Part shown: in pieces, positions 1-64,000 of the stretch | How positions within the stretch are numbered: position 1 is the stretch's first letter | Layout: each line of letters starts with the position of its first letter | Assembly: GCA_046290225.1 (NCBI GenBank) | Contig: JBKAGE010000034.1 | Span: 512,001-576,000 of the forward strand | Reading direction: 5' to 3' | Source: Bradymonadia bacterium | Lineage (GTDB): Bacteria > Myxococcota_A > Bradymonadia > UBA7976 > UBA1532 | DNA: 64,000 bases | Translations under genes and position numbers: made by a program | The notes under the pieces: generated by a model | What the model was told of the DNA's origin: nothing | Seen by the model: the letters and a program-made list of their open reading frames with translations, nothing else | Database searches by the model: none

Positions 1-1
1 C

Positions 2-298
2 GCTCAGGCTTCAGGGGCTGATCCCGAAACAGCCTTGGAGCAGGCCCAGTTGATGCAGCGCCTGAGATCAGCTTTGGGTCAACTGCCCGAAGAAGAGCGA
101 GAGGTGATCGAAGCGATCTACGACCTGCATCAGACTGGAGACTCTGGGGCTGCTTGGGGGCGCCGCAAGGGGTTGAGTCGCTCCGCGGTGAGCCGTCGGC
201 ACCACAGGGCCCTCGGGCGGCTCGCTCACGCCATCGAGGCCCCTCGCCGGCTCAGAGGCTGTCGTCCCCCTTGCCGATCCGGTGTCGGGGATCGCTGA
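2..298 (+). CDS. C-terminal fragment (region 4) of a sigma-70 family RNA polymerase sigma factor; 5' end outside the window
   Basis: Frame is open from base 2. 'LRSALGQLPEEEREVIEAIY...GLSRSAVSRRHHRALGRL' fits the sigma region 4 HTH pattern. Confidence 0.7.
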   Translation, partial: AQASGADPETALEQAQLMQRLRSALGQLPEEEREVIEAIYDLHQTGDSGAAWGRRKGLSRSAVSRRHHRALGRLAHAIEAPRRLRGCRPPCRSGVGDR

Positions 299-2669
299 GG
301 GCCTCGGGCATGTCGCTGGTCTCCGTGTCCACCTGGGGCCACACAGAGCCCGAGAGGCTGCCGGAGTCATCTTCCCGGATGTTCTTGAGCACCTGAGAGA
401 AGGTCTTCTTCGACAACGCCGGATCGTCCAGCGCCGCATCAGGCCGGGGGGCTTCCTTCACCTCGGCGGTGGGCCCTCGATCCGAGGACGGGTTGGGCAT
501 GCCCTCGGTGAGATCGTCCTCGTCATCCTCTGGCAACCGACCAAGGGCGAGCCTCAAGGCGTCGTCATCGATGACGTCGTGCACAGTGGTGGGGGCCAGC
601 TCGTTGCCCACCTTGGCGATTTGCATGGTGCCCGCCATCGAGGCCGGATCGATGGAAGCGTCCCCTTCGATGACGATGGGCCCTGTAGGCCTCAGCGCGC
701 CGACGATGGGTCTCACGGCCGTGGTGCGGCTCAGGCTGACTTCTTCTTCGGGTACAGGTTCTTCGGGTACAGGGGTCGGCGCTGGTGTCGCCGCCTTCTC
801 TTCTGAGGGCGGCGAGGAAGCGTTGTTCTCAGCATCTTGAGGACGCGTGGCGCCCCGTCGGCGGCGGGAGACTGGCACCGTAGTGGGGGCCAGCGAGTCT
901 CCAGCACCCACCTCGTCCACGCGCCCCGCGGATGTCTCTATGGACTCGCTCGAGCCATCGTGAGAGGCATCGGAGTCGTCTCCTGCGCTCAGAGCGGCCA
1001 GCCCTTGGGGCAGAGCAGCCCGGCTTGAGGGCGTGATGTCAGAAGACTGAGATCCGTCAGAGGAGGCATCGGCAAGATCCTGCCCGCTGCGGCGATCCGT
1101 CTTGGCGACCTCTGTGTCGTGTACGCTGTCGATGCTGCCCATGCTGGGGTCGTATTGCACCATGATGCTGTCGGCATCATCGGCATCCTGGTCGCCGCTC
1201 TCGTCCGCCCTCAGATCCGAACTGGGGCGAGCGCCCGAGTCACTCGGCAAGGGCCGACCCACCATGGGCATGTCGTCCATGGAGTCGTGCACGCTGCCGG
1301 GGATCTCTGGTGCAATCGACGCGCTGCCGTTGGGGAAGTCGGCCTCTGAGCCTGTGGGCGTCGGCGGACCCAGAGAAGGCGTCATCACCGGGCCGAGCAG
1401 ATCGTCGGGGATGTCGGGGATGGGCACCTGGGCAGTCGGCTGCTCGACGTCGCGGGTGTTCACGCGAGGGGTGGATGGCTGAGCCACCGTCTGAGCACTG
1501 GGGCTCGCGATGGCGCCCGGGTCGGCGGGGGCATCCTCAATGAGGGAAGACAGCCCTCTGGCCTCACTCAACATGCTGGCCATGGGCGGCCCATTCAGCG
1601 TCGCGGGCCCCCCCGGCATCTGCGGCACCACTGCAGGTTGAGCGGCCTGGCTGGAGATCTGACGCCCAGTCCACTCTGCCTCCAGAGCAGCGGCGTGTGG
1701 CGTGGCGACGAGCTGACCGCTCACGCCGCCCTGCCAGCTGAACGCCAGCTCCACGGACACCTGACCTTCGTGGCACCTGACGCTGTGCACCTCACGGACG
1801 CGCTGGTCCTGACCGAGGACGAGGGTGATGTCGAGGCCAGCGCCCAAAAGCCCGGCGACGGCGCGATCTCGCGGCGCGGTGGCCGCGGCCCGGGCCAGAG
1901 CCTCGAGCCGTGCGAGGGCGTCACCAGAGGTGGCCCCCGGGAGCGCTACGGCCATGGGGGCCATGCGCTCGGCGAGGAGCGAGACGACATCCCAGGCGTC
2001 TGCCCGCTTGACCTCGTTGAGGCACACTCGATCAGCCGACATGCGCCCTGCGCAGTACAGCAGCTCTCCGGTGGTGACCCCACCATCACCCTCAACGCGT
2101 CTCGGCACGAGGCGGACCACTTCTCGCTCACCGAAATCGAGCTCGGGGAACTCCTCGACGACGACCACCCTGGCGATCTCCGGTAAGAGTGCGGTGATGG
2201 CCTCGAGCACTCTGGCTCGCCCGGTGGCCGCGGGCCCCACGACGGCGATGTTGAGGCCTCGATCGAGGGCTGCACGCAAAAACGGACGCAAGGGCTGGGG
2301 CAGCAGGCGAGCGAGGGTGAGGGTCGGCTCTCCCCCACCGCCACTGGGCCGCGTGATGGAGAGCAGCGGCCCGCCCTTCACCGCAGGCGGACGAATGGCG
2401 AGAAATCGGGTGCCATCTTTGAGCAGGGCTTCGAGATACGGGCGCTGCTCATCGAAGGGCTTGCGGGCCCGACGGGCGAGGCCGTCGAGGCTGTCGCTCA
2501 GCGCCCGACTGCTGTAGTGCACCGGTGCGCGGACCACCCGACCCTCACGCTCGACAAAGACCCGATCGGCGCCATCGACCAGAATCTTGCTCACCTGCTC
2601 GTCTCGAAGCAGGGCGTCGAGGGGGGCGAACAATCGCAGCAGGGGCGCGGGGATGGCCGCCACAGGCAT
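252..2669 (-). CDS. CpaF/TadA (VirB11-like) secretion ATPase-like protein with degenerate motifs and a long acidic Pro/Ser-rich C-terminal tail
   Basis: N-terminus 'LLRDEQVSKILVDGADRVFVEREG', 'LEALLKDGTRF..IRPP...GPLLSITRP' and 'NIAVVGPAATGRA' follow the CpaF layout. Residues about 335-805 are low complexity. Confidence 0.75.
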   Translation of the reverse strand: MPVAAIPAPLLRLFAPLDALLRDEQVSKILVDGADRVFVEREGRVVRAPVHYSSRALSDSLDGLARRARKPFDEQRPYLEALLKDGTRFLAIRPPAVKGGPLLSITRPSGGGGEPTLTLARLLPQPLRPFLRAALDRGLNIAVVGPAATGRARVLEAITALLPEIARVVVVEEFPELDFGEREVVRLVPRRVEGDGGVTTGELLYCAGRMSADRVCLNEVKRADAWDVVSLLAERMAPMAVALPGATSGDALARLEALARAAATAPRDRAVAGLLGAGLDITLVLGQDQRVREVHSVRCHEGQVSVELAFSWQGGVSGQLVATPHAAALEAEWTGRQISSQAAQPAVVPQMPGGPATLNGPPMASMLSEARGLSSLIEDAPADPGAIASPSAQTVAQPSTPRVNTRDVEQPTAQVPIPDIPDDLLGPVMTPSLGPPTPTGSEADFPNGSASIAPEIPGSVHDSMDDMPMVGRPLPSDSGARPSSDLRADESGDQDADDADSIMVQYDPSMGSIDSVHDTEVAKTDRRSGQDLADASSDGSQSSDITPSSRAALPQGLAALSAGDDSDASHDGSSESIETSAGRVDEVGAGDSLAPTTVPVSRRRRGATRPQDAENNASSPPSEEKAATPAPTPVPEEPVPEEEVSLSRTTAVRPIVGALRPTGPIVIEGDASIDPASMAGTMQIAKVGNELAPTTVHDVIDDDALRLALGRLPEDDEDDLTEGMPNPSSDRGPTAEVKEAPRPDAALDDPALSKKTFSQVLKNIREDDSGSLSGSVWPQVDTETSDMPEALSDPRHRIGKGDDSL

Positions 2670-2926
2670 GTCTCCGTAAGATTAAGCGATGATGGATTGC
2701 ACCCATGGCGCGACCACAGGCATCCCCATCGAATGGTGGGTCGTGAGCATAAAGGAGCCCGTTCCTGCTGTGCAATCGACCCGTTGACCGTGACGGCAGA
2801 ACGGCGTGTTTGACAGGCTGCCCCAACTTTGGGCATCAATATCGACTTGCGCCGAACATGGACCGGTACATTGACCTCTACAGCGTCGGCATGTTAGCCA
2901 TCCCACGCTGAAACGGTGAGTGGGCT

Positions 2927-3484
2927 TTGATGCAGCGATTCTCCCTGTTGCTGGTGTTGTGCGTGATCCCCCTGGGGTTCGCTGCGCCTGCTTTTGCGGA
3001 GATCGGCACATGCATCACCGCCAACGGGGTCCCCGTCTCACCCTGGTCCGACGCTCAAGACCCGGCCTGTGGCGCCGATTGTGGCGCTGAAGGGGTGGTC
3101 TACGAGTTCCCCCCAGCAGAGTTCCTCGACGTCCCTCCAGAAGCGACCCCCTGTGAAGACGAAGAGATCGGCGTGTGCACGCTCGCCGATCAGGCCCTGC
3201 CTCCGCTCTCGGCCCTCGTGCCGTCGAAGGTGGCATATGATCCGCCTGCTGATCAGGACGGACCACGGTGCCTTTACGATGGCCCAGAGTGCCAGCCCGC
3301 GGCACCCTTCCCCGCACAACTTCGGCTGGCCATGAGCGACATCGCTCCGGGTGGCCACGTGGCATCGGCCTCTGTGGGCCGACCCAAGCCCCCCGGGCGT
3401 CTGCCCGCTGTCGCAGGCTTCGCTGCGCCCCCCACTCACACGCCCTGGCTGGCGATCCCCGAGTCTCCCCCTCCACGGGTCTGA
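2927..3484 (+). CDS. Hypothetical secreted Cys-containing protein
   Basis: Signal peptide ending 'APAFA-E', several Cys pairs, and a C-terminal 'PESPPPR' motif. Confidence 0.6.
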   Translation: MMQRFSLLLVLCVIPLGFAAPAFAEIGTCITANGVPVSPWSDAQDPACGADCGAEGVVYEFPPAEFLDVPPEATPCEDEEIGVCTLADQALPPLSALVPSKVAYDPPADQDGPRCLYDGPECQPAAPFPAQLRLAMSDIAPGGHVASASVGRPKPPGRLPAVAGFAAPPTHTPWLAIPESPPPRV

Positions 3485-3663
3485 TCCACATCTGCACATG
3501 CTCTCGTGGTCCATGGTGACCTCGGAGAGAGAGTTGATGGCGAGGTGTCGGCGGCGTGGTCCGCTCGACGCCGTGAGTAATTCTGTACCAAATTCAGATA
3601 TCCAAACCGCGCCTGCCCGACGTACGGGTGGCGTGCATCAGTGCCTTTGAAAGGGCCATAGAG

Positions 3664-6297
3664 ATGAAAAAAGAAGTAGTGATCCTCGGCTTCGTGGTGA
3701 TCGCCGCCGCGGCCTTCGGCATCAGCCGTATGACCGCCAGCGACGACGCCCCCGAGACGAACAAGAAGCAGGTGGCCGACACCGCCAAGCCTGCTGACAA
3801 GGCCAACGCCGACAAGGGCGGCGCCAAGGCCCCCGCTGCAGGCAACGCCGCCAAGGCCGTGGCCAAGGGCGGCGACGCCGGCAACAAGATCCCCGTGGGC
3901 ACCAGCTACGGCAAGGGCGGCAACGCCGAAGAGGCCCTCGTGACCATCGTGGAGTTCTCGGACTTCCAATGCCCCTTCTGCTCCCGCGTCAACCCCACGC
4001 TCAAGCAGATCGACGAGACCTACGGCAAGAAGGTCCGCGTGGTCTTCAAGCACAACCCCCTGCCCTTCCACAAGGACGCCCCCCTGGCCTCCGAGGCCGC
4101 CCTCGCCGCCGGTGAGCAGGGCAAGTTCTGGGAGATGCACGACAAGCTCTTTCAGAACCAGAAGGCTCTCAAGCGTCCCGAGCTGGAGAAGTACGCCAGC
4201 GAGCTGGGCCTCGACATGGACAAGTTCAAGTCCGCCCTCGACGGCGGCAAGTTCAAGAAGGCCGTCGCCGACGACATGGCCCTCGCCAGCAAGGTGGGCG
4301 CCCGTGGTACCCCCAACTTCTTCGTCAACGGTGTGCAGATCACCGGCGCCCGCCCCTTCCCCAGCTTCAAGGAGGTCATCGATGCCGAGCTGAAGAAGGC
4401 TGAGGAGATGGCCAAGGCCGGCAAGACCCCTGCCGAGATCTACACCGCCATGGTGAACAAGAACTGGAAGGCCCCCGCCCCCCGCAAGGCCAACCCCAAG
4501 GCCGACGACAAGAGCATCTACAAGGTGCCCGTGGGCGCCAGCTACGCCAAGGGCCCCGCGGACGCTCAGGTCACCATCGTGGAGTTCTCCGAGTTCCAAT
4601 GCCCCTTCTGCTCCCGCGTCAACCCCACCATGGCCAAGATCCAGCAGGAGTACGGAGACAAGGTCCGCATCGTCTTCAAGCACAACCCCCTGCCCTTCCA
4701 CAAGGACGCCTTCCCCGCCGCCCTGGCCTCCGAGGCCGCTGGCAAGCAGGGCAAGTTCTGGGAGATGCACGACAAGCTCTTCGCCAACCAGAAGGCCCTC
4801 AAGGCCGACAACCTGAACGCCTACGCCACCGAGCTGGGCCTCGACATGGGCAAGTTCAAGGCTGACATGGCCGACAAGACCCTCGAGGCCAAGGTGAAGG
4901 CCGACATGGCCCTCGCCCAGCAGATCGGCGCCCGGGGCACCCCCAACATGTTCATCAACGGCCGCAAGGTCGTGGGCGCCAAGCCCTTCCCCGCCTTCAA
5001 GACCATCATCGACGAAGAGGTGAAGAAGGCCGACAAGCTGATCGCCGCCGGCACCGCCAAGGCTCAGGTCTACGCCAAGCTCACCGAGAAGGGCCTCACC
5101 AAGGCCGCCGCCCCTGCCCCCAAGAAGCGCGCCGAAGACAAGACCATCTACAAGGTCCCCGTCGTCGCCGACAGCTGCAAGGGCCCCGCTGACGCCCTGG
5201 TGACCATCGTGGAGTTCTCCGAGTTCCAATGCCCCTTCTGCAACAAGGTGCTCCCCACCCTGAAGCAGATCGAGAGCACCTACGGCAAGGACGTGCGCGT
5301 GTGCTTCAAGCACAACCCCCTGCCCTTCCACAAGGACGCCCCCCTGGCCAGCCAGGCCGCCATCGCCGCCGGCAAGCAGGGCAAGTTCTCCGAGATGCAC
5401 GACAAGCTCTTCGCCAACCAGCGCGCCCTCAAGGCCGACAACCTCCAGGCCTACGCCAAGGAGATCGGCCTCGACATGGCCAAGTTCAACGCCGATCTCA
5501 ACAGCGACGCGGTGAAGAACGTCATCAAGCAGGACCAGGCCCTCGCCACTCAGATCGGCGCCCGGGGCACCCCGAACTTCTTCATCAACGGCCGCAAGCT
5601 CGTGGGCGCTCAGCCCTTCGCCAGCTTCAAGGGCGTGATCGACGAGCAGAAGAAGGCCGCCGAGGCCCTCGTGGCCAAGGGCACCGCTCGCGCCAACGTG
5701 TACGCCGAGCTCACCAAGAACGGCGCCACCAAGGCTGCCGCCCCCGCCGGCCGCAAGGCCCCCGAGCCCGACAACAAGATCTACTCCGTGAAGGTGAACC
5801 CCGGCGACGCCATCAAGGGCAACAAGAACGCCAAGATCACCATCGTGGAGTTCTCGGACTTCCAATGCCCCTTCTGCTCCCGCGTCAACCCCACCATGGA
5901 CCAGATCCAGAAGGAGTACGGGGACAAGGTCCGCATCGTCTTCAAGCACAACCCCCTGGCCTTCCACAAGGACGCCCCCCTGGCCAGCCAGGCCGCCCTC
6001 GCCGCTGGCGAGCAGGGCAAGTTCTGGGAGATGCACGACATGCTCTTCGCCAACCAGCGCGCCCTCAAGCGCCCTGAGCTGGAGAAGTACGCCACCGAGC
6101 TGGGCCTGAACATGGACAAGTTCAAGTCCGCCCTCGACAGCGGCAAGTACAAGGCCCAGATCGACGCCGACATGGCCCAGGCCCGCGAGCTCGGCGCCCG
6201 TGGCACCCCCACCTTCTTCGTCAACGGCAAGAAGGTCCGTGGTGCTCAGCCCTTCGCCGCCTTCAAGACCGTCATCGACGAGGCGTTGAAGAAGTAA
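3664..6297 (+). CDS. Exported DsbA-family (thioredoxin-fold) protein with four tandem CPFC domains
   Basis: N-terminal hydrophobic segment, 4x 'VTIVEFS(D/E)FQCPFC', 4x 'FKHNPL', 4x 'GARGTP' cis-Pro loop, and strong C-ending codon bias. Confidence 0.92.
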   Translation: MKKEVVILGFVVIAAAAFGISRMTASDDAPETNKKQVADTAKPADKANADKGGAKAPAAGNAAKAVAKGGDAGNKIPVGTSYGKGGNAEEALVTIVEFSDFQCPFCSRVNPTLKQIDETYGKKVRVVFKHNPLPFHKDAPLASEAALAAGEQGKFWEMHDKLFQNQKALKRPELEKYASELGLDMDKFKSALDGGKFKKAVADDMALASKVGARGTPNFFVNGVQITGARPFPSFKEVIDAELKKAEEMAKAGKTPAEIYTAMVNKNWKAPAPRKANPKADDKSIYKVPVGASYAKGPADAQVTIVEFSEFQCPFCSRVNPTMAKIQQEYGDKVRIVFKHNPLPFHKDAFPAALASEAAGKQGKFWEMHDKLFANQKALKADNLNAYATELGLDMGKFKADMADKTLEAKVKADMALAQQIGARGTPNMFINGRKVVGAKPFPAFKTIIDEEVKKADKLIAAGTAKAQVYAKLTEKGLTKAAAPAPKKRAEDKTIYKVPVVADSCKGPADALVTIVEFSEFQCPFCNKVLPTLKQIESTYGKDVRVCFKHNPLPFHKDAPLASQAAIAAGKQGKFSEMHDKLFANQRALKADNLQAYAKEIGLDMAKFNADLNSDAVKNVIKQDQALATQIGARGTPNFFINGRKLVGAQPFASFKGVIDEQKKAAEALVAKGTARANVYAELTKNGATKAAAPAGRKAPEPDNKIYSVKVNPGDAIKGNKNAKITIVEFSDFQCPFCSRVNPTMDQIQKEYGDKVRIVFKHNPLAFHKDAPLASQAALAAGEQGKFWEMHDMLFANQRALKRPELEKYATELGLNMDKFKSALDSGKYKAQIDADMAQARELGARGTPTFFVNGKKVRGAQPFAAFKTVIDEALKK

Positions 6298-6500
6298 GCT
6301 CCGGCGCTGCGGCTCTGTGGCCCGCCATCTGAGTGGCGATTTGGCGCACAGAGGCGGCGCTTCCCTCCTCGACGCAGCGCTGCTGCGCCTGCGGGTGAAT
6401 CACCACCCCTGCACACCAACTCACCCCTCAGCTGACGACCCCCAGAACCTCCGCGCCTCCGCGGGGCACGTGCGTGTGTGGGTTGTGGCTCTCTTGGGGT
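6298..6500 (-). repeat. Dispersed structured element, copy A (53-nt arm / 33-nt core / 53-nt arm)
   Basis: Arms 6311-6363 and 6397-6449 are imperfect inverted repeats. Core 6364-6396 and the flanks are shared with the copies at about 37.0 kb and 50.3 kb. Confidence 0.85.
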
Positions 6501-6631
6501 TGGGTTTCCTGACTTGTTTTCGCGAGATGCTCAGCCTGAGAGTGGTGACTTGATTGCTGATTTTTGTGCCTTCTGATACTCAGGAGCACCATCGGCATCT
6601 ACCAGTCTGATGCCACGTGAAGGTGCCCACC

Positions 6632-7222
6632 ATGTCGCGAAAAACCGCCTCGACCAGCCGGATCACCGAGATTGCGGTGGTCTTGGGCTCGATGCTCCTC
6701 ATCATCGGGCTGCTCAACCATCATTTGCAGGCTGCCGGGCCTCGGCCAGAGCTCGAGCTCATCGAGGCGTTCCCGGGTGCGCAGATCGCTGAAGGCCCCG
6801 CGCCGGATTTTGCTCTGGAGCGGGCCGATGGCAGCATCGTCACCCTCGAAGATCTCCGCGGGAAGGTCATCTTCCTGAACTTCTGGGCCACATGGTGCCC
6901 GCCGTGTCGCGAAGAGATGCCCGACATGGAGAAGCTCGCCCGCGACCTGCAGTTCGACCAGTTCGAGATGGTGGCCGTGAGCAGTGACGAGTCGTGGAAG
7001 GAGATCGACGACTATGCCCTGGGCTTCGAGGACAAGCTCGGGGGCATGACTGTGCTGCTCGACACCCAGAAGGCCCTCGCGGCAAAGTACGGCACTGAGA
7101 AGTTCCCCGAGACCTACATCATCGATCCCCAGGGTCGACTGCGCATGCGGTTCGTCAACAAGCAGCCCTGGACCCGCCCCGAGATCGCCACCTACCTGAA
7201 CTGGCTGGCCAACGGCGGATGA
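6632..7222 (+). CDS. TlpA/ResA-family thiol-disulfide reductase, membrane anchored
   Basis: 'APDFAL...LRGKVIFLNFWATWCPPCREEMP', 'FPETYIID', and an N-terminal TM helix. Confidence 0.9.
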   Translation: MSRKTASTSRITEIAVVLGSMLLIIGLLNHHLQAAGPRPELELIEAFPGAQIAEGPAPDFALERADGSIVTLEDLRGKVIFLNFWATWCPPCREEMPDMEKLARDLQFDQFEMVAVSSDESWKEIDDYALGFEDKLGGMTVLLDTQKALAAKYGTEKFPETYIIDPQGRLRMRFVNKQPWTRPEIATYLNWLANGG

Positions 7223-8295
7223 AGATCACCACGGGCACTGACGAGATCAGCACCCTCAAGACCCCACCGAGCGCCGTCCGGCGGCGGCTCGTCGTGGCGG
7301 GCCTCTCCGTCGTCGGGGTCATCGTCATGGGCATCGCGGGCTACTATGCCCTCGGTCAGGGGCGCTGGTCGGTCTTGCAGTGCGCCTACATGGTGCTCAT
7401 CACCATCACCACCGTGGGCTATGGCGAGACCTTGCCGGTCTCCGAGTCGCCCATCGCTCAGATCTTCACCATCGTGCTGCTCATCAGCGGTATGGGGGTG
7501 AGCTTCTATTTCCTGTCGGCCCTCACCGCCTTCATCATCGAGGGTGATCTCAGAGAGGCCCTGTGGAGACGCCGCATGTTGCGAAAGCTGCGTGATCTCG
7601 AAGGTCACTACATCGTCTGTGGTGCCGGGGAGACCGGCCGGCACGTCTCCGAGGAGATCGTACGTGCTGGTTCACAGCTCGTGGTCATCGAACACGACCA
7701 GGATCGACTCGACCGCCTCTCTGCACTGCTCGGCGACGACTTCATCGCCCTTAAGGGTGACGCCACCGCCGACGAGGTGCTGCTCGAGGCCCGCGTAGAG
7801 CACGCCGCGGGGCTGGTGAGCTCGCTGCAGACCGACCGGGACAACCTCTTTGTATCGCTCACCGCCCGGGCCCTCAACCCCGGCCTGCGCATCGTCAGCC
7901 GCGGCATCGAAGAGCAGGCGACGGCCAAGCTGCATCGCGCCGGCGCTGACTCGGTCATCAGCCCCAACGCCATCGGTGGGCGCCGTATGGCCCACGAGCT
8001 GATGACCCCGGATCTTGTCGGCTTCCTCGACCTCATCGCCCGAGACGCCGGTGAGGATCTCGAGATCCGACAAGTCACCCTGCCCCCGCGGAGTCCTGTC
8101 GTCGGCCGCACGCTTGCAGATTCTGGGATTCGCGCCGCCTCGAACGCCCTCGTACTCGCCACGATTGACGAAGGCGGACAGGACTACACCTACAACCCCT
8201 CGCCCTCAGTGGAGCTGAAGGCAGGCATGCGCTTGCTCGTCATGGGCATGCACGGCTCGCTCGAGGATCTCGCCCAGTACATCGCTGAGAGCTGA
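7219..8295 (+). CDS. Potassium channel protein (2TM pore + TrkA-N/TrkA-C RCK domains, MthK/Kch-like)
   Basis: Selectivity filter 'TITTVGYGE', Rossmann motif 'HYIVCGAGETG', 'GDAT', and ATGA overlap with the upstream gene. Confidence 0.9.
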   Translation: MKITTGTDEISTLKTPPSAVRRRLVVAGLSVVGVIVMGIAGYYALGQGRWSVLQCAYMVLITITTVGYGETLPVSESPIAQIFTIVLLISGMGVSFYFLSALTAFIIEGDLREALWRRRMLRKLRDLEGHYIVCGAGETGRHVSEEIVRAGSQLVVIEHDQDRLDRLSALLGDDFIALKGDATADEVLLEARVEHAAGLVSSLQTDRDNLFVSLTARALNPGLRIVSRGIEEQATAKLHRAGADSVISPNAIGGRRMAHELMTPDLVGFLDLIARDAGEDLEIRQVTLPPRSPVVGRTLADSGIRAASNALVLATIDEGGQDYTYNPSPSVELKAGMRLLVMGMHGSLEDLAQYIAES

Positions 8296-10423
8296 GTAAC
8301 TCCACGGCGCCTCCTCGGACGATCCTCGGCAGAGGCTGGACCACTTCGTCGGGCCAGCTGATCACGCTCCGCCAGCCCAAGCCGTGCAACGTGATGGTCT
8401 GCACATGCTCGGGGAGCGCATAGGGAGTCGCAGCGGGCAGCCAACCTCTCGGCTCGCCGTCCACATTCAACACTCCACCACGGGGGCTCCACAGATATGC
8501 ACCATGATCCGTGGAGATCACCTGGAGCATATCGATGCCCTTCTGGCGGATGCAGCGATCTGTTTCGGCAGTATACGGGTAGTCACGGCCCTCGAGGATG
8601 GGGCCCCACATCACCGCGCCCCCGCAGGAGAGCGCGTCGAGATGATCGACGAGGTCGATCCCTGGATGACCTCGATCCCCAGGCAGATCGGGGAGCCGCT
8701 CGAAGAGAGCCTGGAAGACCCGGTCGCCGCCGATCTCCACCCGATCGTCATCAGGATCTACGGCACTTTGCCCATCGTGGAGATCCCACAAAATGGCGGC
8801 CACCAGCCACTCTGAGACCGCCCCGTCCAGAGCGCCACCTGCGGTGCCAAAGGCGAAGTCGTCGTCGATGATCTCCACATCGACCATGGAGACACCATTG
8901 GCCTTCATGTCGAGCAGTTGAGGTGCGCCCTTGATCCAGGCGCCGTGGAAGTGAGCCACCCCCTCGGACCACGCCAGCGTGGGATCGGTGGGCGTGCCGT
9001 CATGGGCGCCACCTGGGCTGTCGTCTATGCCATAAACCTCGGCCACATGGTGGCCGACCTCGTGGGCGATGATGTCGTCATCCCACTCGTCGGGATCACG
9101 TGGCGTCCCGCCGAGCTCGATGACAGGCTGTGGGCCCGGCACAAAACAGGTGCCACACCCGGCAGCCTCACCAGGCCGCCATCTGATGATCATGGCGACA
9201 TCAGCGGCGGATGCTCTGAGCGCCGTTGTCCGCTCGAGGGCCTGTGTCGACGTTGCCAGCACATGAAACGCAGGTGTCAGAGGGGACTCGACGTCGAGGG
9301 TGATCTCACCGAGATCAATCTGCTGTACGTCTACGCCGGGCGCTGGCGTGCTCGGCGTCGAGAGTGGCACGGCCCACGGTGCTTCGAGACCTTCAGCCAC
9401 CACTCGAACCGGTACACCAGAGGCCTCGGCACGGGCCACAATCCTGGCCACTGGGCGCTGAGTGGGCACGCCCGACCAACTCAGCTCAAAGTGGCCCTCA
9501 GCCTCAGTCCGCCCTTCAGCGAGGACCTCACCTGTCTCGTCGTCCACTGCGTCGACCGCTACACCTTCTACAGCCCAAGGCTCAGGATCATCGAGGCCCT
9601 CGAGGGTGACGTCCCTGTCGATGAGAGAGACCTGGCCGGTGATGCGCCACTCGATCTCCGCCACTGGCCTGGGCTCGCTGCCCACCGCCAGCTCATATTC
9701 GAGGACCTCGCCGCCCGGGGCGCTGAGTTCGAGGGTGGCCTGCTCGCCCGCAGCTGTCTCTGCCACGAGCGTCGCTGAGTCTCCTGCAGCCAGTGTACGG
9801 GCCTCAGGGACAGCCTCTCCATCTGCACTCAAGGTGATGCGCATGGGATCACCCCGAACGTGACTGACAGCGACGGTGATCACATCTGTGTCGAGCCCCG
9901 CGACGGTGAAGACGTCGCGCTCTTCGCCGCACATCGACAAGCGACCTCGATACCCCGGGGCCAACACGATGGGGGTATTGCCCCCCCACTCGTCGGGCAG
10001 ACAACGATCTTCGGCGAGGGTGCGCACGACGGTGAGGCTGTACCTCAGACCTTCTGCCGCCACATCACCGGTGATCTCGAGCGGCTGAGATGCACCGTCC
10101 TGGTCAAAGACCACCGAGAGTGGCTCACCGGCACCAGCCTCTGCGTCTCCGCTGCGGATCGTGCCGCCTGCTGCGTTCAGCGTGATGGTGAGCTGATCAT
10201 CTCGATCGCCCTCCAAGAGGAACACGTCAACGGGGGCTTCGGGGCAGAGCCGGAGGGCCTCGGTGAGACCGTCCGGCAGGATGGGTGGGCGCTCTACATT
10301 GACGAAGCGATCGTCGCTGCATCGAGAAGAGGCATCTGGTGTGCTGGCGTCGACCACAACTTCGTCAACGGCGCCGCCGTCATCGCAGGCCTGGCCGGCC
10401 AGCGCGATGGCGACCAGGGCCAT
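8240..10423 (-). CDS. Putative lipoprotein zinc metallopeptidase (HExxH) with N-terminal beta-sandwich/PPC-like modules
   Basis: Lipobox-like 'LAGQAC', 'DDDIIAHEVGHH' and downstream 'AWSEG'. Start placed at the TGATG overlap with the dksA stop. Confidence 0.7.
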   Translation of the reverse strand: MALVAIALAGQACDDGGAVDEVVVDASTPDASSRCSDDRFVNVERPPILPDGLTEALRLCPEAPVDVFLLEGDRDDQLTITLNAAGGTIRSGDAEAGAGEPLSVVFDQDGASQPLEITGDVAAEGLRYSLTVVRTLAEDRCLPDEWGGNTPIVLAPGYRGRLSMCGEERDVFTVAGLDTDVITVAVSHVRGDPMRITLSADGEAVPEARTLAAGDSATLVAETAAGEQATLELSAPGGEVLEYELAVGSEPRPVAEIEWRITGQVSLIDRDVTLEGLDDPEPWAVEGVAVDAVDDETGEVLAEGRTEAEGHFELSWSGVPTQRPVARIVARAEASGVPVRVVAEGLEAPWAVPLSTPSTPAPGVDVQQIDLGEITLDVESPLTPAFHVLATSTQALERTTALRASAADVAMIIRWRPGEAAGCGTCFVPGPQPVIELGGTPRDPDEWDDDIIAHEVGHHVAEVYGIDDSPGGAHDGTPTDPTLAWSEGVAHFHGAWIKGAPQLLDMKANGVSMVDVEIIDDDFAFGTAGGALDGAVSEWLVAAILWDLHDGQSAVDPDDDRVEIGGDRVFQALFERLPDLPGDRGHPGIDLVDHLDALSCGGAVMWGPILEGRDYPYTAETDRCIRQKGIDMLQVISTDHGAYLWSPRGGVLNVDGEPRGWLPAATPYALPEHVQTITLHGLGWRSVISWPDEVVQPLPRIVRGGAVELLSSQRCTGRDPRASRACP

Positions 10424-10839
10424 CAAGCGTAGCGGCGCTCCTTGAGCTCTTGGGTCTCTTTGCATCGGATGCACAGGGTGGTCACCGGCCGCGCCCTCAG
10501 GCGGTTGAGGGGGATGTCATCCCCGCAGTCCCCGCATTCAAAGTACTCACCGGCCTCGAGGCGCTCAAGGGCGTCTCTGATCTTGTTGATCAAAGCCCGC
10601 TCTCGGCCCCTCATCCGCATCTCGAGGTGTTGCTGGTTGTCCGCCACGGCGGAGTCGATCTCGTCGACGAGCTCGGATTCGTCCACGGTCATGGTCTCAC
10701 TGAGCGTGCGCTGGGCCCGGGCGAGCAACTTCTGACGCTCTTGATAGAGCACATGACGGATGCGCTCTGCCTCGTTGGCCTGCTCCTCCAGGGGCAGCTC
10801 GTAAAAGTAGACATGCCTTCGGTGTGGGTTATCAGCCAT
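10423..10839 (-). CDS. dksA: DksA/TraR C4 zinc-finger RNA polymerase-binding protein
   Basis: Coiled-coil tip 'DEIDSA' (DxxDxA) and 'CGDCGDDIPLNRLRARPVTTLCIRC'. Confidence 0.85.
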   Translation of the reverse strand: MADNPHRRHVYFYELPLEEQANEAERIRHVLYQERQKLLARAQRTLSETMTVDESELVDEIDSAVADNQQHLEMRMRGRERALINKIRDALERLEAGEYFECGDCGDDIPLNRLRARPVTTLCIRCKETQELKERRYA

Positions 10840-10868
10840 CGTCCCCTCCGCTCTGGTACACTCGCCCC

Positions 10869-11447
10869 GTGATTACGCAGGCTTTTGTGTTGTACGCACT
10901 GATGGTGGCGGTGGCGGCGCTGCTGAACAGCACGCTCGACGGCGAGCTCAGCAGCCTCTGGGCCCCGCTGCCCCACACCTCGAGCGCGGAGCTCTCGGTG
11001 ACCTTGGGCGTGTCCACGGGGCTGGTGGTGGTGTTCCTGGGGCGCATCACGGAGCGCTACTCCGCTCGCACCCGGTCGATCACCCAAGCCTTTGCCGACA
11101 TGCTCAAGGGGACCACAGCCCAGGCCGTGTTCCCCATCGCCTTGATGAGCAGCCTCGCTGAGGAGCTGTTCTTTCGCGGCTTTCTTCAACCCCGCTTCGG
11201 GCTCGTGATCACCGCCGTGATATTCGGGGTGGTACACGTGGCCTTCGATCGTCGCCTGATGCCGTGGTGGCAGTTGGCGGCCATCGTGATGGGGCTCATG
11301 TTCGGCTGGCTTATGGAGCTGACCGGCACCATTCTGGCGCCGTTCCTCGCCCACTTCACCATCAACTTCTTCAACTTGCACCACATCCTCGGCCCCACGA
11401 CCTCATCTGCTCAGATGGGTCATACCGCCAAAGAGTGGAAGCGTTAG
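10869..11447 (+). CDS. CPBP (Abi/CAAX type II) intramembrane glutamic protease
   Basis: 'EELFFRGFLQ', 'IFGVVH', 'AHFTIN' motifs and several TM segments. Start codon uncertain. Confidence 0.85.
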   Translation: MITQAFVLYALMVAVAALLNSTLDGELSSLWAPLPHTSSAELSVTLGVSTGLVVVFLGRITERYSARTRSITQAFADMLKGTTAQAVFPIALMSSLAEELFFRGFLQPRFGLVITAVIFGVVHVAFDRRLMPWWQLAAIVMGLMFGWLMELTGTILAPFLAHFTINFFNLHHILGPTTSSAQMGHTAKEWKR

Positions 11448-11474
11448 AAGGTTCGTCTCAGAAGAAGCAGGTGA

Positions 11475-12170
11475 TTAGGGGGCAGGGTCCCCGGCGACCC
11501 GGTCGAACCAGTAGCGGACGATGGGCATCTCCGCGGCGACGCACCTTCGCTCTCGATGCGTGAAGGGCAGATCAGCCTCGCCAAAGGGGGTGGGCCCCTC
11601 GAGACAACTCACTTGCTCGAAGGCCTCTCTGATCTCGTCGGCGATCATGGGCACGTCGGACTTCACCCAGATGCGACCGCCCGGGGCCAGCAACCCTGCG
11701 AGGGTGTGCGCATAGTCGAGGTTCACCAGGCGCCGCTTGGCGTGACGCTTCTTCCACCATGGGTCAGGGAAGTTGATGAACACCGCCTGCAGACTGCCGG
11801 GAGCGAAGATCGCCGGCACCACGAGGTGGGCGTCGCCCCAGACGATCTTCAGGTTGTCCATGCCCCCAGCATCGGCCACCTGCTGCGCGACGTAGTAGGG
11901 GTAGCGACGTCGCAGCTCTACGCCCACATGGTTGTGATCGGGCCACTGCTCCGCGAGGGCTCTCAAGAACACACCGCGGTTGAAGCCGATCTCGAGGGTG
12001 AGTGGGGCCTCGCGGTTGAAAACCTCGGGCCACAGCACCGGCAGCGACTCGGGATCAGGGGCTGTCTGATGCCCGCCTCGGGCGTTGGTGCCAAAGAGCA
12101 GTGTGTTGAGCATGACCTCGCCAGCGGCCCCTTCGGGGACGTTGACGTTGGGAGACTTCATGCGGGTCAT
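11475..12170 (-). CDS. trmB: tRNA (guanine-N7)-methyltransferase
   Basis: 'LEIGF..G', 'GVE', 'INFPDPWWKKRHAKRRLV', 'KSD' and 'T..E' motifs. Confidence 0.9.
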   Translation of the reverse strand: MTRMKSPNVNVPEGAAGEVMLNTLLFGTNARGGHQTAPDPESLPVLWPEVFNREAPLTLEIGFNRGVFLRALAEQWPDHNHVGVELRRRYPYYVAQQVADAGGMDNLKIVWGDAHLVVPAIFAPGSLQAVFINFPDPWWKKRHAKRRLVNLDYAHTLAGLLAPGGRIWVKSDVPMIADEIREAFEQVSCLEGPTPFGEADLPFTHRERRCVAAEMPIVRYWFDRVAGDPAP

Positions 12171-12179
12171 GAGGCGTCC

Positions 12180-12497
12180 TCAGGGGGTTGATGCGCTGGG
12201 GTTTGGGGCGCCGGGATTCGGGGCGCTGGGATTCGGGGCGCTGGGACTCGGGGCGCTGGGGGCAGGCGCGGAAGTCGCGCCCTCGATCTTCGCGGATGCC
12301 GGTGGGGCGGAAGGAGGCAACTCTGTAGACGGATCAACGGTCAGGTTCTGGATGAAGTCGGCGGTGGACTCCCCCATGTTGGCCTTGAAGGCGATGACCA
12401 GAACCAGGGCGATGCTCAGCAACACCAGGTTGAACCAGCTGGGCTTCCGGTGGCGGGCGATGTCGCTGGCCCTCACTCGACGTCGACGTTGGTTCAT
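12180..12497 (-). CDS. Small single-TM membrane protein with Pro-rich pentapeptide repeat tail
   Basis: SD 'AAGGAGAG' before the ATG at 12497, basic N-terminus, TM segment, then APSPS/APNPS repeats from a 15-bp unit at about 12190-12262. Confidence 0.65.
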   Translation of the reverse strand: MNQRRRRVRASDIARHRKPSWFNLVLLSIALVLVIAFKANMGESTADFIQNLTVDPSTELPPSAPPASAKIEGATSAPAPSAPSPSAPNPSAPNPGAPNPSASTP

Positions 12498-12604
12498 GTG
12501 CGCTCTCCTTGACCGTCGTACAGCCGTATATCTCCGACCTCGCTCCAATGGCGGGGCACACCAGCGTACAGCGCTCGGTGTACAGAGGCGACTGCGGAGC
12601 GCCT

Positions 12605-14341
12605 CTACCCTGCGGCGGGTCGAATATCTTTCACCGTGAGGGTGAGCCGTTTTCGACCGCGCCACACATTGAAGCCGGCGGCGAATAATAGATCGACGGG
12701 CGCCTGGATCAATGGCAGAACCTGCTCCGCCATCCTCCAGGCCATGGCATCACACAGCCCGTCGGCGGTATAGACCTGCATCTTCAGGTGATTGTTCCGC
12801 AATACGGTGTAATCCTGAATCTGCACGCCACGGGCTGCGAGCACCGGGGTGGGGTTCGACTGCCCATAGGGTTCGAGCATCTCCAACGCCTTGATGTCGG
12901 CGGTCTTGAGATCGTGCAGGTCGATGACCGCGTCGACCTCTACCCCAGTCTGCTGGGGTTGTCCTTGAAGGCCGGCGGCCACCTCCCGATTGAACGCCTC
13001 GACGAAGGCAGGGAGCGCGCTCACCTTCAGCGCCAGCCCTGCAGCGGCGGCATGCCCACCGTGGCGCAAGAGATGCTCTGAACAGCGATCCAGGGCCCCC
13101 TTGATGTCGAGGCCCGGCACGCTGCGGGCGCTGCCCTTCAGGGTGTCGCCGTCATGGCCCAGCAAGATCGCCGGGCGACGGAAACGCTCGACCAGCCGAG
13201 AGGCCACGATGCCGATGACGCCGGGGTGCCACATGGGATCACTGAGCACCACCGCAGGAGCATCGGAGAGCTGAGGATCACCTTCCACCCTCGCCACGGC
13301 CTGATCAGCGATGCCCTTCTCGATCAGCTGGCGCTCTTCGTTGTGCTTCTCGACGATGGCGGCGAGGCGGTTGGCCTCCTGCAAACTGTCGCCCGTGAGC
13401 AGCTTGAACCCCCAGCTGGCGTCGTCGATGCGTCCGGCGGCGTTGATCCGCGGCCCGAGCCTGAAGGCCACGTCAGTGGAGTTCACGGCATCGGCGGTGA
13501 GCTTGGCGCGAGAGATGAGGGCCTGCACCCCGGTGCGGGTGCGCTTGCGCAGGATATCGAGACCATAACGCACCAGAGGCCGGTTCACCCCTGTGAGGGG
13601 CACCACGTCGGCCACAGTGCCCAGAGCGACCATGTCGAGCAGGAGGTCGGGGCGAGGCTCCGGGCGCCCGGTGAAGAAGCCCGCAGTGCGCATCTGGCGG
13701 CGCAGCTCGATGATGAGCATGAAGGTGACCCCCACGGCGGCCAGCTGCTTGCCGTCGAAGTCACACCCAGGGCGATGAGGGTTCAGGTGAGCGAACGCCT
13801 CGGGCTCCGGATCAGAGACCTGATGGTGATCGATGATGATCACGTCGATGCCCAGCCTGCGGGCGTGGGCCACCTCGTCTACGGCAGAAGATCCGTTATC
13901 GACGGTGATGAGCACACGGGTGCCCCGGGCGGCGAGCCGATCGATGGCTCCGATGTTGAGACCGTATCCTTCGGTGAGCCGATGCGGGATGTACACATCG
14001 AGCTCGCGGTCGAGGGCTTCTTTGAAGAACAACCACAGCAAACTGCTGCTGGTCACCCCATCGACGTCGTAGTCACCATAGACGGTGATTTGCTCACCCT
14101 GGTGCAGCGCCTTGATGATGCGGTGGCAGGCCCGCTCGATGTCGTCGAGGCCTCGAGGATCGGGGATATGGCGCAGATCGGCGTCGATGAAGTCCCGCAC
14201 GATGTCAGGGTCGTCCACCCCACGCCGCAGCATGATGGAAGCCACGAGAGGTGGCACACGGGCAGCCCGAGCGAGCTGATCGACGGCGTGTTGATCAACC
14301 TCGGGGAAGTTCCAGGATCTGCTGCCAGGGACGTAGGCCAT
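12605..14341 (-). CDS. recJ: Single-stranded-DNA-specific exonuclease RecJ
   Basis: 'YGDYDVDG', 'ITVDNG', 'DHH', 'LGTVADVVPL', 'PRINAAGR', 'GSARS', 'GGHAAAAG'. Confidence 0.96.
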   Translation of the reverse strand: MAYVPGSRSWNFPEVDQHAVDQLARAARVPPLVASIMLRRGVDDPDIVRDFIDADLRHIPDPRGLDDIERACHRIIKALHQGEQITVYGDYDVDGVTSSSLLWLFFKEALDRELDVYIPHRLTEGYGLNIGAIDRLAARGTRVLITVDNGSSAVDEVAHARRLGIDVIIIDHHQVSDPEPEAFAHLNPHRPGCDFDGKQLAAVGVTFMLIIELRRQMRTAGFFTGRPEPRPDLLLDMVALGTVADVVPLTGVNRPLVRYGLDILRKRTRTGVQALISRAKLTADAVNSTDVAFRLGPRINAAGRIDDASWGFKLLTGDSLQEANRLAAIVEKHNEERQLIEKGIADQAVARVEGDPQLSDAPAVVLSDPMWHPGVIGIVASRLVERFRRPAILLGHDGDTLKGSARSVPGLDIKGALDRCSEHLLRHGGHAAAAGLALKVSALPAFVEAFNREVAAGLQGQPQQTGVEVDAVIDLHDLKTADIKALEMLEPYGQSNPTPVLAARGVQIQDYTVLRNNHLKMQVYTADGLCDAMAWRMAEQVLPLIQAPVDLLFAAGFNVWRGRKRLTLTVKDIRPAAG

Positions 14342-14658
14342 GTGGGGGTCCGTTCAGGTACTCAGAGTTCAACTGGCCAGGGGTCGCCGCATGCCCCTGA
14401 AACCCATTGTGTTGTGGTGCTCTGCGGCCACTCTTCGTGATCACATACACCTGCAGGTCTCGAATGATGCCCTCAAAGTGAATCAGTGAAGGGCTGATCA
14501 CACATTGATGGTGAGGATGATATGCCGAGGCCTGGGCCGCGTCTTTAATTCGGGTAACACCTGTTCAGGAACAACCGCAAGACATTTGTCCAGTGGTGTC
14601 TAAAAACCGCTTTGACATCGAAGAGATGCATGTGCGGTTCAGCAGGGTGTCTTTGAGG

Positions 14659-14684
14659 GAGGGCGCCCATGAAATGGGGCCCTC
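14659..14684 (-). terminator. GC-rich hairpin just downstream of secF (possible terminator)
   Basis: GAGGGC(G)CCCAT-GAA-ATGGGGCCCTC inverted repeat 22 nt after the secF stop. There is no clear U tract. Confidence 0.35.
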
Positions 14685-14706
14685 GAAGAGGGCCGTCAGG
14701 GCAGGC

Positions 14707-15864
14707 TCAGGAGCTGGCCTCTGCAGTGGCAGGGGCGGGGACGTCGTTCTTGGCGAGGTAGGCATCCATGGCCAGCACAGCGGGGCTGGCGATGTAGATG
14801 CTGGAGTAGGTCCCCACCACCACACCGATGAGCATGGCGAAGGCGAAGTTCTGAATGATGCCACCGCCGAAGATGTAGATGGAGAGCACGGCGAGGAAGG
14901 TGGTCACCGAGGTCAGCACCGTACGGGACAGGCAGTCGTTGATGGAGATGTTCACGTTCTCCCGCAGACCCTTGCCGAGGCCCAACTCGATGGACTCACG
15001 GATGCGGTCGTACACCACGATGGTGTCGTTGAGGGAGTAACCGACGATGGCCAGCAGGGCGGCGATGATGGGGAGGCTGAACTCCATGCCGGTGATGCTG
15101 AAGATGCCGATGGTGATGCTCACGTCGTGGAACAGGGCGAGCACGGCGCCGGGGCTGTACCGCAGGTCGAAGCGGAAGCTGACGTAGAGCAGGATGCCGA
15201 TGAGGGCATACAGCACGGCGAGGATACCCTGGTTCCGCAGCTGCTTGCCCACAGCGGAGCCCACGGACTCGAGGCGCTGAATCTCTTTGAAGTTGTCGCC
15301 GAACTTGGCCTTGAGGGCCGTGGCGAGGCGGGCGCCGACGCCGGGCAGGCGGAGCACGTAGACGGGCTTGGCGCCCTGGCTCTGCACCACAGCCTCCCCA
15401 GTGGGGAAGCCAGCGTCGCCGAGGGCAGCCTTGAGATCAGCGAGGGACTTCTCTTCACCGAAGCGTACCCGGATCTCCTCACCGGTCTCGTCGGTGGCGT
15501 CGAAGAGCTCTGCGGCGCCGAGCTTGGCCTCCACAGCGGCCTTCACCTTGTCGATCTCAGCCTGCTTGAGCAGGCCCTGGGTGCGGCTGCGGACGAAGTA
15601 ACGACCTTCGTCGCCGATGCCGTAGGTCACCACCTCGGGGCTGTCGAGGCCAATGGACTCGGCCACCTCTTTGACAGCGCCGGTGTCCTGGCTGTTGTTG
15701 AAGGCTGCGAGGGCCTCGGTACCGCCGGCAAAGTCGATGCCGAAGTTGATGCCCTTGGTGAAGACCAGGACCCAGGAGGCCAGCACGATGATCACGCTCA
15801 TGGTGACCAGCGGGCGGGCCTTGCCGAGGAAGTCATAGCGAGTGCCGGGCTTGAAAAATTCCAC
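14707..15864 (-). CDS. secF: Protein translocase subunit SecF
   Basis: 'GIDFAGG', 'VGSAVG', 'FHDV', 'GYSLNDTIVVYDRIRE', 'SRTVLTS', 'GTYSSIYIA'. Confidence 0.96.
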   Translation of the reverse strand: MEFFKPGTRYDFLGKARPLVTMSVIIVLASWVLVFTKGINFGIDFAGGTEALAAFNNSQDTGAVKEVAESIGLDSPEVVTYGIGDEGRYFVRSRTQGLLKQAEIDKVKAAVEAKLGAAELFDATDETGEEIRVRFGEEKSLADLKAALGDAGFPTGEAVVQSQGAKPVYVLRLPGVGARLATALKAKFGDNFKEIQRLESVGSAVGKQLRNQGILAVLYALIGILLYVSFRFDLRYSPGAVLALFHDVSITIGIFSITGMEFSLPIIAALLAIVGYSLNDTIVVYDRIRESIELGLGKGLRENVNISINDCLSRTVLTSVTTFLAVLSIYIFGGGIIQNFAFAMLIGVVVGTYSSIYIASPAVLAMDAYLAKNDVPAPATAEASS

Positions 15865-15880
15865 AGTACGACTCCCTAGC

Positions 15881-17755
15881 TCAAATGCTCATCTTGGCCG
15901 GGGCGGCGCCACGACCATAGACGTAATCGAAGATCAACCGCGTGACCACCAGGGCGGTGAACACGGAGCAGATGATGCCGATGGCCAGGGTGACGGCGAA
16001 GCCCCGGATGGGACCCGAGCCGAACTGGTACAGCACCACGGCGGCGATGGCGGTGGTCACGTTGGCGTCGAAGATGGCGCTGAAGGCCTTCTGGAAGCCG
16101 GTGTCGATGGCCTGCCGCACGGGCTTGCCTTCACGGAGCTCTTCTCGAATACGCTCGAAGATGAGCACGTTGGCGTCCACGGCCATACCCACGGTGAGCA
16201 CGATGCCGGCGATGCCCGGCAAGGTGAGCGTGGCGCCGAAGCCAGTGAGGCACGCCATCACGAAGAGCAGGTTGAGGATCAAGGCCACGTCGGCCACGAG
16301 GCCAGCGCCCTTGTAGTAGATGAACATGAAGGCGATCACGAGCACGAGACCGATGATGACCGAGGTCTGACCGGCGGAGACGGAGTCGGCACCGAGGCTC
16401 GGCCCCACCTGGCTGTCGTAGAGCTTGCGCAGCGGCGCCTGCAGGGCACCGGACTTGAGCACTGCCACCAGGGAGCTCGCCTCCTTGATGGCCTGACGGC
16501 CCACGGAGCCCAGGGTGATCCGCATGTTGGGACCACAGATCTTCTCTTTGATGTTGGGGGCGGAGTACACGATCTCGTCGATCATGATGGCCATCTGCTC
16601 CCGGGTGAACTTGGTGGTCAGATCACAGACCGCGTCCACATCCTGGGGACCGAAGGTCAAGTACACCTCGGGCTTGTTGAACTGGTCGTAGCCCACCCGG
16701 CTGTCGATGACGTTCTCACCGCTCACGCCATCTTTACGGCGCAGGTACACGAGCTGGTAACCCTTGTAGGCGGTGGCCTTGGGGCTGAAGCTCTTCACCT
16801 TGGAGAGAGCGTCTTCCTGCTCCTTGGTGAGCTTGTCGAGGCGACGCAGGTTGCCGGTGGTGGGGTCGACGAAGAGCTCTTCGAAGCCAGCGATGTGCTC
16901 GTCATCGATCTGACCCTCGACGATGTAGTCGAGAATCTCGCGACTGGTGCTGCGGATCGTGCCGTCCACCTGCACCACCTTGTGCTCCTTGAGGCTCGGG
17001 TCGAGCTCCGCAGGCCAGTTGGCGGCGGTGGGGATGCGAGCGCCGAGCTTCTGCACCCAGGCGGAGGCCCCGGCGCGATCGACGATCTGGAACCGCAGCT
17101 GACCGGTCCGGGCGAGCTTCTCTTTGGCGGCAGCGAACTCGGACTCCTTGATACCGGGCAGCTGCACCACGAGCTCATTGTCCCCGCGGCGGCTGATGGT
17201 GCTCTCGGTGAGGCCAAACTCGTTGATACGACGATCAACGGTCTCCATGGCCCGCTCGAGGGAATCCTGCCGGAACTGGTCGATGGCCTCGTTGCGCATC
17301 ACCAGGGTGACGTTGGCCCCGTCGGCAGCCCCCACCTCGTAGTCGGGCAGGAACTTGCCGAGGAAGCTGCTGTCGAGCTTCTCGGCGTCGGCGGCGTTGG
17401 AGAAGACCACGGTGAGGGTGGTCACCTCTTCCAGGCTGCCCTCGGGGTTGCCCGCGGTGGCCTTGGCATCGGTCTTCAGCTCGTCCTTGATGTTGATCTC
17501 GAGCTGGCCGGCGAGCTGGCCGGACTTGCGGGCGAGGGCCTCTTCGATGTCGACCCGGTACTGCAGGTGGATACCCCCCTGCAGGTCGAGGCCGAGGATC
17601 AGCTTGCTGCTGAATACATCGGTGAACCACTCGGGGAGCTCAGCCTCTTGACCCTCTTCGGCGAAGGTGTTGGCGAGGGTGGGCACCAGGCTGAGGATCG
17701 AGACCATTACCAGGCCTACTATCCCGAGAAACTTCCATCTCCACTGGCTGTCCAT
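15881..17755 (-). CDS. secD: Protein translocase subunit SecD
   Basis: 'LGLDLQGG', 'RRINEFGLTE', 'VQLPG', 'VGPSLG', 'GMAVDANVLIFERIREE', 'GFAVTL'. Confidence 0.96.
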   Translation of the reverse strand: MDSQWRWKFLGIVGLVMVSILSLVPTLANTFAEEGQEAELPEWFTDVFSSKLILGLDLQGGIHLQYRVDIEEALARKSGQLAGQLEINIKDELKTDAKATAGNPEGSLEEVTTLTVVFSNAADAEKLDSSFLGKFLPDYEVGAADGANVTLVMRNEAIDQFRQDSLERAMETVDRRINEFGLTESTISRRGDNELVVQLPGIKESEFAAAKEKLARTGQLRFQIVDRAGASAWVQKLGARIPTAANWPAELDPSLKEHKVVQVDGTIRSTSREILDYIVEGQIDDEHIAGFEELFVDPTTGNLRRLDKLTKEQEDALSKVKSFSPKATAYKGYQLVYLRRKDGVSGENVIDSRVGYDQFNKPEVYLTFGPQDVDAVCDLTTKFTREQMAIMIDEIVYSAPNIKEKICGPNMRITLGSVGRQAIKEASSLVAVLKSGALQAPLRKLYDSQVGPSLGADSVSAGQTSVIIGLVLVIAFMFIYYKGAGLVADVALILNLLFVMACLTGFGATLTLPGIAGIVLTVGMAVDANVLIFERIREELREGKPVRQAIDTGFQKAFSAIFDANVTTAIAAVVLYQFGSGPIRGFAVTLAIGIICSVFTALVVTRLIFDYVYGRGAAPAKMSI

Positions 17756-17759
17756 CGGC

Positions 17760-18116
17760 TTACTTCTTGCCCTTCTGGTCTGAACCCTGATCATCTGCGC
17801 TGGCGGACTTCTGCAGGCCGGCGATCTGACTACGCAGCGCCTTGACCCGCACCCGATCGGCGATCTCGAGGGTGAGGATTTGATCTTCTGCGAGGACCAC
17901 CTTGGCCAGCAGGCCACCGTTGGTGATCACTTCGTCGCCTTTCTTGAGCTTGCTCAGGGTGTCCTGATGCTCGCGCTGGCGCTTCATCTGGGGCCGCATC
18001 ACCAGGAAGTAGAAAATGCCGATGATGATCAGCATGGGGGCGAGGCCCCCGATGAGGCCCGCTGGGCCTCCGGCGCCCTGGCTCTGGCCCACGGCCAGCA
18101 GGATGAGTTCACTCAT
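17760..18116 (-). CDS. yajC: Preprotein translocase subunit YajC
   Basis: 'FYFLVMRPQMKRQREH...LKKGDEVITNGG', directly upstream of secD. Confidence 0.95.
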   Translation of the reverse strand: MSELILLAVGQSQGAGGPAGLIGGLAPMLIIIGIFYFLVMRPQMKRQREHQDTLSKLKKGDEVITNGGLLAKVVLAEDQILTLEIADRVRVKALRSQIAGLQKSASADDQGSDQKGKK

Positions 18117-18292
18117 CGTCGCGTTCGTTCCTTCGAGGCCCCCTGGCCTCCCTGATGTTGCGGTGCCTCGTCGCCGGAGCAGAGCCCACGGAGCAGGGTC
18201 GACACAGGTCGGACTCCGGGCGAAAGGCCGAGCGGTACTACCAGATAGAGGGTGTCAGGGCAAGTGTGTGGTTGGGAACGCGGGCCGGGGCC

Positions 18293-19102
18293 TCACGGGG
18301 CCATGGTGATTTCATGGGCGGGGCCTTCGCGGCCCTGGAGATCGATGGGGGCGAGGGTGACGGAGTAGGCCTGCTTCGAATCGAGCTGGAAGGTGCCGCT
18401 GCACATGCCATGACCCACCTGCACGTTGCCCTCGTTGGGCACGACGAGGGCGGTCTGCGCCGGAGCACCTCCCACTTTGGCCTCGAGGGTCACGCGGAAG
18501 GCTATGGGGCCTTCCCCCGCGGCCCCTGCGGCCATTCCCCGGCCGTCTTCGCCAGGCCCCATGGCAGGTCCACATCCGAACTCTGTTCGCCCGAGGACCT
18601 GGTCGGTGGGCTTGAGGGTCCACCGAGGGGCATCGCCTTCGAAGGCCGCGCCCACCGTCCACTTCACCGGGCGCTCCTCGCCTGCCTCGGCGTCGTAGGT
18701 ACGCAGCGTCTTGAAGCCCTGCATCACCTGGCGGCCCGTGTTCGTCTTCTCGTCGTAGACATATTTTTCGCGTTTGGTCTGCACACGATACCGCCCGCCG
18801 GCCTTCAGCGGCTGCGTCGGGGTGAGGATCACTTGAGCGGTTCGATAGCCCTCAGCATGCACGGAGACCACCTTCAGCGACTGCGCCTTGCCCTTCTGAT
18901 CGATAAGCCGCACACGTTTGATGGCGTCGAGAGCCACCCCCTTGTCATTGGCATAGCCTGTGATGGCGATGAGGGGCTGGGGCGGCACCGTGGCGCCGGA
19001 GGCCGGCCAGGTCCAGACGCCTGAAGAAGAGCATTTGCTGTGGGCAGTGCTGGCGGCACAGGCGACGAGCAACGCGGCAAGGAAAGCGAGGGGACGGCGC
19101 AT
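18293..19102 (-). CDS. Hypothetical secreted protein with an Ig-like (SbsA/Big_5-like) N-terminal module
   Basis: Signal peptide 'MRRPLAFLAALLVACAASTAHS', 'WPASGATVP', 'LTPTQPLKAGGRYRV', and Cys residues. Confidence 0.65.
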   Translation of the reverse strand: MRRPLAFLAALLVACAASTAHSKCSSSGVWTWPASGATVPPQPLIAITGYANDKGVALDAIKRVRLIDQKGKAQSLKVVSVHAEGYRTAQVILTPTQPLKAGGRYRVQTKREKYVYDEKTNTGRQVMQGFKTLRTYDAEAGEERPVKWTVGAAFEGDAPRWTLKPTDQVLGRTEFGCGPAMGPGEDGRGMAAGAAGEGPIAFRVTLEAKVGGAPAQTALVVPNEGNVQVGHGMCSGTFQLDSKQAYSVTLAPIDLQGREGPAHEITMAP

Positions 19103-19161
19103 GAGATCTCCCGAGGTGTTCTGGTGACGTCTACGGGCGAGGGCGCGAAAAGCGCTACCAC

Positions 19162-19228
19162 CCTGTGCTTCTTTCCTGTGCTTCTTTCCTGTGCCCCTCT
19201 TTCCTGTGCTTCTTTCTGGGGCTTCTTC
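19162..19228. repeat. Tandem 13-bp repeat (CCTGTGCTTCTTT), about 5 units
   Basis: Units at 19162, 19175, 19188 (15-bp variant), 19203 and 19216 (degenerate), directly after the tgt stop. Confidence 0.85.
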
Positions 19229-19230
19229 GC

Positions 19231-20352
19231 TCAGTCGTTCTCTGGCAGCCCCGACTTCCACTCTCGATAGAACTCCGGGAACGTGCCCTGCCTCAGCGCC
19301 CGGCGGATGTCGGCCATGAGGGTCAGATAGACGTGCAGGTTGTGGATCGACAGCAGCCGCCCCGCCACCAGCTCGCCCATGAGCATCTGATGTCGCAGAT
19401 AGCCTGTGCTGTAGCGTTGACATGTGTAGCAGCTGCAGTTGGAGTCGATGGGCTCCCGGCTGGTCTTGAACCGCGCGTTCTTGAGCTTGATCTTCCGACG
19501 ACCACGATCGATGAACAGGTAGCCTTTTCGGGCGTTTCGGGTGGGCATGACGCAGTCGAACATGTCCACGCCCCGGGCCACGCCCTCGACGAGATCTTTC
19601 GGCGTACCCACACCCATCAGGTAGCGGGGCTTCTCCCAGGGCATGCGGGGGGCGGTCTCTTCGAGGGTGGCGTACATCTCGGGGATCGACTCCCCCACGC
19701 TCAGGCCGCCCACGGCAAAACCGTCGAAGGGGTGCTGGCACAGCTCCTCGACGTGGCGGTGTCGCAGCTTGACGTCCGTGCCCCCCTGGATGATCGCAAA
19801 CAGCGCCTGCTTGGGATCCTTCCGGGCCTCGAGGCAACGCAGCGCCCACCGCGTCGTGCGGGCCATGGCCTCTTCCACCACTCGGGGGTGACCGTTGCTC
19901 GGGGGCAGGTGATCGAGGCACATGGCGATGTCGCTGCCGATGGCCTGCTGCAGCTCGATGGCGTGCTCTGGGGTCAAGTACAAGGCCCCGCCGTCGATGT
20001 GATTCTGGAACTTCACCCCCTCCTCGCTGATCTTGCGCCGGCTCGCCAGCGACAGAATCTGGAACCCGCCGCTGTCGGTGAGGATGCTCCGCCGCCAGTG
20101 GGCCATGGTGTGCATGCCCCCGAGGGCCCGCAGCACGTCGATGCCCGGGCGGATGGCGAGGTGATAGGTGTTCCCGAGGATGATCTGGGCCCCGAGATCT
20201 TCGAGCTCGTCGCTGGTGAGGCCCTTCACCGAGGCCATGGTGCCCACAGGCATGAAGATGGGGGTCTCCACCTCGCCGTGGCTGGTCTGGAACCGCCCGA
20301 GCCGGGCGTGGGTCTCGCCGCAGTGGGCTTCGACGCGGAAGTTCAGGTCCAC
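19231..20352 (-). CDS. tgt: tRNA-guanine transglycosylase
   Basis: 'TPIFMPVGT', 'NTYHL', 'TDSGGFQ', 'PRYLMGVG', 'DMFDCVMPTRNAR', zinc site 'CSCYTC...H'. Confidence 0.97.
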   Translation of the reverse strand: MDLNFRVEAHCGETHARLGRFQTSHGEVETPIFMPVGTMASVKGLTSDELEDLGAQIILGNTYHLAIRPGIDVLRALGGMHTMAHWRRSILTDSGGFQILSLASRRKISEEGVKFQNHIDGGALYLTPEHAIELQQAIGSDIAMCLDHLPPSNGHPRVVEEAMARTTRWALRCLEARKDPKQALFAIIQGGTDVKLRHRHVEELCQHPFDGFAVGGLSVGESIPEMYATLEETAPRMPWEKPRYLMGVGTPKDLVEGVARGVDMFDCVMPTRNARKGYLFIDRGRRKIKLKNARFKTSREPIDSNCSCYTCQRYSTGYLRHQMLMGELVAGRLLSIHNLHVYLTLMADIRRALRQGTFPEFYREWKSGLPEND

Positions 20353-21404
20353 CTGCCCTCCTCTCGACGCATCAAGGTGGCGTCGCCGTAACTGTAGAAT
20401 TTCATCTGGGATTCCACCGCACGCTCATAGGCGTGGAGCACCCGCTCTCGGCCGGCGAGGGCACTCACCAGCATCAGCAGCGTGCTCTCGGGCAAGTGGA
20501 AGTTGGTGATCAGGCCGTCGACATAGGTGAAGTCGAAGCCGGGGTAGATGAAGATCTCCGTCTCCACCGGGGCCCCGATGATCTTTTGCTGGGCAAAACT
20601 CTCCACGGCGCGGACGGCGGTGGTGCCCACGCACACAATGGGTCGGCCTTGCTGTCGGACCTCTTCGAGCGCCGCGGCGGTGGCCTCGGGGATCGAGTAC
20701 CACTCCCCGTGCATGTGGTGAGCGCTCACGTCATCGACCCGCATGGGCATAAAGGTCCCCAGGCCCACGTGCAGCGTCACCGGGTACACCTTCACCCCTT
20801 TGGCCTTGATCGCGTCGAGGATCTCGTCTGTGAAGTGCAGCCCCGCCGTAGGCGCCGCCACTGAGCCCGGATCTCGGGCATAGACGGTCTGGTAGCGCTC
20901 CACATCGTCGGCGTCAGGGTCCCGCTCGATGTACGGCGGCAGCGGGATCTGCCCCTGTCGGTCGAGCCAGGACCACAGCGCGTCGATGCCCGTGAGCACC
21001 ACCTCGGCGGTGCCATCCGCCTGTCGAGCAGTGAAGTGCGCCGAGACACCTTCAGGGAACTTCAGCGTGATGCCGGGCTTGAGGTTCTTGCCCCGGAGCA
21101 TGGCCTCGATGACCAGGCCGCCGGCGTGAGGCCCCACAGTCTGTGGACCCACGGCGCGGATCACCAGCATCTCCACCTTGCCACCTGTGGGCTTCTCTCC
21201 ATAGATGCGGGCGGGCACCACCTTGCTGTCGTTGATGATGAGCAGCTCTTCGCCGGTGAAGGCGTCGACGATGTCGGCGAAAGGCCCGATCACCGGCTCT
21301 CCCCCCACAGGGATCTGCATCAGCCGGCTGCCCCCGCGGTCGGGCGCAGGACGCTGAGCGATGAGCGCCTCGGGCAGTTCGAATGAGAAGTCGCTGCGAT
21401 TCAT
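20343..21404 (-). CDS. queA: S-adenosylmethionine:tRNA ribosyltransferase-isomerase
   Basis: 'LIAQRP', 'PLPPYI', 'YQTVYA', 'AAPTAGLHFT', 'TNFHLPESTL', 'FYSYGDA'. Confidence 0.97.
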   Translation of the reverse strand: MNRSDFSFELPEALIAQRPAPDRGGSRLMQIPVGGEPVIGPFADIVDAFTGEELLIINDSKVVPARIYGEKPTGGKVEMLVIRAVGPQTVGPHAGGLVIEAMLRGKNLKPGITLKFPEGVSAHFTARQADGTAEVVLTGIDALWSWLDRQGQIPLPPYIERDPDADDVERYQTVYARDPGSVAAPTAGLHFTDEILDAIKAKGVKVYPVTLHVGLGTFMPMRVDDVSAHHMHGEWYSIPEATAAALEEVRQQGRPIVCVGTTAVRAVESFAQQKIIGAPVETEIFIYPGFDFTYVDGLITNFHLPESTLLMLVSALAGRERVLHAYERAVESQMKFYSYGDATLMRREEGRWT

Positions 21405-23386
21405 GGCTGCTCAGGGGCCTTCGGGGCCGGGCTCATGATGGCATCACCGGGCGCAGTCTCTGGCGCCTCGGGCTCGGGGCGCTTCACGCCTGTGAGCCAG
21501 CGGGTGCGCCGTCGGCGCTGGGCCGTGGTGGCCTCAGGGTCGAACTCGAGCACCCAGCGGTTCTTCGGGGCCTCGGCGAAGGCGCCATCGAGGGTGATCA
21601 TCCGGGCACGGCGGCTCACGAGCATGCTCACGCCGTCACCGGGCTGGTAGCGGGAGAGCACCCGCGCCTTGTGCTTGCCGTCGATGCGGTAGCCGTCGAG
21701 GGCGATGATCTCATCACCGACGTTGAGCCCCATCTGCCACGCTGGGGTGTCCCGGAGCACATTCTTCACGATGAGGCGGCCACCCTTGTCGTCGACGTGC
21801 AACCCCAGCCAGCCCTGGGTCGGGTCATCCTCCTTGGGGGGCTTCACGGGCTTGAACCTCAGCCCGAGCCAGGACAAAGCAGGGCCATAGTTGAAGGACT
21901 GCGTGCCGTCGATGTGATCCCTGAAGAAGTCGTTGAGATCTGCACCTGCAACCTGGTTCACGAGCTTGCGAAACTCCATGGGCGTAAAGCCACGCTCACC
22001 GCTGTATCGGCGATAGGCGAGCCGCATGACGTCGTCGAGGCTGGCCACCCCACCGGAGGCCTGCTGGATACGAGCGTCGAGCAGGAAGGCGGCGAGGGAC
22101 CCCCGGGTGTAGTAGCTCACGGCGGTGTTCTCGGAGTTCTCGTCGGGGCGGTAGTGCTTGATCCAGGCGTTGAACGACGAGGCGCCGAGGCTCTGCACGA
22201 AGCGACCCGGGCGATGCTCCACCCTGCCGATGCTCTTCGACAAGCGCTTCAGATACTCCGCGTCGGTCATGATGTCGGCTCGCCGCAGCAGCAGGTCGTC
22301 ATAGTACGAGGTGACCCCCTCGGCCACCCAGAGGCTGCGGGTGTAGTTCTCGTGCTCGTAGTCGAAGGGGCCCAGAGCCTCGGGCCGCAGCCGCTTCACG
22401 TTCCAGGTATGAAAGAACTCGTGGCTCACGAGGCCGAGCCAGCCCAGGTAGTCCTTCCGGCGCTCCGTGGCCCAGAGGCTGGTCATCATGAGGGTGCTGT
22501 TCTTGTGCTCGAGGCCGCCGCCAGCCTCGGCGAGCACGTTGAGAAACAAGTAGTTGTCGTAGGGCACCTGACCCCAGAAGTCGATCTGAGTCTGTACGAC
22601 CTTCGCCACGTCGGTGGCGGCCTTCACGCTGTCCCAGATGGATCGGTCGTCCCGGCCGATCAGCCCGGCGTCGATGAGCATGTGGGGCTTGCCGGCCACC
22701 TCGAAGCGTTGCACTGAGGGGTTGCCCAACAACACGGGGCTGTCCACGAGGGTGTCGAAGTCGGCGGCGCGGTAGTGATGGGCCTTGCCGCTCGGGTGCC
22801 CTTCGAGGCCCGTGTGGCTCTGGAACCACCGCTCGGGCATCTCGAACTTCACGTCGTGGGGCAGCTCGAGGCCATCGGGCCGGGTGATGAAGGTGGGGGC
22901 GCCGTTGAGCACGGCGAAGTCCGCCTCGACCCAGTTGGTGCGCACCGACATCTCTCGGCCGTAGACGCGATAGTTCACCATCACTTTGGTGGAGCCGTTG
23001 GCTTCGATCTTCCACCGGTTTTTGGCCACCTGACTCCAGGTGAGCGCCTCACCGCCATCGTTGAAGGCCTCGAAACGCTCCACATGGCGGCTGTACTCCC
23101 GGAGCAGGTACGACCCCGGCGTCCACGTGGCCATCATCAGCTCGAGGGTGGGCGCCTCGTCCACGAGGAAGATCGCCTGCACTTCCATGTAGTGGCTGTG
23201 GGCCTTGGGGAAGCTCACGGTGTAGCTGATGGGCGCCTGGCTCGGCGCGGTGTCGGGCACCGCGACCTTCGGCGACTCCGCTGGAGGGGGCGGCAGCTGA
23301 GGCGGCGCCTTCGGCGTGGGTACGTCACAGGCGGAGAGGCCCGCGAGGATCAGGCCTGAAAGAAGATGACGCAGGGCGTGACGCAC
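21401..23386 (-). CDS. M61 family glycyl aminopeptidase with C-terminal PDZ domain, probable lipoprotein
   Basis: 'WTPGSYL', 'GGGLEH', 'HEFFHTWNVKRLRP', 'LWVAEGVTSYY', PDZ 'PAWQMGLNVGDEIIALDG', lipobox 'LSAC'. Start inferred. Confidence 0.9.
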   Translation of the reverse strand: MRHALRHLLSGLILAGLSACDVPTPKAPPQLPPPPAESPKVAVPDTAPSQAPISYTVSFPKAHSHYMEVQAIFLVDEAPTLELMMATWTPGSYLLREYSRHVERFEAFNDGGEALTWSQVAKNRWKIEANGSTKVMVNYRVYGREMSVRTNWVEADFAVLNGAPTFITRPDGLELPHDVKFEMPERWFQSHTGLEGHPSGKAHHYRAADFDTLVDSPVLLGNPSVQRFEVAGKPHMLIDAGLIGRDDRSIWDSVKAATDVAKVVQTQIDFWGQVPYDNYLFLNVLAEAGGGLEHKNSTLMMTSLWATERRKDYLGWLGLVSHEFFHTWNVKRLRPEALGPFDYEHENYTRSLWVAEGVTSYYDDLLLRRADIMTDAEYLKRLSKSIGRVEHRPGRFVQSLGASSFNAWIKHYRPDENSENTAVSYYTRGSLAAFLLDARIQQASGGVASLDDVMRLAYRRYSGERGFTPMEFRKLVNQVAGADLNDFFRDHIDGTQSFNYGPALSWLGLRFKPVKPPKEDDPTQGWLGLHVDDKGGRLIVKNVLRDTPAWQMGLNVGDEIIALDGYRIDGKHKARVLSRYQPGDGVSMLVSRRARMITLDGAFAEAPKNRWVLEFDPEATTAQRRRRTRWLTGVKRPEPEAPETAPGDAIMSPAPKAPEQP

Positions 23387-23462
23387 AGAAGAGCTCCCGT
23401 GTGAATGCAAGCGGGGGATTCTCGCCGCCCCCCAGCGTCGCCTCAAGGGATTTCTGAGCGCG

Positions 23463-24332
23463 TCAGGGGTCTCGAGACTCGACAAAGGCCACAGCACGCT
23501 CCACGAGGACCCCAGGCTGTTCGAGGTGCAAGCTGTGACCAGCGTCTTCGATGTGTTCGAAGGCGCCTCCTCCCGGCAGGTGCTCTCGGTAGAACGCCTC
23601 GTGCTCTGGCCAGAGCAGGCGCTCCCCTGCCCCCCACAACACCAACGTTGGTGCGTCGAGGGCGCTCAGCGTCTCTGCGTCGAACTGGTCCTCGGCGCTG
23701 ATCTGCTCGAAGAAGCTCTGAATCGAGGGTCGCTGAAACTCTGCCTGTACCAGCGGCGCCACCAGCGGGGTGAACCACGGGGGTCGCCGGAACAGCCGCC
23801 CGCTGAAGTCGAGGGCCCGACGGTAGGTGGTGGGGTCGAAGCCCCCGAGGAACTGCTCGAAGCGCTCTGGAGACAGCGGCCCGCCCGCCGGCGCGCAGAG
23901 GACGACAGCCCGTACGGAGAGACGCCTTCTGAGGGCCAGCTTCACGGCGAGGGCACCACCAAGGGAGCACCCCAGGAGCACCACAGGGCCCTCGACGGTC
24001 TCGAGGAGGGCCTGCTCGATGGCCGTCACCATCTGATCTGCGGTCATGTGCCCGGGCTCACCGGCTGACCGACCATGACCAGGCAAATCAGGGGCCACGA
24101 GGCGGGTCACGTGGGGCCGCAGCGTCGAGAGCAGGCCACCATAGGCTGTGGCGTGAGAGCCCACGCCGTGGAGCACCACCCACGTGCCCAGGGCGCCACC
24201 ACCATCACCGCAGTAGAGTCGCAGTGGGCCCATCTCGGTCTCCACGGGCTGCGGCCGCAGCCCGAGGCCCTTGAGCCGGAGCGTGGCGGCGCCGAGAGCC
24301 GTGGCCCTCAAGAGGCGCAGGTGAGGTTGCAT
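23463..24332 (-). CDS. Alpha/beta fold hydrolase
   Basis: 'VVLHG', 'PDLPGHGRS', nucleophile elbow 'GCSLGG', and 'AGHSLHLEQP'. Confidence 0.88.
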   Translation of the reverse strand: MQPHLRLLRATALGAATLRLKGLGLRPQPVETEMGPLRLYCGDGGGALGTWVVLHGVGSHATAYGGLLSTLRPHVTRLVAPDLPGHGRSAGEPGHMTADQMVTAIEQALLETVEGPVVLLGCSLGGALAVKLALRRRLSVRAVVLCAPAGGPLSPERFEQFLGGFDPTTYRRALDFSGRLFRRPPWFTPLVAPLVQAEFQRPSIQSFFEQISAEDQFDAETLSALDAPTLVLWGAGERLLWPEHEAFYREHLPGGGAFEHIEDAGHSLHLEQPGVLVERAVAFVESRDP

Positions 24333-24392
24333 CGGAGCCCTCCTGTTCGCCCCATCTGCCAACCGGGGACCCCAGATCTGTATCATAGGCCC

Positions 24393-24866
24393 ATGAGCAA
24401 TCACCGACTGCACACGTTGATGCTGTGGTGCGCCGCCACCGACAAGACCTTCGAGCGGGTGATGTTCGGCGATCACGAGGCGCTGCGGGGCAAGTGCATC
24501 CACTGCAACTCGGCCCTGACGATCAACCTCAAGGGCAAGCCCCTCGACAAGGCCAGCCTGGAGCACATCGTCCCCCAGACCCATGGCGGCACAGACGATC
24601 TGGCGAACCTGTCTCTGGCATGTAAGAAGTGCAACAACCTGAAGGGCTGCCGTCTCGATCGACGTCCGCTGAGCGATCCGACGCTGGCGGCGGTCATCGA
24701 GACCCTCACCCGACGAAAGGCCGAGCGGGCCCGGCCACCCCTGGCCAGCTTGAGCCTGCCTCCGCTGCCTCCCATCTCCACTCAGGTGGTGCTCGCCGAG
24801 GCCGAGCCGCCACCCCCACCCCCGCGTCGTGGGCGCAAGGGTCGCAAACGCAAGAGCCGACGGTGA
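24393..24866 (+). CDS. HNH endonuclease (McrA-like, zinc-binding)
   Basis: 'CIHC', 'LEHIVPQTHGGTDDLANLSLACKKCNNLKG', and a basic C-terminal tail. Confidence 0.85.
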   Translation: MSNHRLHTLMLWCAATDKTFERVMFGDHEALRGKCIHCNSALTINLKGKPLDKASLEHIVPQTHGGTDDLANLSLACKKCNNLKGCRLDRRPLSDPTLAAVIETLTRRKAERARPPLASLSLPPLPPISTQVVLAEAEPPPPPPRRGRKGRKRKSRR

Positions 24867-24900
24867 ATCCGAAGCCCCTGCCGTGCCCGAGAGAGAGCGC

Positions 24901-25707
24901 ATGATCCCCGCCCGAAAAGGCCCCCGCTTCAACCGCTGGTTCTCCAAACAGGCTGAAGGTCGAATTCACAAGACCTTCGGCCGGGTCTACTCCCGGGGGC
25001 TCGACGGCTTCGAAGCAGCGTCGAGAGAGGGTCCCATCTTGCTGGTGAGCAACCACAGCGCATGGTGGGACTCGATGCTCATCATCTGGCTGGTGAACCG
25101 CCCGCTGAGTCTCGACGGCTACGCCATGATGGACGCGAAGAACCTGCGGAAGTTCCCCTTTCTGGGCAAGGTGGGGGCCTATGGGGTGGAGCTGGACCAA
25201 TCAGGCGACGGCCCTGAGGCCATCGCCTATGGCGCGGATCTGCTCGACCGGCCCGGCCGCATGGTCCTGGTCTACCCTCAGGGACGAGAGCGCCCGCTCA
25301 ACGTCAGGCCTCTGGGTTTTCGCCGCGGCGCCGCGGTGATGGCCGCCCAGGTGGTGGCCGCTGGAGGGCCGCCTTTGCAGGTGGTCTCTCTGGGGGCGCG
25401 CTATGTCTTCGGACCCCGAGAGGCCCCGGACGTCTACCTCGCCTTTGGCCCGGCGGTGACACCGGCCGTGGGCCTCGACGAGGCCAGCATCGAGCAGGAG
25501 CGTCGACGACAGGAAGATGGGGTCGCCGAGCAGCTCGATTTGATCGAAGGTGCTCTGGAGGCCCCCGCAGCTGCGGGCTTCGACACGTTGTACGCCCGCA
25601 AGCCTGGGGCTGTGGCCCAGTGGGCCGAGCGCACCCTGGTGAAGGCCGTCAGGGGGCACCTGAAGTGGAAGGGTCAGGCCATAGCCGCCCCGAAGGATCA
25701 ATCCTGA
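24901..25707 (+). CDS. PlsC-family acyltransferase, probably carotenoid-glycoside acyltransferase by context
   Basis: 'SNHSAWWD' (HxxxxD) and 'VYPQG', next to the glycosyltransferase/crtC/crtD genes. Confidence 0.8.
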   Translation: MIPARKGPRFNRWFSKQAEGRIHKTFGRVYSRGLDGFEAASREGPILLVSNHSAWWDSMLIIWLVNRPLSLDGYAMMDAKNLRKFPFLGKVGAYGVELDQSGDGPEAIAYGADLLDRPGRMVLVYPQGRERPLNVRPLGFRRGAAVMAAQVVAAGGPPLQVVSLGARYVFGPREAPDVYLAFGPAVTPAVGLDEASIEQERRRQEDGVAEQLDLIEGALEAPAAAGFDTLYARKPGAVAQWAERTLVKAVRGHLKWKGQAIAAPKDQS

Positions 25708-26830
25708 GACGGCGGCCGCGCCACACCACGCTGCGGCTGCGCAACGCCTTGAGAAAGCTCGCCGTGAGGGCCAGCTCTGACAGCGCCACGTCCATGGGCC
25801 AGCACCATGGCTGAAGTGGCCGCCGCGCAAAGCGTCGCGCGGCGGCGGCCACGGCGAGCCGGTTGAGTGCCAGAACACTCCACGCGGTCAAAGCGACGCT
25901 CGGCGCAGCAGAGGCGCCGAGGGCCAGAAGCACAGTCACTGGCCACAACGGAAAAAAGAACAGTGGATAGGTGATCAACAGCGCAGGCCGCTGGGCCCGG
26001 ATGACCGTGAGCCAGCGGCTGTAGCGGCCGATGATCCCCTTCAGCGTGCGGCCGTGGGTCACCGCCGGCACCACCTCGGTGGAGGGCGACACAGACAGCC
26101 CCGCCGCCTGCACCCGGCGAGACAGCTCCATGTCCTCGCCGAGATAGTCCACCAGGGGCGCGAAGCCTTCGAGGGCCTGCACCGCCGCTGGCGACAGCGC
26201 AAAGAGCTTGCCCACCAACCCCTGCGGATCGATGGCACTCAACAACGGGAAGGCGTGCAGAGAGGCACCGAGCCAGGCCTGAGAGGCGCGATCACCCCAA
26301 GAGTTCACCGGCCCGCGCTCTGCGGGTGGCATCCAAGCCACCCCATCACCGGCGAGTCGTCGCAGGCCTTCGAGATCCACCCCAGTGAGATCGACGTCGC
26401 TGTCTGCGGAGAGCACCCAACAAGGGGCATCCAGTCTGGCGATGGCCTGAGCGATTTGAGCGGCTTTGTGATTGGGCGCCTCACCCACATCCACCACCCA
26501 GACCTGAGCGTCCATCCCCTGCCCTCGCAGATCGGCGCAGACCTGCTCGGCGATGGGCCGGGCGGCGTCTTCGGGATCGGCGACGGTGACACGATAGATC
26601 AGCGGGCCGCTCACCTCGGCGGCCCCTGCAGAGGCGAGCGTGTGCGAGAGCCAGATCTCTGAGCCGGCACAGGGCCTCAGCAACACCATGGGGGTCTGGG
26701 GATCCACGATGGGCTGTGATGCAGGGCGTCGCGCCATGGCCCACCGACGCGTTATGGCCACCGAGGCCACCACGAAGGCCCCAAAGCCCCAGAGCACACC
26801 GAGGGCCAGAGGCACCCAGAGAAGGCTCAC
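25649..26830 (-). CDS. GT-A glycosyltransferase (family 2/21, HpnI/ceramide glucosyltransferase-like), probably carotenoid glycosylation
   Basis: 'LLRPCAG', 'NHK', 'DSD', 'LGEDM', 'RW', N- and C-terminal TM segments. GTG start overlaps the crtC stop. Confidence 0.75.
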   Translation of the reverse strand: MSLLWVPLALGVLWGFGAFVVASVAITRRWAMARRPASQPIVDPQTPMVLLRPCAGSEIWLSHTLASAGAAEVSGPLIYRVTVADPEDAARPIAEQVCADLRGQGMDAQVWVVDVGEAPNHKAAQIAQAIARLDAPCWVLSADSDVDLTGVDLEGLRRLAGDGVAWMPPAERGPVNSWGDRASQAWLGASLHAFPLLSAIDPQGLVGKLFALSPAAVQALEGFAPLVDYLGEDMELSRRVQAAGLSVSPSTEVVPAVTHGRTLKGIIGRYSRWLTVIRAQRPALLITYPLFFFPLWPVTVLLALGASAAPSVALTAWSVLALNRLAVAAAARRFARRPLQPWCWPMDVALSELALTASFLKALRSRSVVWRGRRLRIDPSGRLWPDPSTSGAP

Positions 26831-27800
26831 GAGCGCTCTCGACGCATGCGGAATGGCAGCAGAAAGCGCACCCAGCCGCGATCGAAGCGATCGAGGTCGA
26901 GGGACTCGTGGACGGCTTTCACTGGGCTGCCCGCCCAGGTGTTGGCCACCAGAGAGCGGCAATAGAACGGGGTGTCCTCGAGGCTGCGGATGAGCTTCGC
27001 CGGGGCCCCCTCTGGATGACGGGCGGCGCGCTTCACCCCCCACCCTCCGGTCTTGAGCGCCGCCACCGGCCACCGCGCCTCGGGATCTACAGGGATCATC
27101 TCGCCCTCGGGGGTGAAGCGGTGGGCCCACCTCAGAGTGGACCCGTCACGTCGATCTGCGTCGTAGAAGACCACCGCCCCCTGCCCCGGGATCTCCGCCC
27201 GGGACCAGTCCCACCGCACGAAGCCGCGCTCCAGGGGCTCGCTGCCCTGGTTGCTGTCGTGATAGGCCGCGCCAGAGAAACGGACCGACGGCTGGTCGAG
27301 TTGCACCTCGGCCCGGGCGTTGGGGGCGATGGGCCACCATCGATGGCGCCCGTTGGCGTCGAGGTGCACTTCGGGGCCGAAGATCACACCAGGATCGAGG
27401 GTGATGGTGCCCGCCATGCGCTGGCCAAAGGGGGCAGCCTTCTCCTCGAAGCGCACGTGCAGGCGCCCCTCGGACCATGTCAGGGTGGTCCCACCGAGGG
27501 TGTAGCTGTCGGGGCTGCGCTCCAGGCGGTCGGCGCGACCCTCGGTCATCACCCAGAGCTTCTTGCGCCCAGGCCCGTAGAGCACCACGTTCATCGCCGG
27601 GAACTTCAGCGGATCTACGCCAGCGCCCTGCTTGCGGGCCCTGGCGTAGAACGGCGAGAACACGCTGCCTACGAAGGCGATGAGCACCAGGCTGTAGCGG
27701 CCGTCGTCGCTGGTGACGTCGAGGTACCACCAGACATAGCCGTCGGGATCTACCCTGACGTCGAAGGGGGGGCCAGGGCGAGATCGGCGGCGATCTTCTC
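26827..27800 (-). CDS. crtC: Carotenoid 1,2-hydratase (hydroxyneurosporene synthase); 5' end uncertain and overlapping crtD
   Basis: 'GYVWWYLDVTSDDG..LVLIAFVGSVFSPFY', 'HRWWPIAP', 'YHDSN.GSEPLE..F..WDW', 'EDTPFY', 'HESLDLDRF', 'LPFRM'. Confidence 0.88.
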
Positions 27801-29300
27801 CGCCGCCAGCATCCCCCCCAGGGCCACCATGGGCACCCCCGCCCCCGGGTGCGCGTATCCCCCCGTCAGGTAGAGCCCCGGCACCTTGCTCCACGCCGGC
27901 GGCCTCAGGAACGACGTCTTCCACGAGTGAGACGCCAGTCCGTACAGCGCTCCCCCCGTGTGGGGGAACAGCGCCTCGAAGCCCCGGGGATCGGTCCTGA
28001 GGGTGCCCGGGCTCAGCTCGATCTCCAGGCCGCATCGGCTCAGCTGTTGGCGCATCTGGGTCTCGCATGCCTCGATCATCTCCTCGTACTGGGCCGGGGG
28101 AGCGTCCCCGTCTGGGGGCGCGTTCACCAGGATCAACATCCGCTCTGCCTCACCTGAGGCCACGGGGCGGGCCCCGCGATCCTGAGCGCAGATGTAGACC
28201 GTCGGGGACTGGGGGGTTCTACGACGGGTGAAGACGTCTTTGAACTCTTCAGGGTAGTCATCGCCAAAGCAGACGTTGTGACGCACCAGCGGCCAGCCCA
28301 CTGCGGGGCTCACCGTGGCCCAGGTCACCGCCGATTGTGATCGCAGCGCGCGATCGGGGGCCTTCACGGCCTTCCGGGTGGCCTCGCCGAAGGCCCCGGC
28401 GGCGAGGGCGCCGGCGTCGGCGTTGCACACCACCACATCTGCCTGCACCCGCTCTCCAGTGGCAAGGGTCACGCCCACGGCGCGGCCCTGCTCCACCTCG
28501 ATGGCGGCAACCTCTGCGTCGCACCGCACCTCGCCCCCATGGGCTTCGATGAGGGTCGCGAGGGCCTCGGCGAGGCGGTACATGCCCCCCTCGACGTACC
28601 AGACCCCCTCCATCTCCACGTGGGCGATGAGGTTGAGGGTGGCCGGCGCCTGAAAAGGCGACGACCCTGCGTAGGTGGCGTAGCGGGCGAAGAGCTGCCG
28701 CAAGCGCGGATCGGGGAAGAACTTGCCCAGGGCCTTCCAGACCGTGCGCATGCTGTCGATGCGGGTGAGCCCCGCGAGGCCTCTCACGCCCCGACCGGCC
28801 ATCACCGTGGTGAGGGTGGGCCGCTGCGCCCGTATGAAAGGCCCCTCCACCTCGGCATAGATGCGGGCGGCGTAATCGCAGAACGCGCTGAAGCCCGCGG
28901 CTGCCTTGGGGCCCGCCAGCTCTCCGATGGCCTCTCGTGAACGTTGTCGATCAGCGAAGAGGTCGAGGCGGCTGCCCTCGGGCCAGGCGTGTCGGGCGAG
29001 GATCTCAGCCTGCCTCACGGGTACGCGCTCATCGAAGCTGGCCCCGGCGCGCTCGAAGAGCTCGTCGAAGACCCAGCGCATGGTGAGCACCGTGGGGCCG
29101 GCATCGATGCCCTGTCCCTCTGCGATGGGCAGCCCGTCGGGGCCATGGGGCCTCAAGCGGCGCATCTTGCCCCCGGGGGCCTGCCCCCGCTCGAGCACGG
29201 TGACCTGCATGCCCGTACGGGCCAGCTCCAAGGCAGCGCTCAGACCGGAGATGCCGGCGCCGACGATCACAGCCCGTCGAATTTTTGTAGTTGTGTTCAT
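27750..29300 (-). CDS. crtD: 1-hydroxycarotenoid 3,4-desaturase (CrtI family)
   Basis: 'VGAGISGL', 'DAGPTVLTMRWVF', 'RYATYAGSSPF', 'TGGALYG', 'GGYAHPGAGVPM', adjacent to crtC. Confidence 0.88.
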   Translation of the reverse strand: MNTTTKIRRAVIVGAGISGLSAALELARTGMQVTVLERGQAPGGKMRRLRPHGPDGLPIAEGQGIDAGPTVLTMRWVFDELFERAGASFDERVPVRQAEILARHAWPEGSRLDLFADRQRSREAIGELAGPKAAAGFSAFCDYAARIYAEVEGPFIRAQRPTLTTVMAGRGVRGLAGLTRIDSMRTVWKALGKFFPDPRLRQLFARYATYAGSSPFQAPATLNLIAHVEMEGVWYVEGGMYRLAEALATLIEAHGGEVRCDAEVAAIEVEQGRAVGVTLATGERVQADVVVCNADAGALAAGAFGEATRKAVKAPDRALRSQSAVTWATVSPAVGWPLVRHNVCFGDDYPEEFKDVFTRRRTPQSPTVYICAQDRGARPVASGEAERMLILVNAPPDGDAPPAQYEEMIEACETQMRQQLSRCGLEIELSPGTLRTDPRGFEALFPHTGGALYGLASHSWKTSFLRPPAWSKVPGLYLTGGYAHPGAGVPMVALGGMLAAEKIAADLALAPPSTSG

Positions 29301-29365
29301 GCTGCTCAAAGGGATGATCCGACACCAGACAAGTTGCCCCAACCTCAGCGGAGAGAACACCCTCC

Positions 29366-30913
29366 ATGACCGAGCCAACCCCTGAACGCCCCACCCCCGT
29401 CCCCAACCGGGGCCGTGAGCAGGTCGAATTCGCCACCGTCGATCTCGGTTCGAACAGCTTCCACATGGTGGTGGCCCGGGAGACAGCCGGCGGTCTGGTG
29501 ATGGTGGACAAGCTCCGCGAGCGCGTGCAGCTCGGGGCGGGCCTCGACGCTCAGCGTCGCCTCACCGCTGAAGCTCAACGCAGGGCCCTGGCCTGCCTCG
29601 CCCGGTTTGGCCAGCGGCTCAAGCACCTGCCCCAGGATCACGTGCGGGTGGTGGGCACCAACACCCTGCGCCGCGCCAAAGACTCGGGCGAGTTCATCAA
29701 GGACGCAGAGAAGTCCCTGGGTCACCGGATCGAGATCATCAGCGGCCGGGAGGAGGCCCGCCTGATCTACCTCGGGGTGGTGAACAGCGAGACCACCGAC
29801 GCCCACCGGCGCCTCGTGGTGGACATCGGCGGCGGCAGCACCGAGTGCGTCATCGGCGAAGAAGAGCGGCCGACCCACTCCCACAGCCTGCACATGGGCT
29901 GCGTGACCTACAGCAAGCGCTTCTTCCCGGGGGGCGCCATCAACGCCGAGCGGTTCCACGAGGCAGAGATCGCCGCCCGCCTGGAGCTGCGCACCATTCA
30001 GGCGAGGTTCCGGGTCGCGGGCTGGCATCGAGCCTTCGGCAGCTCCGGCACCGCCACCGCCGTGGCCCAGGTGCTTCAGGAGCACGGCTGGCAGGGGCCC
30101 AACGGCGAGATGACCCCCGAGGGTCTCAACCGCTTCAAAGATCATCTCATCGAGCGGGGCCACACCAATCGCCTGCAAGACATCCCCGGCCTCAAGCCGG
30201 AGCGCGCCACGGTGATCTGTGGTGGCCTCGCGATCTTGATCGCGGTCTTCGAGGGCTTGCGCATCCAGCAAATGTGGCCCGCCTCCGGCGCCCTGCGAGA
30301 AGGTCTGCTCTACGATCTGCTCGGCCGCGTGCACCAGAAAGACGTGCGAGAGAACACCGTGGCGCGCATGATGGAGCGCTACCAGATCGACCTCGACCAG
30401 GCCGAGCGCGTCGAGGCCTCGACGTGGCAGCTGTTCGAAGGGGCCATGGACGCCTGGGACATCGACCCCGCCCGCATGTGGCCCTTCGTGCGGTGGGCGG
30501 CCCGCATGTATGAGATCGGCCTCTCGGTGGCGTACAGCGGTTATCACAAGCACGGCGCCTACCTGCTGGCCAACAGCGACATGCCGGGCTTCTCCAAGGA
30601 AGACCAGGCTCTGCTCGCCGCCTTCGTACGCACCCACCGCCGCAAGCTGATCGCCGAGCGGTTCGAAGGGGTATCCGAGGCAGAGATCCCCGTGGCCATT
30701 CGTGCCTGTGTCCTGCTCCGGCTGGGGGTCAGGCTCAACCGCAGCCGCAGCCCCGAAGCCCAGCCAGAGATCGAGATCTTCGCCGGGGCGCCGAACACTC
30801 TGAAGCTGAAGTTCCCCGAGGGCTGGCTCGACGATCACCCCCTCACTCGAGCCGATCTCGAGGGTGAGGTCGAGCAGCTCAACGCCAACGGTTTCGATCT
30901 TGAAGTGAGCTAG
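29366..30913 (+). CDS. ppx: Exopolyphosphatase / Ppx-GppA family
   Basis: 'DLGSNSFHM', 'ISGREEARLIYLGV', 'DIGGGSTE', 'ALREG', and a C-terminal HD-like domain. Confidence 0.93.
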   Translation: MTEPTPERPTPVPNRGREQVEFATVDLGSNSFHMVVARETAGGLVMVDKLRERVQLGAGLDAQRRLTAEAQRRALACLARFGQRLKHLPQDHVRVVGTNTLRRAKDSGEFIKDAEKSLGHRIEIISGREEARLIYLGVVNSETTDAHRRLVVDIGGGSTECVIGEEERPTHSHSLHMGCVTYSKRFFPGGAINAERFHEAEIAARLELRTIQARFRVAGWHRAFGSSGTATAVAQVLQEHGWQGPNGEMTPEGLNRFKDHLIERGHTNRLQDIPGLKPERATVICGGLAILIAVFEGLRIQQMWPASGALREGLLYDLLGRVHQKDVRENTVARMMERYQIDLDQAERVEASTWQLFEGAMDAWDIDPARMWPFVRWAARMYEIGLSVAYSGYHKHGAYLLANSDMPGFSKEDQALLAAFVRTHRRKLIAERFEGVSEAEIPVAIRACVLLRLGVRLNRSRSPEAQPEIEIFAGAPNTLKLKFPEGWLDDHPLTRADLEGEVEQLNANGFDLEVS

Positions 30914-30940
30914 GCCCAGTCTAGGCCCAAAGCAGCCGCC

Positions 30941-33220
30941 TCAGCGGCTCAAGCCCATCAACCACACCTGAGCGGCGTGGGGCGGCGAGACCTGGCCCGT
31001 CACTCGGGTGACCTGTGTGTAGGTGCCATCGGGTTGGAGCAGCCAGGCTTGGGTGTCGTCCTTGAGATAGCTCAGCAAGCCCTCTTCTTTGATCCGGAGG
31101 AACAGCTCGGGATCCTCCACGGGGAAGCAGGCCTCCACCCGGCGGTGGAAGTTGCGCTCCATCCAGTCCGCAGAGGCGCAGTACACGACCTCGTCGCCGC
31201 CGTTCTCGAAATAGTACACCCGGGTGTGCTCCAGGAACCGGCCGACGATGGAGCGCACGCGAATGCGCTCGCTCAGTCCGGGCACGCCAGGGCGCAGGCA
31301 ACAGATGCCCCGGATGATGAGATCGATCTCCACCCCCGCCTGAGAGGCTTGATACAGCTGGGCGATGATGGCGGGCTCGGAGAGCGAGTTCATCTTGGCG
31401 ATGATGCGGGCCGGGCGCCCGGCTCTGGCGTGCTCCATCTCGCGGCGGATGTGCTCCACCATGGTCTTGTGCAGCCTGAAGGGGGCCTGGATCACCTTCT
31501 TGAAGGCGGTCAACCGGCCCAGGCCCGTGAGCTGCATGAACAGCTGGTGCACGTCGTGGCCCAAATCGGGATCCGCGGTCATGAGGCTGAAGTCGGTGTA
31601 GGCCTTGGCGGTGCCGGAGTGATAGTTCCCGGTGCCCAAGTGCACATATCGGCGCAGGCGGTTGCCCTCGCGGCGCACCACCAACAAGAGCTTGGCGTGG
31701 CACTTGTGCCCCACCACCCCGTACACCACGTTGGCGCCGGCCTCCTGCAGCTTGGTGGCGAGCCCGATGTTCGCCGCTTCGTCGAAGCGTGCCCGGAGCT
31801 CCACCACCGCGGTGACCTCCTTGCCCGAGCGGGCGGCCTCGATGAGGGCCTCCACGAGGGGGGACTTCTTCCCGGTGCGATAGAGCGTCTGCTTGATGGC
31901 CAGCACATCGGGATCTTGCGCCGCCTGTCGCACCATCTCCACCACAGGCGCGAAAGCGTCGAAGGGGTGGTGAAGCAACAAATCGTGCTTGCGCAGCGAG
32001 GCGAAGATGTCGGCCTTCTCGGACAGCCCTTCCGGCAAGCCCGGCGTAAAGGGGGTGTACTTGAGCTCGGGGCGGTCGACGAGATCGCACAAGGCCACGA
32101 GACGGTGCATGTTCACCGGGCCGTTCTCCCGGTAGAGATCGGCCTCGCTCAGCGCGAAGCGGCCCAGCAAGAAATCCACCATGTGCTGAGGGCAGTTCGC
32201 CGCCACCTCGAGGCGCACGCCGTCACCGAAGTTACGGTTCGCCAGCTCGCCCTTGAGGGCTCGGAGCAGATCGTCCACCTCTTCTTCGTCGACGAAGAGA
32301 TCACTGTTCCGAGTGACGCGGAACTGGTGACACCCCGTGATCTTCATGCCCGGGAACAGCTCACCGATGTGGGCGTGGATCACCGAGGAGATGAGCACGA
32401 AGTCGTCGGCCTTCCCCGAGACGGTCTCGGGGATCCCGATGATGCGGGGCAAGCACCGCGGCACCTGCAGCACCGCCACCCCGGAGTCGCGACCGAAGGC
32501 GTCGAGGCCCTCGAGGGACACGATGAAGTTGAGCCCCTTATTGAGCACACGAGGGAACGGGTGGGCCGGATCGAGGCCCATGGGCGTCAGGACCGGCAGG
32601 ACCTCGCGCTCGAAATACTCCTCGATCCAGGCTGCCTGCGCCGCGTCCCAGACCGACCGCTTGAGCAGGCGGATGCCCACCTCTTCAAGGGCAGGCAGAA
32701 TGTGCGTGTTCAGGGTCTCATACTGCTCGGAGACGAGGCCATGGGCGGTGTCGCTGATGCGCCGCAGGACCTCCTGGGGAGAGCGACCGTCAGGGCCCGT
32801 CTGGTTGAGACCGAAGGCCACCTGCTGCTTGTACCCGGCCACCCTCACTTCGAAGAACTCGTCGAGGTTCGAACACGAAATGGTGAGAAACCGCAGGCGC
32901 TCGAGCAAAGGCGTCGCCGGGTTCCGGGCCTGATAGAGCACCCGTCGGTTGAACTCCAGGACCGACAGCTCACGGTTGAAGAAGTCATCGGGGGTGACCG
33001 TGACGTGACCACCGAGGCCTTCGTAGATGGAAGGCGGCGCAGCGCTCTCAGAGGCATTGCCCTTCGCCGCCCGCCCCTTGGTGAGGGCCTTCCGCGGCGC
33101 CTTGGCGCTGGCCTTGCGCGTTGCGCCCCGAGTGGTGACGCGACCCCGGCGGGCGCCCTTGCTGGTGGACTTGGCCGCCTTCGAAGATGGGGCCTTCGTC
33201 GTCTTGTCGCTGGTGTTCAT
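30941..33220 (-). CDS. ppk1: Polyphosphate kinase 1
   Basis: 'NRELS', 'SNLDEFFEVRVAG', 'HPFP', 'KQTLYRT', 'ARFDE', 'HLGTGNY', 'AKMNSL', 'RFLEH', 'SADWM.RN'. Confidence 0.97.
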   Translation of the reverse strand: MNTSDKTTKAPSSKAAKSTSKGARRGRVTTRGATRKASAKAPRKALTKGRAAKGNASESAAPPSIYEGLGGHVTVTPDDFFNRELSVLEFNRRVLYQARNPATPLLERLRFLTISCSNLDEFFEVRVAGYKQQVAFGLNQTGPDGRSPQEVLRRISDTAHGLVSEQYETLNTHILPALEEVGIRLLKRSVWDAAQAAWIEEYFEREVLPVLTPMGLDPAHPFPRVLNKGLNFIVSLEGLDAFGRDSGVAVLQVPRCLPRIIGIPETVSGKADDFVLISSVIHAHIGELFPGMKITGCHQFRVTRNSDLFVDEEEVDDLLRALKGELANRNFGDGVRLEVAANCPQHMVDFLLGRFALSEADLYRENGPVNMHRLVALCDLVDRPELKYTPFTPGLPEGLSEKADIFASLRKHDLLLHHPFDAFAPVVEMVRQAAQDPDVLAIKQTLYRTGKKSPLVEALIEAARSGKEVTAVVELRARFDEAANIGLATKLQEAGANVVYGVVGHKCHAKLLLVVRREGNRLRRYVHLGTGNYHSGTAKAYTDFSLMTADPDLGHDVHQLFMQLTGLGRLTAFKKVIQAPFRLHKTMVEHIRREMEHARAGRPARIIAKMNSLSEPAIIAQLYQASQAGVEIDLIIRGICCLRPGVPGLSERIRVRSIVGRFLEHTRVYYFENGGDEVVYCASADWMERNFHRRVEACFPVEDPELFLRIKEEGLLSYLKDDTQAWLLQPDGTYTQVTRVTGQVSPPHAAQVWLMGLSR

Positions 33221-33230
33221 GGATCTGCTC

Positions 33231-33719
33231 TCAATGCTGCCCGTCGCCCATCAGGCGCAGCGCCTTGGGCGGCATAAATCCTCGGAGCACCATCCCTCCA
33301 GGGCGCGGTTGACCCTCGAGCCAGGCCACGCCCCCCTTCTTGAAGAGGAAGGCCCCGCCAAGGGCCCTCGGCCCGAGACACAGCTGGGCGGCGAGGTCGC
33401 TCATCCACGGCTCGTGGCCCACGAGGGCCACGTGGGCCCCTTCAATGGCCTCGAAGAGGGCGGGCCCTGGCGGCGCCGCCAGGGCGTCGAGGGTGTGCCT
33501 CGCCCCTTCGGGGTGGAGCGGTGCCAGCAGCTCGGCGGTCTGAACCGCACGACGCCAGGGGCTGTGATAGACCGCGTCAAAGGCGATCTCCATACAGGCG
33601 AGACCCCTGACCCCCTGTTCAAAACGAACTCGGCCTTCGTAGGTGAGGGCCCGCTCGGCGTCGGAGGCGCCTGGCAGCCGGGGCTCTGCGATGGCGTGTC
33701 TGATGAGATAAACGTGCAT
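33231..33719 (-). CDS. sixA: SixA-like histidine phosphatase
   Basis: 'LIRHAIA', 'SPWRRAVQTA', 'LVGHEP', 'FKKGG'. Confidence 0.85.
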   Translation of the reverse strand: MHVYLIRHAIAEPRLPGASDAERALTYEGRVRFEQGVRGLACMEIAFDAVYHSPWRRAVQTAELLAPLHPEGARHTLDALAAPPGPALFEAIEGAHVALVGHEPWMSDLAAQLCLGPRALGGAFLFKKGGVAWLEGQPRPGGMVLRGFMPPKALRLMGDGQH

Positions 33720-33804
33720 CGAAAGCAAACTGGCACAGTCCCCATCGAGGGACAAGTGCACCCTTTTTCAGTCAGCACCACAACCGCTCGCTACGATCAT
33801 CGTC

Positions 33805-34935
33805 ATGTTGAGCGCACCACACGACATCATCACAGGATCCACACGGGAGGGGCACATGCTCACCTGGATGCCGGGCACCTTGACCATGCTCGCCGTCATC
33901 GGCATCAGCAGCGGGTGCACCTTCTCTGCTCCCCGGTTCTCCGGGCCGGCACAGAAGCCCGCCCACGAGGGGGCGCCATTCGACGGCGAGAAGTTCCACA
34001 ACCGCCCCGAGGTGCCCCACGGCAGCTTCACCACCATGATGAAGTGGGTCAAGACGCGGGAGCCTGGGCATTGGGGGGATTTTACTGACCACCCACCAGG
34101 GCCCAAGCCCCTGACCCGGGTCGAGGGCGACGGACTGCGCGTCACCTTTGTGAACCACAGCACCTTCCTGATCCAGACCGCGGGGGTGAACCTGCTCACC
34201 GATCCCATCTGGGCCGAGCGCTGCAGCCCGGTCTCCTTTGCCGGGCCCAAGCGGGTGCGCCCACCGGGCATCAAGTTCGAAGATCTGCCCCCCATCGACG
34301 CGGTGCTCATCAGCCACAACCACTACGATCACCTCGACGCCGACACCCTTCGGCGCCTCGCGGAGCGCGATCAGCCCCAGGTCTTCGCCGGCCTGGGCAA
34401 CGCGGCATTGCTGCAAACTCTGGGGCTGGAGCACGCCATCGATCTGGACTGGTGGCAGTCCCGCTCCCTGGGATCGAACGTGAAGATCACCTTCGTCCCT
34501 GCTCAACACTTCTCCGGCCGGGGGCTCTCCGACCGGGACGCCACGTTGTGGGGTGGTTTTGTGATCGAGGGCCCTTGGGGGCCGATCTACTTCGCCGGAG
34601 ATACGGGCTTCGGGCCACACTTCCAGGCGATCCGTGACCACTTTGGCCCCATGCAGCTGGCGCTGCTGCCCATCGGCGCCTTCAAGCCCACGTGGGTCAT
34701 GTCGACGGTGCACATCAGCCCGATGGAGGCGGTGAAGGCCCACATGGTGCTCGATGCCGCCCAGTCGGTGGGCATGCACTTTGGCACCTTCCCCCTCGCT
34801 GACGATGGCGAGCACGAGCCTAAAGAGGCCCTCGACCGCGCCCTCACCGCCGCAGGTCTGCCCCACGACAGCTTCCGCACTTTGGGCTTCGGTGAAGGCT
34901 GGTCACCCAACCGGCGAGCCCTCACAGCGCGCTAG
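33805..34935 (+). CDS. MBL-fold metallo-hydrolase (NAPE-PLD/RomA-like), probable lipoprotein
   Basis: 'NHSTFL', 'LLTDPIW', 'SHNHYDHLD', 'PAQHFSGR', 'FAGDTG', 'MHFGTF'. Start uncertain. Confidence 0.88.
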   Translation: MLSAPHDIITGSTREGHMLTWMPGTLTMLAVIGISSGCTFSAPRFSGPAQKPAHEGAPFDGEKFHNRPEVPHGSFTTMMKWVKTREPGHWGDFTDHPPGPKPLTRVEGDGLRVTFVNHSTFLIQTAGVNLLTDPIWAERCSPVSFAGPKRVRPPGIKFEDLPPIDAVLISHNHYDHLDADTLRRLAERDQPQVFAGLGNAALLQTLGLEHAIDLDWWQSRSLGSNVKITFVPAQHFSGRGLSDRDATLWGGFVIEGPWGPIYFAGDTGFGPHFQAIRDHFGPMQLALLPIGAFKPTWVMSTVHISPMEAVKAHMVLDAAQSVGMHFGTFPLADDGEHEPKEALDRALTAAGLPHDSFRTLGFGEGWSPNRRALTAR

Positions 34936-34948
34936 GGCCAGTCTGGAT

Positions 34949-35644
34949 CTAGAGTCGCTCGATGGGCTCCACCGCCACCACCCGCACCCCACCATCAGCG
35001 CCAAACTGAAACCGTACATTTCGATCCCAGAGCTGAACGCCATAGATCCGCTCCGAGATCTCACCACGCCGGTAAGCTGGCCGAGGATCCTGACCGAGTA
35101 CTTGCTCCACGAGGGTGACGAAGTTGTGCTGTTTGACTTGCTCTGCGGCTTTCCGAGCGTCGGGCAACCACGTAACCGACAATATCGCCGGCGCCGCCTC
35201 TGCATACCCGCCTGAGGCGTCGGGCACCGCATCTGCAAAGGGCAGGTAGGGCTTGATGTCGTAAATGGGCGTCCCAGTGACGAGGTCCACGCCGCCCACC
35301 CTCAACCGCACAGCCTGACCTTCACCCTCCACGGAGATCAGCCGTACCACGCTGAGCCCCAGGCCGTTGGGCCGGTGGGTGCTCCTGCTGGCGAAGACCC
35401 CCACCTTCTGGTCCCCGCCCAACCTCGGCGGTCGAACCAGCGGTCGCCAACCACGATGAGCGGTCTGATGAAACCCGAAGATGAGCCACAGGTGACTGAA
35501 GCCCTCGATGCCCCTGATCCAGTCCGGGCCGCTGAAGTCAGGCTCGAAGACGATTTGGCCTTCGGCGGCCTCGGCGAGGCCGGGCTGTCGGGGCACGGCG
35601 AACTTCTCGCCATACGGGGTCTCGATGTGGGCGATGGGCTGCAT
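34949..35644 (-). CDS. tsaA: tRNA m6t6A37 methyltransferase TrmO (TsaA)
   Basis: 'KFAVPRQPGL', 'FSHLWLIFGFH', 'VRPPRLGG', 'GVFASRSTHRPN', 'GTPIYDIKPYLP'. Confidence 0.93.
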   Translation of the reverse strand: MQPIAHIETPYGEKFAVPRQPGLAEAAEGQIVFEPDFSGPDWIRGIEGFSHLWLIFGFHQTAHRGWRPLVRPPRLGGDQKVGVFASRSTHRPNGLGLSVVRLISVEGEGQAVRLRVGGVDLVTGTPIYDIKPYLPFADAVPDASGGYAEAAPAILSVTWLPDARKAAEQVKQHNFVTLVEQVLGQDPRPAYRRGEISERIYGVQLWDRNVRFQFGADGGVRVVAVEPIERL

Positions 35645-36651
35645 CAGCCCTCGTCATAGAGGGCCGCGGCCTTCTGAAGGCGCGTCCGCATGGCAGCCCG
35701 GGCCTCTTCAGGGGCCAGAATCTCCACACGGTCCCCGAGGGGCAGCAGCCTGCTGAAGATCTCCCCCTGGTGGGCGCTCACGTGGGCCACGAGGCCCTCC
35801 GGGGTCTCTTCGAGGCGCTGCTTGGGGTGGAACGGCGCGTCCCGCACCCACGAGGAGACGGAGACATCGAAGCGCACCACGAAGTCTCGCACCGGGCCCG
35901 ACTTGAAGCCGGTCAGCCCGTCGCCAAAGCGCTCCGAGGGGTCGAAGTCGAGATCAGGCGTGAACCGCGTGTCCAGCGCAGTGGCCCGCTCGAAACGGTC
36001 GAGCTTGTACATGCGCACCCGCCGGTCTTCAGGGGCATCTGGCACCGCAGCGAAGAGATAGATGCTGCCCCCAGTGAGCACGACGGAGCGGGGCTCCACC
36101 ACACGCTCGATGTGCTCACCCTTGCCGTTGACGTAGGCGATCTCCAGGAGTCGGTGCTGCATGATGGCCCGGTTGAAGGTGGACAGCATGCCCCGCTTGT
36201 CGGCGTAGTTCCGGGGCGGGGTGGTGTGGATGTAGAGGGCGCGCCGTTGCCGCTCGAACTGCCTCAACACGGGCTCGGGCAGCTGCTCTTCGAGCCTGCG
36301 CCACAGCAGCTCGATGCCTTCTCCGAAGGGGGTGTCCACCAACGGCGTCAGCAACGCCCGCCCTGCAGAGAGTCCCATGAGTTCGAGGGCCGAGAGCGTG
36401 ATTTGGGGTGCCGATTTGAGGCCCGGCCCGGCCTTCCAGACGGTCCCCCGCTCCTCGGCGTCGGTGTCGATGTCGAACCCGGCAGCCTGGAGCGCTTCGA
36501 GATCTCGCCGCACGGTCCGCTCGGAGAGCGTGGCGAGGCCCAGGTCATCGAGGATGGCCTCCCTCAGTTCGCCGAGCGTGTGCCCATAACGGGCCCTGGC
36601 GAGACATTGTACGAGGCGGTGTTGGCGGATGAGCTGATCGTTGCGAGCCAT
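35644..36651 (-). CDS. WYL-domain transcriptional regulator (wHTH-WYL-WCX; YafY/PafB/DriD-like)
   Basis: HTH 'SERTVRRDLEALQAAGF' and WYL region 'IAY...RVVEP...IYLFA...RMYKLDRF', followed by a C-terminal WCX-like segment. Confidence 0.9.
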   Translation of the reverse strand: MARNDQLIRQHRLVQCLARARYGHTLGELREAILDDLGLATLSERTVRRDLEALQAAGFDIDTDAEERGTVWKAGPGLKSAPQITLSALELMGLSAGRALLTPLVDTPFGEGIELLWRRLEEQLPEPVLRQFERQRRALYIHTTPPRNYADKRGMLSTFNRAIMQHRLLEIAYVNGKGEHIERVVEPRSVVLTGGSIYLFAAVPDAPEDRRVRMYKLDRFERATALDTRFTPDLDFDPSERFGDGLTGFKSGPVRDFVVRFDVSVSSWVRDAPFHPKQRLEETPEGLVAHVSAHQGEIFSRLLPLGDRVEILAPEEARAAMRTRLQKAAALYDEG

Positions 36652-36770
36652 GTCTCGCAAGGTAGCAGTTTGGGGGGCAGAAGCCACGTCAAATGGGGGG
36701 TGTCGTGAGGGGTTGCTGGTGCTCTGAAGTCCGGAGTGTCCTGGGGGCGCTCCGCGGGGTGAGAGAGTTT

Positions 36771-36802
36771 CGGGCACGGGCACGGGCACGGGCACGGGCA
36801 CG
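36771..36802. repeat. Hexamer microsatellite (CGGGCA)x5
   Basis: Five perfect CGGGCA units plus CG, about 120 bp upstream of the WYL gene start. Confidence 0.9.
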
Positions 36803-36943
36803 AGTCGAAGACCCTTGGTTTCACAGATGAATCATAGGGTTCGTCGAACGCACTTTTCGGCGTTGTGTGCGCCCTAAACGTCACTCGAAGATTGGAGAAG
36901 GTATCGACGCAGAAGAAGCCGAGTGGAGTCCACTCTCCGAACC

Positions 36944-37113
36944 GGCCCGCGGAGCTGCGGAGGGCTCGGGAGTGGGTGTCAGCGTCGTGAGGCGTGGTGG
37001 CTGAGTGGTGACTCAACCGCAGGCGCAGCAGCGCTGCGTCGAGGATTGCGGCGCCGCTCAGACGCCGCGCCTCACGACGCTGGCGCCCGCTCACGAGGCC
37101 GTAGCAGCGGAGC
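36944..37113 (+). repeat. Dispersed structured element, copy B
   Basis: Arms 36962-37014 and 37048-37100, core 37015-37047 (AACCGCAGGCGCAGCAGCGCTGCGTCGAGGATT). The 3' end overlaps the last codons of the DUF932-like gene. Confidence 0.85.
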
Positions 37114-38164
37114 CCACCAAGTGGAAGTCGGCGAACTCGGTCACCTGCTCCGCCGTGCCCTCGAGATCGTACTCCTCGCTGATGAGGGTGCCCACGTAGG
37201 CTTGCAGACGACGGGCCCCAGCCTCGTTGGCGTGGTGGGTGGCCACCTCGGTGGCGAAGTTGAGCAGATCGTACACCCGGCAGCGGGCGGGCAGGATGCG
37301 CAGGCGCTTCGTCGACAGCGCGTTCAGGTTGGCCAGCCCGTACATCCCCGCCAGATCACCCACTGTGCGGCGGAAGTCCATGAAGGTCTGCATGGGGTTC
37401 ACAAGGCCGTTCTCCTGATCCGCTCGGGCCAGGTAGCGCTGCAGTGTGATGCACTCCTGCAGCGATGCCCAGGAACGCTGCGACGCCTCGAAGCGCTGGC
37501 GCATGGCATCGTAGCCATCGGGGTTGTCGAAGCCGTTCAGGGCGCGGGCCACGCTGTGCACGGGATCGTTCCCTACGGCGATGTCGGTGCGGAACACCTT
37601 GCTGTAGGCCACCATACCGTTGGAGCACACCTGCCGGAGCATCGAGAGGTGGATGCGGGGCTGGGTCCAGCCGTCGATGGGCAGATCGACGAGGAAGCGG
37701 TTCTCGAAGGCGTCACCACCGATGTCGAAGGCCATGTCGCCACTGCGGGGCACCAGCGTGCTGGTCACCACCCCGTTGCCGTACTGCACGTCGGCGCCGT
37801 GGCTGTTGCGCACCAGGCGCATGGCGTCTTCGTAGTGCAGGCTGGCCTTCGTGGGGTTCGTCACCGCCAGGAGGGTGCCCTTCCCTGCCTCACCGCGCTC
37901 GATGCAGAAGTTCACCGCGGCGTTCCCGGTCTCCTGAGCGATGCGGTTAAAGACCTCGTCGTGGGTGAAGTAGCGGAAGATGCGCTCCGACACCCCGAAG
38001 CGGTGGAAGAAGCTGGTCCAGAAACGGTTGCTGGCCTTGAGCGACTCGCCGTTGAGGGCGATGCCCGTGGCCTGATGCTTCTGGTTCTCCTTGCGAGCCT
38101 CCACCTGAAGGTCGCGGACGCGGGCCTGGCCGTACTCGAAGCTGGTGTTGTTGATGGCGTTCAT
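37091..38164 (-). CDS. DUF932-like protein of unknown function
   Basis: 'LRQVCSNGMV' resembles the R-x-x-C-x-N-G signature of DUF932-type proteins. Strong SD 'AAGGAG'. Confidence 0.55.
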   Translation of the reverse strand: MNAINNTSFEYGQARVRDLQVEARKENQKHQATGIALNGESLKASNRFWTSFFHRFGVSERIFRYFTHDEVFNRIAQETGNAAVNFCIERGEAGKGTLLAVTNPTKASLHYEDAMRLVRNSHGADVQYGNGVVTSTLVPRSGDMAFDIGGDAFENRFLVDLPIDGWTQPRIHLSMLRQVCSNGMVAYSKVFRTDIAVGNDPVHSVARALNGFDNPDGYDAMRQRFEASQRSWASLQECITLQRYLARADQENGLVNPMQTFMDFRRTVGDLAGMYGLANLNALSTKRLRILPARCRVYDLLNFATEVATHHANEAGARRLQAYVGTLISEEYDLEGTAEQVTEFADFHLVGSAATAS

Positions 38165-38260
38165 TTCATCTCTCCTTGCGCAGATTTTGGGCGCATTTTG
38201 GGTATCCGGTCTCGTGAGACCGTTCGATTTCAGTTCACAGAGTCTTTTTGTTTCAGTGAC

Positions 38261-39448
38261 TTAAGAAGCCGTAGCCTCTCGTGTCGTGGCGTCTTCGTCT
38301 TCTTCTGGGTCTTCCGCCTCGATGAGGACCGCCGCTTGCGCCGCCGTCCGAGACTTGATGAAGGCGGGCATCTCGGCGTTCACCGAAGCCATCATGGTCA
38401 GCGTGCGGCGGCTCAGCGCCTCGATGTGCGGGTTCACTTTCAAGCTACGCCAGCCCTCGTCGGACCACAGATATTGCTCCTTCGCCGCTGCGGTCTTGGT
38501 GATGGGGTGCTTGGTGTCCACGCACTGCACGATTTGCTTGATGGGGAAGTCGGCGTGCTTCCGCAGCACCCGGCCGCACATCTGGATCGTGGGGCCCTTG
38601 CTCGAGGGCCGGCAGAAGACCGTCTCCAGCGACGGGCAGTCAAAGCCCTCGGTGAGGATGGCCATGCTCAAGATGACGTCGAGCTCCCCCGCCTCGAAGC
38701 GCGCCAGCTGATCTTCCCGGTTCGACTGCGCCGAGACCACCTCCGCCCGGAGCCCCGCCGCTTGCAGAATGCTGCAGCACGCCCGGCACTCTTCCAGACG
38801 GTAGAAGAAGATGAGCGTGCGGCCCCAGCGATCGAGCTCGGCGAGGAACCGCTCCGCCACAGAGGCCGGCGTGTACGACGGCAGGGTGAAGTGCCGGTAC
38901 TCGCTGAGGTAGCCGTCGCGAATGAGCGATTGGATGTTGGCGTCCTTCACCACCTGATCGAAGCAGAGCTTCAACCGGTCGGCGCGGAAGGGCGTGGCGC
39001 TCAGACCGATGATCTTCTTGGGCTTCAGGGCGCCGTGCAGGCTGGCCATGCTCGCCGCGGCGTCGTGCTGAGCCTCGTCCACCACGAGCAGATCCACAGG
39101 CGGAGGGTTCTTGTCGAACATGGAGATGGTCACCATGTCCACCCCGAAGCCCCGGGCGATGTTCTCTTCGGCGGCCTGGGCGAGCAGGTTCCGCCGCATG
39201 GCGCACCAGCCGACGCGGTAGCCGAACTTCTCCTGAAGCTGCTTGGCGCACCACAAACCCATGACGGTCTTGCCACTGCCAGTGGGGCTCTCGATGAGCA
39301 CAGCGTCCACGTTGCGATGCTTGCCGTCAGGGCGGGTGAGGCCCTCGCTGAGCAGGCGAACGGTCTTGGAGATGATGCGCTGTTGGTAGGGCCTCACCTC
39401 CAGGGCGGGGCCTTGTGTGCTTTGGTTTTGAGTGGTTGGGGCGTTCAT
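38261..39448 (-). CDS. Superfamily 2 DEAD/DEAH-box helicase (ResIII/SSL2-like), compact
   Basis: Q motif 'RPYQ', Walker A 'SPTGSGKT', 'VVDEAQH', 'GLSATP.R', 'LTEGFD.P', motif VI 'QMCGRVLR', SD 'AAGGAGG'. Confidence 0.92.
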   Translation of the reverse strand: MNAPTTQNQSTQGPALEVRPYQQRIISKTVRLLSEGLTRPDGKHRNVDAVLIESPTGSGKTVMGLWCAKQLQEKFGYRVGWCAMRRNLLAQAAEENIARGFGVDMVTISMFDKNPPPVDLLVVDEAQHDAAASMASLHGALKPKKIIGLSATPFRADRLKLCFDQVVKDANIQSLIRDGYLSEYRHFTLPSYTPASVAERFLAELDRWGRTLIFFYRLEECRACCSILQAAGLRAEVVSAQSNREDQLARFEAGELDVILSMAILTEGFDCPSLETVFCRPSSKGPTIQMCGRVLRKHADFPIKQIVQCVDTKHPITKTAAAKEQYLWSDEGWRSLKVNPHIEALSRRTLTMMASVNAEMPAFIKSRTAAQAAVLIEAEDPEEDEDATTREATAS

Positions 39449-39781
39449 GGTGTCGCCTCCTTTCGCCTTCAAGAGGTGAACCCCCCCGATGACACCTCCG
39501 GTCAACGGGCCTGAAAAAAGATCGAAAAAAGTCTTCGCAGGGTCCGTACCAACGCTCACGAGAGACGAAACAACGCTTTAAAATCGAGCAGTTGCTCAAC
39601 CGAGGTGCTCACACATTTTTTTGTTCGGGGTGGTCAGATGGATAAGACCCGCGCTCACAGGCGCCCCGTTGACCTTCGAAGACAGGAGGGATCGGTCCAG
39701 GGGCGGTCTTATTGTGTGGCAAGAGAGGGGGCGCTCATCGCAGACACGAGGTGTGCACAGTTTCTCCGATGGGACGGGCCC

Positions 39782-40198
39782 TCAGCCTTCTACGACGCCG
39801 TTGCGGTGCACGAAGGCGGGGATCTCCCACAGAGGCACGCCCGTGGGACACACCGCCTCGCACTTGCGGCAGCCCTCGGGACACGCCGCGGGAATGGTGG
39901 CCGCGGCGTGGCGCGCCTCGGCGAGGGCCCGGCTGTAGGCCGCCCAGCGATCAGGCGTCGAAGGGCATACAGCCTCGCAGAGCCCGCAGTAGATGCACTG
40001 GCTGAGGGCGTGTACCAGGGCGGCCTGCTCGCCGCTCAGTGGTGCCATGCCCTCTTCGCTGTAGTTCTCGATGAAGCGTTTGGCGCCGCCATTGTCACGA
40101 CGCCCCTTCACCAGACGACGCCCCTGGCGCTTCCAGAACGCGATGGCCAGATAGATGAAGCTCTTGACCCGTTTGAGATCCCACGGCCCGGCGAACAT
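39782..40198 (-). CDS. Small 2x[4Fe-4S] ferredoxin-like protein (short GlpC-position gene)
   Basis: 'CIYCGLCEAVCP' and 'CPEGCRKCEAVCPTGV', TGATG-coupled to the glpB-like gene. Confidence 0.8.
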   Translation of the reverse strand: MFAGPWDLKRVKSFIYLAIAFWKRQGRRLVKGRRDNGGAKRFIENYSEEGMAPLSGEQAALVHALSQCIYCGLCEAVCPSTPDRWAAYSRALAEARHAAATIPAACPEGCRKCEAVCPTGVPLWEIPAFVHRNGVVEG

Positions 40199-41379
40199 CA
40201 ACTCACCTCCAGGGCTGTGGCCTTGAGGGCTTTCTGAGCCGCAAACCACCCAGAGGCCAGACACAGGCCGCTGGCCCAGCCCGAGACCACAGCGTCCCCT
40301 GCGGCGAGCAGATCACCTGCGGCGAAAAGGCAGGGGTGCAGGGGCTCACCGTTGGGGTGAATCAGTCTCAAATCCGCGTCAGTGGGCACGCCTACTCGAA
40401 ACAACGGGCCGCCCCAGGGGCCCTCGGGTGCTGCGGCCTCCAGCGGGTTGACTGGGAGCTTGGGGGTGAGGTGCACCTCGGTGAGAGGCTCGCACATGCC
40501 CTCCTCCAGCTCTCGCAGGCCGCCGGGGATCACCCCTCCAGTGGCGACGATGACCGCGTCTGGGCTGAGTGTTTGATCGGGCAAATGCACCGTGAGGGGT
40601 GAGGCATCCACGCGGCTGACCTCCCCTTGAATCCGCTGCACGGGCAACGAGGCGATCCACCGGTCGAGGGCCATGTGTAGCCTCAGCCCTGGCGTCGACG
40701 GCGTGCCGCCGACAGCCTCCGCGAGGGGGAGCCCGACCTGCGCCTGGAGCCGCTTCAAAGTCTCCGCGGGCTGTCGCAGGCCGGCGATGGGCGGCAACAG
40801 CAGCCCCGAGATCGAGCCAGGGGCTTTGGAAATCGCCGCTGTCAGCGCCTGCACGAGGGCATCGAAGGCGCCCTCGTCTGCGTCGACGCGCCCTGCAGCC
40901 CAGGCGAAAGAGCGGCCAAAGCAACCCTCTGCAGGCCAGTCCACCGTCAACACGGGGCAACCCGACTCGAAGTTGACCAGGGTGGCGAAGGGCTGCCCCA
41001 AGGGCGCCAAATCGACGACAGCGTATCCCTCGGGCAGCTGCGCCTGCGCGCGGTGGGTCGCTGGCGCCCATTCACCGCGCCACGACACCCCCTCAACATC
41101 GACGTATGGCCCTGCGGCGGCCTCCAACGCCAACTCCGGGAGGGCTGCCTGTATCGCCTCGAGGGCGTCGGGCATCACCTCGGCGAGGGCGGGGCGGATC
41201 TGCCCGAGAGCCTCACGGCCCAGGGCCCAAGGCCCTGCGTGCATGATGGTGGATCCTGGACGGGCACTCACCAACGTCACTTCGGCGCCTGTCCCTGCGA
41301 GATGCCCTGCGGCGATGGCGCCGGTGATGCCGGCGCCAATGACAACGATGTGGGGGGTCCTGGCCGATGGCATGTTCAT
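40198..41379 (-). CDS. glpB: FAD-binding protein, anaerobic glycerol-3-phosphate dehydrogenase subunit B-like
   Basis: 'VIGAGITG', 'PSTPGLRL', 'VATGG..GGL', 'GVPTD..LR', 'LFAAG', downstream of the glpA-like gene. Confidence 0.7.
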   Translation of the reverse strand: MNMPSARTPHIVVIGAGITGAIAAGHLAGTGAEVTLVSARPGSTIMHAGPWALGREALGQIRPALAEVMPDALEAIQAALPELALEAAAGPYVDVEGVSWRGEWAPATHRAQAQLPEGYAVVDLAPLGQPFATLVNFESGCPVLTVDWPAEGCFGRSFAWAAGRVDADEGAFDALVQALTAAISKAPGSISGLLLPPIAGLRQPAETLKRLQAQVGLPLAEAVGGTPSTPGLRLHMALDRWIASLPVQRIQGEVSRVDASPLTVHLPDQTLSPDAVIVATGGVIPGGLRELEEGMCEPLTEVHLTPKLPVNPLEAAAPEGPWGGPLFRVGVPTDADLRLIHPNGEPLHPCLFAAGDLLAAGDAVVSGWASGLCLASGWFAAQKALKATALEVS

Positions 41380-43007
41380 CGACCCTCCTCAGCGCCGGGC
41401 TTCAGGTTCCAGCGCGCCATTTCGAGCTGCTGGCGGTTGCCGAAGCCAGCCACAGGGGCCTGCTCTCGCCACCGTGCCTTGACGAAGTCGTCGAGCAACC
41501 GACGGGCCTCGCCCGGGCCCTGCCCCTTCATCTCTGCGAGCAAGCAGGCAGCCTGGCGGGCGCAGCGGGCCCCCTGGCATGCGCCACCACCGCAGTGGGT
41601 CCGGCGGCGTAGATCTTCCAAGCTGGACACCCACTCCGTCTCGATGACGAAGCGCGCTTCTGCTTCGGTGACCGGCTCACACAGACACAAGAGGCGGCGC
41701 TCCCGAGGCTGTCGCGTGATGCGCTCCACGATGGGGGCGCAGCGAGCGCCGTGTCGGTGCACCATGCGCGCGGCGGCGTAGAGATCGATGTTCGCCGCCC
41801 TGGCGATCTCTTTGGGCTCGGGGGTGGACTCTCCACCGGGCAGAGGCCGTGTGTGGGTGGTGCACTGGGCCTGTACGCCGAGCCGGCTGCAGATCTCGTC
41901 CGTGGCATGGGCCGCCATCTGGCGGTAGGCAGCGAGCTTGCCGCCCCCCATGCTCATGAGGCCTGGCGCCCCTTCTTTTCCGTGATCGAAGACCTCGTGG
42001 CGACGGCTCAGATCACTCTCGTAGGGGCCGTACTTGTGCAGCGTGGGCCGCACACCGGCGAAGGCTCGAGTCAGGCGGTGCTTGCGGATGTCGGGGTACA
42101 CCGTCTCCACGGCCTCGAGCAGGTAGCGCACCTCGTCGAAGTTCGCCTGCACCTCTGCCGGATCTCCGTAGTAGTCGTCGTCGGTGGTGCCGATCCAGGT
42201 CTCCTGGCCATAGGGCTCGATGAAGACCTGCCGGTTGTCCACGGCGTAGGCGATGAGGGCGTAGTTCACGATGCGCCGGTCGAAGACGAGGTGAATCCCC
42301 TTCCCCGGGCGCATCTTCACCTCGGCCCCGGCGAGCTTCGCCAGCCGATTGGCCCAAGGCCCTGAGGCGTTGAAGGTGATGCGGGCGGTGACCGACTTCA
42401 GGTGGCCGCTGGTGAGATCGCGGACCTGCACCCCGAGCACTTTGCCGGTGTCGTCTCGTACGAAGCCCTCCACCCGATGGCGCAGATGAATCTGTGCACC
42501 GTTCTGCTGGGCATCGAGAGCGTTGAGCACACACAACCGGAACACGTTGATGGCCCACTCGTCGGTGGTCACCCCACCGATGGTCCCGGGGGGTACACCG
42601 GGCTCGAGGCGGAACACCTCGTCGCGATCGAGCTTCGCCGCCCGCTTCCCCCGCTTGAGGGGCTGGAACTCGTCGTATGCCTGAAAATAGACATACGCCA
42701 GCTCGTGCAGGCGTCGGGCCGCTGGGGTCCACTCCTGAATCGGCAGGATGAACGGGATGCGGAACAGCAGGTGTGGTGCGATGGCCTGGATGTAGCCAGA
42801 GTCGAGGCACGAGAGCCGGGTGACGTCTCGATCTTTCTCCAGGTAGCGGATGCCGCCGTGGATCATGCCGCTGGAGGCGCCGCTCGTGCCTGCGCCGAGA
42901 TCGTTCTGCTCGAAGAGGGCCACCTTGAGCCCCCGCAGGGCGGCGTCGCGGGCGATGCCCACGCCGTTCACGCCGCCGCCGATCACGATCACGTCATAGT
43001 CACTCAT
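41376..43007 (-). CDS. glpA: FAD-dependent glycerol-3-phosphate dehydrogenase with C-terminal BFD-like [2Fe-2S] domain
   Basis: 'IGGGVNGVGIARDAALRG', 'SSGMIHGGIRYL', 'IGTTD', 'GVRP', 'GGKL', 'LCLCE...RRTHCGGGACQGARC'. Confidence 0.85.
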   Translation of the reverse strand: MSDYDVIVIGGGVNGVGIARDAALRGLKVALFEQNDLGAGTSGASSGMIHGGIRYLEKDRDVTRLSCLDSGYIQAIAPHLLFRIPFILPIQEWTPAARRLHELAYVYFQAYDEFQPLKRGKRAAKLDRDEVFRLEPGVPPGTIGGVTTDEWAINVFRLCVLNALDAQQNGAQIHLRHRVEGFVRDDTGKVLGVQVRDLTSGHLKSVTARITFNASGPWANRLAKLAGAEVKMRPGKGIHLVFDRRIVNYALIAYAVDNRQVFIEPYGQETWIGTTDDDYYGDPAEVQANFDEVRYLLEAVETVYPDIRKHRLTRAFAGVRPTLHKYGPYESDLSRRHEVFDHGKEGAPGLMSMGGGKLAAYRQMAAHATDEICSRLGVQAQCTTHTRPLPGGESTPEPKEIARAANIDLYAAARMVHRHGARCAPIVERITRQPRERRLLCLCEPVTEAEARFVIETEWVSSLEDLRRRTHCGGGACQGARCARQAACLLAEMKGQGPGEARRLLDDFVKARWREQAPVAGFGNRQQLEMARWNLKPGAEEGR

Positions 43008-43106
43008 GAGATCCTCTTCGACCTGTGCTGAGGGCAATGAACATTTACCCACGGCCTGAGGATGCAGTACGGAGGGTCGCCGTCGCCAGCTTGAGGCCTG
43101 TGGTGA

Positions 43107-44903
43107 TCAGCCCTCGCCGTCGTCCTCGCCGCCCTTGGCGATGTCGATGTGCAGCTCGGCGAGCTGCGCGGCGTCGACCTCGCTGGGGGCGTCGGTCATC
43201 AGGCTGGTGGCCCGAGCGGTCTTGGGGAAGGCGATGACATCGCGGATGCTGTCGTAGCCCATGAGCAGCATGATAAGGCGATCCATGCCCAGGGCGATGC
43301 CGCCGTGAGGGGGCGTGCCGTAGGTCAGGGCGTCGAGCAGGAACCCGAACTTGGCCCGGCTCTCCTCTTCGGAGAGTCCGAGCAGCCCGAAGACCTTCTG
43401 CTGCACCTCTTGCTGGTGAATCCGGATGCTGCCACCACCGAGTTCGAAGCCGTTGAGCACCACATCGTAGGCCCGGGCCTTCACCGCCCCGGGATCACCA
43501 TCGAGCAGGCCCACGTCTTCTGGGCGAGGCGAGGTGAAGGGGTGGTGCATGGAGTACCAGCGGCCCTCGTCCTCGTCGTACTCGAAGTTGGGGAAGTCGG
43601 TGACCCACACGAACTTGTCGACGCCCTCGGGGATGAGGTTCTGCTGCTTGGCGAGATGCAAACGCAGAGCACCCAGAGCGGCGTGCACGGTGCTGGTGCG
43701 ATCGGCGACGAAGAAGGCCTGATCGCCGGCCTCGAGGCCCAAGCGCTCATTCAGGGCGGCGATGACGTCGGCGTCGAGGAACTTGGCGATGGGGCTCTGC
43801 CACGTGCCGTCCTCTTTGCAGGTACCCCAGGCGAGGCCCTTGGCGCCGTGCACCTTCACGGTCTTGGTGAGCTTGTCGATCTGACCACGGCTCAGGCCGC
43901 CCTTGGGCAGCCGGATGGCCTTCACGCTGCCGCCGGCCTCGAGGGCCCCGGTGAACACGCCGAAGCCGCAGCCCTTCACCACGTCGCCCACATCGCACAG
44001 CTCGAGCCCAAAGCGCATGTCAGGGGCATCTTTGCCGAAGCGGTTCATGGCCTCGTCATAGGTGATGCGGGGGAACGGCAGAGGCACCTCGACGCCCTTC
44101 ACCTTCTTCCAGATGCGGGCGAGCATGCCCTCCACGAGGCCGTAGACGTCTTCGGGCTCGATGAACGACATCTCGATGTCGATCTGGGTGAACTCGGGCT
44201 GGCGATCGGCCCGCAGATCCTCGTCGCGGAAGCAGCGGCAGATCTGGAAGTACCGATCGAAGCCACTCACCATGAAGAGCTGCTTGAAGATCTGAGGGCT
44301 CTGGGGCAGCGCGTAGAACTTCCCGGGGTGCACGCGGCTGGGCACCAAGTAGTCACGGGCGCCCTCGGGGGTGGCCTTGGTGAGGATCGGGGTCTCCAGC
44401 TCGAGGAAGCCGTTGTCCACGAGGTAGTTGCGCACCTCGTTGTTCACCTTGGACCGGGTGATCAGGGCCTGCTGCAGCGGCGTACGACGCAGGTCGAGGT
44501 ACCGGTACTTGAGGCGCAGATCCTCGTGGGTGGGGATCTCGTCCCGGATGGGGAACGGCGGGGTCTCCGCGGCGTTGAGGATCTCCGCCTGGGTGACCTC
44601 TACCTCGATCTCGCCGGTGGCGATCTTGGGGTTGGCGCTCGGGCGCTTCACCACCCGACCTGCAGCAGCGACGACATATTCGCGGCTGAGCTTGCCAGCG
44701 AGAGCAAAGACCTCTTCGCTCACGGCCTTGTCGAAGCGCAGCTGGGTGACCCCTTCGCGATCGCGCAGATCGACGAAGGCGCTGCCCCCCTGCTCTCGGA
44801 TGGTGTTCACCCAGCCCATGACGACGACGTCACGGCCTTCGTCGCTGGCCCGGAGGCTGCCACAGCGATGCGTACGCTTCAGCTCACTGAGAAAGGCGCT
44901 CAT
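43107..44903 (-). CDS. aspS: Aspartate--tRNA ligase
   Basis: 'RTHRCG', 'FVDLRDREG', 'RLKYRYLDLRR', 'TPEGARDYLVPSR', 'LPQSPQ', 'FRDEDLRADRQPEFTQ', 'PPHGGIALG'. Confidence 0.98.
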   Translation of the reverse strand: MSAFLSELKRTHRCGSLRASDEGRDVVVMGWVNTIREQGGSAFVDLRDREGVTQLRFDKAVSEEVFALAGKLSREYVVAAAGRVVKRPSANPKIATGEIEVEVTQAEILNAAETPPFPIRDEIPTHEDLRLKYRYLDLRRTPLQQALITRSKVNNEVRNYLVDNGFLELETPILTKATPEGARDYLVPSRVHPGKFYALPQSPQIFKQLFMVSGFDRYFQICRCFRDEDLRADRQPEFTQIDIEMSFIEPEDVYGLVEGMLARIWKKVKGVEVPLPFPRITYDEAMNRFGKDAPDMRFGLELCDVGDVVKGCGFGVFTGALEAGGSVKAIRLPKGGLSRGQIDKLTKTVKVHGAKGLAWGTCKEDGTWQSPIAKFLDADVIAALNERLGLEAGDQAFFVADRTSTVHAALGALRLHLAKQQNLIPEGVDKFVWVTDFPNFEYDEDEGRWYSMHHPFTSPRPEDVGLLDGDPGAVKARAYDVVLNGFELGGGSIRIHQQEVQQKVFGLLGLSEEESRAKFGFLLDALTYGTPPHGGIALGMDRLIMLLMGYDSIRDVIAFPKTARATSLMTDAPSEVDAAQLAELHIDIAKGGEDDGEG

Positions 44904-44912
44904 CTGTCCCCC

Positions 44913-45500
44913 CTACTTGCCGGAGACCCGGTCTTTGAAGGTGCCGGTGGTGGTGTCGATGCGCACCACGTCGCCGGCGTTGATGTACAGCGGGACCAGC
45001 ACGCGGATGCCGGTGGTGGTGAAGGCGGCGGTGGTGACCGAGCCGCTGGCGGTGTCGCCCTTGCTGCCGGGCTCCACGGTGTCGAGGGTCATCTCCACGA
45101 ACTGGGGCAGCTCGATGCCCACCACCTTGTCGTTGTAGATCACCGCCTTGACCTCGAGGTTCTCCACGAGCCAGCTGGCGTCGTCGCCGAGCTGCTCGCC
45201 GGTGAACTCGAACTGGTCGTAGGTCTCGTTGTCCATGAAGACGTAGACGGCCTCACCGGCGCCGGGCTGCTCATAGAGGTACTGCGCGCTCCGGAACAGC
45301 AGGTCGGGCTCCTGGAACTTCTCGCCGGCCTTGAAGGTCTTGTCGGAGACCTGGCCCGTGAGGGCGTTCTTGAGACGCACCTTCACCAGAGTGGCAGCAC
45401 CACGGGCGCTGGGGCTCTGGGTGGTCATGCTGACGATGGTCCACGGCGCGCCTTCGTAATCGATGCGCACGCCCTTCTTGAAATCGCTGGTGGTGATCAT
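44913..45500 (-). CDS. Elongation factor P family protein with EfpL/YeiP-type loop
   Basis: KOW + 2 OB layout ('FMDNETYDQ', 'IELP', 'VPLYI..GD...IDT'). The loop reads 'SPSARGAAT' instead of the canonical 'KPGKG'. Confidence 0.85.
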   Translation of the reverse strand: MITTSDFKKGVRIDYEGAPWTIVSMTTQSPSARGAATLVKVRLKNALTGQVSDKTFKAGEKFQEPDLLFRSAQYLYEQPGAGEAVYVFMDNETYDQFEFTGEQLGDDASWLVENLEVKAVIYNDKVVGIELPQFVEMTLDTVEPGSKGDTASGSVTTAAFTTTGIRVLVPLYINAGDVVRIDTTTGTFKDRVSGK

Positions 45501-45653
45501 GCTGACTCGACCCTGAACAGGTACTTGTTATCGAGGCTGGTTGTGTCGGTTCGATGGGTGCTCCCACCGCGCCGGAGACCCTAGAGGAGGCCAGCGTCCA
45601 GGGCAAGTGGAGAAACGCTGTAGACTCGCCACCGCGCGGGTCACCGCTCATGG

Positions 45654-46940
45654 ATGGAGGGGTGCATGTCGCTGAGTTGGATCGTCGTGTGGACCGGCCC
45701 TGGCGCCGACGTGGTGATGGCCCGCCTCGCCGCGGCGTCGGAGCATGGGGGGCAATTGTTCGACGCCCCCTATGGAGATCGCACGCTCACGGCGTGTCAG
45801 CTGACGCTCTTCCGGCCAGGGGGTGCCGTGGGCATCACCCTGGTGGCGGCGCCCCCCACCCTCCCCCCAGCGACGCTCCGAGCCGCCCTCGCCCGGGCCC
45901 GGGCGGTGGTGGTGGTGCCCGAAGATGATGTCGAAGGGGCCCTGGACTCTACCCACCTGACCCTCGAGCACCTCGGGAACGCCAGCCATCACCCCCTCGT
46001 GGCCCTGCTGGGCCACCCACACCCGAGGGTGCAGTTGTCCCACCCGGATCCGATGGTGTTGTTGGGTCAGATCGCCGACCAGCTGCAGGCCGCGCAATCA
46101 AATACCCAAAGTACAACGGATGCCGTTCGGGCCGAGGCACCTCCACCGCCAGCGCCTCGCCAGGCACCCCCACTGCCGGCACCGGCAGCCCCATCGGCGC
46201 CCAGGCCGGCGCCACTGGCCGCTCCAGCAATGAGGAAACGCAGTGGCCTTCGGGCACCCGGGGGACCCACCTCGGTCATGGCCCTCGCCGACGACCCCCC
46301 ACATGATGGGGTCACAGCCGATCCGCTCGCCCGGCGCTCCACGGTGCGCTACTTCGCCCGGATGAATCCGCAGAAGCTCTATCCGGTGATGGTGGCCTTC
46401 ACTCGGGAGCAGCTCGCGAAGGCCGCTGGTGTAGCGCAAGTCGAAGGTGCCCAGCTCGAGCTCGATGCCCGAGATCCGGTGATCACGGTGGTGCCGGTGT
46501 TTCCTGGCTGTCTCTGTACCCCACAGCAGCTTCAGGTGGATCTCACCCCAGAGACCGTAGAGGTCAGATTCTGGCTCACGCCGCTGGTCCGGGGCCGCCT
46601 CGGAGATGCCCGCGTCGAGATCCATCAGCACGGTCGCTGCCTCGATCGTATCCCCACACCGGCGAAAGTGGCTGATCAGGCCCTCACCCGCATGGTGGCC
46701 GTGGGCTCGGCGCTGGCGCCTCTGGGCAGCAAGCTGTTGGAGAAGTCGGGCCTCGATCCGCTCACCCTCCTCACCGAGCGACTCCCCGTAGTGGGCGAAT
46801 GGCTCACCCACGCTGATCCTGCGGTGTTCCGTTGGGGACTCGCCGGTGGTCTCGCCCTTATCGCTTTGGGCTTGTACGCCGCTCGCCGCGCCAAGATGGC
46901 CCCACCGGTGGATCACCGATTTGTTCTCGCAGGGGCCTGA
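45654..46940 (+). CDS. Hypothetical protein with Pro-rich linker and C-terminal TM segments
   Basis: 428-aa ORF filling the gap between divergent genes. No family recognised. Confidence 0.6.
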   Translation: MEGCMSLSWIVVWTGPGADVVMARLAAASEHGGQLFDAPYGDRTLTACQLTLFRPGGAVGITLVAAPPTLPPATLRAALARARAVVVVPEDDVEGALDSTHLTLEHLGNASHHPLVALLGHPHPRVQLSHPDPMVLLGQIADQLQAAQSNTQSTTDAVRAEAPPPPAPRQAPPLPAPAAPSAPRPAPLAAPAMRKRSGLRAPGGPTSVMALADDPPHDGVTADPLARRSTVRYFARMNPQKLYPVMVAFTREQLAKAAGVAQVEGAQLELDARDPVITVVPVFPGCLCTPQQLQVDLTPETVEVRFWLTPLVRGRLGDARVEIHQHGRCLDRIPTPAKVADQALTRMVAVGSALAPLGSKLLEKSGLDPLTLLTERLPVVGEWLTHADPAVFRWGLAGGLALIALGLYAARRAKMAPPVDHRFVLAGA

Positions 46941-47047
46941 CCCCCTTTGATACGGTTCGCCACTCGACGCCGGGCCCCAGGTGTAGAGGAGTAGGCTCTC
47001 ACCTCCATTCGGCCCAGGCGTGAATCGACATTTCGAGGAGGACACAG

Positions 47048-50029
47048 ATGCGTCGATGGCGGATCTCTGCAGCGGCCCTCGCCGCCCTCGCCCTTGCGGC
47101 GTGTGATTCTGAAGATGCCACCGAAGGCGGCGAAGGCGGCAGCGGCGGTCGGGTGATGCTCGACGGTGGCGCTGGTGCCGGAGGCGCTGGTGGCATGGCC
47201 GGCGCCGGTGGCGGTGTTGCTGGTGCCGGCGGCGGCGTCGCTGGCGCAGGTGGCGCTGGCGGTGTCGCAGGTGCCGGTGGCATGGGCGGCGAGCCTGGCG
47301 GCGCTGGTGGTATGGGGGGTGAGCCCGGCGGTGCTGGTGGCATGGGTGGTGATCCTGGCGGTGCCGGCGGTATGGGTGGCGATCCAGGTGGTGCCGGCGG
47401 CATGGGTGGCGACCCCGGTGGCGCAGGTGGCATGGGTGGTGATCCTGGCGGTGCCGGTGGCATGGGCGGCGAAGGCGGCATGATGATGCCCCCGGACTGC
47501 ATGCAGGCCTGCGCAGGTGCAGTGGAGTGCCTCACCGGTGGTGAAGAGCCTCTCTGCCCCCAGCTGAGCGCGGACGTGCCAGAAGATCCGCCGATCATCG
47601 AGGCGGCCTGTCAGGCAGCCTGCGAGGCGCAGCCCGATCTCTTCGCCGATGCCGCTGAGCAGACCTGTGTCGACTTGCTCGTAGACATCCTCACCGGCGA
47701 GCCCGAGTTCGGCGCCGCCTGTGCCCCCGGCCTCTTCGAGGCCTGCCCCGAAGAGGTGGCCGACTTCCAAGGTGAGCCCCTCGAAGGGGGTGGCTTCCGC
47801 CTCACCGGCGACAGCACCGAGCTGCCTGCGGGCCAGCAGGGCTCCTGCGGCGGCGCGGGCTCGGAGGCGGTCTACCGCTTCACCGCCCCCGAGGCGGGCC
47901 TGTGGCAGTTCTCCACAGTGGATGCCGAGACGCTCTTCGACACCGTGCTGCACGCACGCGCTCAGTGTGAGGCCCTCATCTCCGAGGTGGCCTGCAACGA
48001 CGACTCAGGTGGCCTGCAGAGCACCATCCGCCTGCGCCTCGCTGCCGATGAGTCCATCTTCTTGTTCGTCGACGCCTTTGCAGAAGAGTCCGGCGGCGCA
48101 TTTGCCCTCACCGCGGTGCCCATCCCCGAGCCCGGCATCGGCGAGCCGTGTGATCCTGACGGGATCGCGAACATCTGCGCCGAAGGCACCTTCTGTCTAC
48201 AGGCTGACCCTGAAGCGGATGCCGGTGTCTGCGCCATGGCTGAGGCCCCTGTCCTCGCCTCTGGCGTGGTCAGCATCGTCGAGAGCACCTTGCGCTTCCG
48301 CCTCGACGGTACGGACGCCAACGGCGACGTGAACACCGTGGGCATTCAGCTCCTCGACGCCGAGGGTGCTCCCCTGAACCTGCTCCCCGAAGAAGAAGAG
48401 CCACTGTTCGAGGGCTTCCTCGACTCGGGCATCTTCGGCGAGGTGGACTTCTCTCTTCGCCTGGCGGTGGAGTTGGAGCCTGCGGTGCTCGAGGCTGCGG
48501 CGAGCGCACGCTTCCGCGTGCTCGATCAGCAGGGCCTCAGCAGCGAGCCTCTCGATCTCGAATTCAGCCCCCGCCCTGAGGCGGGCCTCGGCGAAGACTG
48601 TGACGCCACCGAGGTGGACAACATCTGCGCCGAAGGCACCTTCTGCTTCACCCCCATCGGTGAAGACGGTGAGGTCCCCACGGATGGTCAGTGCACCGAG
48701 GCCACGCCGCCCACGCTGAACACCCTGGAGGCCTTCTCCAACGACGACACCCTGGTGCTCATCGCCGAAGGGACCGATGCCAGCCGTGACGTGATCGGCG
48801 TGCGCATCACTCTGATCGACGGTGAAGGGGCCGTCATTCAGTTCCCTGATCCCGATACGGGCGAGTTGACGGACGCCACCTTTGAGTTCGGGCCCGAGGA
48901 GCCGGTATACGGCGAAGAGAACGTGCGCATCGTGCTCTCCGTGGGCGGCCTCTCCAACTTCCCCGACACGGCCTCGATCCGTGGTGCCCTCCTCGACAGC
49001 GCGGGCCTCGCGAGCGATCCGGTCGACGCCGTCCTGATGGCTCTGCCCGTGGTGGCGGATGGCGAGCCCTGTGATCCCGAAGGGATCCTGAACACCTGCG
49101 ACTTCCAGCGTCAGTGCGAGGTGCCCGAGGGCGCCGAGCAGGCGATCTGTGTGGCTCCGGTGCTGCCCGAGCTGGTGATGGGCGAGGCCTTCTTCAACCC
49201 CGACACGGGGGCTCTGGGCCTTCGCATGACGGCGACGGCCGAGACCACGCTCTTCGGCTTCGAGTACAACCTGCTCGATGGCGCCGGCGAGGTGATCCCG
49301 GTGAACGGCAACGCCGAGCCTCTGTTCGCCTTCGGCTTCGACAGCCTGGATCAGCCGATGGAGAACGGGCCCTACCTGGCATCGTCGATCCGCCTCCTCC
49401 CTGCAGGCCTTCAGGGTGTAGCGGCGGTGCGCATTTCGCTCATCGACGACGACAACCTTCAGAGCGTGCCTGCTGATCTCCCCACGGCTCTGCCCCCCGA
49501 GCTGATGAGTGGCGCGGTCTGTGATCCGCTCGGCGCCTTCGATCGCTGCCCTGGCGAGGAGCTGTGCGTCGACGGCGAGCCTGCGCCCACGTGTCAGGTG
49601 GCCCAGTCGGTCTGCCCCGCGGAGTGGGAGGTGGTCGATCTCAACGGCCTGCGCAACAACGACGTCTGGATTGCCAACGGCGACACCGCTGGTGGTATGT
49701 CACTGACGCAGGGCACCTGTGGCGGCGGCTCTGCCCAGGGCATCTACGCCTTCACCGCACCTGAGGCGGGCCTCTACCGCTTCGAGACGGACAGCGTCGA
49801 GGCCAACGCAGACACAGTGATTTACGTACGCTCGCTCTGCGGCATCGAGTCCCCCGAAGCAGAGCTGGCCTGCAACGACGACGACGAGGGCCGCAATCTG
49901 CTCAGCGCCGTGGAGATCAACCTCGAGGCGAACCAGGAGGTCTTCGTCTTCGTGGATGGTTACTTCGATGCCCTCTTCGGTGATGGCTGGCAAGGCGCGT
50001 ACATCCTCACGGTCTCCCGCCCCGAGTAA
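47048..50029 (+). CDS. Large acidic lipoprotein: Gly-rich linker, Cys-rich repeats and two PPC-like domains
   Basis: Lipobox 'LALAAC', SD 'GAGGAGG', (GGAGGMGG[D/E]P)n, 4x 'G..CD.....C', 2x 'Y.FTAPEAGL..F...DTV......C...E.ACNDD'. Confidence 0.85.
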   Translation: MRRWRISAAALAALALAACDSEDATEGGEGGSGGRVMLDGGAGAGGAGGMAGAGGGVAGAGGGVAGAGGAGGVAGAGGMGGEPGGAGGMGGEPGGAGGMGGDPGGAGGMGGDPGGAGGMGGDPGGAGGMGGDPGGAGGMGGEGGMMMPPDCMQACAGAVECLTGGEEPLCPQLSADVPEDPPIIEAACQAACEAQPDLFADAAEQTCVDLLVDILTGEPEFGAACAPGLFEACPEEVADFQGEPLEGGGFRLTGDSTELPAGQQGSCGGAGSEAVYRFTAPEAGLWQFSTVDAETLFDTVLHARAQCEALISEVACNDDSGGLQSTIRLRLAADESIFLFVDAFAEESGGAFALTAVPIPEPGIGEPCDPDGIANICAEGTFCLQADPEADAGVCAMAEAPVLASGVVSIVESTLRFRLDGTDANGDVNTVGIQLLDAEGAPLNLLPEEEEPLFEGFLDSGIFGEVDFSLRLAVELEPAVLEAAASARFRVLDQQGLSSEPLDLEFSPRPEAGLGEDCDATEVDNICAEGTFCFTPIGEDGEVPTDGQCTEATPPTLNTLEAFSNDDTLVLIAEGTDASRDVIGVRITLIDGEGAVIQFPDPDTGELTDATFEFGPEEPVYGEENVRIVLSVGGLSNFPDTASIRGALLDSAGLASDPVDAVLMALPVVADGEPCDPEGILNTCDFQRQCEVPEGAEQAICVAPVLPELVMGEAFFNPDTGALGLRMTATAETTLFGFEYNLLDGAGEVIPVNGNAEPLFAFGFDSLDQPMENGPYLASSIRLLPAGLQGVAAVRISLIDDDNLQSVPADLPTALPPELMSGAVCDPLGAFDRCPGEELCVDGEPAPTCQVAQSVCPAEWEVVDLNGLRNNDVWIANGDTAGGMSLTQGTCGGGSAQGIYAFTAPEAGLYRFETDSVEANADTVIYVRSLCGIESPEAELACNDDDEGRNLLSAVEINLEANQEVFVFVDGYFDALFGDGWQGAYILTVSRPE
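47265..47475 (+). repeat. In-frame 30-bp tandem repeat encoding GGAGGMGG(D/E)P, about 7 units
   Basis: Recurrent GG(C/T)GG(C/T)GC-GGTGG(C/T)ATGGG units with synonymous variation. Confidence 0.85.
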
Positions 50030-50054
50030 GGCGAACGGCCGTGAGCGAATGGCC

Positions 50055-50174
50055 ATGAGCGGACGGCCGTGCTTGCGCACCGCCTGTAGCGGACGGTCAT
50101 CGCCTGACGGCGACAGCCTGTAGCGGACGCCTGCTTCGCAGAGCTGTAGCGGACGGCGCTGACGCGCCTGTAGC
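50055..50174 (+). repeat. Short array of CTGTAGCGGACG direct repeats separated by unique self-complementary spacers
   Basis: Repeats at 50084, 50118 and 50144, a partial one at 50168, and a degenerate one at 50055. Confidence 0.8.
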
Positions 50175-50235
50175 TAAAGAGAGGCTTCAGGACTCTCCCC
50201 ACCCCACCTCTCTCCCTCATCCCAAAGAGCCTACA

Positions 50236-50503
50236 AAGCCATAACCCACCTATGCCCGTGCCCCGCGTAGGCGCGGAGGTGGCAGCAGTCGTCGTGAGGT
50301 CGGTGAGGTCTCGTTCAGATGCGGGCTTTCACCCGCAGGGGTAGCAGCGCTACCCCGAGGACGGAAAGGTCGCAGCTGGGCGGGAGATCGCCGACCTCAC
50401 GACGGCTGACGCCACCGCAGCGCCGGAGCAAAAGGAAAGGTCGCAGCTGAGCGGGAGATCGCCGGAGCAGAGAGCGGCTGACGCCGCCGGAGCGCCGGAG
50501 CAA
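50236..50503 (+). repeat. Dispersed structured element, copy C, with a duplicated right arm
   Basis: Arms 50278-50330 and 50364-50416, core 50331-50363 (ACCCGCAGGGGTAGCAGCGCTACCCCGAGGACG). 50363-50431 is repeated at 50434-50503. Confidence 0.85.
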
Positions 50504-50506
50504 GGC

Positions 50507-53500
50507 TTAGTCCCCCTCAGGCTGGCCATCATCGGGGCCTGGCTCGAAGACATCAGCACAGAACTCGGGGTTCGGGTAGGGCGGGTTGATGTCGCGGAAG
50601 GCCGGCACCAGGCACTCGTTGTAGCTCCAGATCGCCGTACAGCGGGTCGAGCGTGCTTGGAACAGTTCCAAAGCCCCCACCACGTCGTCGCGCTCGTTGA
50701 GCAGGCGTAAGCCGCTCTCTCGGAGCACCTTCACCTGAAGCGTCACCGGGTTGTTGGGACCACAGATGAACTCCAGACGCATCTCCGAGAGGCCCGTACG
50801 GAACCGCACCGCCTCAGCGAGACAGGCTTGCCAGTTGCGTACATAGACCCCTTCAGTGTTCGCGCCATAGAGGCTCGAAGAGAGGTCCATCAGATCGAGG
50901 ACCAGCTCCAGAGCGTCGCGATCACCGATGCACAGCTCGTCTTCACACTCCACCCCCACCGGCACGGCGAGGCGTGTCTGGATGTCTCTCAGAGTCACCA
51001 GGGCATCGATCACGCTCTCCCGGCCCGGGCCGGTGAGATCGAGCTCTGCATAGGCCTGAAGCTCGAGGCCGAGGCCTGCGATGGCCTGGTTCAAATCATC
51101 ATTCACCGGCTGAGTGGCCAGGGAGCGATCCACCAGGTCCTCGATGTCGGGGATGGCGAAGTTGTTGTACGACCGCTGACGGCACGCATCAGCAGCATCG
51201 TGCATGTAGAACCAGGCTTCGTTGAGCGACTGCCACAAATCGTTGGCGGCAAAGGCCTGAATCCCACCGGAGACCCAGCCCTCGAAGTCGGGATCTTCGA
51301 ACATCGCCCGGCCCGCATCCAGGAAGTCCCGAGCGCGCCCCACCGACGGGTGCTCGAGATCTACCACCGGATCACCCACTGGGGGCTCCACCATGATCAG
51401 CCACTGCTCGTCCAGAGCCCGCATGTGCTGGCGCATGAGGATCCACAAGGTGTCGTCCAGGCGGGCGCCGAGGCCTTGCGCGCTCACCATCAAGTTGATC
51501 ATGACGCGCGTCGCCACCAGCGTATTGCCTCGGCGGAGGTTCGATTCGCCCCAGAGGCCCAGCTCGATCCAGGGCTCGAGGTTGCCGAGCACCGAGGCCA
51601 CCAGGGGGCCGTCGTCGAGGGCCCCAGCCCGCTCACCCACGAGCTGCAGCGTCTCGCTCATGCTGATGGGCCGCACCAGAATATCCTGGGTCTGCACCAC
51701 CACCGAGTCGGTGTCACCCACCGTCACGGTGACGGTGTACACACCCGTGTCACGCCAGCTGTGCTGAACCTCGTTCAAGTCTTCACCCGAAATGGGATCC
51801 GAGCCGTCGCCGAAGTCCCAGGTGATGCTCTGGAGCGGATCCCCTTCCTCCCCGGCTTCTGCCTCGATGGAGAAGGTCCACATGGCGGCCTCGTAGATGT
51901 CCTCCGGCACCTCGATGTCCGAGATGATCGGGATGGCGTCGCGGATCTCCACCGGCACCAGCTGTGTCGTGGCCCCATCCTCGTCTCGAACCGTGAGCAC
52001 CACCGTGTAGACACCATTCTGGGCGTAGGTGTGAACGGGCTGAGTCAGGTTGGCACCACTCACCTCGGGGGAGCCGTCGCCAAAGTCCCAGATATACTCG
52101 GTGATGAGATCCGCCTGAGATCCTGGGCGGGTGGCCCGAGCGTCGAACTCGATGGGACGCCCCTGCAGGCCCGAGTACGGACCCCCAGGGCTCACGATGG
52201 GCGCCACCTCGCGCACTGAGACGTTCACGGGACCTGTGGCGCTCGTACCGAAGCTGTCAGTGACGCGGAGGCTGCCCGTGTACTCACCAGAGTCGAGGGG
52301 CACGAAGGCCACCTCTTCACCCACCAGCTCGTACACCCCGTCCAGGTTCATGTCCCACTCGAAGAAGACCACCTGATCTTCCAGCTCTGGCGGCTCGGAG
52401 CCCGAGCCGATGAGCGTGATCGGGCGACCCTCGGCGCCGACATAGGGACCACCGGCCACCACGATGGGCGGGTTGTTCACGCGGAAGTTACGCTGTTGGG
52501 TGTATCGGTCACCGTGGCAATTGAACAGGCTCAGCTCGAACCGGTACTGCCCGGGCAGAGCCAACGCCGAGCCTTGAGCGTAGACGAGGTTGAGGGCACC
52601 CACCTGCACGCTGGCCGACTGACCAGCGACACAAGCTGCCGGAGCCTCGACATCCCAGCTGAACGACGCCTCAGGGACCACATCACCGTTCTCAGGGCCT
52701 TCCAAACTGAAGGGCACCTCTTCCGCCATGAGCCAGTTGCGGGTCAGGCTGCTCTCGTTGCCGCAAGCATCCACCGCGGTGATCTGGAGCGTGCGCAGAC
52801 AGGCATCTTCGCTGATCTCCTGGGTGATACGCGGCGCAGGATCGACGACGTCGACGGCAAGCACCGAGGCCTCGGGCACTCGGCCGGGCTCGAAACATGC
52901 CCCTTCAACCAACAATGGGTTGACGCCGATCACCGGCGCCGTACGGTCGAAGGCCACCAGACCACCTGGGGTGATGTCTGCGCTCTCACCCTCATCGTTC
53001 GTCGCCGTAATCACCACCGTGCGGCTGCCCTCGACAGCCTGAGCAGCGTTGATGGGGATCTCGACCTCGAGGGCACTGCCGTCTTCGGGCAACACCACGT
53101 TGGCGGCGCCGACGATCAGGCCATCCACCTTGGCGAGCACACCCACGGCCCCACCACCCTGCTGGCGCAGAGAGACCCGGAAAGGTCCGGGCGCCACGCC
53201 CACACAATCTCCACCGCGAGGCCAGAGCAGCTCGCCAGCGGGGGGCAGCTTGAGGCGTACGCGTACCTCGGCCTCAGCAGAGGCCGACCACTCGCCAAAG
53301 ACGTCACGCCCTCTCACCCGCACCACCTGGGTGGTCCCGGTACGCCAGTCGGGCGATCGATAGTTGCGAATGATCTCACCGACGTAGTCGCTGCCATTGA
53401 GCTCCCCGGCGCCGTTGATGTCATCGGCGCCATAGAGGCCATCGTTGTCGGTGTCCCATGCGTAGGCGATGATGTTGTCGCACGGGGCATTAGGATCGAA

Positions 53501-56500
53501 CGATGCCCGAGCGTCGAGATCGACGCTGGCGAAGACTCCACGCACTCGGGCGGTGACATAGGGGCCACCGGCATCCGCCACGGGCCGCACATTGGCGATG
53601 TCCACCCCCACGGTCACCTGGTCAGTGCTCGAACGACCCTGGGCGTCCACCACCCTCAGGGTGGCCGTCACCTGACTCTGAGCGATGATCGGGTGGGAGA
53701 TCTCGGCGCCGCTCCGCTCAAAGGTGCCGTCGCCGTCCATATCCCAGAGGTACTCGACGATTTCGAAGTCATCGTCGCCTGCAGGGGCGTCGACGATGCT
53801 GTTGGTCCCGCTGAAGCGCACCTGCTCGTTGCAGCCTGCCGAGGCCTGAGAGGCTTGAGCCACTGCCACGGGGGGACCAGAGATCCAGAGACGGGTGGTG
53901 TCCGTGGCCACCCGGCCGAAGCGATCCTCCACCGCCAGGGTGATGTTGTACTGACCCGGCGCGTCGAGACCCGCCTGAGAGAGCATCGCCGGCGAGATCA
54001 GGGGGTAGGCGCCATTCACATCGAAGGTGCCGTCACCGTCCAGATCCCAGCGATAGCCCACGATGGTGTCGTCGCAATCAGCATCGGGATCCCGGCTGCG
54101 ACGGCCATCGACCCGCACGCTGTCGCCGAGGGCGATGGTGTAGGGCCCCGAAGCATCGGCCTGAGGCGAGCGGTTACCCTCGGTCACGTCAACGGTGAAG
54201 GGCATCGTCGCGCTGTGGCCTTGAGAGTCCTCTACGCGCAGGCCCAGGGCGAGGGGGCCGTCGAAGGTGTAGGCCCCAAAGCGGGAGGTCACCCGCTCAC
54301 CCACGGCATCATCGTATTCGCCGTCTCCGTCGAGATCCCAGGTCCAGGACACCACATCGACTTCGGGGTGAGGCTGAGTGGAGCCACTGGCGTCGAAGGA
54401 GACCAGCCCCTCGCATTCGGCAGGGTTCGGGCCCACGACAGCCACCGCCACAGGATCAGGCAGGTGCAATGTGGCCTCGGTCTCCGCGGTGTTCGTGCGA
54501 CCCGTGAGATCTTCCACCTCGAGGGTGACACGATAGGTGCCCGGCTCGATCCAGCCTGCGTCGGCCATGGCCTCCACCGAGACATCGACCACAGCCTCCT
54601 CACCATCGCCGTCATCGTCCTCCACCACGATGTCCCATACACCGTCATCGTTGAGGTCCCAACGGTAGAACCGGATGAAGTCGGCGGGATCAGGATCGAA
54701 GGAGGCCGAGGCGTCGAGCTCTGTCGCTTCCCCGACGAAGAGGTGGTAGCCACCACCGCTGCCGTTGATCGGGCCGCCGACGTTGGGACCCCCCACGCGC
54801 TCGTCGGGGTGCGCCACCGCAGTAGGCGGCGTGAGATCGGGCAGGCCGATGAGCACCTGCTCGCGAATGCTGTTGCTGCGACCTTCGGCGTCTCGAACTC
54901 TGAGCCGCACAAAGACCAGAGGGGGCTGATCCGGCAGTGGGGCGAAGACGCGGACCAGCTCGGTCGTGGGGCTGTCCTGAGTCTCGAAGACCCCGTCATC
55001 GTTGAGGTCCCAGTCGAACTCGACGATCTCCAGGCCCGGCACCGGCGAATAGCTCGCCCGGGCGTCCAGGGTGATCCGGCTCTCGTTGTTGAGCGGGTTG
55101 ATCGTGCCCGGATCAGGCGACTGGAACATCAGCGGCACTGGCCGGGTCTGATAAATGCGGATGCCGGCCTGGGTGACATGGCTCGCCCCCTGGCTGTCGG
55201 TCACCCGCAGAGCGATCAAGTTGGTGGGATCACCCGTCTCGCGATCAGCGGGCCAGCTCATCTCGCTCAGCACCGCCCAGGGCAAGGTGATGCGCTGCCC
55301 GCGCAGATCGCCGGCGTCGTCGAAGCTGCCGTTGTTGTCGATGTCCCACGCGTACTCCACGATGCTGTCACCACATCGGAAGTCAGGATCAGACGAGGGC
55401 GAGCCGTCCACGAGGAGCGACGAGCCGTCAGTCACCGTGTAGATCGCCTGAGTGGTGGCCGCCGTGGGCGAACGGTTGCCCTCCGTCACCGCCACATTGA
55501 AGTTGGTGGTGTGCGTGCGGCCGCGATCGTCGGTCACCGTGAGGCTGGCGGGGAACGTCGAGAACCGATTGTAGGTGTAGCTGAAGTCGGAGTTGCCACC
55601 CACGCCCTCGAAGCCCGGATCAGGGTGCACATCCCAGGCGTATCGCACGATGCGGCGCTCGGGGTTGGGGTGGCTGCTGTCGTCCCCGTTGAAACGTACG
55701 GGCTGCAGGCAGGCAGCAGGCTGAGGGTTCACCCGAGGCACCGCGATGGGATCACGGGGGTAGATGGTGAGGGTGCCCTGAGCCACCGCCACTCGATCCG
55801 TGCCGTCCACCACCCGCAAGCGAATGGTGTGCTCTACGCCCAGAGGCAGAGTACTCAGGCGATCCCAGGGCACCTGCGGGTTCAGGCCATTGGCGTCGTC
55901 GTACTGGCCGTCGTTGTCGAGATCCCAGGTGGCGGTAAGCGTGTCGCCACAGTTCAGGTTGGCATCCTCGGCGCTGCCCTGAAGCGAGAGAGAGGCGGTG
56001 GCCTCCATGGTGTATGGCCCGCCGGCGAGGGCAGAGGGCGCCGCCGCCGGGGATCGGAGCACGTTCACCGTGGTGGTGGTCTGCTCAGAAGACACCCCGT
56101 CGGGATCATCATCCAAAACCCTCAACGTCACCGTGTAGATGCCCGCCCGATCGTAGGTGTGGTTGATGAGCGTGGAGCCGTTGTTCGTTTGATGATCGAC
56201 TGGGGCGCCAGTCTCCCACCAGAGGCCATCGCTGGCGTCCACATCCCATTGGAACGTGGCGATCTGCCGGTCACGGTTGGGATGGAACGACTGTCGATGA
56301 TCCAGAGCCACCTGACCGGCCCCGCCGCCGCGACACCCCTCAACGACTTCATTGGGCTGCACCGCCGCCAGAGGTACGGGCTTGGGCTTGAACAGGGTCG
56401 GGGTGATCGTGAGCCCGGCCCAGCCCGTCGTGAGGGTGGGTTGAGCATAATCGATGGTCACCGACCGGTTGGTGGACCAGGTGTCCCTGATGATGCCGAA

Positions 56501-58273
56501 GTTCTCGTAATCGTTCAGGTGACGGGACTGAGCACGGTTGTAGTAGGTGTTGAACTCGGTGACCCAGTCGTGGCCCCCCATGTCGAGGAGCTCGGGGCTC
56601 CCCGTCCGGTAGCCCTTTTGATGAGAATACATCGCGTAGGTGTAGCCACAGGTGGGGGCGTTGTAGACCCCCACAGGCGTACCGCACAGATAGTCGCCCA
56701 GCTGAAAAAGCCCTGCCGTCCAGTGAATGCCTTGCAGGTTCGGCGTGGACCAGTGGCGGCTCGTGTACGACACATAACGGTTGTACATGTCGACCAGCTG
56801 GGTCTGGGTCAGGGTCGAATAGGGCGCGAAGGGCTGGGTGTTGTTGCGCTCCATGTTGTGGATGCCCAGCCAGCGTGCACCGACGAAGGCCCCACCGGTC
56901 AGGTGGAAGTCGTGCCGACTGCTGTTCTTGTGGCTCGTGCGATAGCTCGAAGCACCATGAATGCTCTGGTTCTCGTAGAGGTTGGTGGCGATGCGGTACT
57001 TGTGGCGGTTGTTGACGATGACCCCATAGGGTCCGCCAGCCACCTCGGCACTCTCGAGGCCGATGTAGGCCCACTGCGCCGTCGACGCATCCATACGATC
57101 GCATGTGGTGGGCGTCTGGTTGTTGCCGTAGAGCCAACCACCATAGGAGCAGCCCCCGTCGTGCTGGATGTAGCCGAGGTAGTCCACGATCTCCTGGACG
57201 TACTTCTCATAGGGCTGAGTGCGGATGGTGTTGTTGGCGTTGCCCACCTGCACAGGGGTCCCTGCGAGGCTGGGCAGCACGGTGGCGATGGACCCGAGGC
57301 CCAAGCCCACCATATAGGTGCCGCTGTTGTTTCCGATCCAGGCGCCGCCATTGTTGTTGGTGTTGGTGATGCGGTTGCAGCGACGCTCGCTGCCATCGGG
57401 GTTCCAGCCACAGGTGTTGTCTTCGTCACCTGAGCCGGCGATGGAGCCGCTGGTCCAGAGATAGGCCCCATCACCCACCTGGATCGAGAAGTTCAACCCT
57501 CGGGCGATGGTCTCTGCGTACGGATCGTCGTGCCAGCGCGTGTCATTGGCTTCGTGCCACCCTTCAGGTAAAGCCCGCCCAAAGGTGTTGATGCCCCCTG
57601 GTGGATAAGCAGGCTGGCGGCCGTTGGCGGTCATGGCCCAGACCATGGCCATGTTCGCCGCCGCCTGATACGTACCACCCCTGCTGTGGGGCAGCGCCGC
57701 GGTGATTGCGCCTCCGCTGCCGGCGTATTGCCCCATGTGCCGATGCAACCACCAGAGCGTCTCGTGCACGGTCAGGGTGGTCATGATGTCGAGCTGATCA
57801 CGGGTCCACTTCGTCGGATCAGACGAAGGGGTCCAGTCATAGACGAACATGCGGAAGGTGCCGAAGGTCTCCTCAGCAGGATTGCAACGGCTCACCGCCC
57901 GCACATCGATGGTGATCGTCTTGCCGTTGTCGACCGTGGGCACCTCGTAGGTGCGACCGAGATCATAGATCGTGTTCGTGCCGGCCACAGGCACGACGTG
58001 GCGGCTGGTCTCGTCTCCGAAATTACGGTTTCGGTTGGTGTCCCAGGCCACATCGTACCCCGCGCCACAGGTGGCGTTGCGCATGATGGCCTTCAGAGTG
58101 ATCCGGGCATACTCGTGCACCGGCCAGGGCAGCTCGAGATTGTTGGGCGCATATGGGACAGGCAGGATCTCGGGCGCTTGCGCCTGGGCATCTTCCGCGG
58201 TCCACATCACCCCCACCATGGCGAGTAAGACCAGTAATCGGGACGGGCCAGTCCGCGAACACACCTTCTCCAT
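50507..58273 (-). CDS. Giant secreted PKD-repeat protein (about 2590 aa): N-terminal helical prenyltransferase/terpene-cyclase-like region, PKD stalk, conserved Cys-containing C-terminal domain
   Basis: SD 'GGAGGG', signal peptide ending 'AQA-Q', more than 12 'Y.WD(L/F).GDG'/'AGGPY' PKD units, and 'GGWLY...DASTAQWAYIGL'. Confidence 0.85.
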   Translation of the reverse strand: MEKVCSRTGPSRLLVLLAMVGVMWTAEDAQAQAPEILPVPYAPNNLELPWPVHEYARITLKAIMRNATCGAGYDVAWDTNRNRNFGDETSRHVVPVAGTNTIYDLGRTYEVPTVDNGKTITIDVRAVSRCNPAEETFGTFRMFVYDWTPSSDPTKWTRDQLDIMTTLTVHETLWWLHRHMGQYAGSGGAITAALPHSRGGTYQAAANMAMVWAMTANGRQPAYPPGGINTFGRALPEGWHEANDTRWHDDPYAETIARGLNFSIQVGDGAYLWTSGSIAGSGDEDNTCGWNPDGSERRCNRITNTNNNGGAWIGNNSGTYMVGLGLGSIATVLPSLAGTPVQVGNANNTIRTQPYEKYVQEIVDYLGYIQHDGGCSYGGWLYGNNQTPTTCDRMDASTAQWAYIGLESAEVAGGPYGVIVNNRHKYRIATNLYENQSIHGASSYRTSHKNSSRHDFHLTGGAFVGARWLGIHNMERNNTQPFAPYSTLTQTQLVDMYNRYVSYTSRHWSTPNLQGIHWTAGLFQLGDYLCGTPVGVYNAPTCGYTYAMYSHQKGYRTGSPELLDMGGHDWVTEFNTYYNRAQSRHLNDYENFGIIRDTWSTNRSVTIDYAQPTLTTGWAGLTITPTLFKPKPVPLAAVQPNEVVEGCRGGGAGQVALDHRQSFHPNRDRQIATFQWDVDASDGLWWETGAPVDHQTNNGSTLINHTYDRAGIYTVTLRVLDDDPDGVSSEQTTTTVNVLRSPAAAPSALAGGPYTMEATASLSLQGSAEDANLNCGDTLTATWDLDNDGQYDDANGLNPQVPWDRLSTLPLGVEHTIRLRVVDGTDRVAVAQGTLTIYPRDPIAVPRVNPQPAACLQPVRFNGDDSSHPNPERRIVRYAWDVHPDPGFEGVGGNSDFSYTYNRFSTFPASLTVTDDRGRTHTTNFNVAVTEGNRSPTAATTQAIYTVTDGSSLLVDGSPSSDPDFRCGDSIVEYAWDIDNNGSFDDAGDLRGQRITLPWAVLSEMSWPADRETGDPTNLIALRVTDSQGASHVTQAGIRIYQTRPVPLMFQSPDPGTINPLNNESRITLDARASYSPVPGLEIVEFDWDLNDDGVFETQDSPTTELVRVFAPLPDQPPLVFVRLRVRDAEGRSNSIREQVLIGLPDLTPPTAVAHPDERVGGPNVGGPINGSGGGYHLFVGEATELDASASFDPDPADFIRFYRWDLNDDGVWDIVVEDDDGDGEEAVVDVSVEAMADAGWIEPGTYRVTLEVEDLTGRTNTAETEATLHLPDPVAVAVVGPNPAECEGLVSFDASGSTQPHPEVDVVSWTWDLDGDGEYDDAVGERVTSRFGAYTFDGPLALGLRVEDSQGHSATMPFTVDVTEGNRSPQADASGPYTIALGDSVRVDGRRSRDPDADCDDTIVGYRWDLDGDGTFDVNGAYPLISPAMLSQAGLDAPGQYNITLAVEDRFGRVATDTTRLWISGPPVAVAQASQASAGCNEQVRFSGTNSIVDAPAGDDDFEIVEYLWDMDGDGTFERSGAEISHPIIAQSQVTATLRVVDAQGRSSTDQVTVGVDIANVRPVADAGGPYVTARVRGVFASVDLDARASFDPNAPCDNIIAYAWDTDNDGLYGADDINGAGELNGSDYVGEIIRNYRSPDWRTGTTQVVRVRGRDVFGEWSASAEAEVRVRLKLPPAGELLWPRGGDCVGVAPGPFRVSLRQQGGGAVGVLAKVDGLIVGAANVVLPEDGSALEVEIPINAAQAVEGSRTVVITATNDEGESADITPGGLVAFDRTAPVIGVNPLLVEGACFEPGRVPEASVLAVDVVDPAPRITQEISEDACLRTLQITAVDACGNESSLTRNWLMAEEVPFSLEGPENGDVVPEASFSWDVEAPAACVAGQSASVQVGALNLVYAQGSALALPGQYRFELSLFNCHGDRYTQQRNFRVNNPPIVVAGGPYVGAEGRPITLIGSGSEPPELEDQVVFFEWDMNLDGVYELVGEEVAFVPLDSGEYTGSLRVTDSFGTSATGPVNVSVREVAPIVSPGGPYSGLQGRPIEFDARATRPGSQADLITEYIWDFGDGSPEVSGANLTQPVHTYAQNGVYTVVLTVRDEDGATTQLVPVEIRDAIPIISDIEVPEDIYEAAMWTFSIEAEAGEEGDPLQSITWDFGDGSDPISGEDLNEVQHSWRDTGVYTVTVTVGDTDSVVVQTQDILVRPISMSETLQLVGERAGALDDGPLVASVLGNLEPWIELGLWGESNLRRGNTLVATRVMINLMVSAQGLGARLDDTLWILMRQHMRALDEQWLIMVEPPVGDPVVDLEHPSVGRARDFLDAGRAMFEDPDFEGWVSGGIQAFAANDLWQSLNEAWFYMHDAADACRQRSYNNFAIPDIEDLVDRSLATQPVNDDLNQAIAGLGLELQAYAELDLTGPGRESVIDALVTLRDIQTRLAVPVGVECEDELCIGDRDALELVLDLMDLSSSLYGANTEGVYVRNWQACLAEAVRFRTGLSEMRLEFICGPNNPVTLQVKVLRESGLRLLNERDDVVGALELFQARSTRCTAIWSYNECLVPAFRDINPPYPNPEFCADVFEPGPDDGQPEGD

Positions 58274-58519
58274 GATCACCCTCCATCTCGGACAGCGAGA
58301 CAGTCTGTGAAAATGGGCGCTGCGCACATGTCTGACGACATACACAACACACCCAGGATGATGATGGTCCCCCTCAGGGCCCAGGTGTGTCAACCATGGT
58401 GAAATGACGGCGAATGTAAGACTTTGAGATCAAAGGTAAGTCTAAGGAGGAGGGACCCGCCTTCTCCGGCGGGTTTCAGGTCGGACAAAAAACCACAAAC
58501 ACATACCCATGTATGCGGG

Positions 58520-61500
58520 TCAGTCCCCTGGTGCTTGTCCGTCACCACCGGCCTGAGCGGCGGTGCCGTCGTCCTCACAGTACTCCGGGTTGGGGTAGCT
58601 GGCGTTGAGGTTCGGGAAGGCCGGTACCAGACAGCTGTTGTAAGCCCAGACTGCCAGGCAACGGGTCGAACGCGCCTGGAAGTAGTCCAGGGCAGCGACG
58701 ACGTCGGACTCCTCGTCCACCAGGCGCAGGCCATTGGCCCGGGTCACACGAGCCCGGAGCGTCACGGGGCTGAAGGGTCCACAGACATACTCCAGGCGCA
58801 TCTCCGACAAAGCGGTCCGGAACTTCACGCCTTCTACGAGGCAGGCCTGCCAGTTGCGCACATAGGCCCCTTCGTTCGCCGCAGCGGTCAACTCCGTCGA
58901 CAAGTTCATCAGCTGCACCAGCAGTTCCAGAGCGTCGCGATCGCTGATGCAGTTGTTGTCCTCACACTCCAGGCCCACAGGAGTGGCCAACTGGGCTTGG
59001 ATGGCCCGCAGATCCTGCAGCGCGTTGAGCACCTCTGCACGGCCAGGGGCGTCGAGGCCGAGCTCGGCGTATTGCTGCAGCTCCAAGGCCAGCAGCGCCA
59101 CGGCCTCGTTGAGGTCCTCGTTGATGGCCTGCGCTGCGCTGGCCCGCTCGATGAGATCCCGAACGAAGGGGATCTCGAAGTTGTTGTACTTGGTGGCCTT
59201 GCAGGGGTGTGCGGCGTCTGCGAGGTAGAACCACGCCTCGTTGAGCGACAAGGAGATGTCGTTGGCCATGAAGGCCTGCAGCGGGTTCGACAATGTGGCC
59301 TCGATGTTGTCTCCCTTCATCATGTCCTCGGTGAGGCCCAGGTAGACATCGGCCTGCGCCACGCTGGGGTGGTCCGCAGGGAACTGGTCTGCATCGTCGC
59401 CCACGAGTCGGGCCCGCTCTGCCAGGACCTTGCGCTCCGCCTGACGCATGATCAGGTAGAGCGTGTCGTCGAGTTCGGCGCCGAGTGCCATGGCGTTCAC
59501 CAGGATCGAGACAATCTGCTTCACGGCGAGCATCGTGTTGCCGCCCTTGCCGTTGGCCTCGCCCCACATGGCCATATCCATCCAGGGCTCGATGGCCTCG
59601 AGGGCCTGGGCCACCAGCGGACCGTCGTCGTTGGCCTCCAGGCGAGCGTCTACCTCGGTGAGCAGCTCGGCCATGGTGGCCTCTCTCACCTGAACCTCAA
59701 CGCTCTGAATGCCCACAGAGTCACCATCGCTCACAGTGACGGTGACCGTGTAGGTGCCTGCATCACGCCAGGCATGCTGCACCGAGGAGAGCTCTGCGCC
59801 GGTGACGGGCTCGGAGCCATCGCCGAAGTCCCAGGTGTAACTCTCAATCGGGTCGTCCACGCCGCCAGCGTTGGCCGTGATGCTGAAGGTCAGCGCGGTG
59901 ATCTCGTAGGGATCCTCCGGGGCCTCGATGTCGGAGAGCTGAGGCAACGCGTCGAGCACGATGACCGGCACGATGACGCTGGTGCTGGTGTCTTCGTCGT
60001 GCACGGTGAGCCGTACGTTGTAGACGCCGTTCTGAGCGTAGGTGTGCCGGGGCTGGGTCAAGGTGTTGCCCGAGAGGGTGGTCCCATCGCCAAAGTCCCA
60101 ATCGAAGCGCGTCAACAAGTCGGTGGGCGAGCCGGGTCGTGAGCCACGGGCATCGAACTCTACCACGTGGCCCTGAGGCACCTTGTAAGGACCACCAGCG
60201 TCGACGATGGGATCCACCTCGATGACGTCCACCACCACGGCGGCGGTGTCGCTGGCCCCGAAGCTGTCGGTGACCCGCAGACGGCCCGTGATCCGGCCGG
60301 CGTCGGAGGCCACGAAGTTGATGGTCTCACCGGCGAACTCATACTCACCGTCGCGATCCATGTCCCACTCGTAGAGGGCGATGAAGTCCTCCGCCTCCGG
60401 GGACTGGGACTGACCACCATTGAGCACGATGACCCGGCCCTCACTGCCCTGATAGCTGCCACCGGTCATGGCCACGGGGGGTGCGTTGATGCGGAAGGTC
60501 CGTTGACGGCCATAGGGCACCCCACGGCAGTCGCTCAACAACAGGTCGAACCGGTAGAGGCCGGCAGCCTGCACCCTGGCACCTTCGACATAGGGGAAGG
60601 CTGTCGCGCCATCGAGGTTCATGGTGGCCGACTCGCTGGCCACGCACTGGGCGGGCACGTCGAGCGACCATGTGTAGGTGGCGCTGGACACCACGTCACC
60701 GTTCGCAGGGCCGACGATCTCCGGCTCCGCCTGCTCGGCCATGAGCCAGCTCCGCTGAAGCGTGGAGCGGTTGCCACAGGCGTCAGTTGCAGCGATGTCG
60801 AGGGTCCGGATACAGGCCTCTGCGCTCACCCCCTGCTCCACTGCGGGGGCGGGGTCGAGGGCGTCGCTCACCTGAAGCTCGAGACCCGGAACCTGTCCCT
60901 CTGCGTAGCAGGCACCCTCGGTGAGGGCTGCGTTGATCGCGATGACGGGGCCGGTGCGGTCGAAGGCCACCTGACCACCGGAGTTGACCACGGACTCCTG
61001 GCCCTCGTCGTCGAGGAGGACCACGGTGACCGCCGCCATGCCCTCGGGGGCCAGAGTAGTGTCCACATCGATGTCGGCGCTCACGGCGCTGCCGTCCGCT
61101 GGGAGGTTCACGACCGTGCTGCCCACCTCGACGCCGCCGACCTTGGCGGTGAGGGTGACCTCACCCCCATCAGGCTGACGGACCGAGACCTGGAACGGAT
61201 CAGCATCCTCGGGCACACAGTCGCCACCTCGGGGCCAGAGGATCTCGCCCAGTGGGGGCAGCTTGGACCGGACCCGGATCTCCGCCTCCGCTGGCTCGGA
61301 CCAGAGGCCGAACACATCGAGGGCCTTGAGGCGTACCACCTGAGTGGTCCCCGTTCGCCAACCCGGGTTGATGTATCCCTGGACCTGAGCACCAACATAG
61401 TCGCTGCCTACGAGGGCGCCGGCGCCATCCACGTCGTCCGCGCCGTAGAGACCGTCGTTGTCAGTGTCCCACGCGTAGGTCTGGATGTGATCACAGGGGG

Positions 61501-64000
61501 CGTTGGGCTCCAGACTGCCACGGGCGTCGAGATCGACACCGGCGAAGGTGCCGTCCACCTGCGCGGTGATGTACGGCCCACCGGCATCAGCCACGGGGCG
61601 CACATTGGCCACGTTGACGGCCACAGTGACGGTGTCGGTGTCGGTCCTGCCGAGGGCGTCGATGACCATCAGCGTCGCGGTCACCGAGTCTTCGGCCACG
61701 ACGGCGTCGAGCACGGTCTCGCCGCTGCGCTCGAAGATGCCGTCGCCGTCCATGTCCCATCGATACTCTTCAATGGCGAAGCGCCCATCACCTTCGGGCC
61801 CATCGTGCGTGCTGTTGGCGCCAGTGAAGGACACCTGCTCGTTGCACGACGCGCTGGCCTTGGAGGCCTGTGCCTGTGCAGTGGGGGTGCCCACCAGCCA
61901 GATCCGAGCCCGATCAGTGGCGGTGCGACCAAAGCGGTCCACCACCTCGAGGGTTACCTCGTACTCGCCCGGTGCCCCCATGCCAAAGCCAGCCAGCTGG
62001 GCCGCGCTCACGTTGAACTGAGCGCCCTGAACGTCAGAGCTGCCATCTCCATCGAGATCCCACTGATAGCGCAGGATGCTGTCGCCACAGCTGGCATCGG
62101 GATCCGCTGAGGCGGACCCGTCGAGGGCCACGCTGCCACCATAGGGCACGACATACTGACCCGCCTCGGGCACCGGAGCGCGGTTCCCCTCGCTCACCAC
62201 CACGGTGGTCGTCGCCCGAGCGCGATGGCCGGCAGAGTCTTCCACCTCGACGCCCACCGTCAGGGGACCGCCGAAAGTGAACTGCCCAAAGCGGGTGGTA
62301 AGCACCTCGCCGACGCCATCGTCGTACACGCCGTCGCCATCGAGGTCCCAGCGCCAGCTCACCACGTCCACGTCGGGGTGGGCATGCTCGGCTTCACTGG
62401 CATCGAGGACCACCTGACCATTGCAGGCAGCAGGGCTGGGGTTCGCCGTCACCGACACAGTGGGATCACGGGGATACACAGTGAGGGTGGTGGTGGACTG
62501 CGCCGTCTGCCCGGACTCGCTCTCCACCTCGAGGGTGAACTCGTAGTCGCCGGGCTTGTCGAGGCCGAGCTGCTCGGCGAGCGCCGCAGGGATCTTGAGC
62601 ACCGCCTCGGCGCCGTCACCATCAGCATCTTCGGCGACAATGTCCCACTCGCCGTCACCATTGAGATCCCACCGGTAGTAGCGGATGCGATCCTCGGCAT
62701 CAGGGTCGAAGGACTCCGAAGCGTCGAGCTCGATCTCCTCGATGCCCTCTTCGTGGTGCACGATGGTGCGCTGCGTCCGGGCGCCAGAGGCCGTCTCGAC
62801 CTCCACGATGATCGAATGGCTCCCCTTCCGGTCCAGGCCGTAGAGGGCCTTGATGTCGGGGGTCAGGGTCAGCTCACCCTCGGCGCCGTCGCCGTTCTCG
62901 TCAGCGCGCTCGATGTCCCACACACCATCCGCGTCGAGATCCCACCGGTAGAAGGCCGGGGGATCTTCAGCATCAGGGGGCACGATGTCACCGGTGTCCA
63001 GCTCCACTGACTCCCCTTCCGACTCCACGTGGTACAGCACAGTGCCGGTGCCGGTGGATCCGTTGGGGTAGACGATCTGAAGGCCGACTTCGTGACTGCC
63101 TGGCTTGTCGAGGCCGAACTCCACCACCTGCTCGGGGGTGAGCACGAGGGTGGCCTCAGCACCATCTCCGTTGTCGTCCCGCTGCTCCACGTCGTAGTCG
63201 CCGTCGCCGTCGAGATCCCACCGGTAGCGGGTCGAGGGGGCGGGGTTGTGGTCGATGACGTCCCGAGAGTCGATCTGCATGCCGTCGTCGCCATCATCGA
63301 CGTGCTGGGTGAAGCTGGAGTTGGTCTGCTGACCATCTGCATTCTCCACCTGCACAGTGATGGTGTGGCTGCCCTCGGTGTCGAGGCCGTAGCGCTCAGC
63401 CTGCTCCGGCGTCAGGGCCAGGATCGCCTCGGCGCCGTCGCCGTCCTCGTCTACCCGAACGATGTCCCACTCGCCGTCACCGTCGAGATCCCATCGGTAG
63501 ATGGTGAGGGGGCCTGCGTCTTCGGGATCCACCACTGAGGGGGTGTCAATGACCACGCCATTCTCTGGCGCGTCGACAGAGACCACCACCTTGCCCGTCG
63601 TCCTGTTGCCGGAAGCCGTCACCACCTCGATGGTGATCTCCTGCTCCCCGGTGTGGTCGAGGCCATACTCTCGGGCCATCTCATCGGTGATCTCCAACTC
63701 GGGATCGGCCTGCTCGACATCAAAGGTGCCGTCACCATCCAGGTCCCACCGGTACAGCACCGGCGGATCTGCAGGGTTGCGATCCACCACGTCGTCGGCG
63801 TCGAGGTTCATCCCCTCTTCAGGATCCCCCACCCACTGCACATAGGTCACCGTCCGCTGCTGACCATCCGCGGTCTCGGTCTGCACGCTGATCTGATGGG
63901 CGCCGTTCTGATCGAGGCCGTACTGAGCTTGCTGATCCAAGGTGAGCACCAGGGTGGCCTCGGCGCCGTCGCCATCTTCGTCCACCTGCTCGACGTCGAA
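58520..64000 (-). CDS. Giant PKD-repeat protein, paralogue of 50507-58273; 5' end outside the window
   Basis: Frame is open to base 64000. The last about 1300 aa are collinear with the neighbour (e.g. 'YAWDTDNDGLYGADD', 'RNWQACL.E.V.FRT.LSEMRLE'). Confidence 0.88.
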   Translation of the reverse strand, partial: FDVEQVDEDGDGAEATLVLTLDQQAQYGLDQNGAHQISVQTETADGQQRTVTYVQWVGDPEEGMNLDADDVVDRNPADPPVLYRWDLDGDGTFDVEQADPELEITDEMAREYGLDHTGEQEITIEVVTASGNRTTGKVVVSVDAPENGVVIDTPSVVDPEDAGPLTIYRWDLDGDGEWDIVRVDEDGDGAEAILALTPEQAERYGLDTEGSHTITVQVENADGQQTNSSFTQHVDDGDDGMQIDSRDVIDHNPAPSTRYRWDLDGDGDYDVEQRDDNGDGAEATLVLTPEQVVEFGLDKPGSHEVGLQIVYPNGSTGTGTVLYHVESEGESVELDTGDIVPPDAEDPPAFYRWDLDADGVWDIERADENGDGAEGELTLTPDIKALYGLDRKGSHSIIVEVETASGARTQRTIVHHEEGIEEIELDASESFDPDAEDRIRYYRWDLNGDGEWDIVAEDADGDGAEAVLKIPAALAEQLGLDKPGDYEFTLEVESESGQTAQSTTTLTVYPRDPTVSVTANPSPAACNGQVVLDASEAEHAHPDVDVVSWRWDLDGDGVYDDGVGEVLTTRFGQFTFGGPLTVGVEVEDSAGHRARATTTVVVSEGNRAPVPEAGQYVVPYGGSVALDGSASADPDASCGDSILRYQWDLDGDGSSDVQGAQFNVSAAQLAGFGMGAPGEYEVTLEVVDRFGRTATDRARIWLVGTPTAQAQASKASASCNEQVSFTGANSTHDGPEGDGRFAIEEYRWDMDGDGIFERSGETVLDAVVAEDSVTATLMVIDALGRTDTDTVTVAVNVANVRPVADAGGPYITAQVDGTFAGVDLDARGSLEPNAPCDHIQTYAWDTDNDGLYGADDVDGAGALVGSDYVGAQVQGYINPGWRTGTTQVVRLKALDVFGLWSEPAEAEIRVRSKLPPLGEILWPRGGDCVPEDADPFQVSVRQPDGGEVTLTAKVGGVEVGSTVVNLPADGSAVSADIDVDTTLAPEGMAAVTVVLLDDEGQESVVNSGGQVAFDRTGPVIAINAALTEGACYAEGQVPGLELQVSDALDPAPAVEQGVSAEACIRTLDIAATDACGNRSTLQRSWLMAEQAEPEIVGPANGDVVSSATYTWSLDVPAQCVASESATMNLDGATAFPYVEGARVQAAGLYRFDLLLSDCRGVPYGRQRTFRINAPPVAMTGGSYQGSEGRVIVLNGGQSQSPEAEDFIALYEWDMDRDGEYEFAGETINFVASDAGRITGRLRVTDSFGASDTAAVVVDVIEVDPIVDAGGPYKVPQGHVVEFDARGSRPGSPTDLLTRFDWDFGDGTTLSGNTLTQPRHTYAQNGVYNVRLTVHDEDTSTSVIVPVIVLDALPQLSDIEAPEDPYEITALTFSITANAGGVDDPIESYTWDFGDGSEPVTGAELSSVQHAWRDAGTYTVTVTVSDGDSVGIQSVEVQVREATMAELLTEVDARLEANDDGPLVAQALEAIEPWMDMAMWGEANGKGGNTMLAVKQIVSILVNAMALGAELDDTLYLIMRQAERKVLAERARLVGDDADQFPADHPSVAQADVYLGLTEDMMKGDNIEATLSNPLQAFMANDISLSLNEAWFYLADAAHPCKATKYNNFEIPFVRDLIERASAAQAINEDLNEAVALLALELQQYAELGLDAPGRAEVLNALQDLRAIQAQLATPVGLECEDNNCISDRDALELLVQLMNLSTELTAAANEGAYVRNWQACLVEGVKFRTALSEMRLEYVCGPFSPVTLRARVTRANGLRLVDEESDVVAALDYFQARSTRCLAVWAYNSCLVPAFPNLNASYPNPEYCEDDGTAAQAGGDGQAPGD

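Follow-up and report, generated by a model that had tools for sequence, protein, structure and literature searches.

An intergenic hairpin family that folds on one strand, abuts gene boundaries with its 3′ end and shares its core with MITEs

What kind of element is a hairpin of about 165 nt that occurs three times between the genes of a 64-kb stretch of a Bradymonadia genome, and what keeps its structure? A preliminary description of this stretch (hereafter the window, meaning all of its 64,000 nucleotides) proposed that selection acts on single-stranded structure, and offered two identities: a multicopy non-coding RNA, or a mobile unit of single-stranded DNA (ssDNA) of the REPIN or HUH type. 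Two open questions are touched by such an element, namely how REP-like repeats reach stop codons and where the internal sequence of bacterial MITEs comes from. We analysed the family in the genome assembly (8.58 Mb in 83 contigs, 64% G+C, 99% complete, with repeats collapsed) and in other genomes. The folding strand is called F and the opposite strand S; ‘family 1’ denotes the element of the window, which has no terminal repeats, and ‘family 2’ a 159-bp MITE family with the same core.

Copies, fold and one-strand selection

The three copies lie where they had first been reported, A on the minus strand, B and C on the plus strand (Table 1). The core pattern matches three times in the window (0.00 expected, from 100 shuffles), and our counts of non-Watson-Crick positions across the 33-nt core and 53-nt arms (A 16, of which 10 are G.T; B 12, of which seven; C 12, of which six) reproduce the earlier hand counts exactly. 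The minus strand of copy A forms one long hairpin (-57.4 kcal/mol with DNA parameters, z -6.3), which the plus strand lacks (-36.3 kcal/mol, z -2.4).

Table 1. Features of the three element copies in the window and of the genes that they adjoin.
Feature	Position	Strand	Remark
Copy A hairpin, ~80-bp stem	6298..6462	- (folding strand)	3′ end touches TAA of left-hand gene
Copy A core, CGCAG / 8-bp stem / 3-nt loop / CGAG	6366..6394	-	pattern match
Copy A 5′ leader, partly conserved, outside hairpin	6463..6500	-	
Gene for protein with four DsbA-like thioredoxin domains	3664..6297	+	stop codon abuts copy A
Copy B hairpin, different subfamily, without recognisable leader	36949..37113	+	
Copy B core	37017..37045	+	pattern match
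Convergent 357-aa gene, without Pfam match	37091..38164	-	enters end of copy B, stops at TGA within element
Copy C 5′ leader	50229..50264	+	
Copy C hairpin	50265..50429	+	
Copy C core	50333..50361	+	pattern match
Tandem partial copies of copy C 3′ arm	50434..50502	+	last ends few bases from next gene's stop codon
Convergent 2570-aa PKD-domain gene	50507..58219	-	stop codon abuts copy C tail copies

Other repeats are found near these copies. A cluster of REP-like repeats starting with GTAG lies just upstream of copy C (window 50085-50175); two 10-mers from it, GTAGCGGACG and GGTAGGCAG, occur 208 and 141 times in the genome, which holds hundreds of GTAG-starting repeats, yet no assembled RAYT gene. 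Tandem GGGCAC hexamers lie near copy B (window 36773-36801), with similar runs upstream of other copies.

That three copies in 64 kb imply many more is borne out by 125 nhmmer hits in the genome, 81 of them full-length at 80 bits or more, and by 122 hits of a covariance model of the core, sister families included (exact core matches number 21). No two of the 81 full copies are identical (median identity 67%, maximum 97%). Conservation peaks at the apex and the loop motifs, with variable arms. The geometry first described (53-nt arms around a 33-nt core) is fixed within the family, where 74 of 81 copies share one gap-free register and seven, with arm insertions of 1 nt or 13 nt, were left out of that alignment; arm length differs in related families. 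The arms pair as proposed, but the hairpin extends beyond them, to about 80 bp in total, by way of two GGA/GGA-type loops; its foot consists of two pairs plus these loops, with a leader on one side only. This leader, 30-36 nt long, precedes many copies, as well as internally deleted forms that still abut stop codons. Twenty copies measure 185-188 nt owing to a 13-nt insert, a mini-hairpin (GGC-N4-GCC plus three bases) located at the apex or, reversed, in the left arm, and also present in several sister-family copies.

Across the 74 aligned copies and some 80 paired positions, 3883 cells are Watson-Crick, 735 G.T and 177 A.C (142 of the latter at three fixed loop positions); the remaining classes are A.G (686), G.G (300), C.C (83), C.T (37), A.A (15) and T.T (4). 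Some G.U positions are almost fixed (69/74 and 68/74), and within the core each arm most likely has a single bulged base. There are also patches in which one arm is the perfect complement of the other. On contig C82, near-identical tandem genes each end in a copy of a different subfamily (33090-33261 and 36201-36374), suggesting independent arrival or conversion.

The proposal that selection acts on a single-stranded fold is supported. Along a minimum spanning tree, 250 of 278 changes affecting both sides of a pair are compensatory, compared with a null mean of 78 and maximum of 106; in a 21-copy alignment, 49 of 70 pairs covary, a level reached in none of 500 shuffles, with all slid controls far lower. 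F is more stable than S in all 81 copies, under RNA and DNA parameters alike. Whether the folded molecule is DNA or RNA can be approached through the 84 distinct isolated mismatches, 81% of which are more stable than the mean of their context with DNA parameters, versus 31% with RNA parameters; lone G.A is the commonest (48/84), and apex loops are mostly 3 nt long. The mismatches (G.T, G.A and G.G), together with three-base loops, lean towards ssDNA in these energy models. The comparison is indirect, because F is 42% G, neither energy model beats a uniform choice (likelihood -205 for DNA, -293 for RNA, -193 for uniform), and G.A pairs occur in natural RNAs too. Between the two identities first offered, ssDNA thus fits better than non-coding RNA, though not under the REPIN label (see below).

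Position relative to gene boundaries

The most distinctive property of the family is its one-sided abutment on gene boundaries. Positions taken from our own gene and tRNA calls place the 3′ end of F against a functional boundary in 80 of 81 copies (68 stop codons, five terminators, three tRNAs and four start codons), facing the end of a convergent gene or tRNA in 74. The 3′ end lies -1 to +8 nt from a stop codon in 53 of the 81 copies, nine more reach a stop after a tandem tail copy, and in five the ORF runs into the element; the remaining 14 flanks, inspected by eye, comprise one stop, five terminator U-tracts, three tRNA ends, four start codons and one unclear case. Random intergenic placement would put 2.5% at stops. 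The 5′ side, in contrast, usually retains a long spacer.

The start-codon cases matter most for the interpretation of this rule. F is the template strand at stops and the coding strand at starts; polarity therefore follows the element, not transcription, and the rule is that the 3′ end comes up against the next feature whose deletion is not tolerated, rather than that the element lies antisense to a gene. At starts, the terminal GGAG of the element occupies the ribosome-binding-site position, as one-sided flank loss would give. Orientation is unrelated to GC skew or replication strand (24/21/21/15).

The adjacent genes are codon-biased, most with usage of the highly expressed type: 61 of 70 exceed the median of 3401 operon-end controls and 30 exceed the 90th percentile (p 4e-14). 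From their sequences we take them to include genes for L27, L31, L33, S4, ATP synthase subunits and glutamine synthetase. The genes next to the element are core genes in contexts of their own, and strand F upstream of the hairpin is C/A-rich relative to controls. A by-eye reading of the leader as dif-like or sigma-54-like was dropped, since its variants do not keep the pattern.

Family 1 shows no excess of target duplications over shuffled partners at k = 3-8. Close-strain sequence from one DNA sequencing run, of which it makes up a small share, consists of short near-identical pieces, none bridging a copy; the search thus yielded no empty site in which recent movement or one-sided deletion could be seen directly.

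The core in MITEs and in other genomes

The same core is enclosed in at least three classes of ordinary MITE. Family 2 comprises 23 copies in this genome, 18 of them 159 bp long; it has terminal repeats, and 15 of the 23 copies show a 3-bp duplication. It lacks the polarity of family 1 (8/23 face a convergent gene). A TA-flanked type with the core also occurs here (TA in 5/7), and in another genome (G041) the core lies within a young 161-bp family with terminal repeats and 6-8-bp duplications in 10 of 12 copies. One core within unrelated terminal repeats suggests that the core came first. Further element types in this genome contain the core. Four family-2 copies (C2:8827-9102, C7:49446-49721, C9:30934-31222 and C35:240484-240772) carry a second hairpin of about 120 nt in the right arm, and another hairpin element with the same core is located at C34:360998-361102, with a second copy at C78:372778-372869.

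Mobile elements also use the hairpin as a landing site. For an IS with 19-bp ends, which we take to resemble IS50-type ends and whose transposase is unassembled, every one of the 20 assembled junctions falls within the apex palindrome and reads as an 11-bp duplication AGCC-NNN-GGCT, although this short motif occurs 371 times in the genome. All six 5′ junctions of a group II intron (Rfam RF00029) fall at the same CTCCG of the element foot or its fragments. At contig ends, at least eight different multicopy elements (including IS ends, the group II intron and rRNA) break the assembly, and their genes are missing.

Outside this genome, a BLASTN search of 40 relatives with copy C, as the preliminary description suggested, returned only two marginal core matches, and a covariance model was needed: under strict filters (105 candidates scored per genome) it places 1-30 sites in 14 of the 40, a patchy distribution. 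Copy number is highest in this genome among the 41 searched. One exact core pattern occurs at 112 or more loci in GTDB, with matches in genomes of Lujinxingia, Persicimonas, other Myxococcota, Thermoanaerobaculia, Alphaproteobacteria, Bacteroidota and Planctomycetota. Among the GTDB matches listed, 95 have enough flank; searched for a terminal stem only 45-90 nt out, 60 have a clear one. The left arm measures 64-71 nt in 53 of those 60, and in 59 F folds more stably than S. A second core variant is found at 125 or more metagenome loci, with arm classes near 47, 58 and 77 nt. The polarity of family 1 recurs among the metagenome matches listed (74, two of them viral, with boundaries and gene calls automatic): 26 of 48 convergent neighbours stop at -2 to +9 nt, and 10 of 25 co-directional ones have their start at a distance of 7-21 nt. 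The exact family-1 pattern has no match in metagenome contigs. Viral contigs hold zero and three loci for two core patterns, and two related elements are without a match in plasmids. The core lies within terminal repeats of two small viral contigs (L242, L244); two other genomes hold BIME-like clusters of tandem or inverted copies (L033, L037, L041), some directly behind tRNA genes.

Several Desulfuromonadales-like genomes carry copies, in both orientations, at the same positions of an operon of speA, nspC and the carboxynorspermidine synthase gene, whose proteins are 80-92% identical across genomes; among eight such copies, 14 of 43 pairs covary. Covariation at fixed positions argues against selection for mobility alone, which does not explain such copies. 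Among 132 neighbour ORFs from other genomes, one matches a copy-bearing gene of this genome, in a different arrangement.

Searches for a mobilising enzyme (Y1, Y2, integron integrase, group II maturase and neighbour ORFs) yielded no consistent partner. Rich in copies as this genome is, its assembly contains no PF01797 (Y1/RAYT) match, no tblastn match with RAYT-like proteins of other genomes, and no Y2 or integron integrase (TIGR02249) match over cut-off; this absence counts against the enzyme-based reading preferred below, but is weak evidence, because multicopy elements collapse at contig ends and the GTAG repeats likewise lack an assembled RAYT. No transposase was found between back-to-back copies or among the neighbour ORFs scanned (119/188 and 84/126). 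Of the relatives, 10 of the 14 that have the module also carry Y1-like genes, as against 8 of the 26 that lack it (kin that are not independent); where such genes were inspected, in five other genomes with the module, it does not flank them. A group II maturase domain is present in only two of the 14 module-bearing relatives. Contig C79 (178000-181500; L001, L002) contains two convergent retron-type reverse transcriptase (RT) genes with a hairpin-forming non-coding region before the first; we judge the RTs to be of myxobacterial retron type and the adjoining ORFs, by sequence, to be SWIM/WGR-like, and neither locus has an nhmmer or covariance-model hit of the element. Elsewhere (L163), a RAYT-like gene has arrays of an unrelated palindrome to its left and right, likely a REPtron.

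Explanations and known systems

Any explanation has to account for many divergent copies, a one-strand fold kept by compensatory change, a conserved core and a fixed 3′-end polarity, along with the lack of terminal repeats and target duplications in family 1, the preference for codon-biased genes and the secondary MITE forms. Our preferred reading, to which we assign a probability of roughly 0.45, is that the element is a non-coding, non-autonomous ssDNA hairpin of REP- or attC-like character, on which a predicted enzyme acts at the 3′ foot, with one-sided loss of flank up to gene boundaries. The strand would extrude in heavily transcribed intergenic DNA; a putative structure-specific ssDNA nuclease or strand transferase, of which an HUH/Y1-like enzyme is the likeliest kind, would cut the 3′ foot and rejoin that end to other DNA. 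By analogy with REP/REPIN hairpins and attC, structure and a small apical motif would be read, not arm sequence. Cutting and rejoining would copy the element, with flanking DNA deleted or skipped on the 3′ side only; flank loss would go on until a further step damaged a gene, leaving survivors pressed against boundaries. Secondarily, the module would have been enclosed by the ends of several IS types, and may now also move as ordinary MITEs. It is unlikely, if worth stating, that all this belongs to an old cross-phylum ssDNA hairpin system with its own processing enzyme, which would read an apical bulged G.A motif, act at the 3′ foot, sculpt intergenic DNA up to gene boundaries, supply ribosome-binding sites, be kept at fixed loci across genera and repeatedly seed MITE families when IS ends enclose the hairpin.

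The preferred reading competes with four others. The host might instead keep the copies as cis-acting RNA or insulators with a role in transcript processing, stability or termination where highly expressed genes begin or end (such as a C-rich leader and strong hairpin stopping antisense read-through), with rare recombination spreading them. The best support for this is the covarying copies at matching speA/nspC/carboxynorspermidine synthase operon positions in several genomes, an operon that holds four copies in the available part of the G. metallireducens record; the strong association with codon-biased genes, the nearly fixed G.U positions and the C/A-rich sequence of F upstream of the hairpin point the same way. 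The element, however, lies in mRNA in both orientations, and the mRNA would hold the poorly folding strand in 74 of 81 copies; the DNA-like mismatch spectrum and 3-nt loops, the lack of a sigma-70 promoter or intrinsic terminator at copy A, the single rearranged match among 132 foreign neighbour ORFs and the persistence at stops of internally deleted copies without the hairpin likewise make a host RNA unlikely. Nor is it probable, in our estimate, that the copies are old remnants of a DDE-mobilised MITE that lost its ends, with arms homogenised by template switching and gene conversion and positions due to deletion bias and purifying selection only. Template switching would erase mismatches and is strand-neutral, and so cannot keep G.T, G.A and G.G at fixed places of one strand, even though the perfectly complementary arm patches indicate that it occurs; deletion bias should affect both sides, yet the 5′ side retains long spacers. 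The occurrence of the core inside true MITEs (3-bp duplications in 15/23, 6-8-bp in 10/12, TA flanks in 5/7) and the different subfamilies behind the duplicated C82 genes are expected on this account; a MITE family of the same genome without such polarity (8/23), the lack of a duplication signal in family 1 and the one core in unrelated terminal repeats, suggesting that the core came first, are not.

Copying by reverse transcription, in which group II intron or retron RT priming or template jumping would add the element to mRNA-derived ends trimmed to a stop or ribosome-binding site, is a decidedly doubtful alternative. Opposite template strands would be needed for stops and starts; no CCA is added at the tRNA 3′ junctions, two in this genome and three elsewhere; and, although two retron-type RTs are encoded here and a multicopy group II intron has inserted into the element foot, neither retron locus holds a copy and only 2/14 module-bearing relatives have the maturase domain. 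Junctions at the borders of the RNA that ribosomes cover, with a linker varying over 0-9 nt, and the preference for highly expressed genes, would fit such copying; so would the order of stop, truncated tail copies and full copy, as expected of abortive synthesis and restart, but the same linker recurs in several tail duplications, which may go back to one event. Finally, the copies could be solitary attC-like sites of an integron-type system or retroposed copies of retron msd. A gene, its stop codon and then an antisense-folding hairpin with purine skew and bulged bases is attC-like anatomy, attC bottom strands lying antisense to their genes, and dispersed msd copies have been reported in the myxobacterium Nannocystis. 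Membership of either class is largely refuted and very improbable: there are no R boxes, integron integrase or arrays, the neighbours are core genes with their own context, and the element has no similarity to the retron loci.

The near-absolute polarity (80/81), at starts as well as stops, and the one recognisable core that ties copies lacking terminal repeats to MITEs of three or more end types make both opening questions testable, with Geobacter as a tractable host. A dedicated enzyme, if one exists, would be a new structure-reading ssDNA recombinase; if none does, what remains is a widespread repeat without a name, on which an IS and a group II intron land and which is useful for annotation. 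Either way it is a real and barely described repeat, whose polarity and shared core in unrelated MITEs would surprise a specialist.

The family had been called unrecognised, which holds for Rfam (no convincing match on the element, with the window at gathering score and 14 and 9 loci at E up to 1 and 0.1) but not for the literature, where a 2009 listing for Geobacter metallireducens contains this core. Aklujkar et al. (PMC2700814) report 24 copies there, Gmet_R1001-R1024, as “predicted short RNA elements”, one shared with G. sulfurreducens; the passages available give a BLAST alignment of 111-116 nt and a guessed role as regulatory RNA, and do not treat fold, strand bias, polarity, range or mechanism. 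The Gmet_R1 palindrome GRCGTAGCGCTGCTACGCC, the same core on the opposite strand, has three exact matches here, always in copies, and is found with up to two mismatches in 29 of 81. Both elements are intergenic and multicopy, and several of the 24 Geobacter copies have the same flanking loop; the arms here are longer and look unrelated in a by-eye comparison with Fig. S1, and most Geobacter copies have the internal loop flipped to the other arm. By the sequence of its core, we would place the element with the Gmet_R1 family.

Like REP, REPIN and BIME repeats in the sections consulted (PMC3733652, PMC12306157, bioRxiv 2021.07.10.451892), the element is extragenic (five of the 81 copies are overlapped by an ORF's last codons), multicopy, chromosomal, hairpin-forming, often near stops, an IS target and without target duplication. 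As described there, REPINs have conserved ends and a variable spacer; our element is a continuous stem of about 80 bp with variable arms and a conserved apex, and has strict 3′-end polarity. REPIN identity was rejected, since the assembly has no RAYT/Y1 gene and the ends are not GTAG-tagged (GTAG near the terminus in only 5/81; CGTC not in the terminal consensus). With attC sites, to judge from the portion available (PMC5027507), it shares structure conserved over sequence, one strand favoured by the same G.T and purine skew as in attC bottom strands, bulged bases and an antisense position beside stops; it differs in having no R boxes (RYYYAAC/GTTRRRY at the foot in 0/81, either strand), integrase or cassette arrays, and in lying also at start codons, terminators and tRNAs. 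Long-hairpin MITEs (ERIC, YPAL/RU-2, Correia and RUP), from what the consulted text says (PMC2229807, PMC3184786), are alike in size (YPAL ~168 bp), long stem-loop and location downstream of genes; family 1 has no terminal repeat or duplication, and the sister families that share its core are themselves MITEs.

MRSC-65-2, in the passage found (PMC11109978), is likewise a single long covarying stem with dozens of copies per genome, in many phyla, and possibly a DNA structure; its repeat UYCCGG occurs in only four (folding strand) plus two (opposite strand) of our 81 copies, with TCCGG on the opposite strand in 70. That study, as far as the passage goes, reports 250 candidates, a Geobacter genome included, and our element may be one of them. 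The portions seen of PMC2996986 and PMC3543383 mention multicopy sequences only in general. Our literature search found the Geobacter listing and the MRSC passage; the text available gives no account of fold, polarity or shared MITE core, and the G. bemidjiensis, P. carbinolicus and PMC11109978 supplements may list the family. The core itself is not new; relative to the literature found, the novelty lies in the polarity and in one core common to MITEs with unrelated ends and three duplication types.
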